Below are positions 1 to 64,000 of a DNA stretch of 64,000 nt, piece by piece. Every line of letters starts with the position of its first letter. Within the stretch, counting starts at the first letter, position 1. The DNA lies in assembly GCA_963742115.1 (NCBI GenBank), contig CAVUKQ010000014.1:517850-581849 (forward strand). Reading direction: 5' to 3'. The notes beneath the pieces were generated by a model. It searched no databases. It was not told the DNA's origin and saw nothing but the letters and a program-made list of their open reading frames with translations. A program made the translations under genes and the position numbers. Origin of the DNA: an uncultured Gammaproteobacteria bacterium. Lineage in GTDB: Bacteria; Pseudomonadota; Gammaproteobacteria; Steroidobacterales; Rariloculaceae.

Positions 1-31
1 CCGGAATCACCGCAATGAATCCAGCGCCCAC
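1..31 (-). CDS. kdsB: 3-deoxy-manno-octulosonate cytidylyltransferase (KdsB), first ~10 codons only; gene runs off the left edge
   Basis: GTG at 31..29 lies one nt after the lpxK TGA. It reads VGAGFIAVIP, resembling the FxxVIPAR N-terminus of KdsB, and lpxK-kdsB adjacency is common. Very little sequence is visible. Confidence 0.35.
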   Translation of the reverse strand, partial: MGAGFIAVIP

Positions 32-32
32 T

Positions 33-1046
33 TCAGCCTCCCTTGATTTCCCGCAGCACCAGACGCATGAGGCGCGCAGTCTTGTCCGCGTCGAACTGCA
101 AGTCCACGACGACGCACCAGACGTCGTCGTGTGCGAACGCCTCGCATTTTACGGCGTCTTTCTCGGTGACGAGCACGGCGCCGGGATCCTCGAAGGTGAG
201 CTGCTCGGGCCCAAATTCCGCATGGTCGTCGAGCGGATGCGGTTCGACGTCGAGCCCCGCGTCCTCGAGCAAGTCGAAAAATCGTTGCGGATTGCCGATT
301 CCCGCGACTGCGTGAACCCGCTTGCCCTTGAAGGACTCGAGCGCGCGCTGCGCGCCGTCTTTGATGCGGCGCACCTGCGTGACGACGGCGTTCGCTCGGA
401 ATACGCCCGCGTGCCCCCAATCGCCGCCGTTCACCACGATCGCGTCGACCTCGTTGATTCGCTCGATCGGCTCGCGTAACGGCCCCGCGGGCAAGCACAA
501 TCCGTTGCCCATGCCGCGCACGCCGTCGACCACGGCGATCTCGAACCGCCGCCCGAGCCGGTAGTGCTGAAGCCCGTCGTCCGATAACACCACGTCGACC
601 GGTGTCTGTGCGAGCAGCTGCTGCGCGGCGGCCACGCGGTCCGGGCCGGCGACCACCGGACAGCTCGTCCGGCGCGCGAGCAATACGGGCTCGTCGCCGA
701 CCTCGGCCGGGTCGTCTTGCGCTGCCACGGCACGCGGCCAGTCAGTTGCGCTGCCGCGGTAACCGCGCGTCACGATGCCGACGCGCAAGCCGCGCTGCGT
801 GAGCTCGCCCGCGAGCCAAATCACGAACGGCGTCTTGCCCGTACCGCCGACGCTTACGTTACCGACGACGATTACGGGCACCGGCAGGTCGACCGTCTTC
901 AACGAGCCGCGGCCATACGCAGCACGCCGCAGCTGCGCGAGCTGGCGGTACACGACCGCGACCGGCCACAACACCCAGCGGAGCGAGCTCTCGCCGTACC
1001 AGATCTCGTTGAGCCGTTGCGAAGCCGACATCTTGCTCGACGCCAC
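33..1046 (-). CDS. lpxK: tetraacyldisaccharide 4'-kinase (LpxK)
   Basis: 337-aa ORF with the P-loop VGNVSVGGTGKTP and the IVTRGYRGS motif typical of LpxK. GTG start at 1046 has GAGG 7 nt upstream; an alternative ATG is at 1031. Confidence 0.9.
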   Translation of the reverse strand: MASSKMSASQRLNEIWYGESSLRWVLWPVAVVYRQLAQLRRAAYGRGSLKTVDLPVPVIVVGNVSVGGTGKTPFVIWLAGELTQRGLRVGIVTRGYRGSATDWPRAVAAQDDPAEVGDEPVLLARRTSCPVVAGPDRVAAAQQLLAQTPVDVVLSDDGLQHYRLGRRFEIAVVDGVRGMGNGLCLPAGPLREPIERINEVDAIVVNGGDWGHAGVFRANAVVTQVRRIKDGAQRALESFKGKRVHAVAGIGNPQRFFDLLEDAGLDVEPHPLDDHAEFGPEQLTFEDPGAVLVTEKDAVKCEAFAHDDVWCVVVDLQFDADKTARLMRLVLREIKGG

Positions 1047-1055
1047 GCGAGGACC

Positions 1056-2797
1056 TCAGCTCGTGAACTGCATGCGGTGCAGCGTCGAATAGTACCCGCC
1101 GTGCGCGATGAGCTCGGCGTGGCTCCCCGTTTCGACCACCGCGCCTTCGCGCATCGCGACGATCCGATCGGCCCCCTCGATCGTGGACAGGCGATGCGCG
1201 ATCACGAGCGTCGTGCGGCCCTGCATGAGTCGCGTGAGCGCAGCCTGAATCCGCCGCTCGGACTCGGTGTCGAGCGCCGAAGTGGCCTCGTCGAGGATCA
1301 GCACGGGAGCGTCCTTGAGGAGCGCACGCGCGATCGCGATCCGTTGGCGCTGACCGCCGGAAAGCAATAGCCCGCGCTCGCCGATTCGTGTATCGAGCCC
1401 CTCGGGCAAGGCGGCCGCGAACTCGGCGACGTAGGCCGCTTCCGCGGCGCGCTCGATTGCCTCGCGGGGCGAGCGCTCCAGCGCTCCGTACGCGATGTTG
1501 TTCGCGATGGTGTCGTCGAACAGCACGATGTCCTGGCTCACGAAGCTCAGCTGACGTCGCAGATCGCGCAACGTGTACTCGCGCACGTCACGGCCGTCGA
1601 GCATCACGGCGCCGGCCTGACAGTCATAGAAGCGCGGCAGAAGGCTCACGAGCGTGGACTTGCCGCTGCCGGATTGGCCGACGAGCGCAAGCGTGGTTCC
1701 TGCGGGCACGGCGAGGCTCACGTCGCGCAACACCGGGCCCTTGCTCGTGTCGTAGCTGAACGAGACGCCGCGATACTCGACGTCGCCGCGCGCGCGCGCG
1801 ATCGTCACCGTGCCGTTGTCCGGCTCACCTGGCTCGTCGAGCGTCTGGAATAATCCGCTCGCGGCAGCGACGCCGCGCTGCACGACGACGTTGATGTTGA
1901 TGAGCCGCTTCAGCGGCGCGAGCAACATGCCCATCGCCGTAATGAATCCGATGAACCGCGGGGCATCGAGGTCCGAGAATGACCAATAGATGACAGCCGC
2001 GACTCCGAGCGCCACCGTGTACTGCGTGAGGGCGTCGCCGACCGCGTGAATGGCGACGATCCGCACGTTGAACTTGAAGTTGCGCGCATTCACTTCTTCG
2101 AATTGGCGGCGCTCGCGCTCCTGTCCTTCGAAAATCTTCACGACGCGATGACCGTGCAGCGACTGCTCGGTGATCTTCGTCACGTCGCCCATCGAGTGCT
2201 GGATGCGCGAGCTGTAGCGGCGGAACGCACGGCTCATCACACTCACGAGCAGCGCGATCACGGGCCCGACGATGCCTATCAGCAGCGTGAGCTGCGGGCT
2301 CAGGCGAATCATCATCACGAGCAACAGGAGAATCGCGAGCGTGTCCCGAATCACGATCACGACGGCGTTCGCGATCGCCTCGGCAACCTGCTCCGTGTTG
2401 TACGTGAGCTTGGAGATCAGCAGCCCCGAGGAGCCGTGGTCGTAGTAGCGCGCAGGGAAGGTCCAGGTAGTGCGCGAATATTTCGCTGCGCAGGTCGCGA
2501 ATCACCGACCGGCCCACCCACGCGAGACCGTAGACCGTCAAGAAGTCCATGAGCCCGCGAAGCGGAAACAACACCGCGATCAACACCGGAATCTGCCATG
2601 CGGTGCTCGCGTTCGCGGCCGCGTTCTGTAGGCGCTCGACCACGCCGCTCATCACGAGCGGCACGAGGGTGCCGAGCAGCCGCGTAGATCAACGCCGGAA
2701 CCACCGCGGCCGCGACGATGGGCCAGTGCGGGCGCACATAGCGGAGCAGTCGTCGGTAGGTCGCGACGACGTCGGGATTAGACAGCGGCATCGGCAT
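1056..2797 (-). CDS. msbA: lipid A export ABC transporter permease/ATPase MsbA; reading frame broken twice in this sequence
   Basis: ORF 1056..2360 carries Walker A GQSGSGKST, signature LSGGQRQR and Walker B LILDEATSALD. The N-terminal TM domain continues in two other frames (MPMPLSNPDVVATYRRLLRYVRPHWPIVAAAVVPALIYAA, then LGTLVPLVMSGVVERL...HYLDLP, then ARYYDHGSSGLLISKLTYN). Breaks are near 2678 and 2455. Span length is 3n+2, consistent with two 1-nt insertions. Confidence 0.85.
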
Positions 2798-2851
2798 ATC
2801 CTGAGCCTACTCGGGCGGCCCGGCCTGGCCGCCACTCGGGCCGCGGCGGGC

Positions 2852-3274
2852 TCAAGCTCCGGGTGGCGTCACAGTCGCGATGTTGATCTTCACGAAGCCG
2901 AGCTGCCCGGCGACGTCCATCGCCGTGATCACGGCTTGGTGAGTGGCCGCCGCATCCGCGCGAATGAACACCGGAAGGTTGCGTTTTTCGCCGATCAACC
3001 GCTCGATCGCCGCACGCAGCGTGCGCCGTTCGTTGTTCACGAGCTCGCGGCCGTTCACGAGATAGTTGCCACTCTGAGTGACCGTGATCTCGAGCGCCTC
3101 GTTCGGCGTTTCGACGGCGGTGTCCGTCGTCGCTTCGGGGAGCTGCAGGCTGATCTCGGTCTCGCGCAGGAAGCTCGTCGACACCATGAAGAACAGGACG
3201 AGCACGAGCAGGACGTCGACGAGCGAGATTACGTTGATCTCAGGCTCTTCTCTTGAGCGGCTTTGCAGCTTCAT
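2852..3274 (-). CDS. exbD: biopolymer transport protein ExbD/TolR family
   Basis: N-terminal EINVISLVDVLLVLVLFFMV TM helix plus a periplasmic domain typical of ExbD. ATG at 3274 is preceded by GGAG at a 6-nt spacing; the ORF-track start at 3286 is TTG. Confidence 0.85.
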   Translation of the reverse strand: MKLQSRSREEPEINVISLVDVLLVLVLFFMVSTSFLRETEISLQLPEATTDTAVETPNEALEITVTQSGNYLVNGRELVNNERRTLRAAIERLIGEKRNLPVFIRADAAATHQAVITAMDVAGQLGFVKINIATVTPPGA

Positions 3275-3902
3275 CGGGCACTCCAAGAACCCCGGACCGT
3301 TGGTGTTGCAGCAGCGCCTCGACGAACTGAATGGACTCCTTCTCGATCAGCACGACCAGGCTATCGACCCGGCCGCGCAGAAAGCGATACGCGATCAGCG
3401 ACGGAATCGCTACCGTGAGGCCCGCGGCGGTAGAGACGAGCGCTTCGGATATTCCGCCCGCCAGCACCGTGGGATTGCCGACGCCTGTCGCCGTGATCGC
3501 GGTGAACGCGCTGATCATGCCCGAGACAGTGCCTAGCAAGCCGAGTAGCGGCGAGATCGCGGCAATCGTGCCGAGCGGGCCGAGATAGCGCTCGAGATCG
3601 TGCACGACGTGCCGACCGCTATCCTCGATCGCTTCTTTCATCACGTCGCGCGGCGAGTGATGATGCATGAGGCCCACGGCCAGCACCTGGCCGAGAGGGG
3701 AGCTCTGCTGCACGCGTTGCAGCTGGCGTTGATCGAGTTGGTTGTGCTTCACGAGCTCCCAGATCTGGCCACTGAGATCGCTCGGCACGACGCGCTTGCG
3801 TTGCAGAGTCCAAAGGCGCTCGAGAACGATCGCGACGGCCACCACCGAGCAAATGATGAGCGGTGCCATGAGCCAGCCGCCGGCTTTCACAATTTCGAGC
3901 AT
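3240..3902 (-). CDS. exbB: MotA/TolQ/ExbB proton-channel family protein
   Basis: 220 aa with three TM segments and the conserved GLLGTVxGM and AxxTTxxGLxVAIP-like motifs (LGLLGTVSGMISAF, STAAGLTVAIPSLIAY). It sits directly upstream of exbD. Confidence 0.85.
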   Translation of the reverse strand: MLEIVKAGGWLMAPLIICSVVAVAIVLERLWTLQRKRVVPSDLSGQIWELVKHNQLDQRQLQRVQQSSPLGQVLAVGLMHHHSPRDVMKEAIEDSGRHVVHDLERYLGPLGTIAAISPLLGLLGTVSGMISAFTAITATGVGNPTVLAGGISEALVSTAAGLTVAIPSLIAYRFLRGRVDSLVVLIEKESIQFVEALLQHQRSGVLGVPDEAAKPLKRRA

Positions 3903-3934
3903 CGGGGTCGCAGACTCTCCTGAAGCTGGCCGGA

Positions 3935-3962
3935 ACTATAACGTGCTGACACTTGTTTCCAA
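3935..3962 (-). promoter_or_regulatory. candidate sigma70 promoter for exbB-exbD
   Basis: On the minus strand: TTGGAA (3962..3957), a 16-nt spacer, then TATAGT (3940..3935), about 33 nt upstream of the exbB ATG. Motif match only. Confidence 0.35.
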
Positions 3963-4094
3963 AGGGCTAACGGCCATCGGAAGCTCTGGACGAGAGCTAC
4001 CGCACATTTTTGCCGCCGAACCCGCGCCAGAGCCGCCGCCGCAGCGCCCTTCCGCCGCAGTCTGACCGAACGACGCGGGCCCGCCTCTCCGCCG

Positions 4095-6465
4095 TCACCG
4101 CACGGTACCGCCCTGCGCCTGCCAATAGCGAACGCGCCGCGAGCGCTCGGTCACGAGCGCGGCCCCGCGCTCGTCGAGCGAGACCGTGAGCGCGCCGTCG
4201 TCGCCGGTCACGACGACGCGCGCTCCAGCGCGCTCCCAGCGCGCACGGACCGCGGGCTTCGGAAACCCCCAACGATTCGCGTAGCCCGCCGAAACGAGCG
4301 CGAGCTTCGGGCGCACGGCGTCGACGAACGCTTGCGAGGACGACGTCGCGCTGCCGTGGTGCGGCACGACCACGACGTCGCTTGCGAGCGGGCCCGCGCG
4401 CAACGTCGCACTCTCGCCGCGGCCCTCGATGTCGCCCGTGATCAGCGCCGACGCGCCGCGCGTCTTCACCGCGAGCACGCACGAGCTCTCGTTGCCGCGC
4501 GGCGCGAAGTCGCCCGCGGGATGCAGGATCGCGAAATGCACGCCATCCCACTCCCAATTCTCACCGCGCTCGCAGACGCGCCCCCGAGGAAGCGAGACGT
4601 CGGGGCCCTCGAGCACATCCGCCTCGGGAAACGCGGCGAGCACCGCGACCGCACCGCCCGCGTGATCGTTGTCCGCGTGGCTCACGATAAGGCGGTCGAG
4701 CCCCGGCGGTCCGCTCGCCGCGAGCGCCGGCAGCACGATGTCGTCGCCGCTGTCGAAGCCGGAGCGGAAGCTCGGCCCTGCGTCGAACAGCAAGCGATGC
4801 GCGTGCGTGGCCACGCTCACCGCGAGCCCTTGCCCCACGTCCAACGCGACGATGCGGGCCGCGCCGGGCGCGGGTACGTCGCGCGCCGGGAAGAACATCG
4901 GCAGCACGGCGAGCCACGCGAGCCCACGAGCGGGCAGCGGCCGAGCGCACAGCGCGAGCACGACGCCGCACGCGGCGAGCGCGATCGTGACCGGCGGAGC
5001 GTGCGGCACCGCGAGCGCGGCCAACGGTGCCGCGGCGATCGAGTGCAGGATCGCGACCGTGTGCGCCGCGAGCCAGCCGACGACGAGCAGCACCGCCGGA
5101 GCGGTGGTCGCCGCGAGCGCGTCGACCTGCAGCAGCAGTGTCGCGAGCAGGGTGAGCGGCACGAGCACGAGATTGAACAACGGAATCGCGACGAGGTTCA
5201 CCAGCGGGCCGACGAGCGACACTTCGTCGAAGAAGGCCGCTGTCAGCGGCAGCAGCGCGAAGCCGATGGACCACTGCAAGCGCGAGCAGCGCGGCAGCGG
5301 GCCGCAACACTCGCCGCCAGCGCGGCTGCATCTCACACGGTACGCGGCGCGGCGCCGCGAGCGAAAGCAGGAGCGCTACGGCGCCATAGGACAGCCAGAA
5401 CGAGGCCGACAGCGGCGAGAACGGATCCCAAACGAGCACGGCGAGCAGCGTCGCGGCGAGCACTTGGGTTGCACCGACGGAGCGCCGGCTCACGAGGAGC
5501 GCGAGCGCGACGACCACCATGAGCAACGAACGCTGCGCTGGCACCGCGAGCCCGGTTAGCGCGGCGTAGTAAGCCGTGCAGAGCGCGCTCGCGACCGCGG
5601 CGATCTCGAGGTCGAAGCTCGCGACCGGTTGCGGCAGACGGATCACGAGCGCGCGCAGCGCGAGGAACACGAGCACGCCGATCAGCGCGACGTGCATGCC
5701 GGACACGGCGACGAGATGGCTCGTGCCCGTACGCCTGAAGTCCGCCCAGTGCTCTTCGGTGAAGCGGTAGCGCTCGCCGATCGCGAGCGCGGTAACGAGG
5801 GCTGCGGCATCCGGATCGCGCAACACAGCGCCGATCCGCTCCGCGATTCGAGCTCGCAAGCCGAGCCACGCGCGCGCGGGACTCTGCGCGGCGCCGGCGG
5901 CGGGCGCGCCGGAGCGGACGTAGCCCGTCGCGCCGTGATTCGTGACCATGAGCCAGCGCTCGTAGTCGAACCCGCCCGGGTTGCTCGAGCCGTGCGGCGG
6001 CCGCAACCGCGCGACGAGATCGAGTGCGTCGCCGGGCGCAAGCGGATTCTTAGGCTCGTACCACGTGAGCCGCACGCGCGGCGGAACACCTGGCGGCGGG
6101 TCGTCGACTTTGAACGAGAACGTGATCTGTCCCGGTGCAGCGGTCGGAAACGAGTCGACGAAGCCCGTGAGCGCAACGTCGCGGCCGAGCGCTGCCGGCG
6201 GTAAGCGCTGCGCGAGCCGCTCGCCGGCGCAAAACGCCGTCCACGCGAACCCGGCGAGCGCGAATACGAGCCAACGCGCATGAGCGGACCGCAACGCGAG
6301 CAGCGCACAAAGCGCGAGCGGAGCATAGGCTGCGAGCGGCGGGAGTCGCGGCAGCTCGTGGACGGCGAGCGTCCCGATCAGCCACGCGACGGCGATCCGG
6401 TTGATCGGAGCGCTCGCGGACGACGCGACCGCCCTTGCTATGCCGCGCGCGAAACGCGGCAACAC
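4095..6465 (-). CDS. comEC: DNA internalization competence protein ComEC/Rec2; one frame break
   Basis: The N-terminal ORF (4561..6465) has the competence-domain TM region (HLVAVSGMHVALIG...). The C-terminal ORF (4095..5336) has a metallo-beta-lactamase domain (VSHADNDHAGG, VVPHHGS). The frames join near 5280 (..RWRRVLRPAAALLA / LQWSIGFALLPLTAAFF..). Length is 3n+1. Confidence 0.8.
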
Positions 6466-6488
6466 CGCCCCGATCGCGCGACCTGTTG

Positions 6489-7178
6489 CTACGCGGGCTT
6501 CAATAGGCCGTCCTTGAGCTCGAGCACGCGGTCCATGCGTTGCGCCAAGGTCGGGTCGTGAGTGACGACCACGAGGCTCGTGCCGAGCGCTGCGTTGAGC
6601 TCGAGCAGCAGCTCGAACACTCGCAAGCCCGTCGGCCTGTCCAGGTTTCCCGTTGGCTCATCGGCGAGCACGGCTGCGGGCCGCGTAACGAGCGCGCGCG
6701 CGACGGCCGTGCGCTGGCGCTCGCCGCCGGAGAGCTCGCCTGGGCGATGCTCGAGCCGCTCGCCGAGCCCCACGCGCTCGAGCAAACCGCGGGCCGCGTC
6801 GGCCGCTTCCTTCGGGGCGGTGCCGCGCACGAGCAGCGGCATTGCGACGTTCTCGAGCGCCGTGAACTCGGGAAGCAGATGATGAAACTGGTAAACGAAC
6901 CCGAGCGCGCGATTGCGCAGCCGTCCGCGGTCGACGTCGCTGGCGCGGGTCATCGATTCGCCCGCGACGCGGACCTCGCCCGCGGTCGGCTCGTCGAGAC
7001 CGCCCAACAGCTGCAACAGTGTCGTCTTCCCCGAGCCCGACGCCCCGACGATCGCGAGCCGATCCCCCTTCGCGACGCCGAGCTCGACGCCGCGCAGCAC
7101 CTCGATCTTGCGACCCACGTCCGCGTAGGTCTTCACGAGCCCCACGGCCTCGAGCACGACGGGCTGCGGCTCACTCAT
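6489..7178 (-). CDS. lolD: lipoprotein-releasing system ATP-binding protein LolD
   Basis: 229 aa with Walker [10 protein letters not shown], signature LSGGERQR and Walker [12 protein letters not shown]. It overlaps the upstream LolC/E permease gene by 8 nt. Confidence 0.9.
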
Positions 7179-8430
7179 AGCGAAGTGCCTCGGCCGGCGG
7201 CTGGCGCGCGGCGCTGAATGCGGGATAGAACGTCGCGAGAACCGCGAGCAAGAGCGCGAGCCCCGAGATTTCGGCGACCTCGAGCGGCCGCAGCTGAGTC
7301 GGCAGCTCGCTCAAGAAGTAGACGTCCGCCGACAAGAGATCGATGCCGAACGAGCGCTCGAGCAACGCGACGAAGTTGTCGAGCTGCCACGTTACGAGCA
7401 GCGACAATGCGATTCCGATCAGCGTGCCGATGAGGCCGATGAACGTGCCTTGGATTCCGAAGATCGCCATGATGCTGCGCGGCGTCGTGCCGAAGCTCCG
7501 CAGAATCGCAATGTCGCCGCGCTTGTCGCGCACCACCATCATCAGCGTCGACACGATGTTGAACGCCGCCACCGCGATCACGAGCGACAGGATCACGAAC
7601 ATGATCGACTTCTGCAGCTGGATCGAGCGGAAGTAGGTGTAGTGCTGGCGCGTCCAGTCGTCGATATAGAAGTTCTTGCCGAGCTCGTTCGCGAACGTCT
7701 TCGCCGTACGCTCGGCGACCGAGCGCGCGTCGTAGAGGCCCGCGACGTCGAGCCGGAGACCGGTTGCGCGCCCGCCCGTCCGGAACAGCTTGCCGGCATC
7801 GGCGAAGCTCACGAATACGAGGCCGCGGTCGTACTCGAACATGCCGGCCTCGAACACGCCAGCCACCTTGAACGCGCGCACGCGTGGCATCAACCCCGCA
7901 GGCGTCACGCGCCCATCCGCGAGAACGAGCACGACCTCGTCGCCGACGTCCACGCCGAGCGTAGTGGCAAGGCTCACGCCGATCACGACGTTGTAGCTGT
8001 CCGGCGTCAGCGCGCCGATGTCGCCCCGCTTCGTGATCGCACCGATGTTCGACACTTGGCGCTCGAGCTCGGGATCCACTCCGCGTACCGTTACGCCCGC
8101 GAGCGCCTCGCCCGCAACCGCGAGCGCCTGGCCCTCGACGTACGGGGCGGCCGCGACGATCTCCCGGTCCTCGAGCGCGCGCGCACGCATCGACTGCCAA
8201 TCGTCGAGAGGACCGTCGAAGCCGCTGATCGTCGCGTCGGAGACCATGCCTAGTATTCGCTGCTGGAGCTCGTGCTCGAAACCGTTCATCACTGACAGCA
8301 CGATGATTAATACCGCGACGGCAAGGCCGATGCCGATCATCGAAACCGCCGAGATGAACGAGATAAAGCTGTGGCTGCTGCGCGCGCGCAGATAGCGCAC
8401 CGCGATCGACAGCTCGTACGGCTGCTTCAT
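7171..8430 (-). CDS. lipoprotein-releasing system transmembrane protein, LolC/LolE family
   Basis: 419 aa with MacB-like/FtsX topology: an N-terminal TM helix, a large periplasmic loop and a C-terminal FtsX domain (..[18 protein letters not shown]..). Confidence 0.85.
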
Positions 8431-8442
8431 GAGTGCGGCGAC

Positions 8443-9681
8443 TCAGTCATAGCGAAGCGCGTTGGCGGGCGCGACGCCCGCGGCGCGCCGGGCCGGGTAA
8501 AGCGTCGCGAGCACCGCGACGAAGAACGCCACGAGGGGAATCGACACGACGTCGAACCAGTGCACCTCGGACGGGATCTCGGTGACGTAGTAGACGTCGC
8601 CCGGCATGATCTTGAAGTGGAACGTGCTCTCGAGCCAGGGCACGATCACGCCGAGGTTGTAGGCGCACGCGAGACCGAGTGCGATGCCCGCCGCCGTGCC
8701 GAAAAAACCGATCATCGCGCCCTGCACGAGGAAGATCCGCGCGACGCGCTTCGGCTCGAGGCCGTAGGTGCGCAGGATCGCGATGTCCTTCTGCTTGTCG
8801 ATCACCACCATCATCAGCGAGGCCACGATGTTGAACGCGGCGACCGCGACGATGAACATCAGGATGATCCGCATCATCATCTTCTCGATGTGGATCGCGT
8901 TGAACAGGTTGCGGTGATCCTCGGCCCAATCGGAGTACCGCATACCCGCGTCGAGCGCGTGCGCTTGGCTCGCACGAAATTGCTCGATCGCGAGCGGATC
9001 GTCGAGCCGCACTGCGACGCCCTCGGCCGCGCCGTGCAGCCCCTTCAGCTCGCTTGCGTCCTCGAGGTTGACGAATGCGATGTTCGCGTCGTTGTCCTGA
9101 ATGCCGGCCTCGAACACGCCCGCGACCGTGAACGCGGCCAGGCGCGGAGTCATCCGGCCGGCCGTGATGCGCGGCACGAGCAGCGTGACCGAGTCGCCGG
9201 GGCTCAAGCCGAGATGCAGCGCTAGCACGCGGCCGAGGATGATCTTGTGAGCGCCGGGCACGAGCTCCGCGACGCTGCCGGTCACGAGGTAGCGCTCGAT
9301 GTCCGACACCTCTTTCTCTTCCTCCGGCGAGATGCCGCGCACGAGCGCCGGCCGCAGGTTCGCGCCTGCAGCGAGCATGCCCTCGATCGTGACGAACGGA
9401 GCGACGCCCGCGACGCCGGGCACGCCGGCCAGGCGCGCCTGCCACGTGCGCCAATCCTCGAGCCCGGCCCGCGACGCGATCGTCGCGTGAGCGCTCACGC
9501 TCAAGAGGCGCGTGCGCGTCTCCGTCTCGAGGCCATTCATCACCGACAGAATGATGATGAGCGCCGCAACGCCGAGCGCGATGCCGACGAGCGACGCGAC
9601 GCTCATGAACGAGACCACTCCGCGCCGACGGCGCGAGCGCAGATAGCGCAGGCCAATGAACCATTCGACGGGTTGAAACAT
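8443..9681 (-). CDS. lipoprotein-releasing system transmembrane protein, LolC/LolE family
   Basis: 412 aa and paralogous to the preceding permease (..MMVVIDKQKDIAILRTYG..). It is first in the permease-permease-ATPase operon. Confidence 0.85.
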   Translation of the reverse strand: MFQPVEWFIGLRYLRSRRRRGVVSFMSVASLVGIALGVAALIIILSVMNGLETETRTRLLSVSAHATIASRAGLEDWRTWQARLAGVPGVAGVAPFVTIEGMLAAGANLRPALVRGISPEEEKEVSDIERYLVTGSVAELVPGAHKIILGRVLALHLGLSPGDSVTLLVPRITAGRMTPRLAAFTVAGVFEAGIQDNDANIAFVNLEDASELKGLHGAAEGVAVRLDDPLAIEQFRASQAHALDAGMRYSDWAEDHRNLFNAIHIEKMMMRIILMFIVAVAAFNIVASLMMVVIDKQKDIAILRTYGLEPKRVARIFLVQGAMIGFFGTAAGIALGLACAYNLGVIVPWLESTFHFKIMPGDVYYVTEIPSEVHWFDVVSIPLVAFFVAVLATLYPARRAAGVAPANALRYD

Positions 9682-9798
9682 CGAGCCGCATTAAACCATA
9701 ACGAGTGTGAGCGGCGGTCGCCGGATGGCGACAGCCCCGCATCCCGAGCGAACAAGCACCGAACTGTGACGCAGTTCGCCAATGCTCGGCTGCTCGAT

Positions 9799-9826
9799 TT
9801 GAACGCCTTTGACCCGGTGCTATAGT
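9799..9826 (+). promoter_or_regulatory. candidate sigma70 promoter for the 100-aa exported protein gene
   Basis: TTGAAC (9799..9804), a 16-nt spacer, then TATAGT (9821..9826). A strong SD AAGGAGG follows at 9841..9847, with the ATG at 9855. Confidence 0.4.
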
Positions 9827-9854
9827 CGAGCGCGTTTCCGAAGGAGGCCGAATC

Positions 9855-10157
9855 ATGGTGAAGAACGTCGCGAAGGCCCTGTTCGCCAAGGCACTGTTGG
9901 TGTTCGCGCTGACGATCGGCTCCGCGGCCGCGCGAGCGGACACTCTGTTGATCGACGGCATCGCAGTGGATCAGCAGTCGGCGACCAGCCGTCCGAAGTC
10001 CGGCATGTCGATGGCGAATGTCGAAGCCGCCTACGGCACGCCCACGGAGAAACACGGTGCGGTCGGCGAACCGCCGATCACGCGCTGGGACTACCCCGGC
10101 TTCTCCGTCTACTTCGAGCACGAAACCGTCATTCATTCCGTCGCTCGGCACCAATAA
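9855..10157 (+). CDS. small exported protein of unknown function
   Basis: 100 aa with a clear signal peptide (..ALLVFALTIGSAAARA/DT), a strong SD and high GC3. I recognise no family. Confidence 0.6.
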   Translation: MVKNVAKALFAKALLVFALTIGSAAARADTLLIDGIAVDQQSATSRPKSGMSMANVEAAYGTPTEKHGAVGEPPITRWDYPGFSVYFEHETVIHSVARHQ

Positions 10158-10269
10158 GCCGCGGTCGCGCGGCTCGCGCCGTCGCGGCGGAGCCTCGCTT
10201 CTCGGCTACTGATGATCCGCGCGCGCCCGCGTGCTATTTTCCCCCCTCGCTACCGTTAGGGGGATCTCA

Positions 10270-11691
10270 ATGTCCATCTTCATCGCCGGCTCGGCGCGCG
10301 TCGCCGCGCTCGTAGCCACCGTATCGCTCACCGCTTTGACCGCCGGTGCGTTGGTCTCGTCGATGCCCGCCGCGGCGCAACCCGCGTTCGGGGCGGGCGG
10401 ACCGGGTCCGCGCGCCACGAATCAGAACCTGCCGAAAACACCGACGGCCGTCCGCCTGCCGACGTTGTCGGCCGAGATCACGGGCCCGGGGCCGATGTTC
10501 AACTCGGCGCCGTCCCAGGCGAAGGGGCTCGACCTCGAGCACTTCGGCTACGTGACGAGGGAATACTTCGCGTCGGGCACGGCGGACGGCAAACCGTACA
10601 CGACGCGCGTCGTCGTGCGCTTTCCGCGCGATGCGCGCAAATTCAGCGGCCTCGTGCTCGCCGAGTCGATGCACGTGAGCGGCGCCGCGCACGCGTTCGA
10701 GTTCACAGCCGCGTACGTGATGGACTCGGGTCACGCGGCCGTCGAGATCCTCACGACGTCACAGGATCAGTTCGTCGCGATGAACGCGAAGCGCTACGAG
10801 AAGCTTCACACCGAGGACGGCCAACAGGACGAGATCCTCGCGCAAGTCGGCGCGCTCGTGAAAGCCAAGAGCGCGCTCACGGGCGGCGCGGTAGTACGCA
10901 AGATGGTGATGTCGGGCAGCTCGATGAGCTCGGGCACGCTGATCAACTACCTGCCCGCTCACATGGTGCTCCGCACGCCGGACATGCAGCGGATCTTCGA
11001 CGGCTTCATGCCGACGTCGGCGGGCCAGACGATCATGGAGATCGACGTGCCGCTGATTCAGCTGCCGACGATGCACGAGGTCGAGACCAACGTGCCGCGC
11101 CGCCAAGACAGCGACGAGCCCGGCAAGCAGTACCGCCTCTACGAGATCGCGGGCGTCGGCCACGTCGACTCGCGCGACAACGTGCGCCTGCTGCCGAATC
11201 CGTGCGTGAAACCGCTCAGCACCTTTCCGGTCCAGGCTTACATGTCGTTGGGCCTGTACCACTTGCTGCGCTGGGTCGATCAAGGCGTCTCCCCGCCGCA
11301 TGCTAGTCGCGTGCTGCTCGACCGCGACGTGACGAACGACGGCTCGGCGATGGCGCTCGATGCACACGGCAACCCGCTCGGCGGCATCCGCAATCCGTAC
11401 GTCGACGTCCCGACGGCGAAGTACCGGCCGATCAATACGGCCGCCGAGCCGCTGATCGCGAACCCGAGCGCATACGTCGCCGCGAATGGCCTACAAGGCG
11501 CGCAAATCATGTGCCGCTTGAGCGCGTATCAGGAACCGCTAGCGAAGGACGAGCTGCGCAAGCTCTACGGCAGCAAGCGCGACTACGTGAAGAAGGTCGA
11601 GGCACGCTTGGGCGACCTCGAGCGCGAGGGCTGGTCGCTGCCGCTGTACCGGCCGCTGATCCTCGCCGACGCGAACGCGATCGACTTTTGA
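10270..11691 (+). CDS. secreted protein of unknown function (possible hydrolase fold)
   Basis: ATG at 10270 has AGGGGGA upstream. The signal peptide is MSIFIAGSARVAALVATVSLTALTAGALVSSMPAAAQ. The ~470-aa ORF is well codon-biased. Function is not established from sequence. Confidence 0.6.
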   Translation: MSIFIAGSARVAALVATVSLTALTAGALVSSMPAAAQPAFGAGGPGPRATNQNLPKTPTAVRLPTLSAEITGPGPMFNSAPSQAKGLDLEHFGYVTREYFASGTADGKPYTTRVVVRFPRDARKFSGLVLAESMHVSGAAHAFEFTAAYVMDSGHAAVEILTTSQDQFVAMNAKRYEKLHTEDGQQDEILAQVGALVKAKSALTGGAVVRKMVMSGSSMSSGTLINYLPAHMVLRTPDMQRIFDGFMPTSAGQTIMEIDVPLIQLPTMHEVETNVPRRQDSDEPGKQYRLYEIAGVGHVDSRDNVRLLPNPCVKPLSTFPVQAYMSLGLYHLLRWVDQGVSPPHASRVLLDRDVTNDGSAMALDAHGNPLGGIRNPYVDVPTAKYRPINTAAEPLIANPSAYVAANGLQGAQIMCRLSAYQEPLAKDELRKLYGSKRDYVKKVEARLGDLEREGWSLPLYRPLILADANAIDF

Positions 11692-11956
11692 GCGCGTCCA
11701 CGCGCTAGAAGCGAACGCCGTTCTCGACGGCGCCGAAGCAAGGTACCGCCGTGCACGAATTGGAGCGGAGCGTCGCAATATTGCGAATCCGCCACGGCTT
11801 CTCGTCGCCAACCACCGCTGCTATCCACGCGCTCCACAGTGTGCGAGCGCGCCGCGTTCCGACTGCGCGGCATGGTGGACCGGCCCCGTAAACGGGTGGC
11901 GCGCTTCTTGCTATTGCTCCCTAACGACATTGAATTTGAAACAGGGAGCGATGCAG

Positions 11957-12550
11957 ATGAAATTTCGCGCATGGTGGGTGTTAGCCGTGGCTTGTCCCGG
12001 CGCCGCGTTCGCACAGCCCTATGGCTCGGTGAGTCTCGGCCGGGCAAGCGCGGACTTCCCGATCGAAGCGCCATTCAACGGCTTGGTCGACGACAAGGGC
12101 ATGACGTATGGCCTCCACTTCGGCGTGGGATTCGGCGAAAGATGGGCCGCCGAGCTCGGCTACAACGGCTACGACAACTTCGATGGCCACGCGACGCCGT
12201 GCGCCGTTGGCGCGGCGTGCATCCCGGTCGTGACCGAGGAATCCGTGAGCCAAACGGTGTACGAGGCTGCGCTCGTGCGGCGCTTCATGATCAAAAACCT
12301 CCGCTTCTACGGTAAGGCCGGTTACTACCGGGCGAACATCGACACGAACATCCCGTTCGACGAGTCCGATTTTACCGAGAACGGGTTGGTGCTCGGCATC
12401 GGGATGAACTGGGCTTTTGCGGCTCCCTGGAACATATCGATCGAGGCCACGCGGTTCGATGACAACGTCTCGCAGTTCACGGTCGGCGTCGGCTGGGGAC
12501 TGAGTTTCGGCAAGAAGGACCAGAGCGGGAGCGCCGACGACGGCAACTGA
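11957..12550 (+). CDS. outer-membrane beta-barrel protein (OmpA-like/OmpW-like porin family)
   Basis: Signal peptide MKFRAWWVLAVACPGAAFA. Alternating hydrophobic beta-strand pattern, aromatic girdle residues and a near-C-terminal ..FTVGVGWGLSF strand. GGGAG SD lies upstream. Confidence 0.6.
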   Translation: MKFRAWWVLAVACPGAAFAQPYGSVSLGRASADFPIEAPFNGLVDDKGMTYGLHFGVGFGERWAAELGYNGYDNFDGHATPCAVGAACIPVVTEESVSQTVYEAALVRRFMIKNLRFYGKAGYYRANIDTNIPFDESDFTENGLVLGIGMNWAFAAPWNISIEATRFDDNVSQFTVGVGWGLSFGKKDQSGSADDGN

Positions 12551-12666
12551 CGTGACAACTACCGCGCTCCAGCCACAACCACCGCCAGCGCACTGATAGC
12601 GCACTCGCATGGCCGGCAACGCCGGCCGGCGTAGTGGCGCAGCGCGCGATTCACTAGAATGCGCGC

Positions 12667-14047
12667 ATGCCCGACGCCCTGCTGCTCGCTCGTATCCAGT
12701 TCGGGTTCACGATTTCGTTCCACATCCTATTTCCCGCCTTTTCGATCGGCCTCGCGAGCTGGCTCGTCATGCTCGAGCTCCTGTGGCTGCGCACCGGCAA
12801 AGCTGCGTACCAAAGCCTCTATAGGTTCTGGCTCAAGATCTTCGCGGTATCGTTCGGCCTCGGCGTCGTGTCGGGGCTCGTGATGAGCTTCGAGTTCGGC
12901 ACGAACTGGAGCGCGTTCTCCGCCGCAACGGGCAACATCTTGGGGCCGTTGCTCGGCTACGAGGTGTTGACCGCATTCTTCCTCGAGGCCACGTTCCTCG
13001 GCGTAATGCTGTTCGGCGCGGAGCGCGTGAGCCGCGGCGTGCATTTTCTCGCGACCTGCGTCGTGGCGCTCGGCACGCTGATCTCGGCGTTCTGGATCCT
13101 CGCAGCGAGCAGCTGGATGCACACGCCGGCGGGCTACAGCATCCGCGACGGCGTGTACTACCCCGAGAGCTGGCTCGCGATCGTCTTCAACCCGTCGTTC
13201 CCGTATCGCTTCGTGCACATGACGCTCGCGGCTTACTTGAGCACGTGCTTCGTCGTCGCGGGCGTGTCCGCGCGCTACCTGCTCAGGGGCGAATATCCGC
13301 AGCGCGCGAAGCTCATGCTGCAGCTCGCGGTCGTGTTCGCGAGCATCGTGGTGCCGCTGCAGATCGTCGATCGGCGACCTGCACGGGCTGAACACCGTCG
13401 AGCATCAGCCCGCGAAGATCGCCGCGATGGAGGCGCACTGGGAATCGCGCGCGGGCGCGCCGCTGATCCTGTTCGCGTGGCCCGACGCCGCGGCGGAGGA
13501 GAACCGCTTCGAGATCGCGATCCCGAAGCTCGGCAGCCTGATCCTGCGCCACGACGTCGACGCGACCGTCACGGGTCTCAAGGAGTTCGCGCCGCGCGAC
13601 CGGCCGTCGGTGCTTATCCCGTTCTTCGGTTTCCGCACGATGGTGGGCATCGGCATGCTGATGCTCGCGGCGGCGTGGACCGGCCTCGTGCTGCTCGTGC
13701 GCGGCAAGCTCGTCGCGGCGCGCTGGTACCTCACGATCCTGCCGTGGATGATCCCAGCCGGATTCGTCGCGCTGCTCGCGGGCTGGCTCACGACCGAGGT
13801 CGGGCGGCAGCCGTACATCGTGTACGGGCTCATGCGCACGGCCGACGCCGTCTCGGCGGTGCCTAGCGCGAGCCTGCTGACGACGCTCGCGTTGTTCGTC
13901 GGCGTGTACGGAGGCGTATTCGGCGCGGGCGTGTATTACATGGCGCGCCTGATCCGCAACGGTCCCGCCGAGATAGGGACATCCGCGGCCGCGACGCCGG
14001 CTCGTCCGCTATCCATGCCCGGCGAGCCCCTCGAGGGAGCGCACTGA
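12667..14047 (+). CDS. cydA: cytochrome bd-type (CIO-like, short Q-loop) ubiquinol oxidase subunit I; one frame break
   Basis: The N-terminus LARIQFGFTISFHILFPAFSIGLA is canonical CydA. The frame changes at about 13368 (..PLQIV / IGDLHGLNTVEHQPAKIAAMEAHWES..), where a single extra g is visible in gtcGatcggcgac. The total of ~460 codons implies a short Q-loop. Confidence 0.85.
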
Positions 14048-15053
14048 TGGAAGGCGAAGTGCTGCCGTTCGTCTGGCTCTGCGTCATCGGATTCGCGATC
14101 TTCATGTACGTGCTGCTCGACGGCTTCGTGCTCGGCGCGGGAATCCTGTTCTCGTTCCTGCCGCGCGACGCGGACCGCGACACGCTGATGACGTCGGTCG
14201 CGCCGATCTGGGACGGCAACGAGACCTGGCTCGTGCTCGGCGCGGGCGGGCTGTTCGCGGCGTTCCCGCTCGCTTACTCGATCGTGCTGCCCGCGCTGTA
14301 CCTGCCGTTCATGCTCATGCTGCTCGGGCTCGTGTTCCGCGGCATCGCATTCGAGTTTCGGTTCAAAGCGAAACGCCGCCGGCACGTGTGGGACCGCGCT
14401 TTCCAGTGGGGCTCGATCGCCGCGACGTTCTGCCAAGGCCTCGTGCTCGGTGCGTTCGTCGAAGGGTTCGACCTCGACGGCACGCGCTTCGTCGGCGGCT
14501 CGCTCGCGTGGGCTTCGCCGTTCGGCGTCGTCACCGGGCTCGCGCTCGTCGCGGGCTACGCGCTGCTCGGCGCGACCTGGCTCATCATGAAAGCGCCGGG
14601 CGATCTCGAAGCGTGGGCGAGACGCGTGTCCGCGCGCCTGCTGCTGCTCGTGCTCGTGCTGATCGCGCGTGATCAGCGCGTGGGTACCGTTTCTCGACAA
14701 CGACATCCGCCTGCGTTGGTTCTCTCTGCCGAACTTCTACTTCTTGTCGCAGGTGCCGCTGCTCACCTTGATCGCGGGTTTTCTGCACTGGCGCACGACG
14801 CACTCGCGGCGCACCGTGGCGCCGTTTCTGCTGACGCTCGCGCTGTTCGCGCTCGGCTACGCGGGTCTCGCGATCAGTCTCTGGCCGAACATCGTGCCGC
14901 ACTCGATCCCGTACTGGGCGGCCGCGGCCGCGCCATCGAGTCAAACGTTCCTGCTCGTCGGGCGCCGCCGTCGCGCTGCCGGCCGTGCTCTTCTATACCG
15001 CGTATTCCTACTACGTGTTCCGCGGCAAGGTCGTGCGCCCGTTGAGCTACTGA
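14047..15053 (+). CDS. cydB: cytochrome bd-type ubiquinol oxidase subunit II; two frame breaks
   Basis: Its ATG overlaps the cydA TGA (TGATGG). Conserved DGFxLGxG and WDGNETWLV motifs are present. Frames change near 14658 (..LVLVLIA / VISAWVPFL..) and near 14965 (..SQTFLLV / GAAVALPAVLFYTAYSYYVFRGKV..*). Length is 3n+2. Confidence 0.8.
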
Positions 15054-15070
15054 GCGTCCCGCGACAGGCG

Positions 15071-16141
15071 CTAGGCCGCGTTCGAACGCAGCCCGCGGCG
15101 CGCGCGCACGGCCTGCGCGAGACGCTCGAGCACGCCGAGCGAGGATTCCCAGTCGAGACAGCCGTCCGTGATGCTCTGGCCGTAGCGCAACGGCCGCCCC
15201 GGCGCGAGGTCCTGCCGTCCGCCGACGAGATGGCTCTCCACCATCACGCCCACGATGCGCACCTCGCCGCCCGCGATCTGCGCCGCGATGCTGTCCGCGA
15301 CGCGCGGCTGATTGTCGGGTTGCTTCGAGCTGTTCGCGTGGCTCGCGTCGATCATCAGACGCTGCGGCAAGCCCGCCTGCTCGAGCAGCTTGCACGCGGC
15401 CGCGACATCGGCGGCCTCGTAGTTCGGCTTCTTGCCGCCGCGCAGGATCACGTGGCCGTCCGGATTGCCGGCGGTCGCGGCGACCGTCGCACGCCCGTCC
15501 TTGGTCACCGCGAGAAAATGATGCGGGTGCGCGGCCGCGCCGACCGCGTCCACCGCGATCTTCACGTTGCCGTCCGTGCCGTTCTTGAACCCTACGGGAC
15601 ACGAGAGCCCCGAAGCCATCTCGCGGTGCACCTGGCTCTCCGTCGTGCGCGCGCCGATCGCACCCCAGGCGACCAGGTCGGAGATGTATTGCGGCGAGAT
15701 GATGTCGAGGTACTCGACGCCGGCGGGCAATCCGAGCGCATTGATGTCGCAGAGCAGCCCACGCGCAAGCCGCAGCCCCTTGTTGATCTTGAACGTCCCG
15801 TCGAGATCGGGATCGTTGATCAGCCCTTTCCAGCCGACGGTGGTGCGCGGCTTCTCGAAATACACGCGCATCACGATCTCGAGCGCGTCACCGAGGCTGT
15901 CGCGCATGACGCGGAGGCGCAGCGCGTACTCCATCGCGGCCTTCGGGTCGTGGATCGAGCACGGCCCGATCACGACCGCGAGCCGGTCGTCGGCGCCGTG
16001 CAGAATCGCGTGCAGCGCCGTGCGCGCGGCCGCCACCGTGCTCGACATCGCTTCGCTGCACGGCAGCTCGCCGAGCACCTCGGCCGGCGTGCTGAGCGCA
16101 TCGAAGCTGCGAATTCGTAGATCGTCTGTGTACGGCGGCAT
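15071..16141 (-). CDS. aroG: 3-deoxy-7-phosphoheptulonate (DAHP) synthase, class I (AroF/G/H type)
   Basis: Motifs EKPRTTVGWKGLINDP, GLSCPVGFKNGTDG and IDASHANS are present. ATG at 16141 has SD GGAGAAGAG upstream. Isoenzyme specificity cannot be read from the sequence. Confidence 0.9.
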   Translation of the reverse strand: MPPYTDDLRIRSFDALSTPAEVLGELPCSEAMSSTVAAARTALHAILHGADDRLAVVIGPCSIHDPKAAMEYALRLRVMRDSLGDALEIVMRVYFEKPRTTVGWKGLINDPDLDGTFKINKGLRLARGLLCDINALGLPAGVEYLDIISPQYISDLVAWGAIGARTTESQVHREMASGLSCPVGFKNGTDGNVKIAVDAVGAAAHPHHFLAVTKDGRATVAATAGNPDGHVILRGGKKPNYEAADVAAACKLLEQAGLPQRLMIDASHANSSKQPDNQPRVADSIAAQIAGGEVRIVGVMVESHLVGGRQDLAPGRPLRYGQSITDGCLDWESSLGVLERLAQAVRARRGLRSNAA

Positions 16142-16182
16142 AACTCTCTTCTCCGGTGGTTCAGCGAGCGAACCCACGGCAT

Positions 16183-16214
16183 AAAAAAAGCCGCCAGGTT
16201 CGCTGGCGGCTTTT
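16183..16214 (-). terminator. intrinsic terminator inside the aroG 5' leader (candidate attenuator)
   Basis: Minus strand reads AAAA-GCCGCCAG-CGAAC-CTGGCGGC-TTTTTTT. It ends about 41 nt before the aroG ATG, and no co-directional gene lies upstream because mfd is divergent. Confidence 0.75.
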
Positions 16215-16237
16215 CTGGGTGTCTCGGTTTTAGTCGT

Positions 16238-16318
16238 TCAGACCGTTCGCGACCCTTCCTCCGCCTGCGGCTTCGGAAACGCGTAATACCAAAAGTGGAA
16301 ACGGGCGGTCGCGGTCAT
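16238..16318 (-). CDS. candidate aromatic-amino-acid leader peptide (26 aa) of the DAHP synthase gene
   Basis: ATG at 16318 gives MTATARFHFWYYAFPKPQAEEGSRTV, with TGA at 16240..16238. Six of eight consecutive codons are Phe, Trp or Tyr. The terminator begins 24 nt downstream. No convincing SD precedes the ATG. Confidence 0.55.
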   Translation of the reverse strand: MTATARFHFWYYAFPKPQAEEGSRTV

Positions 16319-16405
16319 AGGCGCGCATTGATACCACAGGTTCGGGCGGTTCGCCAAATTTCCGGCACACGGGGCGCCCATCGGGCGTATGTGCCAACGC
16401 CGGCA

Positions 16406-16518
16406 CGTCGAGCTCGCGAGCATCGTTCCCGGGACACGCTAAGAAGCCATCCCTGGGGCTCGGCGGCGCACATCCCTGTGCGCCGACGGTCCCGGGAACG
16501 ACGCTCGCGACCTCGACG
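16406..16518. repeat. 113-bp nested inverted repeat in the aroG-mfd intergenic region
   Basis: 30-nt arms at 16406..16435 (cgtcgagctcgcgagcatcgttcccgggac) and 16489..16518 are complementary at 28 of 30 positions. An inner 8-bp hairpin ggcgcaca-tccc-tgtgcgcc sits at 16465..16484. Confidence 0.7.
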
Positions 16519-16593
16519 CGCCGGCCCAAGCGTCACGTTGGCCGCCCGGAAGCGGCGCTATGGGATAATTCGCGCCCTTTCCGTCGGTCGAAC

Positions 16594-19500
16594 GTGATGG
16601 CTCGTGACTACGTATTGAGTGATTTGCCGCTGCCGGATGCCGCGCGGCCGCGCGTCGAGTGGGCGCAGCTGCACGGAGCGGGCATCAGCCTCGGCGTCGC
16701 GGAGGCCGCGTCGCGGCATCGGGGAACGGTGTGCGTAATCACGCCCAATGCGGCGGCGGCCGACCGTATCGAGCGCGAGCTCGAGTTCTTCGGCGGGCGG
16801 CCCCCGCGGCGGTTCCCGGACTACGAGACGCTGCCGTACGAGCCGATATCCCCGCCTCAGGACCTGCTCGCGGACCGGCTGCTTCGGCTCTACCAGCTCG
16901 CGCGCGGCGAGCCGCAGACGCTGATCGTGGAGGCCGGGGCCCTGCTGAGCCGCCTGCCGCCGCCCGAGTTCGTGCTGTCTCGATCGCTGTCCGTCGCGGT
17001 AGGCGACCGTCTCGAGCACGCCGCGATGATCCGCCGGCTCACGGAGCACGGCTATCTGCGCGTCGAGCAAGTCGCCGAGCCCGGCGAGTTCGCCGTGCGC
17101 GGCGCGGTGCTCGACGTATTCCCGACGGGCAGCAGCGGGCCGATCCGCATCGACCTCTTCGACGACGAGATCGAAAGCCTCCGCGTGTTCGACCCGCAGA
17201 CACAGCTCTCGGCCGGCAAGATCGACTCGATCCGAATCCTGCCCGCGCGCGAGTTTCCGTTCGACGACGCGGCGATCAAGCGTTTCGCGAGCGCTTCCGC
17301 GAGCAGTTCCACGTCGACCCGAGCCGCTGCCCCGTGTACCGCACCATCTCCGAGGCTCAGCTGCCGGCCGGGATCGAGTACTACCTGCCGCTGTTCTTCA
17401 CGGCGACCGTATCGCTGCTCGACTATCTCGGCGAGGACGTGTTGATCGTCGTAGCCGAAGACGCCCTCGCGGGGCTGGACGAGGCTTGGAGCCTCGTAAC
17501 GGAGCGCTACGAGCAACTGCGCGGGGACATCGAGCAGCCGATCTTGGCGCCCCCGCAAGCGTTCTTCGCGCCGGACGAGCTCAGAGGCGGAATCGCGGAA
17601 CGCCGCACGCTGGTGCTGCTCGCACGCGAGACGCCCGACGTCGCGTCGAGTGGCGACGGCGCGTTCAACGCGGGCATCACGCATCCGCTCGCGAGCGGCG
17701 TCGCGGCGTCCGACGATCGAATCTCGCGCTGGCTCGGCGCCGACAGCGGCGAGCGCACGCTGCTCGCGACGTCGTCGCCCGGGCACCGCGAGATGATGCT
17801 CGATCTCTTGCGCAACCGCGCCCGCGATCCCGTCACGTTCGCGAGCTGGGACGAGTTCCTCGCGAGCGACATGCCGCTCGGCGTCGCAATCGCGGAGCTC
17901 GGCGAAGGCCTGCGCATCGCGGCGCGCAAGATCCGCGTGATCACGGCCACGGAGCTCGGCATGGAGCGCCCGAGGCAGCGCCAACGTCGCCGGCGCGCGC
18001 GCGATCCCGAGGCCGTGATCCGCGAGCTCACCGACCTGCACATCGGCGCGCCGGTCGTGCACGAGGATCACGGCGTGGGCCGCTATCGCGGCCTCACGAC
18101 GCTGGACGTCGACGGTGTGCTCACGGAGTTCCTGCTGCTCGAATACGCGGGCGGCGACAAGCTGTACGTGCCCGTGCAGAGCCTGCACCTCGTCACGCGC
18201 TACAGCGGCGCGGCCCCCGAGGACGCACCGCTGCATCGGTTGGGCTCGGATCAATGGGCGAAGGCGAAGCGCAAAGCCGCCGAGCAGGCGCGCGATACGG
18301 CCGCCGAGCTCTTGAATCTCTACGCCCAGCGCGCGGCGCGCCAAGGCACGCAGCTCGCGCTCGACGAGAACGCATACCAACGCTTCGCGCTCGAGTTTCC
18401 GTTCGAGGAGACCGAGGATCAGCTCACCGCCATCGAGCGCGTGCTCGCGGACCTCGCGAGCGAGCGGCCGATGGACCGCGTGGTCTGCGGCGACGTCGGC
18501 TTCGGCAAGACCGAGGTCGCTCTGCGCTCCGCGTTCGTCGCAGTGCAGGCGGGTTATCAAGTGGCCGTGCTCGTGCCGACCACCCTGCTAGCGGAGCAGC
18601 ACTACCGCACCTTCACGGACCGGTTCGCTGAGTGGCCCGTGCGGGTCGAGCTGCTGTCGAGGTTCCGCAGCGCCGCGGGCTCTACGGAGGCGCTCAAGGG
18701 GCTCGCGGAGGGCAACGTCGACATCGTGATCGGCACTCACAAGCTGCTGCAGCCGGATCTGAAGTTCAAACGGCTCGGCCTCGTGATCGTCGACGAGGAG
18801 CACCGCTTCGGCGTGAAGCACAAGGAGCGGCTGAAACGGCTGCGTGCGGAAGTCGACATGCTCACGCTCACGGCGACGCCGATTCCGCGCACGCTCAACA
18901 TGACGCTCGGCGGGCTCCGTGATCTCTCGATCATCGCGACACCGCCCGCGGACCGGCTCGCGGTGAAGACCTTCGTCGGCGAGTGGAGCGATCGGCAGAT
19001 CCGCGAAGCCGTGCTCCGCGAGATCCGCCGCGGCGGGCAGATCTACTTCGTGCACAACCGCGTCGAGAACATCGAGACCATCGCCGAGCAGCTGCGCAAG
19101 CTCCTGCCCGAGGCCGACGTGCGCGTCGCGCACGGCCAAATGTCGGAGCGCGAGCTCGAGGTCGTGATGCTCGACTTCTACCACCGTCAGTTCAACGTGC
19201 TCGTTTGCACGACGATCATCGAGAGCGGCATCGACATCCCGACCGCGAACACGATCATCATCAACCGCGCCGATCATCTCGGCCTCGCGCAGCTGCACCA
19301 GCTGCGCGGACGAGTCGGCCGCTCGCACCACCAGGCGTACGCGTATCTCGTGGCGCCGCCGATGCGCGCGTTGTCTGCGGACGCGGTCAAACGGCTGGAA
19401 GCGATCGAGTCGCTCGAGGAGCTCGGCTCGGGCTTCGCGCTCGCGACGCACGACCTCGAAATTCGCGGTGCCGGCGAGCTGCTCGGCGAGGGGCAGAGCG

Positions 19501-20066
19501 GCCAGATCCAAGCGATCGGCTTCACGCTCTACAACGAGCTCTTGGGGCGCGCGGTCGCAGCTTTGCGCGACGGCCGCGAGCCCGACCTCGAGGATCCGTT
19601 CACGCATGGCCCCGAGATCGAGATCGGCGTGCCCGCGCTGATCCCCGAGGACTACATGCCGGACGTGCACATGCGCCTCGTGCACTACAAACGAATCGCG
19701 AACGCAGCGTCGCAGGCCGAGCTCGACGAGCTGCAGGTCGAGCTCATCGACCGCTTCGGCCTGCTGCCGCCGCCGTTGAAAGTCCTGTTCGCGATCACCT
19801 GGCTCAAGCTGCTCGCCCTCAAGCTCGGGATAGCGAAGATCCAGGCGTCGGGCGAAGGCGGCAGCGTGCGCTTTGCGGAGCGCGCCAAGGTGGACCCCGT
19901 GCGCTTGATCGCGTTGATCGAAGGCGATCCGGAACGCTACCGCCTCGACGGGCCGTACAAGCTCAAGTTCTCGTGGCGCGTCGAGGCCGCGGAGCAGCGC
20001 GTAGGCGCGCTCGAGAAGCTGCTGAAACGGCTAGCGCCGAAGAACGTGGAATCCGCCGCTGCATGA
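16594..20066 (+). CDS. mfd: transcription-repair coupling factor Mfd; one frame break
   Basis: ORF 16594..17445 has the UvrB-homology N-terminus. ORF 16659..20066 has the CarD/RID domain, DEAD-box helicase motifs (GDVGFGKTEVA, VDEEHRFG) and the TRG/D7 region. The join is near 17287 (..AAIKRF / RERFREQFHVDP..), where ttcgcgag appears in place of the expected ttccgcgag, a 1-nt deletion. Confidence 0.9.
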
Positions 20067-20092
20067 GACGGGGCCGCGTTATACTCGCCCGT

Positions 20093-20969
20093 ATGATCGC
20101 CCGGCGTCTCTCACTCGCTTCGTCCGTTGCGACCGGCATCGCGATCGCGAGCCTCGCGACCGCGGGCTCTCTGTTCGCCCAAAACGTGCCGGCGCCCCAC
20201 GCCAGGCGTGTCGCCCTCGCAACCAGCGCCGGACCCGGCGCTAACCGCCGTTCCGGCCGGGCCGACGCCGCCGCAGTTCCAAGTCGAGATCTTGATCTTT
20301 GCGTACCGCGAGTTCGACCGCGGCGAAGAGCAGTTTGCGCATGAGCAAGACGGCGCGACGTCGGCTGGGCCGCAAGAGCTGCGCGCCCCGCCCGTGTTCG
20401 ACGACTCGAACTTCGGGCCGCTCGCGCAAGATCCGCCGCGCGCGGGCGAATCTGCGCCATTCGGCGCAGACGCGGCAGCACCCGCGCCGGACGCGCTCGC
20501 CGCCGAGCAAAACGAATTTCGATTTCGGCTGCTGCGACCCGAGGAGCTGCAGCTCACGGCTCAGTACCGCACGCTCGAACGCAACTCGCAGGCCTACGTG
20601 CCGCTGTTGCATGCCGGTTGGGTCCAGCCCGGCCTACCCGAGAACGACGCGCGGCCGTTCGACCTCGCGTTGCTCGGCACGACCAATCCGATGGGCTCGA
20701 TCAGGCTTTACTTGAGCCGCTTCCTACACGTCAAGCTCGACCTGAGCTATCGGGACTCGCAGGCCGCGGCGCCCGGGGCGGCGGCGCTCGCGAGCGAGCT
20801 CGCAGAGCTGCCGATCACGCCGCGCTATCACCTCGTGGCGGACCGGCCGACTCGCAGCGGCGAATTGCACTACTTCGACCATCCGGCGTTCGGGGTGCTG
20901 ATCAAAGTGACGCCGGTCCGGCCGGAGCAAACTTCGCCCGGCACGCCCGGCACGCGGCCGGCCGCGTAA
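20093..20969 (+). CDS. CsiV-like (DUF2803-type) periplasmic protein; one frame break after the signal peptide
   Basis: Signal peptide MIARRLSLASSVATGIAIASLATAGSLFAQ is in one frame. The body (..FQVEILIFAYREF...ELHYFDHPAFGVLIKVTP) is in ORF 20127..20969. The join lies somewhere in 20170..20270. Family assignment is from remembered motifs and the position downstream of mfd, so it is moderate. Confidence 0.55.
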
Positions 20970-21009
20970 GACCGAAGAGATCGGGATTGCGCACGCCCGT
21001 GCGGCGCTG

Positions 21010-21999
21010 CTAGGACGCGGCGCGCGAAGAATCGGCCTCTTCGAGCTTGGTGGCGCGCAAGCCCGCGAGCGAGCGCACGACCATCGCCTCCACGTCGTCG
21101 CTCGAGCCCGGCGGGCAGCCGATCACCGCCGCGCGGATCACGACGTAGCGACCCGACTTCGCGCGCGGATTGTGCAGACCGAGCTTGCGGACGTTCTCGG
21201 TGATCTGATCAGCGAGCCGCTGCGCTTCGTTTGCATCCTGACCGAGCACGGCGGAGACGAGCGCGGATTCGTCGTAGCGCGCGCACAAGTCGCCCGCGCG
21301 TTTCAACACGCGCGTGACTTGCGCGCCGATCATGCGCTGGCAAGAGTCCGCGGCCTTCGAGCCGAACACCTCGCGATACGCGTCGAACTCGACGATCTCG
21401 AACACGAGCAAGGTGACGAAACGCCCCTCGCGGCGCGCGATGCCGAGATCGCGGCGCAGCAGCTCCTGAAAATAGCCGAAGCGCAGCAGCCCGGTGGCGG
21501 GATCGACGCGATCGAGATTCGCGATCTTCTGCCGCGCACGGCCGAGCTCGCGCTGCAGCAGCGTCACCTCGACGTCCGGCTGACCCGCACCCTCGCCGCT
21601 CGCGTTGTCGACCGGCTTCTGTCTGCAGAGGAAATATTTGAGCTCGCCGCGGGCGTTGTAGACGGGCTCGACGCTGACTCGGCTGATCCACGACGTGCCG
21701 TCCTTGCGCAGGTCGGGCAACGTCACTTGGCAGGCTTCGGAACGGCCGATCGCAGCCTTGAGTCGTTCCAACTCCGGCTGTCCTTCGCCGTCACGCTTCA
21801 CGAGCGGCCAGCTCAAGCCCGTGAGCTCTTCCGCCGAGTAGCCCGTCAGATCCTCGTACGCGGGGTTCGCATACACGATCGGCAGGTTCGGGTTCTGAGC
21901 GTCAGCAAGCAAGATGCCTTCGGAGCTGAGCGTGACCATCTGCTCCAAGGTATGGCGGCTCAGGGATTTGACGCTGCGGGCGTCCCTGCCGGTTTGCAT
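21010..21999 (-). CDS. PAS domain protein with a degenerate GGDEF domain (RxxD I-site retained)
   Basis: The N-terminus is PAS-like (ILLADAQNPNLPIVYANPAYEDLTGYSAEEL..). The C-terminal GGDEF fold has ARYDESALV where RYGGDEF is expected, and RAGD lies 5 residues upstream. Confidence 0.8.
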   Translation of the reverse strand: MQTGRDARSVKSLSRHTLEQMVTLSSEGILLADAQNPNLPIVYANPAYEDLTGYSAEELTGLSWPLVKRDGEGQPELERLKAAIGRSEACQVTLPDLRKDGTSWISRVSVEPVYNARGELKYFLCRQKPVDNASGEGAGQPDVEVTLLQRELGRARQKIANLDRVDPATGLLRFGYFQELLRRDLGIARREGRFVTLLVFEIVEFDAYREVFGSKAADSCQRMIGAQVTRVLKRAGDLCARYDESALVSAVLGQDANEAQRLADQITENVRKLGLHNPRAKSGRYVVIRAAVIGCPPGSSDDVEAMVVRSLAGLRATKLEEADSSRAAS

Positions 22000-22044
22000 G
22001 TCGATTATGTTCGAGCACGCGCCGCGCGGGGTCTATGAAGCGCA

Positions 22045-22810
22045 TCACAATGTTTCCGCAGCGGAATCCGCTTCCGGCTCGGTGCCGAGCCGCAGCAGGA
22101 CCGTGGCGACGCGCTGCAGGCCCGAATCGAGGCACCGTTCGACCTGAGCGTCGATCGGTCGCCCGTCCGGCGCGCGGCCCGCGGCGTAGTTCACCGCGAG
22201 TGCGCAGATCGCATAGTCGATGCCTAGCTCGCGCGCCAGGACGGCCTCGGGCATGGCGGTCATTCCGACCATCGCGCACCCGTCGCGCGCGAGCCGATCG
22301 ATCTCAGCCGCGGTCTCGAGGCGCGGCCCCTGCGTCACGCCATAGACGCCGCGCCGCTGGCCGAACCCGCAGTCGGCGACCGCCGCGGCGAGCCGGCCGC
22401 GTAGGACCGGTGCGAACGGCTCGGTGAACTCCGTATGCACGACGGCGGCGCCGTCGCCGCCGTAGGTGCTCGCACGACCCGACGTGTAGTCGATGATCTG
22501 ATCGGGCACCGCGAGATCGCCCGGCGCGAAGCCAGGCGCAATCGCGCCGACCGTGTTGATGCCGATGCAGCGCCGCACGCCGCGCTGTCTGTAGCGCCCA
22601 GAGGTTCGCACGATAGTTGATTTCGTGCGGCGCGAGCGCGTGATTCTCGCCGTGTCGCGCGATGCACGCGACGCGGCGCGCGCCGAGCGCGACCGTGAGC
22701 ACCGCGCTGCTCGGCGCACCGTACGGCGTTTTCGTCGGGCTTCGGGCGACGGTCGCGAGCCCGAGCTTCTCGAACCCGCTGCCGACGATCAACGCGAGCG
22801 TCTCATCCAC
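22045..22810 (-). CDS. mtnP: S-methyl-5'-thioadenosine phosphorylase (MTAP/MtnP family); one frame break
   Basis: The N-terminus [13 protein letters not shown]...[24 protein letters not shown] is in ORF 22304..23005. The C-terminus [14 protein letters not shown]...[17 protein letters not shown] is in ORF 22045..22719. The join is near 22590. The GTG start at 22810 overlaps the hpt stop. Confidence 0.8.
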
Positions 22811-23384
22811 GGCCAGGCACGTGCCGCGAATCGAGCGCGTAGAGCGCGGACAGCCCGCGCCAGTGGCCGCGGTAGTCCATGCCGCAACCGAATACGTAGA
22901 GATCGTCGACTTCGACGCCGACGAAGTCGACCTTGGGGCGCCTGCGCCGGCCCGGCACTCTCTTCGCGACGAGCACCGCGGTGTGCTGCGCGGCGACGCC
23001 GACACGTTTCAGCTCGGCGTGCAGCGCGCGCAGCGTATCGCCGCGATCGAGAATGTCGTCGACGACGAGCACGGTGCGCCCCGCGAGGTTCTCGCTCGGC
23101 CGCACACGCCACTCGATCGCGCCGCCCCGAGTGCCATTCGCGTAGCGCGTGAGGTGCACGTAGTCGAACTCGTGCGGAAAACGAAACCGCTTGCAGAGCT
23201 CGACGGCAGCGAACACGCCGCCGTGCATCACGGCGAGCACGACGGGAATCCGGCCCGCGAGCCGCGCGTCGATCTCGCCGGCCATGCGCCGCAAAGCGCG
23301 CGCGACATCGCGCGCGGAGCGTACCCGCGTCGCGCTGCGCATCGCCGTCAGCGCGTCGTGCTCGACGGCCGTGGCTTGCCCCAC
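22803..23384 (-). CDS. hpt: hypoxanthine/guanine phosphoribosyltransferase family protein
   Basis: 193 aa with the PRPP-binding motif [14 protein letters not shown]. The GTG start lies 3 nt after the nagZ stop. Confidence 0.8.
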
Positions 23385-23387
23385 CGC

Positions 23388-24431
23388 TCAGCCTTCGAGC
23401 TCGAGCGCGGGACGCGCGCACAACGGCGCGATCGCGGCCTGCGCTTTGCGCCACTCGGCGGACGCGTGCAACGCGTCCCACGCAAGACCGCCTCTCCCGT
23501 GCAAGCGCGTGAGCCGCAGCTGCGCAGACGGATTGACGTAGCCTTTCATGGCGTCGAGCACGCCGGGGACGGCCTCCGGCGAGTTGCAGAGCAGCACGAG
23601 ATCGCAACCCGCGTCGAGCGCTCGCCGCACGCGCTCCTCGACCGGCCCGACGACCGCGGCGCCGACCATGCTCACGTCGTCGGTGATCACGGCGCCCGAG
23701 AACCCGAGCGCACCCCGCAACCGATCTTCGATCCACCACTTCGAAAGGCTCGCGGGCGTCTCGTCCACGCGCGGGAAGCTCACGTGCGCGATCATCACGG
23801 CGTGCAAGCCATTGGCGATGAGCTCGCGGTACGGCAGCAGGTCGTCGGCCAGCTCCTCGTACTCGCGGCGGTCCACCGCGAACTCCGTGTGCGAGTCGCT
23901 GCGGGCGCCCGCGTGCGTAGGGAAGTGCTTCGCCGTGGTCGCCATGCCGGCCCGTTTCGCGCCCGCGGCGATGCGGCGCGCGAGCGCCGCGACGACACGC
24001 GCCTCCGCGTGCAGCGCGCGGTCACCGATCACCTCGGACAGTCCGAGATCGAGGTCGACGCACGGCGTGAAGCTCATGTCGATGCCGACGGCCCGCAGCT
24101 CCGCGGCCATGAGCCAACCGAACGACGCGGCGGTCTTGAGCGCGGCGGCCGGGTCCTCGTCGTACAACCGGCCGAGCGCACGGAACGGCGGCAGGCGGAA
24201 GAACGGCTCGCGAAAGCGCTGCACGCGGCCGCCCTCATGATCCACGGTGACGAGCAGCGGCGGCTGGCGGATTCCGTGCAGGTCCGCGACGAGCTGCGTG
24301 AGCTGCTCGCGGCTCTCGAAATTGCGCGTGAACAGGATTACGCCGCCGACGAGCGGCGACGCGAGCCACTCGCGCTCGTCCGCCTCGATCGCGGTACCTC
24401 GCAGGTCGATCATCAGTGGGCCGAGCGACAC
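23388..24431 (-). CDS. nagZ: beta-N-acetylhexosaminidase NagZ (peptidoglycan recycling)
   Basis: 347 aa starting VSLGPLMIDLRG with GGAG 5 nt upstream. GH3 motifs VDHEGGRVQRF, KHFPTHAG and ITDDVSM are present. The 668-aa ORF in the track is upstream read-through. Confidence 0.9.
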   Translation of the reverse strand: MSLGPLMIDLRGTAIEADEREWLASPLVGGVILFTRNFESREQLTQLVADLHGIRQPPLLVTVDHEGGRVQRFREPFFRLPPFRALGRLYDEDPAAALKTAASFGWLMAAELRAVGIDMSFTPCVDLDLGLSEVIGDRALHAEARVVAALARRIAAGAKRAGMATTAKHFPTHAGARSDSHTEFAVDRREYEELADDLLPYRELIANGLHAVMIAHVSFPRVDETPASLSKWWIEDRLRGALGFSGAVITDDVSMVGAAVVGPVEERVRRALDAGCDLVLLCNSPEAVPGVLDAMKGYVNPSAQLRLTRLHGRGGLAWDALHASAEWRKAQAAIAPLCARPALELEG

Positions 24432-24465
24432 GGTAGCTCCTCGAGCTCGAACGAACGCGCGTATG

Positions 24466-24956
24466 TTACGCGATCTCGACGCGGGTTCCGGCGGGAACGA
24501 GGTCGAACAGCTCGACAAGAGCTCCGTTACCCATCCGCACGCAGCCGATCGATCCCGGCACGCCGAGCACGCGTCGAATCCGGCGTACCGTGGATGTAGA
24601 TGTAGCGGCGCATGGTGTCGACGTCGCCGCGGCGATTCTTGCCGACCTCGGTGCCCGACAGCCAAAGGATCCTCGTGAGGATCCAATCGCTTCCGGGACG
24701 CGCACGCGCGAGCTCCTCGGAGTAGATCTCGCCCGTCGGCCGGCGGCCGCGGAACACGGCTCCGAGCGGCGCACCAGCGCCGATCTTCGCCCGGATCACG
24801 TGCCGGCCGCGCGGCGTCTTGAACGTGTCGCGGACCTCGCCCGCGACCATGCTTCGAGGTGGATACGGGCCAGCTCCGGTAGAGCTCCGTGCCGCTAAAC
24901 AGGTCGAGCCGCTGAGCCGCAAGGCTGATCGCGACGCTGAACGGGGCGGCGCTCAT
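24466..24956 (-). CDS. YkuD-fold L,D-transpeptidase family protein without signal peptide; two frame breaks
   Basis: The sequence runs through three frames: MSAAPFSVAISLAAQRLDLFSGTELYRSWPVSTSKHG, then AGEVRDTFKTPRGRHVIRAKIG...YIYIHGTPDST, then VLGVPGSIGCVRMGNGALVELFDLVPAGTRVEIA (catalytic SxGCxRM). Breaks are near 24848 and 24575. Its ATG overlaps the CYTH stop (ATGA). Confidence 0.7.
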
Positions 24957-25438
24957 GGGTTGCGCTCCTGCTCGCTCCACGCGCGATACGGATGCCCCAC
25001 CAGGTTCACATTGTAATAACGCGCGAGATGCGTGACCTCGGCGCCGATCCAGTCGGGCCGCGGGAATGCCTGACCCACGAAGTCGAGCTCGAGCTCCGCG
25101 ACGACGAGCCCGATGTTGTCGCCGTGGAACTCGTCCACCTCCCACTCGAACCCGCCGTGCGGCACGAAGTGGCGGGTCTTGTCGATCAGCGGACCCATGC
25201 TGAGCGCGAGCAGCTCGCGCGCGTCGTCGAGCGGGATCGCGTACTCGTACTCCAGGCGCGACGCGGCGATGCCGCCCGATTTGATGTTGAGCGCCGCTTG
25301 CGCACCTGCGATCCGCACGCGCACCGACGCGCGGTCGCTGCCCGCGACATACCCCTGGCTCATGCGCTCGCTCCGCGCCGCGGCCGCGCGCCACGCGTCG
25401 TTCTTGAGCAGGAACTTGCGTTCTATCTCGCGCGGCAT
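24953..25438 (-). CDS. CYTH domain protein (class IV adenylate cyclase / triphosphate tunnel metalloenzyme family)
   Basis: 161 aa with the N-terminal EIERKFLL signature (ExExK) and later acidic strands (FEWEVDEF, VVAELEL). Confidence 0.8.
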   Translation of the reverse strand: MPREIERKFLLKNDAWRAAAARSERMSQGYVAGSDRASVRVRIAGAQAALNIKSGGIAASRLEYEYAIPLDDARELLALSMGPLIDKTRHFVPHGGFEWEVDEFHGDNIGLVVAELELDFVGQAFPRPDWIGAEVTHLARYYNVNLVGHPYRAWSEQERNP

Positions 25439-25445
25439 CGCTGCG

Positions 25446-28031
25446 TCAGCCGCCGTGGGCGCGGAGCCACGAGTCGAGCTCGGGCAGGCGCTCGGCGCGA
25501 ATCATCAGCCGCTCGGCCAGCCGCAGGTATTGCGCCTCGGAGACACGGCGCACGTCGCTCGGCACGTCGCGATCGATATAGGCGCGCAGGTCGCGCTGCA
25601 GCGAGGCGTCGTGGCCGCCGCCCGCCAGGCGTGCGAAAAAGCTCAGCGCGCCGAGCGGATCGAGCCGCGGCACGAGCTCCGCGCGATGCGCCGCCGCGAA
25701 GTCCCAAGCCAAGCGCGGGTGCAAGACGCCGGCGTCCGCCACCATGTCGGGCCCGAGCACGAACGGCACTGCGGGATCGAGCGCAAGCTCGAGGGCGCGG
25801 GCGGCAAGGCCGGGGTCGCGTGCGTGCGCGAGCGCACGATAGAGGTAGCTCGAGTCCAACGTGTCGGTCGCGGCGCGCGCGCGCGCGAGCAACGCGTCGA
25901 ACGTGGCCGCGTCGGCACCTCGTCCGGCCGCGTATAGGGTCTCCTCGCGCATCGCGCCCGGAATGGAGTCGCTCACGAACAGCCGCCGCGCTTCGGCCTC
26001 GACGCCCGGGTCAGCGAGTTGCGACAGTACGGCAACGAGGCGCTCGCGCAGAATCGCGTCGTTCGCAGCCTCGCCGCGGCGCTTCTCCCAACCGACACGC
26101 GTGAGCGCCGGTGCGAGCAGCGAGCGCCCGTACGCGCGCAGCGCATCGCGGCCCGGCAGGTCCGCGTAGAGCAGATCGGCCTCGGCGATCTCGCGCGCGA
26201 TCCATTCGAAGACGAGCGGGTCCGCATCGCTCGGGGCGCTCTGGACGAGATCATAGACCGCGGAATAAGGCACGAGGCCCGCGACGCCGAGAGCGCGCGC
26301 GTCGTACAGGAGGCCGAGCTGGTCCGCGGCCGAAAGACGCGCGAAGCTCGCGGCGATCTCGGCCAACGCCGCGTGCGGATAGTAGGTTCTGTAGTACCCC
26401 GCTTGGGACGGATTGACGACGACGGCGCCGCAGCCGCGCAGCGTCAACGTCGCCGAGCCGTGGTCGTCCGTGACCGCGGCGCCGGCGCCGCCGCCGACCG
26501 TCGCCGCCGTGACGGGCACATGCCAGAGGAGCGGCGCGCGCGAAGCCTCGTCCAGCGCGAAACGACTCTGCATGACGGACACGGTGCGCTCGCCGCGCGC
26601 GCACTCGCCGGGCTCCACGCTGACGAGCGGCACGCCGGCGCGGAACGTAAAATCTTCCGCGATGGCGCGCATCGGCCTTCCCGAAGCCGTTTCGATCGCG
26701 TCCCAGAGCTCCATGCTGTCGGCGTTGCGGTACGCGTGCGCGCGGACGTAAGCACGGATGCCGTCGCGAAACCGCTCGGCACCCACGTACTCCTCGATCA
26801 TTCGAATCACCGCGCGCCCCTTCTCGTAGGTGATTCGGTCGAACGCGCCGTTGGCCTGGTCCGTCGTGTCGATCCGCTGCGACACGGGATGACCCGTCGC
26901 ACGCGCGTCGAGCCCCATCGCCTCCTGGCTCTGCCGCTGACCCCGCATCCACGGGTTCCAATCCGGATGAAAGCGCTCCGCTGCCTTACGCTCCATCCAC
27001 GCGGCGAACCCCTCGTTGAGCCAGAGGTCGTCCCACCACTTCGGCGTGACGAGGTCGCCGAACCACTGATGAGCCATCTCGTGCGCGACGACGATGAACA
27101 CGCTTTGCCGATCGCTCTCGGAGGACAACGCGGGATCGATCAGCAGCGCCTCCTCGAAGTACAAGATCGCTCCCCAGTTCTCCATGGCGCTGAAGCCGCC
27201 GCCGCCCGGAACCGCGACGAGGTCGAGCTTCGGCAACGGATAGCGCACGCCGAAGTAGTCGTTGTAATAGCGGAGCAGCTGCACGGCGCTGTCGAGCGCG
27301 AAGCGCCCGTCCTCGGCGTCGCCGCGCTTCGCGACCACACCTATCTCCACACCGTCTACCTTCGTGGTGATCCGCTCGAGGTCGCCGACGCCGAGGAATA
27401 GGAGGTAGGACGAGATCTTCGGGGTCGGCGCGAAGCGTACCCGCTTCAGCGACTCCGAGATTCTGTCGACGCCGGCCTCCGGCATGTTGGACACCGCGCT
27501 GCGGTCCTGCGGCACGACCGCGGAGATCTCCCACACGGCCTTCATGTCGGGCTGATCGAACGACGGGACGAACCGGCGCGCCTCGGCGATCTCGAACTGC
27601 GTCGCGAGGATGCGCTCGGTCCCATGATCCGACGGATAGTCGTACGCGAACAACGCCTGCGCGGTGCGATAGATCTTGCCGCGATAGGTAATCGCCAGCG
27701 AGTGGCGGCCGGCACTCACCGGCTCCGGGAACGTGAGCCGGGCCGTCTGCGCCGTTTCGTCGAACGCTACGTCGGGCTGTCCGCCGCCGTCGAGCGTCAC
27801 GTCGTCGAAGGTGAGCTCGAGCGCGTTGATGGCGATCACGTTCGTCGGCTCCGTCACCTCGATGTCGATGCGGACCTCGCCCGACAGCGTGAGCGTCGGC
27901 GCATCCGGAGTCACGGTCAGCTGGTACCGAGTCGGCACGACCGAGGTGCCGAGCACCTGGCGCTGCGTTTCCTGACCGGATGCCGAAAGCGCAAGCGCTG
28001 CCGCGAGCGCCGCTGTGACGGTGAGCTTCAT
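25446..28031 (-). CDS. M1-family aminopeptidase (aminopeptidase N-like), exported
   Basis: ATG at 28031 has GAGGA upstream. The signal peptide is MKLTVTAALAAALALSASGQ. It has the exopeptidase motif SAMENWG and the zinc site HEMAHQWFGD...WLNEGFA. The region upstream of 28031 in the ORF track is not coding. Confidence 0.85.
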   Translation of the reverse strand: MKLTVTAALAAALALSASGQETQRQVLGTSVVPTRYQLTVTPDAPTLTLSGEVRIDIEVTEPTNVIAINALELTFDDVTLDGGGQPDVAFDETAQTARLTFPEPVSAGRHSLAITYRGKIYRTAQALFAYDYPSDHGTERILATQFEIAEARRFVPSFDQPDMKAVWEISAVVPQDRSAVSNMPEAGVDRISESLKRVRFAPTPKISSYLLFLGVGDLERITTKVDGVEIGVVAKRGDAEDGRFALDSAVQLLRYYNDYFGVRYPLPKLDLVAVPGGGGFSAMENWGAILYFEEALLIDPALSSESDRQSVFIVVAHEMAHQWFGDLVTPKWWDDLWLNEGFAAWMERKAAERFHPDWNPWMRGQRQSQEAMGLDARATGHPVSQRIDTTDQANGAFDRITYEKGRAVIRMIEEYVGAERFRDGIRAYVRAHAYRNADSMELWDAIETASGRPMRAIAEDFTFRAGVPLVSVEPGECARGERTVSVMQSRFALDEASRAPLLWHVPVTAATVGGGAGAAVTDDHGSATLTLRGCGAVVVNPSQAGYYRTYYPHAALAEIAASFARLSAADQLGLLYDARALGVAGLVPYSAVYDLVQSAPSDADPLVFEWIAREIAEADLLYADLPGRDALRAYGRSLLAPALTRVGWEKRRGEAANDAILRERLVAVLSQLADPGVEAEARRLFVSDSIPGAMREETLYAAGRGADAATFDALLARARAATDTLDSSYLYRALAHARDPGLAARALELALDPAVPFVLGPDMVADAGVLHPRLAWDFAAAHRAELVPRLDPLGALSFFARLAGGGHDASLQRDLRAYIDRDVPSDVRRVSEAQYLRLAERLMIRAERLPELDSWLRAHGG

Positions 28032-28120
28032 GACGATCCTCGCCGGCGGAATAGTACTTTCAAAATCGCCATCGTGCGAATTCCGCCGGCGCGAATCCGC
28101 TGCGCTTCTGCGCGGTCGGA

Positions 28121-29422
28121 TCAGCGGCGCTCGAACAGCGCGAGGGCCTCGACGTGATGCGTGTGCGGGAACATGTCGAACACCCGGACGGTTCGCAGTC
28201 GATACCCGTGCCGCTCCACGAGCACCTGCGCGTCGCGCGCGAGCGTCGCGGGATGGCACGACACGTAGACGATGCGCCGCGGCGCGATCCGATCCATCTC
28301 TGCGACTGCCGCCTCGGCGCCGGTGCGCGGCGGATCGAGCACGACGACGTCGCGCGGCTCGCGGAAGAAGCTCCAGCCGGGCTGCATGAGATCTGCGGTG
28401 AGGAACCTCGTGTTCGCGATGCCGTTCAGCTCGGCGTTGCGCACGGCGCGCGCGACGAGCCCTGCCTCGCCTTCCACGCCCAGGAGCTCACGCGCGCGCT
28501 GCGCGAACGGCAGGCTGAAGTTGCCGAGGCCGCAGTATAGATCGAGCACGCTGTCCGACGGCTGCACGTCCGCGAGCCGGACGGCCGTCGCGACGAGCTC
28601 CGCGTTGACCTCGGCGTTCACCTGCACGAAGTCCGTCGGCTGGAACCGCAGCGTCACACCGAACTGCTCGAGCGAATAGCTCAGCGCGCGCGCGGCGCCG
28701 ATCGGCGCGATGGTGCCGGGCCCGCCCGGCTGCAGGTACATGTCGATGCCGTGCGCCGCGCCGAAGGCGGCGAACGATTCGATGTCCGCGGTGCTCGGTG
28801 TGTCGAGCACGCGGAGCACCAACGCGCTCGCTTGCGTTCCGACGGCGGCCTCGATCTGCGGCAGCCGCTCCTTGATGCTCGTGCCCGCGATCAGATCCGC
28901 GAGCGGCCCGAGCAGCGCGTCGAGCGGCGGCATCAGCACGGGGCAATGCGCCATGTCGGTGATATACGGCGCCGAGCGCTCGCGAAAACCGACGAGCACG
29001 CGCTCCTTGCCCGGCACGTATTTCACGCCGAGCCGCGCGCGCCGGCGGTAGCGCCACGGCCGACTCGCAAACGGCGGCAACCACTCCTCGGGTTCCACGC
29101 GGGCTATGCGCGTAAGCGCCTGCGCCACGACGCCTTGCTTGAACCGCACCTGGGCGTCGTGCGCAAGGTGCTGCAGCGCGCAGCCGCCGCAGCGCCCGAA
29201 GTACTCGCAACCCGGGCGTACGCGGTCCGGCGAAGGCTCGATGACGCGCACGAGCTCGGCCTCGAGCAGCTTGCGGCGGCGCTTGCGCAAGCGAATCTCG
29301 ACGGTCTCGCCCGGTAGCGCATCCGGCACGAACACGCGTCGGCCGTCGACATCCGCTACACCCTGGCAGTCGTGGGTGAGGTCGAGGATCTTGACGGCGA
29401 ACGGTGCGCCCTCAGTCCGCAT
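28121..29422 (-). CDS. rlmD: 23S rRNA (uracil1939-C5)-methyltransferase RlmD (RumA)
   Basis: It has a TRAM domain, the Fe-S cysteines CEYFGRCGGCALQH, the SAM motif LDLYCGLGNFSLP and the catalytic YVSCHPATLARD. Confidence 0.85.
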   Translation of the reverse strand: MRTEGAPFAVKILDLTHDCQGVADVDGRRVFVPDALPGETVEIRLRKRRRKLLEAELVRVIEPSPDRVRPGCEYFGRCGGCALQHLAHDAQVRFKQGVVAQALTRIARVEPEEWLPPFASRPWRYRRRARLGVKYVPGKERVLVGFRERSAPYITDMAHCPVLMPPLDALLGPLADLIAGTSIKERLPQIEAAVGTQASALVLRVLDTPSTADIESFAAFGAAHGIDMYLQPGGPGTIAPIGAARALSYSLEQFGVTLRFQPTDFVQVNAEVNAELVATAVRLADVQPSDSVLDLYCGLGNFSLPFAQRARELLGVEGEAGLVARAVRNAELNGIANTRFLTADLMQPGWSFFREPRDVVVLDPPRTGAEAAVAEMDRIAPRRIVYVSCHPATLARDAQVLVERHGYRLRTVRVFDMFPHTHHVEALALFERR

Positions 29423-30197
29423 GTCGCGCCGAGCGCCAGGCCGCGAGAAACTCGCGCAAGTGCGGGCGATCGGACTGCTCGAGCAGCGCGTCGACTTGCC
29501 CGACCTCATAGGCGTGCTGCTTGGCGTCGAGCTCGCCCCGCAGCAGCTGGAAACGCAGAAAGATCAGATAGGTGTTCAGCACGTCGGTCTCGCAGTAGTT
29601 GCGGATCGAAGCGAGGTCGCCGCGCCGGTAGGCGGGCCAGACGTCCGCGCCGCTCATGCCGAGCTTCCCGGGCAGCCCGAGCAGCTGCGAAACGTTCTCG
29701 AGCGACGCGCGGCCGCTCGCGCCGTACGCCGACAGCACGTCCATGAGGTCGACGTGTCGCCAGTGATACCGGCTCAGATAGTTGTTATAGCGAAACTCGC
29801 GATCGTTGTCGCCGAGCTCCCAGTAACGCGCCGCGCTCACGCCGTGGCGCAGCGCGCGATAGCCGAGCACCGGCAGATCGAACCCGGAGCCGTTCCACGA
29901 CACGAGCGTCGGGCTGTAGCGCTCGAGGCCGTCGAAGAAGCGCTGCACGAGATCGCGCTCGCCGGATTGTTCGTCGCCGAGGCTGAACACGCGCACGCCC
30001 TCGCGGCTCTTCATCACGCCCGAGATCGCGATCACGCGCTGCTGATGCGGCGGCAGCACGTCGCTCTGGCGCGCCTGCCGCTGCTTGAGCTGCATGATCT
30101 TCGCGACGGCGGCGTCGTCCAGATCCGGTACGTCGTGCAGCTTGCGGCCGAGCTCGACGTCGGGAACCGTCTCGATGTCGAATACCAGCGTATTCAT
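29412..30197 (-). CDS. RNase H-fold 3'-5' exonuclease (PolB-exonuclease-like), function unknown
   Basis: [13 protein letters not shown] (Exo I DxE), SWNGSGFDLPVL (Exo II) and YCETDVLNTY (Exo III YxxxD). It overlaps the acpS stop and the rlmD start. Confidence 0.65.
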   Translation of the reverse strand: MNTLVFDIETVPDVELGRKLHDVPDLDDAAVAKIMQLKQRQARQSDVLPPHQQRVIAISGVMKSREGVRVFSLGDEQSGERDLVQRFFDGLERYSPTLVSWNGSGFDLPVLGYRALRHGVSAARYWELGDNDREFRYNNYLSRYHWRHVDLMDVLSAYGASGRASLENVSQLLGLPGKLGMSGADVWPAYRRGDLASIRNYCETDVLNTYLIFLRFQLLRGELDAKQHAYEVGQVDALLEQSDRPHLREFLAAWRSARHAD

Positions 30198-30577
30198 GGC
30201 GCGCGCATCAGCACCGCGACCGCGACCACGAGGCCATCTTCGTCGCTGAGCGTGAGATGCCCTTCGCCGACGCCGAGCTTGCGACACACCTCGCGGCCCC
30301 GCTCCGAGAAGATCACTTGAGGCTGGCCGAGTGCGTTCGGCATCATGCCTACGTCGCGGACCCAGACTCCGTTCGCGAACCCGGTACCCATCGCCTTGAC
30401 GATCGCCTCCTTCGCGGCGAAGCGCATCGCGAGAAACCGCACCGGCCGCTTGGCGACCGCGAACAGGCGCTGCTCCTCGTCGAGCAAGAGCCGGCGCGCG
30501 AAATGGTCGCCGAAGCGCGCGTACGTGTGCTCGATGCGCTCTACCTTTAGAACGTCCGTGCCGATGCCGAAGATCAC
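30194..30577 (-). CDS. acpS: holo-[acyl-carrier-protein] synthase
   Basis: 127 aa starting [15 protein letters not shown] with [10 protein letters not shown]. The GTG overlaps the pdxJ stop (GTGA). Confidence 0.85.
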
Positions 30578-31308
30578 GAGCGTGCCGCCACCATCAGTGC
30601 TTTCATTTTCGCGACGGCCGTCGGGAATCCGTCGAACAGCGCCTGCGCCACGATCGCGTGGCCGATGTTGAGCTCCACGATTTCGTGGATCGCCGCGATC
30701 GGGACAACGTTGTGATAGTTGAGCCCGTGACCGGCATGCACGGTCAGTCCGAGCGCGGCCGCGCGTTGCGCCGCGGCGCGCACGCGCTCGAGCTCGCGCG
30801 CCGCGCCCGCGCCGCGGGCGTCGGCGTAGGCGCCGGTGTGGATCTCGACGACGGGCGCGCCGGCGGCTGCGCACGCCTCGAGCTGCGCGAAATCTGGATC
30901 GACGAACAAGGAAACGCGAATGCCGCGGTCGCGCAGCTGCTTGCAGGCCGCCTTGACCTTGCTCGACTGCCCCGCGACGTCGAGGCCGCCCTCCGTCGTG
31001 AGCTCATCGCGGCGCTCCGGCACGAAGCAGCAGTCGGAAGGCGCGGCGCGCGCCGCGAGCTCGAGCATCGGTTCCGTCACGGCCATCTCGAGGTTGATCC
31101 GCGTCTGGATCGCCTGCGTAAGGACTTCGAGGTCGCGCTCTTGGATGTGCCGCCGGTCCTCGCGCAGGTGAATCGTGATGCTGTCGGCGCCCGCCTGCTC
31201 CGCGAGCAGCGCTGCCGTCACCGGGTCGGGATAGCGAGTGCCGCGCGCCTGGCGCACGGTCGCGACGTGGTCGACGTTGACACCGAGATGAATGGGCCGA
31301 AAGCTCAT
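30574..31308 (-). CDS. pdxJ: pyridoxine 5'-phosphate synthase
   Basis: 244 aa with [28 protein letters not shown] and ELNIGHAIV. Confidence 0.95.
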
Positions 31309-31343
31309 CGTAAGCTACTGCTTCTGCGTTATCGCATCCAAAG

Positions 31344-32087
31344 TCATCGCGACAGCCCGCGGCTCACGATGTCTTGCAGCACCAGCCGGCTCTGCAAAGG
31401 TCGATCGCCTAGATAAGCCCGCAAGACCCTGCCGAGCAGCCGCTGGGCCGTGCGCAGGCTACTCTCGTCTTCCAGCGCCTGCTCGCGCAGCGAGATCAAA
31501 TCGCTTCCGGAGTACACGTCGGCGTCCGGATCATCGAGCTCGGTGGCGCGAGGCCCATGCTCGAGCTCGAACACGTAGCGCAAGTCCGCGCGCAGCGGCT
31601 CGCCGGTTGCCGCGTCCGCATCGAGCTCGAGGCCGTAGCCCAATGCGTGCAGCAAGTGCAGCTCGAAAATCCGCAGCGTTCGCGCAACGTGCGCGCCGGA
31701 AGCCAGCTCCGCGAGGCAGCGACTATAGCAGGAAAAAACCTGCGTATTGGGGTCGCCACGCACCGTGAGCCGCAGCAGCAATTCGTTCGCATAGTAGCCG
31801 GCGAGCAGGGCCTGGCCGGCGAGTGCGTAGCTCGCAGACGCGGACTCCACGTGCGTGAGCCGGCCGAGGTCGCCGCGCTGCAGCCACGAAATGCGCAGCG
31901 GCACGAATGGCTGCAACAACGCGCGCTGGCTGCGGTTGCGAGTCGTCGTGCGGCGCGAGCCGCGCGCGATGAGCCCCACTCGCCCGTGCACGGCCGTCAT
32001 GCACTCGAGCAGTTGGCTCGTGTTCCGATAGGGCCGTTGATGAAGAACGAACCCGAGCTCGAGCAGCACCTGCTCGCGCTCGCTCAT
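31344..32087 (-). CDS. recO: DNA repair protein RecO
   Basis: 247 aa with the N-terminal OB-fold pattern (..GFVLHQRPYRNTSQLLECMT..HGRVGLIARG). It sits in the conserved era-recO-pdxJ position. Confidence 0.85.
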   Translation of the reverse strand: MSEREQVLLELGFVLHQRPYRNTSQLLECMTAVHGRVGLIARGSRRTTTRNRSQRALLQPFVPLRISWLQRGDLGRLTHVESASASYALAGQALLAGYYANELLLRLTVRGDPNTQVFSCYSRCLAELASGAHVARTLRIFELHLLHALGYGLELDADAATGEPLRADLRYVFELEHGPRATELDDPDADVYSGSDLISLREQALEDESSLRTAQRLLGRVLRAYLGDRPLQSRLVLQDIVSRGLSR

Positions 32088-32992
32088 GACACGTCGAAGC
32101 CGAGCCTCTGGAGCTCACGCTCGTTGTCGGCCCAATGCTCTCGGACCTTGACCCACAGCTCGAGGTGCACGCGCTCGCCGAGCAGCTCGCGGAGCTCCTG
32201 CCGCGCAAGCGTTCCGGCCTGCTTCAACACCTGGCCTTCCTTGCCGATCACGATGCTCTTCTGGCTCTCGCGCTCGATCCAAATCAGCCCATGCACGAGC
32301 CGCTGGCCCTCTTCGTTCGTACCGAGGTGCTCGACCTCGACCGTGAGGCCGTATGGGACCTCCTTATGGACGAGCGTCATGAGCTTCTCGCGGATCACCT
32401 CCGCGATTCGGAACGACAGATCGCGGTCGGTGACCATGTCCTTCGGGAACAATGCCGGCCCCTGCGGCAGGCGCGCGAAGATCTGATCGACCAGATGGTC
32501 GAGGTTGTCACCGGTCTTCGCGGCGATCGGAATCAGCCCGGCGAACGGCATTCCGGCGAGCCGCTGCAGGACAGGGAGCAGCTGCGTTCTGCTCGGCAGC
32601 GCGTCGACCTTGTTGAGCACGAGGAAGGTCCGATCGAGCTTGTCTGCGAGTACCTTCATCAGCTCGCGGTCCTCCGCCGTCTGGCTCTTCGCCTCGACGA
32701 CGAGCAGCGCGACGTCGCAATCCTCCACTGCCTGATGGATTTGCCGCGCCATCAGCCTGTGCAGCGCGCGCTTGGTGCGCCGCGCGTGACCCGGAGTGTC
32801 GATGAACACGGCTTGGTCGGCGCCGCGATTGAGCACGCCAAGAACGCGTTGGCGCGTCGTATGCGGCTTGTCGGTAACGATGCTGATCTTCTCGCCGATC
32901 AGCGAATTCAGCAGCGTGGATTTGCCGACGTTCGGGCGGCCGATGATCGCGACGAGGCCGCAGCGGCCCTCGGTGGGGTCAGTCTCGCTCAC
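32084..32992 (-). CDS. era: GTPase Era
   Basis: G1 GRPNVGKST, G3 DTPG, G4 NKVD and a C-terminal KH domain. It overlaps rnc and recO. Confidence 0.95.
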   Translation of the reverse strand: MSETDPTEGRCGLVAIIGRPNVGKSTLLNSLIGEKISIVTDKPHTTRQRVLGVLNRGADQAVFIDTPGHARRTKRALHRLMARQIHQAVEDCDVALLVVEAKSQTAEDRELMKVLADKLDRTFLVLNKVDALPSRTQLLPVLQRLAGMPFAGLIPIAAKTGDNLDHLVDQIFARLPQGPALFPKDMVTDRDLSFRIAEVIREKLMTLVHKEVPYGLTVEVEHLGTNEEGQRLVHGLIWIERESQKSIVIGKEGQVLKQAGTLARQELRELLGERVHLELWVKVREHWADNERELQRLGFDVS

Positions 32993-33662
32993 CGGTCAGC
33001 ACCGAAAGCATCGCCGCGGCCGCTTCCTGCTCGGCGTAGCGACGGCTCGATCCTTGACCGGTGGTATGCGCATCTCTCTCTTCAACGGTGCAGCTGACGA
33101 CGAACGTTTGCTCGTGATCCCGCCCCCGCACGGTCTCGACCGCGTAGCTCGGAAGCCGGTAACCCTTGCCCTGAAGCCACTCCTGCAGGCGCGTTTTCGC
33201 GTCCTTGAGCTCCTCGGCGTCGGGCAGAGTGGCGAATTCCGGGGCGAACAGCAAGTCGATCAAAGCTTCCGCTGCCTCCGCCCCCCCGTCAAGCAGCACC
33301 GCGCCGATCAAGCCTTCGACGGCGTCGGCGAGCACCGCCCCACGTTGCGCGCCGCCGGAACGAAGCTCGCCCGCGCCGAGGATGATCTGCGAGTCGAGAC
33401 CCAAGCGTTGACCTATGCTCGCGAGCGTCGGCTGCTTGACGAGCGCCGCGCGGGCACGGCTGAGATCGCCTTCGCTGTCGGAGGGCCGCCGGTCGTAAAG
33501 ACGCCGCGCGATCGCAAAGCTCAGGAAGGAGTCGCCGAGGTATTCGAGGCGCTCGTTGTTGTTCCGCGACGCGCTGCGATGCGTAAGTGCACGCTCGAGG
33601 AGCGCGGGATCTTGGAACGTGTATCGGAGATGCCGCTCGGCCCACGCGGCGCGAGAGGTCAC
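32979..33662 (-). CDS. rnc: ribonuclease III
   Basis: It has the signature NERLEYLGDSFL and a C-terminal dsRBD. Confidence 0.95.
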   Translation of the reverse strand: MTSRAAWAERHLRYTFQDPALLERALTHRSASRNNNERLEYLGDSFLSFAIARRLYDRRPSDSEGDLSRARAALVKQPTLASIGQRLGLDSQIILGAGELRSGGAQRGAVLADAVEGLIGAVLLDGGAEAAEALIDLLFAPEFATLPDAEELKDAKTRLQEWLQGKGYRLPSYAVETVRGRDHEQTFVVSCTVEERDAHTTGQGSSRRYAEQEAAAAMLSVLTGERD

Positions 33663-34060
33663 CGTCTGATCTCGACCTGCTTGTCGAACACGATGAGCAG
33701 CCAGACGTCGGCGATGTACGGCACGCGGTTCTCGTATTGGATTCGCACCGAATAGCCGTTCTTGCTCTGCGCGATCTTGAGGTTGTCCGGCGGCAGGTTG
33801 ACGTCTTCGATGGAGAAGCGCTTATAGATCTCGCGCCGGATGCTGACGGGATCCGTGCTCTTGCCGCCCAGCTCCGCGGCCGTGTCTTCCAGCACGCGCG
33901 ACAGCCGCATGTTGCTGATGTACATCGGCAGCACTTTGATCGCCGCGAGGCCCACGACGCCGAATAGCACGGCGAGAATGACGAAACCGATAACCGTGAT
34001 GCCGCGCTGCCGATGGCGCGTGGCGTGAGTCACTCGATTCCTTTTCCTATTCGACTCCAT
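33659..34060 (-). CDS. DUF4845-type small membrane-anchored protein
   Basis: 133 aa with one N-terminal TM helix (GITVIGFVILAVLFGVVGLAAI). It occupies the conserved slot between lepB and rnc. Confidence 0.6.
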   Translation of the reverse strand: MESNRKRNRVTHATRHRQRGITVIGFVILAVLFGVVGLAAIKVLPMYISNMRLSRVLEDTAAELGGKSTDPVSIRREIYKRFSIEDVNLPPDNLKIAQSKNGYSVRIQYENRVPYIADVWLLIVFDKQVEIRR

Positions 34061-34824
34061 TGCGGTCCTCCGTCGGTGGGCCAGCGCCAGTTCATCCAGA
34101 TTCGTACCGCGCGGCCCACGAGGTTGCCCTCGGGTACGTACTCGACGCCTTCGAAGCGACTGTCTCTGCTGTTGTCGCGGTTGTCGCCCATCACGAAATA
34201 ATGCCCCGGCGGAACCACATACTTTCCGCTGCGGCTCGCGGGACCACGACTCAGCAGCAGTTGATGATCGTGCTCGCCGAGCTCCTCACGCCCGATGTCC
34301 ATGCCTTTCTCGTCTGCAGACGGCCCGACTCTCTCCATCGGAATGGACTCGCCGTTGATCGTGAGGCGCTTGGTCGCGTCCTCGTAGACCACGACGTCTC
34401 CCGGCAGACCCACGATCCGCTTGATGTAGTCGACTTTCGGGTCGGAAGGTAGCCGGAAAACGACCACGTCGCCGTGCTGTGGCTCACCGATCTGCAAGAT
34501 TTTCGTATTTAGAACCGGCAGCCGGAGCCCGTACGCGAACTTGTTCACAAAAATGAAATCTCCCGTCAGCAGCGTCGGCATCATCGACTCTGAGGGGATG
34601 CGGAACGGCTCGAACAGGAACGATCGGATCAGGAGCACGAGCAGCAAGATCGGAAAGAACGATCTCGCGTACTCGACGATGATCGGCTCGCGTGGCAGCG
34701 CCGCTCCGCTTCCGGCGGCTTGCGCGGCACTTTCAATCCGCGCGCGTTTCAGCAGCAGCACGTCGAGCAACCAGACTACGCCGGCCGTCGCAGTCAGGAT
34801 GACGAGAATCAGCGCGAAATCCAA
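34030..34824 (-). CDS. lepB: signal peptidase I
   Basis: Catalytic Ser box IPSESMMPTL, Lys box YIKRIVGLPGD and GDNRDNSRDSR. Confidence 0.9.
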   Translation of the reverse strand: MDFALILVILTATAGVVWLLDVLLLKRARIESAAQAAGSGAALPREPIIVEYARSFFPILLLVLLIRSFLFEPFRIPSESMMPTLLTGDFIFVNKFAYGLRLPVLNTKILQIGEPQHGDVVVFRLPSDPKVDYIKRIVGLPGDVVVYEDATKRLTINGESIPMERVGPSADEKGMDIGREELGEHDHQLLLSRGPASRSGKYVVPPGHYFVMGDNRDNSRDSRFEGVEYVPEGNLVGRAVRIWMNWRWPTDGGPQWSRIGKGIE

Positions 34825-34861
34825 AATTGCTCCTCGCCGGACGAAGCGGCCCGAGTATTGG

Positions 34862-36664
<1,803 letters not shown>

Positions 36665-36690
36665 AGGGTCGCCCGGTGCGGGCGGCGCGG

Positions 36691-36696
36691 ATTATA
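36691..36696 (-). promoter_or_regulatory. candidate -10 element (TATAAT) for lepA-lepB
   Basis: A perfect TATAAT on the minus strand lies 27 nt upstream of the lepA ATG, just after a hairpin (36708..36741) that follows the glutaredoxin-like gene. No good -35 element is present. Confidence 0.35.
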
Positions 36697-36765
36697 GCTC
36701 AATGCCCACGGCAGCCCCGCGGCTTCGGTGGGGACTGCCGTACGCCGATCGCCGGGGATCGCGGC

Positions 36766-37002
36766 TCAGAGCGAAGCGAGGTGCCGTTCGACGCGTTCTC
36801 GGTCGAGCGGGTATCCGGAGATTTCGACGTCGCCGTCGACGAGAACGGGGATGCGAAGCCCGTAGCGCCGCTCGAGAGCCACGGTCTCGTCGACGTCGAC
36901 CACTCGGACCGTCGCTCGGCCGGCCAGGAGCGGCAAGAGCTCGGCGGTCAGCGCCTCACAGAGGTGGCACTCGGGACGGCTATAGAGAATGAGTGTGCGC
37001 AT
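36766..37002 (-). CDS. glutaredoxin-like protein (DUF836 type)
   Basis: 78 aa, MRTLILYSRPECHLCE.., with a thioredoxin-fold CxxC at the end of the first strand. Confidence 0.65.
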   Translation of the reverse strand: MRTLILYSRPECHLCEALTAELLPLLAGRATVRVVDVDETVALERRYGLRIPVLVDGDVEISGYPLDRERVERHLASL

Positions 37003-37414
37003 CGCGCCTCGGTGCGGCGTGAATCTCGACGCGCCGCAAGGTGTTGCGTTCGAGCCTCGCGCGCAGTCGCGGCACCAGCAGCAATGCTGCGGCGATGCCC
37101 GCAACTGCGCCCACCGCGGCGCCTACGTCGGTGCCTGTGATAGCGGCGCCCCCGAGCGCGCCCGCGAGCAGCGCCGCGAGCGGCAGGCCGTGCACGAGCA
37201 ACGAGCCGAGCAGCAGATAGCGGTCGGGCAGCGCAACGACGACCTGCGTGCCGACGGCGAGCGCGAGCGAAGTGTCGAAGCTCAAGCGCTGAGCCGCCGG
37301 CATTCGGCGCCAAAGGCACGCGCCCTCGCAGCCGCGGCATCGGGCCGGCGGGCCGAACTCGACCTCGACCCGGCCGGCCAAGCTCGTGCGAGTGACGGTC
37401 GCCTCCGCCGTCAT
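36980..37414 (-). CDS. rseC: RseC/MucC family (SoxR-reducing system) membrane protein
   Basis: MTAEATVTRTSLAGRVEVEF..CRGCEGACLW cysteine motif followed by two TM helices. It sits after rseB. Confidence 0.6.
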   Translation of the reverse strand: MTAEATVTRTSLAGRVEVEFGPPARCRGCEGACLWRRMPAAQRLSFDTSLALAVGTQVVVALPDRYLLLGSLLVHGLPLAALLAGALGGAAITGTDVGAAVGAVAGIAAALLLVPRLRARLERNTLRRVEIHAAPRRDAHTHSL

Positions 37415-37445
37415 GCAGTGGGTGGAGCGGATGACGATCGCTCCG

Positions 37446-38402
37446 CTACTCGGAGACGAGAGATGATGCGATGGTGCGCACCGTCTGGCGCGGCACTTCA
37501 CCGACCGCCGTGACCTTGCGGCCGCGCAGCGTCAGCGAGAACGCGTTCGTGCTGCCCATCGTCGAAAAGCCTTCACTGACCTCGGCCTTCGTGTTCGGGT
37601 CTTCGATGAACACGGAAACCGTCGCAAGACCGTCGGAGTAGACGAGATGCTCGACTGGCGTTTCCGAGCCCGCGATCGGACTCTGCGTTGCGACCGACAG
37701 CTTGAAACCGCCGGGCACCGCGGCCGCTCGCCACGGAATGCCTTCCGCGAGCGGCGTCGGACGCGGGCGGCCGGAGCATCTCGAAACCCGTCGTGTCGAT
37801 CGTGGCGGCGAGCGACTCGGCGGGAATCGAATCCGGCAGGTCGATTTCCGTGAACAGGATTTGCTCGACGATCACACCCTTGTCGTCGATCAGCTGCGAC
37901 CTGAGCGGCATCGCCGTTTCCTGATCGAGCCACAGCATGTAGCCGTAGCGAAACTCGTCACGGGGCTTGATCTCGAGAACCTGCGCCGGACGGTTCGCGA
38001 CTCGCGTGCTCGAGTGCAGCGTGAGCTCGTAGTGCGGCTCGATCTCTGCGGAATAGCTCGGCAGCGCCGACACGAGCGGGCTGATGTCCTTGCGTTCCTC
38101 GAGCAGCACGACGCGTTGATCGGGCAGGATGCACTGCACCTCGTCGCCCTGACGGATGATCTCCCGGCCCACCCCGTCGAGCGACACGATGCGCTCGCCG
38201 CTGCGGCCGGCCGCGTTGCGGTGAATGATGCGCAGAGTCTCGGGCGTGCCGTTGAGCACGTGCACGAACGTGCCCTGGTAGTTCAGGTCCTCGACCGCGC
38301 GATTCATCTTGTCGAGCCACGCGCGCGCCTCCTGCGCCGACGCGTCGGTCGCGACGGCGAGCGCGATCAGGAGGAGCGGCCGACTCAGGACGCGCTCGAC
38401 AC
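37446..38402 (-). CDS. rseB: sigma-E regulatory protein RseB/MucB; one clear and one probable frame break
   Basis: The core ORF 37573..38307 (MNRAVEDLNYQGTFVHV...) continues in ORF 37446..37718 (..IPWRAAAVPGGFKLSV...VYSDGLATVSVFIE) after a break near 37750. The signal peptide LSRPLLLIALAVATDASA has no in-frame ATG, GTG or TTG. A GTG at 38402 with GGAG 5 nt upstream would need a 1-nt deletion near 38390. Net length of 3n gives 318 aa. Confidence 0.75.
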
Positions 38403-38404
38403 GG

Positions 38405-39043
38405 TCACTCCGTGCGCGGCATCGGGGCCCGCCGAGGATCCGTGACGACGCTCGGCTCCACGAGCGCCTCGGGCAACGGCTCCGACGCGCCCACGACGTT
38501 CGAATGCACGCTAGTGCGGCTCAAACGCGACGCATATTCGCCGTGGTGCACGAGATAGTTCGTGAGCCTAATCTGCGGCGCGATCACGGGTGCGTCGGAT
38601 ACTTCTTGCGGGACGACGTACCTATCCGCAGGGACGGGCTCGACGCGCTCGACGTCCCTCGCGACCAGCGGCGCGACCGCGCCGCTCGGCGCAACTTGTG
38701 CATCGTTGATCATTCGCATACCCACGATCGCCGCGACGGCGACGCTTGCAGCGATTCCGAAGCCGAGCAGCGGCCGTGCGTACCGAGACTGCCAACGAGC
38801 TTGCGGCCGTGTCGCGGGCAGCGGCGCTTTGCCGGCGAGCGCGACGGCGATCCTGCGGCGCAGAATCGCGGGATCGGGGCCGAGCAGCTCGTTGCGCAGC
38901 GCCGATCCGATCAGCGTGTAGCGCAAGGCTTGACCATGTGCCTCGGGATCGCGCTCGAAGCGCCGCAGCAGGAAAGTGCTTTCCTGGTCGGGCAGCTCAT
39001 CGTCGATGAATGCCGAAATCTGATCGTTGATCTGTTCTGTCAT
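38405..39043 (-). CDS. rseA: anti-sigma-E factor RseA/MucA
   Basis: The N-terminus MTEQINDQISAFIDDEL is the canonical RseA/MucA anti-sigma domain. It has a central TM helix and lies directly downstream of rpoE. Confidence 0.75.
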   Translation of the reverse strand: MTEQINDQISAFIDDELPDQESTFLLRRFERDPEAHGQALRYTLIGSALRNELLGPDPAILRRRIAVALAGKAPLPATRPQARWQSRYARPLLGFGIAASVAVAAIVGMRMINDAQVAPSGAVAPLVARDVERVEPVPADRYVVPQEVSDAPVIAPQIRLTNYLVHHGEYASRLSRTSVHSNVVGASEPLPEALVEPSVVTDPRRAPMPRTE

Positions 39044-39076
39044 TGGGCCGCCGCGCTGAGTGTGATCATGAGTGGT

Positions 39077-39697
39077 TCAAAGCAAAGGGGCGATTTCCCG
39101 GTCGATAGCCTCGCGTGCGCGAAAGATTCGCGAACGCACCGTACCGACGGGGCACTCCATGGTCTGCGCGATTTCTTCGTAGCTCAGGCCCTCGATTTCG
39201 CGCAACAGGATGGCCGTTCGGAGCTCCTCGGGCAAGTCTCCGATGGCTCGGTTCACGGCCTGTCGGATCTCTTCGGTCTGCGCGAGGCCCTCGGGAGTGT
39301 CGAGGTCGCGCAGGTCCGTGAGCGATTCGGTCTGCTCGGGATCCTGTGTATCGAGGTTGTAGTGAGTCGGGCGGCGGCCCAGCGCAACCAGGTGGTTTTT
39401 CGCGGTGTTGATCGCGATGCGGTAGAGCCAAGTGTAGAACGCGCTATCGCCGCGGAACGACGGCGCAGCCCTGTAGGCCTTGAGGAACGCTTCCTGCGCG
39501 ACGTCTAGGGCTTCGGACGGGTCTCGAACGTACCGCATGATCAGCTTGAGAATCTTGTGCTGGTATTTGACGACCAACAGATCGAACGCCGACCTGTCGC
39601 CCTGCTGCACGCGCCTAACTAGCAGCAGATCCGACGCTCCGCTTCCGGGCGGGTGTCTTTCGACTGGCTCTGTCAAGCGCTTCCCGGTAGACCCCAT
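39077..39697 (-). CDS. rpoE: ECF RNA polymerase sigma factor RpoE/AlgU
   Basis: ..VRRVQQGDRSAFDLLVVKYQHKI.. (region 2) and ..EGLSYEEIAQTMECPVGTVRSRIFRAREAI (region 4). The ATG at 39697 is the only plausible start. Confidence 0.9.
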   Translation of the reverse strand: MGSTGKRLTEPVERHPPGSGASDLLLVRRVQQGDRSAFDLLVVKYQHKILKLIMRYVRDPSEALDVAQEAFLKAYRAAPSFRGDSAFYTWLYRIAINTAKNHLVALGRRPTHYNLDTQDPEQTESLTDLRDLDTPEGLAQTEEIRQAVNRAIGDLPEELRTAILLREIEGLSYEEIAQTMECPVGTVRSRIFRAREAIDREIAPLL

Positions 39698-39726
39698 GCG
39701 ACACCCAAAAGTTTCGACCCCGGCCC

Positions 39727-39753
39727 ATGGAATGTTCGGGACCTGTCGGTTCC
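39727..39753 (-). promoter_or_regulatory. possible sigma-E-type autoregulated promoter upstream of rpoE
   Basis: Minus strand reads GGAACC (39753..39748), a 16-nt spacer, then TCCAT (39731..39727), compared with the GGAACTT-N16-TCnaA consensus. This is a weak motif-only call. Confidence 0.3.
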
Positions 39754-39812
39754 GTGACGTAGTGCCGATCGAGACCAATTCTAACTTAAGATCGCTCACC
39801 GGAGGGGTCTGA

Positions 39813-40274
39813 CTACTTCGCGGTAGCGTCGTTCCCCTCGCTCGGGCGCAATCGCCGGAGCGCCGTCTGAAGTCGGCGCCAAGCCTCGGGAGCGATCTGA
39901 TCGGCGAGCAGCAAAACGAGAAGCGCGCGTTCCGTCCCGCGAAGGTCGAACCGGACCCAGCTCGCGGTATAGCGGGTGCGCGGGCCGAGCGTGAGATCGT
40001 CGAGACCGAGCTCCGGCAACTCGATGCGCCCGTCGCTACGGTAGACGATCCGTGGCGCACGCTCGGGCGGCAGCGCGATCGCGTGAACGAGCACGCAGAG
40101 CAATGCGAGGCCCTTGAGCAGCCACGGCGCGCCGAGCACGACGACCGCCGCGACGACGAGCGTATGGAGCGCCAGCCACCAGATCAGCAGGAATCCGGAC
40201 GGCTCAGGCTTGAGGTCGATGGCTCGCGCGGATTCGTTCGACGAGGCGCGCGATCGCGGGGTCTTCGGGTGCAC
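39813..40274 (-). CDS. YgfX/CptA-like inner-membrane protein (start uncertain)
   Basis: ..LKPEPSGFLLIWWLALHTLVVAAVVVLGAPWLLKGLALLCVLVHAI.. has the two-TM pattern and sits directly after sdhE, as ygfX does in enterics. GTG at 40274 is the nearest in-frame canonical start. Confidence 0.5.
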   Translation of the reverse strand: MHPKTPRSRASSNESARAIDLKPEPSGFLLIWWLALHTLVVAAVVVLGAPWLLKGLALLCVLVHAIALPPERAPRIVYRSDGRIELPELGLDDLTLGPRTRYTASWVRFDLRGTERALLVLLLADQIAPEAWRRLQTALRRLRPSEGNDATAK

Positions 40275-40455
40275 TTCGCCCCGTAAGGTAGGCGAAGAGC
40301 TCGGGATCGGGCAGATCGAGAATCTGCTCGAACCGAGCAAGTTCGTCGGCACCGAGGTCGGCGACGGCCGACTGGACGAAGGACTGGAGCACGGCGTCGA
40401 GCTCCCTCATGCCCCGCCGCGAGCGCCACCGGAGCCTTGCGAGGTCGGCGCTCAT
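40204..40455 (-). CDS. sdhE: FAD assembly factor SdhE (YgfY/CptB family)
   Basis: MSADLARLRWRSRRGMRELD.. with the RGxxE motif and ..DPELFAYL... ATG at 40455 has AGGTG 6 nt upstream, immediately after the sdhB stop. Confidence 0.85.
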   Translation of the reverse strand: MSADLARLRWRSRRGMRELDAVLQSFVQSAVADLGADELARFEQILDLPDPELFAYLTGRSAPEDPAIARLVERIRASHRPQA

Positions 40456-40466
40456 CCCAAGCACCT

Positions 40467-41249
40467 CTACAGGCGGCGCTCCGCGATCATCTTCTTGATC
40501 TCGGCGATCGCCTTACCGGGGTTCAGGTCCTTCGGGCAGGCCTGCGTGCAATTGAGGATCGTGTGGCAGCGGTACAACCGGAACGCGTCGTCGAGATCGT
40601 CCAGCCGCTCTCCGGTCATCTCGTCGCGGCTATCGACGATCCAGCGATACGCTTGCAACAGCGCGGCCGGTCCGAGGAACCGATCGGAGTTCCACCAATA
40701 ACTGGGGCACGACGTCGAGCAGCAAGCGCACAGGATGCACGCGGACGGCGTGTTGATCTTCTCCTGGTCCTCTTTCGACTGCAGCCGCTCGCGATCGGGC
40801 GGCGCCGGAGTCTGCGACTGCAACCAGGGCTTAACGGCCGCATATTGCGCGTAGAAATTCGTGAGGTCCCCAACGAGATCCTTGACCACCGGCAAATGCG
40901 GCAGCGGGTAGACGTTCACGGTGCCGGCGCAATCTTCGATCGGCTTCAAGCACGCGAGCGAATTGGTCCCATCGATGTTCATCGCGCACGACCCGCAGAT
41001 GCCCTCCCGGCACGAGCGGCGGAACGCGAGCGACGGATCGATCTCGTTCTTGATCTTGATCAGCGCGTCGAGGACCATCGGCGCGCAGGTGTCCATGTCC
41101 ACCGAGTAGGTGTCGACGTGCGGATTCTCGCCCGTGCTCGGATCGTACCGGTAGATCGCAAACTTCTTGACGTTCTTCGCGCCGTTCGCGCCGCCGTGGT
41201 CCTTGCCGGGCTTGATCTTGGAATTCGCGGGTAGTGAAAACTGCGCCAT
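40467..41249 (-). CDS. sdhB: succinate dehydrogenase iron-sulfur subunit
   Basis: Cysteine clusters [23 protein letters not shown] and [12 protein letters not shown]. Confidence 0.95.
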
Positions 41250-41311
41250 CGTGGCTCCTCAGGGCTCTAGCTCAACACAGATCTCTATGCGGAAATCTCT
41301 AGGCGTCGCCG

Positions 41312-43105
41312 CTAGTACGTGCGCGCCTTCGGCGGAATCGGCTTCACGTCGTCCGTCAGCGTCGTCATCGTCACGGGCCGGTAGTCGAACCGCACGCCGC
41401 CACGCTCGTCGACCCAGCAGAGCGTGTGCTTCATCCAGTTCGCGTCGTCGCGCTCGGGATAGTCCTCGCGCGCCTGCGCGCCGCGGCTCTCGGTGCGATT
41501 CGCCGCGGATTTGATCGTGCCCATCGCTTGCAACAGCAGGTTATGGAGCTCGAGCGTCTCGATGAGATCCGTGTTCCAAACGAGCGTGCGGTCGGTGACG
41601 CCGACATCCGCGAACGACGCGAACACGGCTTCGAGTTTGTCGATACCCTCTTGCAGCGAGTCGCCGGTGCGAAACACCGCCGCGTGATTCTGCATCACGC
41701 GCTGCATCTCGAGCCGGATCTTCGCGGTGGGCGACTTGCCCTTCGCGTTGCGGAGCTGGTCGAGCCGTGCCACGGCCTCATCCCCCGCCCCCGGCGCAAA
41801 CGAACGCGGCCGCGAGCCCTTCTTGATGATCTGCCCGCAGCGATGGGCGGCCGCGCGGCCGAACACGACCAGGTCGATGAGCGAGTTCGAGCCGAGTCGA
41901 TTCGCGCCGTGGACCGACACGCACGCAGCCTCGCCGACGGCCATGAGCCCTTCGACGATGTATTCCTCGCCGCGCGAGCTCTTGCCGATGGCCTCGCCGT
42001 GGTAGTTGGTCGGTACGCCGCCCATGTTGTAGTGCACGGTAGGCAGCACCGGAATCGGTGCCTTCATCACGTCGACGCCCGCGAAGATCTTCGCCGTCTC
42101 CGTGATGCCGGGCAGGCGCTCTTCGATGACCTCGCGGCCGAGGTGCTCGAGGTGCAGGTGCACGTGGTCCTTGTGCTGGCCCACGCCGCGGCCCTCGCGA
42201 ATCTCGATCGTGATCGAGCGGCTCACGACGTCGCGTGAAGCCAAGTCCTTCGCGTTCGGCGCGTAGCGCTCCATGAAGCGCTCGCCGTTCGAGTTCGTGA
42301 GGTAGCCGCCTTCGCCGCGCGACCCCTCCGTGATCAGCATGCCTGCGCCGTAAACTCCGGTCGGATGAAACTGCACGAACTCGAGGTCTTCGAGCGGCAG
42401 CCCGGCGCGCAGGACCATCGCATTGCCGTCGCCCGTGCAGATGTGCGCGGACGTGCAGGAGAAATACGCGCGGCCATAGCCGCCCGTCGCGAGAATCACC
42501 ATTTGCGCGCGGTAGCGGTGCAGCCTGCCCGTCGCAAGGTCGAGCGCGACGACGCCGCGGCAAGCGCCGTTCTCCATGATGAGATCGAGCGCGAAGTACT
42601 CGATGAAGAATTCGGCCGAATGCTTCAACGACTGCTGATAGAGGGTGTGCAGCATCGCATGACCGGTGCGGTCCGCCGCGGCACAGGTCCGCTGCGCGGT
42701 GCCCTGCCCGTAGCGAGTCGTCATGCCGCCGAATGGCCGCTGATAGATGCGGCCGTCCTCGGTGCGCGAGAACGGCACGCCGTAGTGCTCGAGCTCGATG
42801 ACCGACGCGGGCGCCTCCTTGCACATGTACTCGATTGCGTCCTGGTCACCGAGCCAGTCCGATCCCTTGACCGTGTCGTACATGTGCCAGCGCCAATCGT
42901 CCTCGCCCATGTTGCCGAGCGCCGCGCTAATGCCGCCCTGCGCCGCAACGGTGTGGCTGCGCGTCGGGAACACTTTGGTCAAGCACGCGGTCGACAAACC
43001 CTGCTCCGCGAGACCGAGAGTCGCGCGCAGGCCCGCGCCGCCCGCGCCGACGACGACCACGTCGTAGCTGTGGTCGATGAATTCGTAGTCTTTGTTCGAA
43101 GTCAT
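41312..43105 (-). CDS. sdhA: succinate dehydrogenase flavoprotein subunit
   Basis: [28 protein letters not shown].., FAD-linking [10 protein letters not shown], and 597 aa. The ATG overlaps the sdhD stop (ATGA). The upstream part of the 703-aa track ORF is not coding. Confidence 0.95.
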
Positions 43106-43488
43106 GCCGAAGGTCCGAATGCGATCTTCAGGACCGCGAAAATCGTCGCTACGCCCAAACCCCAATGCGCGAATGCGGAGCCCATCACCGCGGCCACTTT
43201 GAGCGCCTTGGTCGTCACGTAGTCTTCGATCACGACTTGCAGGCCGAGATACGAGTGATAAGCCACGGTGACCACGAGCAGGATCAGCAGCACGCTCGTG
43301 AGCGGGCGCCGCACCCAGCCGTAGACGGTGAGATACGAGTAGTCGGGCAGCGCGAGCAACGCCGACGCGAGCCACAGTCCGAGCAGCACGAGCGCGACGG
43401 AAGTGACGCGCTGCATCCACCAATGCTCACCCGCGCCTCCTGCCGTGCCGAGGCCGAGCACGCGACTCAACGGTGTAACGAGACTCAC
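43102..43488 (-). CDS. sdhD: succinate dehydrogenase hydrophobic membrane anchor subunit
   Basis: 128 aa with three TM helices. GTG start has AGGTG 6 nt upstream. It sits between sdhC and sdhA. Confidence 0.85.
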
Positions 43489-43499
43489 TTAGAGCACCT

Positions 43500-43877
43500 C
43501 TAGAAAATCGCGAACCAGGAGAACACCGCGGTAGCGACCACCGCCAGCGCGAGGACCGTCCACCCCGTCGCAACGATGCGCGCGCGATCGAAGCCCGCAC
43601 CCGTGTCCCACGCGAGATGGCGCACGCCGTTGGCGAGATGAAAGAAGAAGCAGAACGTCCAACCGACGAGCGGCACCTTGAACCACGGCGCGCCGAGCAC
43701 CTGCTGCACGCTCGCATAACTGTCGGCGCCGCCCGCGGCTCCGATGAGCCAGACGCCGAGGACGATTGCGCCCGCGGACAATAACAAGCCCGTGATTCGG
43801 TGCAGACTCGACAGCCACATCGTGATCTGCCACCGATAGATCCAAAACGGCGACAAGGGCCGTTGCACCCATTGCAT
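43500..43877 (-). CDS. sdhC: succinate dehydrogenase cytochrome b556 subunit
   Basis: MQWVQRPLSPFWIYRWQITMWLSSLHRITG.. (RPLSP...SxxHRxTG heme-ligand motif). Confidence 0.85.
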   Translation of the reverse strand: MQWVQRPLSPFWIYRWQITMWLSSLHRITGLLLSAGAIVLGVWLIGAAGGADSYASVQQVLGAPWFKVPLVGWTFCFFFHLANGVRHLAWDTGAGFDRARIVATGWTVLALAVVATAVFSWFAIF

Positions 43878-43960
43878 TTGCCGAGTACTCCTAAGAATCG
43901 ACCTGCCGAACGCGCGCGCCGCGGCCACCGCGGCCACTCGACTCGCGACGTTGGAATCAG

Positions 43961-44179
43961 CTAGAAATCAACGCATCGACCCGCACGCTCCCAGTCGCCG
44001 AAGCGCGTCGGCTCCGGCCCTTTCGGCCCCCCTATCTCGCGTCGGTGCTGCGCGGCGGCGTCGATGTCGCCTCGCACTCGCGGTTGCGAGCCTGCGGGGT
44101 CGTCGAGTTTGCGTCGTGATTCGGCGGATTCGGGCGTAGACTCGCTGTCGATCCGCTCTTGTGTGCGCTCACCGGGCAT
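43961..44179 (-). CDS. DUF1674 protein (SDHAF4-like small protein)
   Basis: 72 aa ending ..IGGPKGPEPTRFGDWERAGRCVDF, the hallmark C-terminus of DUF1674. The rest of the 290-aa track ORF is Arg-rich noise. Confidence 0.7.
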   Translation of the reverse strand: MPGERTQERIDSESTPESAESRRKLDDPAGSQPRVRGDIDAAAQHRREIGGPKGPEPTRFGDWERAGRCVDF

Positions 44180-44289
44180 CGGGTAAAGTTTGCCAGAAAC
44201 GGCGAGGGTCCGCACTACGACGGACGATCGTGACCGCGGCGGACGCGTCAAGAGAACCCTCCTCCACGAACGAACCCACGAGCGATTCG

Positions 44290-45186
44290 ATGACCCCGCG
44301 CTACGGTCCGCTGCCCGACCTAGGCTGCATCGAAGTGCGCGGCGCCGACGCCGCCGCATTTCTTCACGGCCAACTGAGCCGCACGGTCGACTCGCTCGAC
44401 GGGTCACGCGCACCGCTCGCGGGCTGGCACGACGCCAAAGGCCGTGTCCGCGCGCTGCTGCGAATCGTGCGCCTGCCCGATCGCTGGCTGCTGCTTGCGC
44501 CGCGCGACGTGCTGGCGTCCACTGCGAGCCGGCTCCGGATGTTCGTGCTGCGCGCGAAAGTGCAGATCGCGCCGTCCGACGAGTGGCTCGCCGCAGCGCT
44601 CGTTGGAGCGGACGACGAGTGGCTCGCTGCGCACGCCCTACCGGCCGGTACGCCCGTCGGCGGCGTCGTGACTCGGGGCGAGCTTCATTGGGTTCGAATC
44701 GGCGATCGGCTGTGGCATGCGCTCGGCTCCCGCGCGTCCGTCGAAACTTTCGAGCCCGCGTTGCCGCGTGCGAGCGCCGACGAAACGGCGCTCGCCGAAA
44801 TCGAGCTCGGCATTCCGACGATCGGCGCAGCACTCGTCGAGCACTTCGTGGCGCAAATGCTCAACCTCGATCTGCTCGACGCGTTGTCGTTCGACAAAGG
44901 CTGTTACCCCGGCCAAGAAGTGATTGCGCGCGTGCATCACTTGGGCTCCGTCAAGCGCCGGATGCGGCGTTACGCATGTACTTGCGCCGCAGCGCCTGCC
45001 GCGGGCTCTGCCGTCCTCGACGGCGCCGGCAACGCGGCGGGAGAGGTCGTGCGGTCGGCGCGCGCCGCGGGAGCCGGCGCCGAGCTGCTCGCGGTCGTCG
45101 ACCAGGCTGCGGCCCGTGGGGCGCTGACTGTCGAGGGCGCCGAGCTGCGCGAGCTGTCGCTACCGTACGCCGTGCCGCGCGATTGA
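44290..45186 (+). CDS. ygfZ: folate-binding tRNA-modification / Fe-S repair protein YgfZ (CAF17 family)
   Basis: GcvT-like N-terminus (..IEVRGADAAAFLHGQLS..) and the signature SFDKGCYPGQEVIAR. Confidence 0.8.
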   Translation: MTPRYGPLPDLGCIEVRGADAAAFLHGQLSRTVDSLDGSRAPLAGWHDAKGRVRALLRIVRLPDRWLLLAPRDVLASTASRLRMFVLRAKVQIAPSDEWLAAALVGADDEWLAAHALPAGTPVGGVVTRGELHWVRIGDRLWHALGSRASVETFEPALPRASADETALAEIELGIPTIGAALVEHFVAQMLNLDLLDALSFDKGCYPGQEVIARVHHLGSVKRRMRRYACTCAAAPAAGSAVLDGAGNAAGEVVRSARAAGAGAELLAVVDQAAARGALTVEGAELRELSLPYAVPRD

Positions 45187-45258
45187 GGGTCACTCGAGTC
45201 GGCCCGCGCGTCGTCGCACGCGCTCGGCCACCGCCGTCCGCCAGCGGTTAGATCGTCG

Positions 45259-46982
45259 TCAGGCGAGCTTGCGCAGGCCGCTCGCCTGCGTCGCGAGAAC
45301 CTCGGCGAGCACGTCGTAAGGCACGGGTTTCACGAGGTAATCGTCGAAGCCCGCGCGCTTCGCGCGCACGCGGTCGGCATGCCCGCAGAATCCCGTCAAT
45401 GCGATCAACGGCACGTCCTGGAACCGCTCGTCCGCGCGCAGCCGCCGCGCCACTTCGTAGCCGTCGATGTCGGGCAAGCCGATATCGAGCAGCACGAGCT
45501 CGGGCGCGAACTCCTTCGCCGCGGCTGAGACCGTCGCCGCCCGTGTGCGCGAGCTGCACGACGTGCCGACCGTTCTCGCGCAGATGCGCGGCGAGACCCG
45601 TCGCCGTGTCGACGTTGTCGTCGACGATCAGCAGCCGTAGCGGCGGCACGAGCACGCTGCGCGGCCGCTTGGGTGCGTGCGTGACCGACCTCGGGAAGCG
45701 CGTCGAGCAACGGCAGGCGGACGACGAATTCGCTGCCGCGTCCCGGGCCGTCGCTGGTCGCCCACACGGCTCCTCCGTGCAGGGCCACGAGGCCCCGAAC
45801 GAGCGACAGGCCGATTCCGAGGCCGCTATGCGTCCGCGTCTCGGGGGCGTTCGCCTGTGCGAACAGCTCGAACACGCGTTCGAGCATGTCGGTCGGGATG
45901 CCGGCGCCCGTGTCGCGCACGCGGACGAGGGACCAACGCCCGTCCTCTGCGTCAGCCGCGAGCGTCACCTCGATCCTGCCGCCTTCCGGCGTGTACTTCG
46001 CGGCGTTCGCGAGCAGATTGATGAACACCTGAGTCAGACGGACGAGGTCGCCTTCGACGTAGAGCGAGTCTTTCGCGAACCGAACCGCCACGGTGTGGCG
46101 GCGCGCGTCGATCAACGAGCGGACAGCCTCGACCGATTGGCGCAGGACGCTCTCGAGATCGAGCGGCTCGCGCTGGAGGCGAACGCTGCCGCTCGTGATC
46201 CGGCGCACGTCGAGCAAGTCGTCGATGAGCCGCGTGAGATGCTTGAGCTGGCGGTCGAGCAGGTCTCGGACCCAGTCGACCCGCTCCGAGCCGAGTTTGG
46301 CCGCGTGCATCAGCTGTACCGCATTGTGCATCGCGGACAGCGGATTGCGGAGCTCGTGCGCGAGGATCGCGAGAAACTCGTCCTTGCGACGCGCTTCGTC
46401 TTGCAGCAGCGATTCCGCGCGTTTGCGTTCCGCGATCTCGCCGAGCATCTGCTCGTTGGCGCGCTCGAGCGTGCGATTCAGGCTCTGCAGCTCGCGCGTG
46501 TTGTCCGCCTTGAGCTGGTCGTGCGCGGCCGCGAGCTTCGTGTTCGCTACCGCCATTGCCTCGTTGAGGCGCGAGAGCTCGCGGCGCTGAAGGTAGAGCT
46601 GCACGAGCACCGACACCTTGCCGCGCAGAATCTCCGGGATAACGGGCACCGACACGTAATCGACGGCGCCCATCTCGTAGCCGCGCAGCCGGTCGAGATC
46701 CGTGAGGTGCACGCCCGTGACGAAGATGATTGGCGTCTGCGCCGAACGCGGATGGCCGCGGATCATCGCGGCGGTCTCGAAGCCGTCCATCCCCGGCATG
46801 CTCACGTCGAGCAGGATCGTCGCGACCTCCATCTCGAGCAGCTTCACGAGCGCCTCGTTGCCCGACTGGGCGCGCACGAGGTTGTGTCCGAGGCTGCCGA
46901 GGATCGCCTCGTAAGTGAGGAGGCGCGCCGGCGTGTCGTCGACGAGCAGGATGTTGGCCCGTTCGCCGCCGGCAGGGCTCAT
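45259..46982 (-). CDS. hybrid sensor kinase, REC-HisKA-HATPase_c-REC; two frame breaks
   Basis: N-terminal receiver (ILLVDDTPARL...ILLDVSMPGMDG), coiled coil, H-box LAHELRNPL, N/G boxes (NLLANAAKYT, DTGAGI, GLGIGL). The frame is then lost near 45670 into LRLLIVDDNVDT.. and again near 45523 into ..APELVLLDIGLPDIDGYEV..LVKP. Length is 3n+2. It starts 14 nt after the upstream kinase stop. Confidence 0.75.
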
Positions 46983-46996
46983 CCGGGGCTGCCCGC

Positions 46997-51886
<4,890 letters not shown>

Positions 51887-51967
51887 CCAGAAGCTCCCTG
51901 AACAAGGCTGCGGGTCGGACCCCTGTGCCGGCCGCTCATCGTTTTCTTTAGAATTCTTGGTTCAGTT

Positions 51968-51982
51968 TTCCAAAATTTGGAA
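51968..51982. promoter_or_regulatory. 15-bp perfect palindrome TTCCAAA-A-TTTGGAA in the AT-rich patch upstream of the poly-HAMP kinase
   Basis: It lies 82-96 nt upstream of the kinase ATG (51886), inside the only markedly AT-rich stretch of the window. On the minus strand it overlaps a possible TTGGAA-N17-TAAAGA promoter. Confidence 0.3.
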
Positions 51983-52202
51983 TGGCTAAGCCTTACCGCC
52001 GGCGTCGGTTTTCGACCTGCGCCTTTTGCACCCCGCGTCTTCGCACGTGCGGCCGGGCCATCCCGCCAGACCAAACTTCAGAAGCACGCTTAGTGGTTGC
52101 AACGGCCATGCCACGAGGGCTCCCAGAGCGACGGGCGCAGCGGTCCGAGCCGATCGGACGCCACCACGCGTGCCGAAGAGCTATGAATAAGGAGTGCGGT
52201 CC

Positions 52203-52227
52203 GGTGCGTTCCGCGCAGGAACGCACC
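52203..52227 (-). terminator. possible lysS terminator hairpin
   Basis: GGTGCGTTCC-tgcgc-GGAACGCACC is a 10-bp stem about 60 nt after the lysS stop. The U-tract is poor (..CTCCTTATTC). Confidence 0.4.
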
Positions 52228-52286
52228 ACGGTAACCGCGGGCCGCGCGCGGCGGCCGGAGGGGGCCGACGGGGCCGCCGTGCGAGG

Positions 52287-53780
52287 CTAGGTTTCGGGCT
52301 TGAGCTGAGGGAACAGCAGTACGTCGCGGATCGAGGCGGAGTTCGTGAGCAGCATCGCGAGGCGGTCTATCCCCAAGCCGAGCCCCGCGGCGGGCGGCAT
52401 GCCGTACTCGAGCGCGCGAATGTAGTCGTCGTCGAAGAACATCGCCTCCTCGTCGCCCTGGGCTTTTGCGTCGACCTGGGCACGGAAGCGCGCGGCCTGG
52501 TCCTCGGGATCATTGAGCTCGGAAAAGCCGTTCGCGAGCTCGCGGCCGCCGATGAAAAGCTCGAACCGATCGGTCACGAACGGATCCGCGTCGTTGCAGC
52601 GGGCGAGCGGCGACACTTCCGCCGGGTACTGCGTGACGAACACAGGGGTGCGCAGCGTCGTCTCCACCGTCTTCTCGAACAGCTCGTATTGCAGCTTGCC
52701 GGCGCCGGATTCGGGCCGCGCCACGATGCCCTTCTGCGCGCAGACGCTCGCGAGCACCGCTCGATCGCGGATGTTCTCCGGCTTGAGCTCGGGATTGGCG
52801 CGCTGCAGCGCAGCTTCCACCGTGATCTCGCCGAACTTCTGGCCGAGGTCGATGCGCTCGCCTTGGTAATCGATGCTCGCGTCGCCCACTAGCGTTAGGG
52901 CCGCGTTACGGATGAGATTCTCGGTGAGCGTCATCAAATCACGGTAGTTCGCGTACGCCTGATAGAGCTCGAGCATCGTGAACTCGGGATTGTGCCGAGT
53001 CGACAGGCCTTCGTTGCGGAACACTCGGTTCAGCTCATAGACGCGCTCGAAGCCGCCGACGAGCAGTCGCTTGAGGTAGAGCTCGGGGGCGATGCGCAAG
53101 TAGAGCGTCGAATCGAGTGCGTGGTGATGCGTGACGAACGGCCGCGCGGTCGCGCCGCCCGGGATCGGGTGCATCATCGGCGTCTCGACCTCGGCGAAAT
53201 CGAGCGCGTCGAGAAACTGGCGCACGAAGCGCGTCAGAGCACTGCGCTTGCGGAAGATCTCGCGCGTCTCCTCGCTCATGATCAAGTCGACGTAGCGCTG
53301 GCGCAGTTTGAGCTCGGCGTCGGCAATCCCATGCCACTTCTCGGGCAACGGCCGCAGCGATTTCGTGAGCAGGCGAAGCTCCGCGACGTCTACCGACAGC
53401 TCGCCCGTCTTGGTCTTGATGAGCTCGCCGCGCGCGCCGACGATGTCGCCGACGTCCCACTTCTTGAACTCGGCGTACTTCGGCTCCGTGATTCGGTCGC
53501 GCCGAATCATCAGTTGGATCTGCCCGGAGCGGTCTTGGAGCTTCACGAAGCTGCTGCCGCCCATCACACGCTTGACCATCAGCCTGCCCGCGACTGCGAC
53601 GGCGACCGGCGTCGCGGCAAGAGACTCCGCGCTGTGCGCCTGAAACGCCGCGAGCAACTCGCCCGCGAGCGCGTCGCGCTTGAAGTCGTTCGGGAACGCG
53701 GGGCCGGCGTCGCGCAACCGCGCGAGCTTCGCGCGTCGCTCCGCGATCAGTCTGTTCTCTTGCCCGTCGTTCTCACTCAT
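52287..53780 (-). CDS. lysS: lysine--tRNA ligase (class II)
   Basis: 497 aa with an OB anticodon-binding domain, motif 2 FRNEG and motif 3 [13 protein letters not shown]. Confidence 0.95.
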
Positions 53781-53785
53781 CGAAC

Positions 53786-54881
53786 TTACAATCCTTGCTT
53801 CAAGCTTTCCTGCAGAAAGTCGTCGAGATCACCGTCGAGGATGGCTTGCGGCTGACCGCTCTCGAGGTTGGTGCGCAAATCCTTCACGCGCGACTGGTCG
53901 AGGACGTACGAGCGAATCTGATTGCCCCAGCCGATGTCCGCCTTGTTGTCTTCGACGATCTGCGCCTGCTCCCTGCGCTTCTGCTCCTCGAGCTCGTAGA
54001 GCTTCGCACGCATCTGGTTCATCGCGGTGGCTCGGTTCTTGTGTTGCGACCGCTCGTTCTGGCACTGCACGACGATACCGGTCGGGATGTGCGTGATCCT
54101 TATCGCCGACTCGGTCTTGTTGACGTGCTGGCCGCCCGCGCCGCTCGCGCGGAACACGTCGACGCGCAGATCCGCCGGATTGAGCTCGACCTCGATATCG
54201 TCCTCGATCTCGGGCGCGACGAACACCGCCGCGAACGACGTGTGGCGCCGGTGCCCCGAGTCGAACGGCGACTTGCGTACGAGCCGGTGGACGCCGGTCT
54301 CGGTGCGGAGCCAACCGTAGGCGTACTCGCCGCGAAAGTGCAGCGACGCGCTCTTGATGCCCGCGACCTCGCCGTCGACCGTGTCGAGCACGTCGATCGC
54401 AAAGCCGCGCCGCTCGCCCCACCGCAGGTACATGCGCAGCAGCATGCTCGCCCAGTCCTGAGCTTCGGTACCGCCCGATCCGGCCTGTATGTCGACGAAC
54501 GCGTTGTGCGCGTCCATCTTGCCCGAGAACATCCGGGTGAACTCGAGGCGCTCGAGCTCCTTCGTGACGCCGGCGATCTGACCGATCACGTCCGCGAGGG
54601 TGCCTTGATCCTGCTCCTCCGCCGCGAGCTCGTGCAGCTCCGCGGCCTCGCCGAGCGTTTTGTCGATGCGTCCGAGCGTGCCGACGACGGCTTCGAGCGC
54701 CGCGCGCTCGCGGCCTAGGTTCTGCGCGCGCTCCGAGTCGGACCAGACGTTCGGGTCCTCTAGCTCGCGGTTGACTTCCTCGAGCCGCTCGCGCTTCGCG
54801 TCATAGTCAAAGGTACCCCCGGAGAGCGACGGCGCGCTCCTGCAGCGAGACGATGGCGGGTGCGATCTGGTTGGGTTCCAT
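53786..54881 (-). CDS. prfB: peptide chain release factor 2 (programmed +1 frameshift)
   Basis: ATG at 54881 gives [24 protein letters not shown], then an in-frame TGA. The +1 frame continues [12 protein letters not shown]...SPF...[11 protein letters not shown] (GGQ motif). Confidence 0.95.
54806..54811 (-). promoter_or_regulatory. prfB programmed +1 ribosomal frameshift site (CTT TGA C)
   Basis: Minus strand reads CGGGGGTAC CTT TGA CTA, with an SD-like GGGGG 3 nt upstream of the CUU-UGA slippery stop. This is identical in logic to the E. coli prfB site. Confidence 0.9.
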
Positions 54882-54973
54882 GACTCTGTGTCGAGAAATT
54901 TGCGCGCAAATGGTAGCACGGCGTCGATTCGATCAGGCCGCACGCCGCGCGCCGGCGGCGACGGCCGCCGCAT

Positions 54974-55903
54974 TCAGTCGACGCTAACGCGCGCCACAGC
55001 GCTGCGGATTCGCCGGCAGACTCGCGGCGCTGGATTCGGCGCCAACGGCATCGAGGACGCGAGCTCGTCGAAGGCGATCTGCTGGAGCGCCTGCACTTGC
55101 GCCGTCGACAGTCCGAGCTCGAACGCCGAGCATTCGCTACGCCCAAGCGAGCGCGGGTCTCTGCCCGTCACGCGGCCGAAGACGACCAGCGCTTCGAGAT
55201 AGTAGCCGTAGGTGCTCGCGTGGTAATGGTCGTAGGTCCAGAGATCGAGCTTGCCGGCCTCGATGCCGTCGTAGGGATTCGCGTCGGCGACACCCGTCAG
55301 GATCGCGCGGTTCCACGCTTCCCCGACCGGGATCACGAGCGCGCCCGCTCCGGACGCCGCTTGCTCGTACGCCGCTCGGATGTCGTTCGCCATCGCCGCG
55401 ATCGGCCGGCCAGCCCACGCACCCTCCGGAGGATAGACCTGGTCGGCGCGCGACCAAGTCGCCATCAAGAACAGGACCACGTTCGGGTTCTCCGCACGCA
55501 ACACGTCCGCGAGCGCCTTGCCCGTGGCGACGAGCTTCGCTGCGTCGCGCGGCTTGTCGGCGTCGAGCGTGCTGTAGCCGTGCGCGACGACGGTGTCCCA
55601 GCGGCGAGCGATCGCCGCGCGCTTGTTCTCGAGATGGAAGTCGAGACCGGTGCCGCCGCGAGTCTCGAGCGACACCTCGTAGTCGAGCCCGGCCTGCCGC
55701 GTAAACGACTCGAACAGCGCGGGCAAGCCGCCGATTCCTTCGTCGTTGAGGTCGTGCACGGTATCACTGCGGTAGTAACGCACTGCCGAGCCGGCGCCGT
55801 AGGTGAAGCTGTTACCGATGAACAGCACGCTCTCGGCAGCCGCACTCCCCGCGCTCGCGAGCACGAGGGCAACGCTTGCGACCAACGACGATCGAAACCC
55901 CAT
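54974..55903 (-). CDS. secreted SGNH/GDSL-like hydrolase family protein
   Basis: Signal peptide MGFRSSLVASVALVLASAGSAAA followed by block I FIGNSFTYG. A later D..H pair (TYDHYHAS) is consistent with the SGNH fold. Function is unknown. Confidence 0.6.
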   Translation of the reverse strand: MGFRSSLVASVALVLASAGSAAAESVLFIGNSFTYGAGSAVRYYRSDTVHDLNDEGIGGLPALFESFTRQAGLDYEVSLETRGGTGLDFHLENKRAAIARRWDTVVAHGYSTLDADKPRDAAKLVATGKALADVLRAENPNVVLFLMATWSRADQVYPPEGAWAGRPIAAMANDIRAAYEQAASGAGALVIPVGEAWNRAILTGVADANPYDGIEAGKLDLWTYDHYHASTYGYYLEALVVFGRVTGRDPRSLGRSECSAFELGLSTAQVQALQQIAFDELASSMPLAPNPAPRVCRRIRSAVARVSVD

Positions 55904-56044
55904 GACTCGCACCCCTGCCAGCGGCCAGCCGCTCAACCTATCTGGTTCATACCGCGGACGCGATTGTCATCGCGAGCCGTCACCGCAGGCAAGCTCGGTG
56001 CGGGCGTCTGTATACTGCGCGGACTCTCCGACGGGCCACCCGCG

Positions 56045-56422
56045 TTGCAGATCACCCGCGAAAACACCGCCGCCCACTTGATCCGTGCCTACGAGCCGGG
56101 ACGCGTCCGCATCGGCGAGCGCTGGCTCACGGGGAACGTAGTCGTCGCGCCGGATCAGCTGATCGAGAGCTGGACGGTGGGCAGCCTGGCGAGCTTGTCG
56201 CTCGCGGATCTCGAGCCCGCGCTCGCGCTGGGTCCGGAGATCGTGCTGCTCGGCACCGGCACGGAACTGGTGCTGCCCGACGTCGACCTGATGGCCGCGC
56301 TCGCGGCGCGCGCGATCGGGCTCGAGATCATGAGCACGCCGGCGGCGTGCCGCACCTTCAACGTGCTCGTGCACGAGCGGCGGCGCGTCGTCGCGGCGCT
56401 GCTCAATTCGCCGCCCGCCTAG
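56045..56422 (+). CDS. Mth938-like (DUF498) domain protein
   Basis: ..LIRAYEPGRVRIGERWLTGNVVVAPD...EIVLLGTGTELVLPD...GLEIMSTPAACRTFNVL.. is the typical DUF498 pattern. TTG at 56045 is the only nearby in-frame start, so the start is uncertain. Confidence 0.6.
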   Translation: MQITRENTAAHLIRAYEPGRVRIGERWLTGNVVVAPDQLIESWTVGSLASLSLADLEPALALGPEIVLLGTGTELVLPDVDLMAALAARAIGLEIMSTPAACRTFNVLVHERRRVVAALLNSPPA

Positions 56423-57276
56423 CGGCCGGGGAAATACTGCAGCGGATCGACGGGAACCCCGTTGCGCCGTATTTCGAAATGCAGCCGGGGCTGGCGCTCC
56501 GGCCCTAAGCCCATCGACGCGATCGTCTGGCCCCGCGCGACTTCCTGCCCCTGGGTCACGAGCAGCTCGCTGTTGTAGCCGTACGCGGTCAGATACGTCT
56601 CGTTGTGCTTGATGATCACGAGCTGGCCATAACCGACCAGGCCGCTGCCTGCGTAGACGATTCGGCCCGCCGCGGCCGCACGCACGGGCTGCCCGACACG
56701 GCCGCCGATTCCCACGCCGGTCGCGATGCCCTCGCCCGTCCCGAAACGCGTGACCACCGCGCCATCGGCGGGCCACGCCCAGGCGGGCGGGGGCAGGACG
56801 GGAACCGCCGGCGGTGCCGGGGCGGCGCGCGGCGCAGCGCGCGGCGCGGCGGCTTGCGGAGGGCGGTTAGTGTTGCCGCTGGACGGCGCCGGAGCCGAGC
56901 TGGACGCGCGCGTATTCGGCGGCGGCGTGAGCCGCAGCCGCTGGCCCACGCGGATCACGTCCGGATCGCGCAGACCGTTCCAACGCACGAGGTCGCGCTG
57001 ATCGACTCCGTGCTGCCACGCGATCTTGTAGAGCGTTTCGCCGGCGCGCACGACGTGCACGCGCTCGTTGGCCGACGCCTTCGCGGCCGGCGGCGGCGCC
57101 GTTTCGCGCGCGACATTCGCGCAACCCGCGAGCGCCGCCGCAAACGCGGACACGAGCGCGACGGCCGAGAGCGACGAGCGCAACGCCGCAAACGCGGACG
57201 CGAGCGCGCCGGCCGGGAGCGACACGCGCGGCTCCGCGAACGTTGCGCGCTTGCGTGAGCCGCGGGCGCGGCTCAC
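56419..57276 (-). CDS. nlpD: LysM / M23 peptidase lipoprotein NlpD
   Basis: Lipobox LAGC, LysM (HVVRAGETLYKIAWQHGVDQRDLVRWNGL), a Pro/Ala-rich linker and an M23 domain (..GQLVIIKHNETYLTAYGYN..LHFEIRRNG). GTG at 57276 has GGAG 7 nt upstream, right after the pcm stop. Confidence 0.85.
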   Translation of the reverse strand: MSRARGSRKRATFAEPRVSLPAGALASAFAALRSSLSAVALVSAFAAALAGCANVARETAPPPAAKASANERVHVVRAGETLYKIAWQHGVDQRDLVRWNGLRDPDVIRVGQRLRLTPPPNTRASSSAPAPSSGNTNRPPQAAAPRAAPRAAPAPPAVPVLPPPAWAWPADGAVVTRFGTGEGIATGVGIGGRVGQPVRAAAAGRIVYAGSGLVGYGQLVIIKHNETYLTAYGYNSELLVTQGQEVARGQTIASMGLGPERQPRLHFEIRRNGVPVDPLQYFPGR

Positions 57277-57277
57277 G

Positions 57278-57961
57278 TCAGAGCTCCGTTCCTTCGACGA
57301 ACGGCACGAAGCTGACCGCGAGCAGATCCTCTTCCACGAACTCATCCCCGTTGCGCGTCACGCGCAACAGCCTCTGCCGGCCGCGCTCGCCGATCGGAAT
57401 GATCATCCGCCCGCCCTCGTCGAGCTGCTCGCAGAGCTCGGGCGGAATGCGCTCGGGCGCGGCCGCGACGATGATTCCTTGGAACGGCGCCTGGCTGCGC
57501 CAGCCGTGCCAACCATCCGCGTGGCGCAGGCTCACGTTGCTGATCTTGAGCTCCGCGAGCATCGTACGCGCGCGTTGTTGGAGCGGCTGAATCCGCTCGA
57601 CGCTGTAGATGTGCTGCACGAACGGCGCGAGCACGGCGGTCTGATATCCGCAACCCGTGCCGATCTCGAGGACCTTCGTGAGCTTCTTGCCGCCCGCGAT
57701 CAGCGCCTCGGTCATGAGCGCAACGACGTACGGTTGCGAGATCGTCTGGCCGAAGCCGATCGGGAGCGCCGTGTCTTCGTACGCGCGGCTCGCGAGCGCC
57801 TCGTCGACGAACAAATGCCGCGGCACGGTGCGAATGCGGTCGAGCACGGCCGCGTTCTTGAGACCCTCGCTCTTCAGGCGATCGATCAGCCGTTCGCGCG
57901 TGCGCGCGGACGTCATGCCGATCCCTCTTTGCTGCTCGTTCATCGGCCACTCATCGGACAC
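57278..57961 (-). CDS. pcm: protein-L-isoaspartate O-methyltransferase
   Basis: ..QTISQPYVVALM.., the SAM motif VLEIGTGCGYQTAVLA and the surE-pcm-nlpD order. Confidence 0.95.
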   Translation of the reverse strand: MSDEWPMNEQQRGIGMTSARTRERLIDRLKSEGLKNAAVLDRIRTVPRHLFVDEALASRAYEDTALPIGFGQTISQPYVVALMTEALIAGGKKLTKVLEIGTGCGYQTAVLAPFVQHIYSVERIQPLQQRARTMLAELKISNVSLRHADGWHGWRSQAPFQGIIVAAAPERIPPELCEQLDEGGRMIIPIGERGRQRLLRVTRNGDEFVEEDLLAVSFVPFVEGTEL

Positions 57962-57971
57962 GTCGCCCGTT

Positions 57972-58715
57972 TCATCGGAAGCGTTTCATCCAGCCGTCGA
58001 GCTTCTCGAGCGCCGAGTGTGCCGTGAGGTCGATCTTGATCGGCGTCACCGACACGTAACCGTTCGCCACCGCGTGAAAATCGGTTCCGGCCCCCGCGTC
58101 CTGCCCCGCGCCCGCGGGGCCAATCCAGTAGATCGGCCGGTTCTTCGGATCGAGCGCCTTCACGACGGGCTCGGACTTGTGGCGAAAGCCGAGGCGCGTC
58201 GTCTTGATCCCTTTGAGCTCCGCCGCCGGCAAGTCCGGCACGTTTACGTTCAACATCGTGTCGGTCGGAAGCGGATCGGCGAGATTGCGCTCGACGAACC
58301 GGCGCACGAGATCCGCGGCCGTCGCGAAGTGCTCATCGCCCACGAGCGACACGGCGATCGACGGAATGCCGAGGAAACGCCCCTCCATCGCCGCGGCGAC
58401 GGTGCCGGAGTACAGCACGTCGTCGCCGAGATTCTCGCCGTGGTTGATTCCCGAGATCAGCACGTCGGGCGGCTCCTCGAGCAACCCCGTGATCGCGATG
58501 TGCACGCAGTCGGTCGGCGTGCCGTTCACATAGTAGACGTTGTCGCCCGCACGCTCGACGCGCAGCGGGGTCTCGAGCGTGAGCGAGTTCGAGGCGCCGC
58601 TGCGATTGCGATCCGGCGCGACGACGATCACGTCCGCGATGCCGCCGAGATGCTCCGCGAGCGTGCGCAGGCCGCGCGCCTGATAGCCGTCATCGTTGGA
58701 GAGAAGAATCCGCAA
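57972..58715 (-). CDS. surE: 5'/3'-nucleotidase SurE
   Basis: [15 protein letters not shown].., [24 protein letters not shown]. Confidence 0.95.
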
Positions 58716-58761
58716 CTGCCGTTCCTTGGGGGAGGCGCCGTCGCCTAGGCGCCGCCGGCCA

Positions 58762-59058
58762 TCACGGCCCGGCGTGCGACTCGGGCGCGGCGGGAGCGAT
58801 CTGATAGAACGTTTCGCCGGACTCGATCATGCCGAGCTCGGTGCGGGCCCGCTCTTCGGCCGCCGCGACGCCTTGCTTCAAGTCCAGCACCTCGGCTTCG
58901 AGCGCCGAGTTGCGCGCCGCGAGCTTGCCGTTCTCCTCGGTGCGCCGCGCGACCTCGGCGGTGAGCCGCCAGACCTCGCGGAGCCCGCCGTCGGAGATCC
59001 AGAGCCGTGCCTGCAGCAGCACGAGCATTCCGGCGAGCGCCAAGATCAGGATCCGCAT
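58762..59058 (-). CDS. ftsB: cell division protein FtsB
   Basis: 98 aa with an N-terminal TM helix ([16 protein letters not shown]), a coiled coil and ..ARTELGMI.. It lies downstream of eno. Confidence 0.85.
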
Positions 59059-59144
59059 TCACTTCCCCGCGGCCGCGACCCTTCGATCGTGGCGAGCATT
59101 GCCGAGCTCGCGGCCAACGCTTTCGTCGACGCGCCCTCGCGGCG

Positions 59145-62995
<3,851 letters not shown>

Positions 62996-63410
62996 CTACT
63001 CCACTACGGAGCATCGCTCTGACCCTCGAAAGTAACTGCTTGATTGCATCGACGGACGGAACGACAAGGTATCAAATGAGACTCGCGCTCACCAGTGGTT
63101 TGTTGCCGCTCGACGTGCAGCGTCGCTGGCGGCGGTCATGCGAGCGCGCGGTCATTCCGCCCGCTACCGCCCGGGCGGCCTGAAGTTGTCTCGCTCGTAG
63201 ACGGATGTGGGCCGGCGCCAGCCTTCGAAGAATCCCGCATCGGCTCGTCTCGGTCATCGCGATCTGCGAATGCAGCTGTGCGTCATCGGCCCACTCGCTC
63301 GGCCGCCCGAGCGCGGGAGGAACGACCGCGCACCGACACGACCGCCAGCGGCGAAACGGCGCGACGCAGCCGCCGAACCAGCGCTCGGCGAGCGCGAGTC
63401 GCTCAGCGGA

Positions 63411-64000
63411 TCGGGGGGTGGTGAGTCCAGCGCACGCGCCAGCGCGGTTCCGACGGCGGCGGCGGCGACGTCGTGACTCAGCCAGAGGTCGGCGACGGCG
63501 ACGAGGCAGTCGCCGCGGTAGAGAAGCGGGATACGCGAGCGCATCCACGGCACTACACCGGCGTCGTGGAACCAACGCTTGAGCGGGTGGCTGTGCGGCC
63601 GGTCGAGCGGCCGGAAGTCCTCGCCGCCGGCGCGGAAGCGCAGCTCGAGCCCGGCGTCGAGCCACGACTCGGGAAGCCCCGGGCCCGAGGCCGCGGGCTC
63701 GAGCCCGAGCTCGCCCTCCGGGCCCGACCAGCCGTGATTCTCGTCGAGGCGCGCGCGGTAGGCGGGCGGCGAGGCCGGCGGCAGCGCGCTCATCAGATAG
63801 AGATGCTCGCGGAACACGCGACCCTCGCCGCCCGCCCACAGGATGCGGGTTTGTGCGCCGGGACGCGCGTGGAGCAGCGCGTTGCGCAACTCCTCCGCTT
63901 TCAACGCGCTCGGCGCGCCGAGCCTGACGCGGCGCAGCAGGTGGCGCAGCAGGTTGCGCTGACGAGCGGGCTCGAGCGCCGCAAGCACGGCGCGCGGGAT
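63411..64000 (-). CDS. tilS: tRNA(Ile)-lysidine synthase TilS, C-terminal ~190 codons (5' part outside window); probable frame break near the 3' end
   Basis: ..LEPARQRNLLRHLLRR...HPLKRWFHDAGVVPWMRSRIPLLYRGDCLVAVADLWL.. is the TilS C-terminal domain. The ORF frame runs on to 63254 as low-complexity text. The neighbouring frame ends ..VRWTHHPPIR* at 63411, which gives the expected length and would need a 1-nt deletion around 63440..63480. Confidence 0.7.

Follow-up and report, generated by a model that had tools for sequence, protein, structure and literature searches.

The locus described here lies in a 64 kb stretch of DNA (hereafter the window), in which no tRNA or rRNA genes were found. Its putative regulated gene is aroG (15071-16141, minus strand), encoding a class I DAHP synthase (NCBIfam TIGR00034, 527 bits; NF009395, 514 bits), which starts with an ATG at 16141 preceded by a Shine-Dalgarno (SD) sequence, GGAG, at 16154-16151. 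Because cydB (14047-15045, plus strand, identified by Pfam) converges from downstream, aroG is monocistronic; on the upstream side, mfd (TIGR00580, 940 bits) is divergent from it. Upstream of aroG and on the same strand is an open reading frame (ORF) of 26 codons plus TGA, MTATARFHFWYYAFPKPQAEEGSRTV (16238-16318), read from the sequence and from its relatives, with the start codon at 16318-16316 and the stop codon at 16240-16238. Codons 7-14 of this leader ORF (16277-16300, minus strand), TTC CAC TTT TGG TAT TAC GCG TTT, spell F-H-F-W-Y-Y-A-F. An intrinsic terminator follows, 41 nt ahead of aroG. The first-pass annotation of this DNA had placed the ORF, its aromatic codons, a strong terminator, the SD sequence and start codon of aroG and the divergent mfd exactly where we find them; it had put 24 nt between the leader stop codon and the terminator, and the distance to the A-run measures 23 nt.

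The aromatic run of the leader goes beyond chance. Nowhere else in the window, in any of its six frames, do eight consecutive codons include six or more aromatic ones, and no such stretch arose in 100 first-order Markov simulations. The patch has a GC content of 37.5%, against 67% for the window, and favours codons that are rare locally: two of the three Phe codons are TTT and one of the two Tyr codons is TAT, while aroG and mfd, taken together as the local reference, use 4 TTT to 33 TTC and 6 TAT to 24 TAC.

The same arrangement is found well beyond this organism. Among 80 aroG loci from related genomes of alpha-, beta- and gammaproteobacteria, a leader ORF with a terminator stands upstream of aroG in 70 by script and in 74 by covariance model, so that the check on conservation proposed with the original annotation comes out in its favour in all three classes; six of the 80 relatives lack the element. 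Members of the family include Stenotrophomonas, Bordetella/Achromobacter, relatives of Burkholderia, Bradyrhizobium and Oxalobacteraceae. The aromatic codon cluster is kept in frame in 74/80 relatives and, over 48 distinct runs, aromatic codons make up 86% of the run in frame and 22-25% in the other two frames. In nearly all relatives an ATG lies 3-9 codons ahead of the run, and alignment A4 (51 sequences) shows no variation in the ATG column. The proposal that a single leader reads all three aromatic tRNA pools needs a qualification: codons for Phe and Tyr are present in all 64 distinct genome leaders, those for Trp in only 40 of the 64, although every leader of the gamma and alpha clades, which include the window, has the latter.

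Covariance models gave the same picture. One full-length match was found in the window (104 bits), and model R2, built from 51 alpha- and betaproteobacterial sequences with the window and the gamma clade left out, matches 16179-16330 (minus strand) at 93.2 bits (E about 7e-22) over model positions 1-152. This R2 match is the sole full-length one in the 64 kb and lies directly upstream of aroG; by models R1 and R2 the window is a member of the proteobacterial aroG leader family. When metagenomes were scanned by the RNA motif only, all 113 loci that could be evaluated had aroG immediately downstream, and in none of the 80 related genome loci did aroG share mfd or cydB as a neighbour with the window. 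At gathering scores, Rfam 15 returned no match for the whole window or for the leaders of 10 diverse relatives, and scans of six leader peptides against NCBIfam and Pfam, with E up to 10, returned none either. The miRNA and Phe_leader matches that Rfam gives at permissive E-values are hairpin artefacts; RF01859 (Phe_leader) scores 26.5 bits (E = 0.056), short of its gathering score of 55, with the terminator alone aligned and 75 model positions skipped. RF00506 (Thr_leader) reaches 17.3 against 55. The suspicion that no curated family describes such a leader is therefore borne out for Rfam 15, NCBIfam and Pfam, and the suggested search against the Rfam leader families leads to the same answer. 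The leader represents a widespread and new proteobacterial family that no curated database lists.

By computation, the leader RNA resolves into four regions with alternative pairings, which are conserved, co-vary and are linked exclusively to aroG. Regions 3 and 4 form the terminator, AAAAGCCGCCAG-CGAAC-CUGGCGGCUUUU followed by UUU (16183-16214, minus strand; in DNA letters, AAAAGCCGCCAG-CGAAC-CTGGCGGCTTTT and further Ts, 16214-16183), which is supported by its fold and by covariation in the family. Its folding energy is -19.4 kcal/mol (z = -4.3), which none of 200 shuffles matched; 92.6% of its cells are paired in the family, a value reached by 0/500 shuffles, and one pair is swapped between AU and GC (42 and 27 sequences, respectively). 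A consensus terminator scan did not pick up the hairpin at 16214-16183, perhaps, we would guess, because the A4/U4 extension of the stem consumes part of the T-run.

The antiterminator is formed by regions 2 and 3. Region 2, CGCAGGCGGAGGAAGGGUCGCGAACGGUC (16241-16269, minus strand), has a GGCGG core at 16265-16261 and can pair with region 1 or region 3; region 3, CGAGACACCC...GCCGCCAGCG (16201-16226, minus strand), has a CCGCC core at 16209-16205 and overlaps the 5' arm of the terminator. The two cores pair, along with interior helices, at -21.6 kcal/mol (z = -1.7 for the isolated segment). The antiterminator and the terminator, at -21.6 and -19.4 kcal/mol, are mutually exclusive, which answers the question of alternative folds that the first reading of the locus had raised. 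At the apex of the antiterminator, a small hairpin folds over the leader stop codon (GGUC-UGAAC-GACU, 16232-16244, minus strand), and relatives carry equivalents of different sequence (CUGAAG/CUUCAG, CGAUC/GAUCG, GCUG/CAGC). Three near-invariant copies of one motif underlie the whole: GGCGG in the leader, and CCGCC and GGCGG in the arms of the terminator. The leader copy is invariant or nearly so over 70 sequences and is retained despite a different reading frame over the motif in four leaders (L013, L057, L067 and L071); in another (L052) the three copies are altered together, to AGCGG, CCGCU and AGCGG.

Across the family, the antiterminator core is paired in 68-70 of 70 sequences, and unconstrained folds recover all five of its pairs in 70/74. 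Paired cells make up 76.6% of it (slid controls give 54.5% at most), a value that 0/500 shuffles reach. The interior co-evolves as well (re-pairing test, z = -4.2, 0/5000 permutations); the interior of the window sequence is below the average of its clade in this test (rank 52/77). RNAalifold on the family alignment recovered the outer antiterminator helix alone, as the register of the interior helices differs from clade to clade, and did not recover helix 1:2; per-sequence folds and re-pairing tests were used in place of the consensus fold. In the full-length transcript at equilibrium the terminator always wins, even with a masked ribosome, and the antiterminator was assessed in folds cut before region 4, since equilibrium folds say nothing on kinetics. 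With region 4 left out and a mask over codons 8-12, it forms at -23.1 kcal/mol. Antitermination in the full transcript would depend on kinetics. In all 70 sequences, counting from the initial base of the final aromatic codon, GGCGG is reached after 11-23 nt, a distance at which a ribosome stalled on the run would leave region 2 uncovered; the leader stop codon lies 1-32 nt past GGCGG.

In the anti-antiterminator, seen in ribosome-free folds of the window, the leader folds back so that its 5' end pairs with the 3' end of the ORF. Region 1, GACCGCGACCGCC (16304-16316, minus strand), defined by folds and a re-pairing test, takes in the G of the start codon, so that ORF nucleotides 3-6 pair with 75-78 and 7-12 with 65-70. 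Several early tests of this helix were suggestive only: a mean z of -1.0 against mononucleotide shuffles in the family, 110/2000 in cross-clade re-pairing, and a CCGCC permutation count of 28 vs 2-18. In the window, the segment with helix 1:2 is no better than shuffles (z = 0.1; duplex z = 0.0). We rate as decisive over these the within-clade re-pairing test, run after the metagenome scan, in which cognate duplexes averaged -14.4 kcal/mol vs -11.4 for non-cognate ones (z = -9.7, 0/5000 permutations), with compensatory patterns present; the window itself ranks 3/67, at -16.7 cognate vs -12.1 non-cognate.

A putative promoter lies close to the leader start. A candidate extended -10 element, TG-g-TATCAA (16328-16336, minus strand), ends 9 nt before the ATG, and a putative -35 hexamer, TTGGCG (16352-16357, minus strand), is placed by sequence 18 nt upstream of the -10 hexamer. 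In 13/13 gamma-clade loci, GTGnTATC stands at a fixed distance from the ATG, and gamma-clade relatives have a TTGnnn element at the place of the -35 hexamer. Of 92 distinct upstream regions from metagenomes, 84 carry TGnTAnnnn with its end 6-9 nt (mode 8) ahead of the ATG. A generic promoter scan missed the leader promoter because the -10 hexamer lacks the final T which that scan requires. The position of the -10 element suggests a leader transcript that is leaderless or has a 5' UTR of 0-3 nt. As the first-pass annotation had noted, the window sequence has no SD ahead of the leader ATG, for which a leaderless transcript, as indicated by the conserved -10 element, would account. The upstream in-frame ATG at 16381, which it had noted as adding a further W-Y pair, would be left outside the putative transcript by the -10 position. 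Translation of the leader would thus depend on the presumed leaderless start, and the frame-specific codon signal lends it indirect support.

Attenuators of the trpL/pheL/hisL type have been described as a leader ORF with codons for the product, helices 1:2, 2:3 and 3:4, and a terminator (PMC11802643). The aroG leader has each of these: a short ORF with a cluster of end-product codons, an intrinsic terminator between this ORF and the structural gene, an antiterminator that uses the 5' arm of the terminator and excludes it, and an anti-antiterminator that a ribosome at the regulatory codons could mask. Based on conservation, the antiterminator and the promoter position, all of which favour the attenuator with aromatic codons first proposed for this locus, we consider it highly probable that the element is a ribosome-mediated leader-peptide transcription attenuator controlling monocistronic aroG. 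From the sequence we infer where transcription would start, that the leader would be translated and that it would respond to amino acid supply. In this model, the RNA would start at the leader AUG or within about 3 nt of it, and the leader would be translated in leaderless mode. With Phe-, Tyr- and Trp-tRNAs in charged form, the ribosome would reach the UGA at 16240-16238 and cover region 2 as regions 3 and 4 are made; the 3:4 hairpin would then form, with termination at the U-run (16189-16183). If there is no translation, or the ribosome has been released, region 1 (the 5' end with the AUG) would pair with the 3' part of region 2, again leading to termination. Scarcity of an aromatic aminoacyl-tRNA would stall the ribosome within codons 7-14, where it would hide region 1 but leave region 2 free, because the GGCGG core begins 14 nt past the initial base of the final aromatic codon. 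Free region 2 would pair with region 3 as it emerges, the terminator would be blocked and aroG would be transcribed.

A more elaborate version of this model can be drawn, though we consider it improbable. Here, the leader would be a leaderless attenuator with three inputs (Phe, Tyr and Trp), whose 5'-terminal AUG lies in the anti-antiterminator; since this AUG, within helix 1:2, would be accessible only briefly during transcription, each transcript would be read by a single pioneer ribosome, and the released RNA of about 135 nt, kept in alpha-, beta- and gammaproteobacteria, might in addition act in trans like rnTrpL.

Action in trans could also be the main purpose of the element: it would then be a small gene in its own right, transcribed from its own promoter to its own terminator, whose product is an sRNA or a 26-residue peptide, and control of aroG would be incidental or secondary. 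The conserved promoter and the strong terminator fit such a unit, and one would then expect a distinct transcript of about 135 nt to build up; accounts of the Sinorhizobium trp attenuator, with its RNA rnTrpL and peptide peTrpL, provide a precedent (PMC6614838, PMC7298713). We nevertheless regard this as very unlikely: every motif-only match sits directly upstream of aroG (113/113), the neighbouring genes differ in each genome, and the conserved tail of the peptide follows the RNA motif and not the reading frame, which argues against a conserved peptide function. A role in trans would, in any case, supplement attenuation rather than replace it. Slightly less probable still is a switch of the helices by something other than a ribosome, be it a riboswitch, a TRAP-type RNA-binding protein or uncharged tRNA, with the ORF a coincidence. 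The leader ATG without an SD would suit this idea, as would conservation that is strongest at the RNA level, in the GGCGG/CCGCC motifs. Against it, start codon, frame, aromatic run and stop codon are all retained over 48 runs that differ by synonymous and F/Y/W exchanges, and the aromatic enrichment is specific to the frame; moreover, the interior sequence varies freely, with no conserved structured ligand-binding domain between the helices, no riboswitch or T-box of Rfam matches, and the spacing from the run to region 2 suits a ribosome footprint. Finally, it is scarcely credible that the hairpin is a constitutive or bidirectional terminator insulating aroG from neighbouring transcription beside a chance ORF, for although A4 and T7 flank it and make it terminator-like on the plus strand too, and the family models score its reverse strand at 22-26 bits, mfd is divergent and leaves nothing upstream to terminate in the direction of aroG, no simulation produced a run of such aromatic density, and the entire 150-nt unit, not the hairpin alone, is conserved across three classes.

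The attenuator reading places the aroG leader in the class of E. coli pheL-pheA, trpL, hisL, thrL and leuL, with which it shares an ORF with regulatory codons, alternative helices and a terminator before a biosynthetic gene. There are clear differences from pheL-pheA: the aroG leader would control the enzyme of entry into the common pathway instead of a terminal branch, codons for Phe, Tyr and Trp are mixed in its run where the pheL type uses one amino acid, and it is probably leaderless, with its AUG within helix 1:2. Full-text searches of the open literature yielded no description of a proteobacterial aroG leader peptide, though an earlier mention may exist. The closest functional likeness is aroR-aroF of C. 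glutamicum (Neshat et al. 2014, as related in PMC11802643 and PMC4046766), in which a leader peptide with Phe-Tyr-Phe precedes a DAHP synthase gene and ribosome stalling raises transcription; limitation of Phe only, not of Tyr, is reported there as effective (PMC11802643). That system is actinobacterial, and these accounts of it describe three regulatory codons and report no Trp codon. Judged from descriptions, not sequences, the two leaders are alike in function and likely of independent origin. In Acholeplasma, the predicted uORFC-13-1 upstream of aroF contains Phe codons (Brewer et al. 2021, PMC8632094) and likewise lies just before a terminator stem ahead of a 3-deoxy-7-phosphoheptulonate synthase gene. 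It is confined to one Mollicutes genus and environmental sequences, has a U-run encoding at least one Phe and possesses an RBS (PMC8632094), and it is unrelated to the GGCGG/CCGCC architecture of the aroG leader. A genome survey had already listed premature-terminator candidates before aroG (HBG000409, p = 2.5e-10; Naville and Gautheret 2010, PMC2965389, Tables S0, S1 and S8), with 22 cases, among them Acidovorax Aave_0852, of which 21 have their mechanism given as "?". In these tables the aroG terminators are assigned no leader peptide, antiterminator or mechanism, and the Acidovorax entry bears neither an sORF flag nor a peptide-leader flag. These terminators are very probably members of the aroG leader family, and our results propose a mechanism for what this 2010 survey had typed "?" (PMC2965389).

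The leader may also have practical value. Its alignment and model are well defined and could become a curated RNA family; current genome annotation overlooks both the leader RNA and the peptide. The leader may serve as a compact, natural sensor of the supply of aromatic amino acids in metabolic engineering for aromatic compounds. Its mixed F/Y/W run lends itself to the question of how several tRNA pools are weighed by a single leader, and its likely leaderless start to the study of attenuation without an SD sequence.

In E. coli, the DAHP synthase genes are under the control of the TyrR and TrpR repressors. If the attenuator reading is true, the situation in a large part of Proteobacteria would contrast with this textbook picture for aroG, and the committed step of the shikimate pathway would be under the direct control of charged tRNA.

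Our results support the view that the minus-strand element 5' of aroG is a classical four-region attenuator, in which RNA regions 1 and 2 form an anti-antiterminator, regions 2 and 3 an antiterminator, and regions 3 and 4 a terminator. The alternative pairings are present, are conserved among relatives and co-vary, which bears out the attenuator reading of the first-pass annotation. As that annotation described, a 26-codon ORF, MTATARFHFWYYAFPKPQAEEGSRTV, opens with ATG at 16318 and closes with TGA at 16240-16238; its codons 7-14 (16300-16277) read F-H-F-W-Y-Y-A-F, and the aroG SD (GGAG, 16154-16151) and start ATG (16141) follow on the same strand. The terminator, AAAAGCCGCCAG-CGAAC-CTGGCGGC plus seven Ts, is likewise present at 16214-16183 (minus strand), although it starts 23 bases past the ORF and not 24 as first counted. 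Downstream, aroG encodes a DAHP synthase of class I (NCBIfam TIGR00034, 527 bits). Upstream of the leader, mfd is indeed divergent (NCBIfam TIGR00580, 940 bits), and cydB converges on the 3' end of aroG, which is therefore monocistronic.

We examined 80 genome loci encoding AroG relatives of 65-75% identity, from Gammaproteobacteria (Stenotrophomonas, Luteimonas, Pseudoxanthomonas, Dyella, Rhodanobacter), Betaproteobacteria (Bordetella/Achromobacter, Caballeronia/Paraburkholderia/Trinickia, Janthinobacterium/Massilia and other Oxalobacteraceae) and Alphaproteobacteria (Bradyrhizobium, Mesorhizobium, Devosia, Kaistia and others). In 70 of them, a scripted search recovered a small ORF rich in aromatic codons with a terminator behind it, 35-126 nt 5' of aroG. 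The covariance model R1, built from the alignment of these 70 loci with the window included in its training, gave full-length matches in 74/80 loci, so that the conservation upstream of orthologous DAHP synthase genes which had been proposed as a check extends over three proteobacterial classes; in the window it gave exactly one (16179-16333, minus strand, 104 bits). Because R1 had been trained on the window, a second model, R2, was built from 51 alpha- and betaproteobacterial sequences only; it finds the window element at full length (93.2 bits, E about 7e-22) and also 12/12 gamma-clade loci. The element was not found in six of the 80 loci (two Planctomycetes, one Sphingomonadales MAG, two Burkholderiales MAGs and one short contig).

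Neither mfd nor cydB lies beside aroG in any of the 80 loci, and the element therefore travels with aroG and not with its neighbours. A metagenome pattern made of leader and terminator bases only (GGCGGAGGAAGG, gap, GCCGCCAG, gap, CTGGCGGCTTTT) was found at no fewer than 120 loci; among the matches listed, an AroG homologue, 57-89% identical to that of the window and starting about 50 nt past the pattern, lies downstream on the same strand in 113/113 loci whose downstream sequence is long enough.

The surroundings in the window have features of their own. The start of mfd (16594-16659, plus strand) is ambiguous: GTG 16659 is the first in-frame start after a stop, ATG 16597 is out of frame, and the Mfd profile alignment opens at ORF residue 207 against profile position 225; the N-terminus may have been mis-set or be a little shorter than normal. 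Seemingly split across two frames (12667-14047, plus strand), cydA consists of an ORF at 12667-13866 that matches only positions 1-228 of Pfam Cyt_bd_oxida_I and another, in a different frame, at 13427-14047, which ends at the cydB start and matches positions 248-418. This looks like a frameshift near 13370-13430, in a pseudogene or through a sequencing error. Between the mfd start and the leader promoter lies a long imperfect palindrome (16399-16525), single-copy in the window, whose 37-nt arms (16399-16435 and 16489-16525) show 92% complementarity and which encloses a second palindrome (16456-16493). The long palindrome is the cause of spurious microRNA matches in the Rfam search, and could be a REP- or MITE-like insertion or an mfd regulatory site.

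The aromatic run stands out in the window, and its conservation among relatives points to a coding leader. The window holds, in all six frames, only this one stretch with at least six aromatic codons in eight, and none arose in 100 first-order Markov simulations. The patch has a GC content of 37.5%, against 67% for the window, and the run favours locally rare codons: TTT supplies two of three Phe codons and TAT one of two Tyr codons, where aroG and mfd together hold 4 TTT to 33 TTC and 6 TAT to 24 TAC. Among relatives, an ATG stands 3-9 codons ahead of the first aromatic codon in nearly all loci and is an invariant column in the 51-sequence alpha/beta alignment; within the run, aromatic codons stand at 86% in frame against 22-25% in the two other frames. 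We counted 48 distinct runs among 71 loci, with F/Y/W and synonymous codons freely exchanged. Phe and Tyr codons occur in 64/64 distinct genome leaders, and Phe, Tyr and Trp together in 40/64 of these and, among the matches listed, in 52/68 metagenome leaders; all gamma- and alpha-clade leaders have Trp codons, which are mostly missing from Alcaligenaceae and Oxalobacteraceae. His codons (CAC/CAT) recur within the runs (16295-16297, minus strand, in the window; also in loci L072, L079, L019 and L039), as in FHFWYY, FHFHFYFF and FHFYF, and WHL in Burkholderiaceae; they may just reflect the single base change that separates them from Tyr codons.

The terminator hairpin has a folding energy of -19.4 kcal/mol (z = -4.3), which was matched by 0/200 shuffles. 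A simple terminator scan missed it (16214-16183), perhaps, we think, because the A/U stem extension uses up part of the T-run. When the RNA is cut before region 4 and a stalled ribosome is masked at codons 8-12, region 2 (16269-16241) pairs with region 3 (16226-16201) at -23.1 kcal/mol; the isolated segment of these two regions gives -21.6 kcal/mol (z = -1.7). The antiterminator that could not be established by eye is thus available, and it and the terminator are mutually exclusive. Three motifs are invariant or nearly so in all classes: the leader's GGCGG, within the 3' half of its ORF, and, in the terminator, CCGCC on the 5' arm and GGCGG on the 3' arm. The leader GGCGG is retained even in loci that read through it in another frame (L013, L057, L067, L071), and the apparent peptide tail P-x-A-E-E-G is therefore a by-product of RNA constraint; in one lineage (locus L052) all three motifs have changed together, to AGCGG, CCGCU and AGCGG. 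The GGCGG:CCGCC core is able to pair in 68-70 of 70 sequences, and antiterminator cells are paired at 76.6%, against at most 54.5% with a slid partner (0/500 shuffles at the observed value). Across 74 distinct sequences, the unconstrained region 2-3 fold contains the full core in 70, and energies average -23.0 kcal/mol for antiterminator segments versus -16.1 kcal/mol for terminator hairpins. The terminator co-varies: one pair alternates between AU and GC (42/27 sequences), and further double changes occur. The antiterminator's interior helices, which include a small hairpin over the leader stop codon (16244-16232, minus strand), vary in sequence among relatives and co-evolve (cognate halves -11.8, re-paired -10.9 kcal/mol; 0/5000 permutations, z = -4.2); the window's interior is weaker than the clade average in this re-pairing test.

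Early tests for the anti-antiterminator were suggestive only; it was the metagenome scan, with its larger set of close relatives, that settled the matter. From the AUG onward, the leader's first 18 nt are complementary to the ORF 3' end, from GGG through the stop codon, and the partners differ by lineage (GAACGCA/UGCGUUC, AUCGCG/CGCGAU, GACCG/CGGUC, GCGUCCC/GGGACGC, and further CGUAC/GUACC versus AAUAC/GUAUC). Cognate segments average -14.4 kcal/mol, against -11.4 when re-paired (0/5000 permutations, z = -9.7). The window ranks 3 of 67 (-16.7 versus -12.1 kcal/mol), with ORF nt 3-6 (GACC) pairing with nt 75-78 (GGUC) and nt 7-12 (GCGACC) with nt 65-70 (GGUCGC), the window coordinate being 16319 minus the ORF position. 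Since helix 1:2 and the antiterminator interior use the same 3' bases, helices 1:2 and 2:3 are mutually exclusive.

Upstream, TTGnnn and an extended -10 box (GTGnTATC...) stand at a fixed distance from the ATG in 13/13 gamma-clade loci, alpha-clade loci have GTGACA, 17 nt, TATATG, 7 nt and ATG, and 84 of the 92 distinct upstream regions among the metagenome matches listed have a TGnTAnnnn box whose end is 6-9 nt (mode 8) ahead of the ATG. In the window, a putative -35 hexamer, TTGGCG (16357-16352), precedes a putative extended -10, TG-g-TATCAA (16336-16328), which ends 9 nt before the leader ATG (both on the minus strand). RNA polymerase usually starts about 7 nt past the -10 hexamer, so the transcript should begin at the AUG or within 3 nt of it. 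Judging from promoter position, the leader mRNA would be leaderless, which would explain the missing SD and leave the upstream in-frame ATGs at 16381 and 16423 outside the transcript. Leaderless translation appears to extend to the gamma and alpha clades and to Alcaligenaceae, all with 6-9 nt between the end of the box and the ATG. Burkholderiaceae and Oxalobacteraceae have predicted 5' UTRs of 25-45 nt instead, with a weak GGA about 10 nt before the ATG in Oxalobacteraceae; one attenuator would thus seemingly use two initiation modes.

The geometry, read with established ribosome footprint sizes, is consistent with this attenuator. Counted from the final aromatic codon's first base, the GGCGG core begins 11-23 nt downstream (14 nt in the window), so that stalling at any one of the regulatory codons should keep region 2 free. 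The stop codon follows GGCGG by 1-32 nt (20 nt in the window), which should bring region 2 or the interior strand under a terminating ribosome. We infer a translated leader that responds to amino acid supply as follows. With aromatic tRNAs charged, the ribosome would reach the stop and cover region 2, helix 3:4 would form and transcription would end at 16189-16183; without translation, helix 1:2 would form and lead to termination likewise. A stall at codons 7-14 would hide region 1 and free region 2, so that helix 2:3 forms and aroG is transcribed.

No family in Rfam 15 matches the element (Phe_leader, whose gathering score is 55, reaches 26.5 bits with just the hairpin aligned), and neither the window nor the leader of 10 diverse relatives gives a gathering-level match, in agreement with the initial supposition that no aroG leader family has been curated; NCBIfam and Pfam hold no model matching the peptide. 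A tandem glycine riboswitch (RF00504, 45.5 + 40.1 bits) at 4474-4680 (minus strand) of the Stenotrophomonas maltophilia locus L004 lies about 1 kb downstream of aroG and is unrelated to the leader. Our search of the open-access literature turned up no account of an aroG leader peptide in Proteobacteria. Naville and Gautheret (2010) listed 22 premature-terminator (attenuator) candidates before aroG, 21 with the mechanism given as "?" (PMC2965389). The C. glutamicum aroR-aroF attenuator has a Phe-Tyr-Phe leader, on which only Phe limitation is reported to act (PMC11802643, PMC4046766); an Acholeplasma motif, uORFC-13-1, lies 5' of aroF (PMC8632094), and earlier work hinted at aroF or aroH attenuation in enterics, Vibrio and Shewanella.

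In conclusion, the aroG leader is real. The kind of regulator is well known and not itself new; the leader is a new member of it, widespread and uncurated. Three points set it apart: the pathway's entry enzyme stands behind a codon run in which Phe, Tyr and Trp are mixed; GGCGG/CCGCC forms a triple motif, invariant or nearly so in three classes of Proteobacteria; and the start is probably leaderless, with its AUG lying within helix 1:2.
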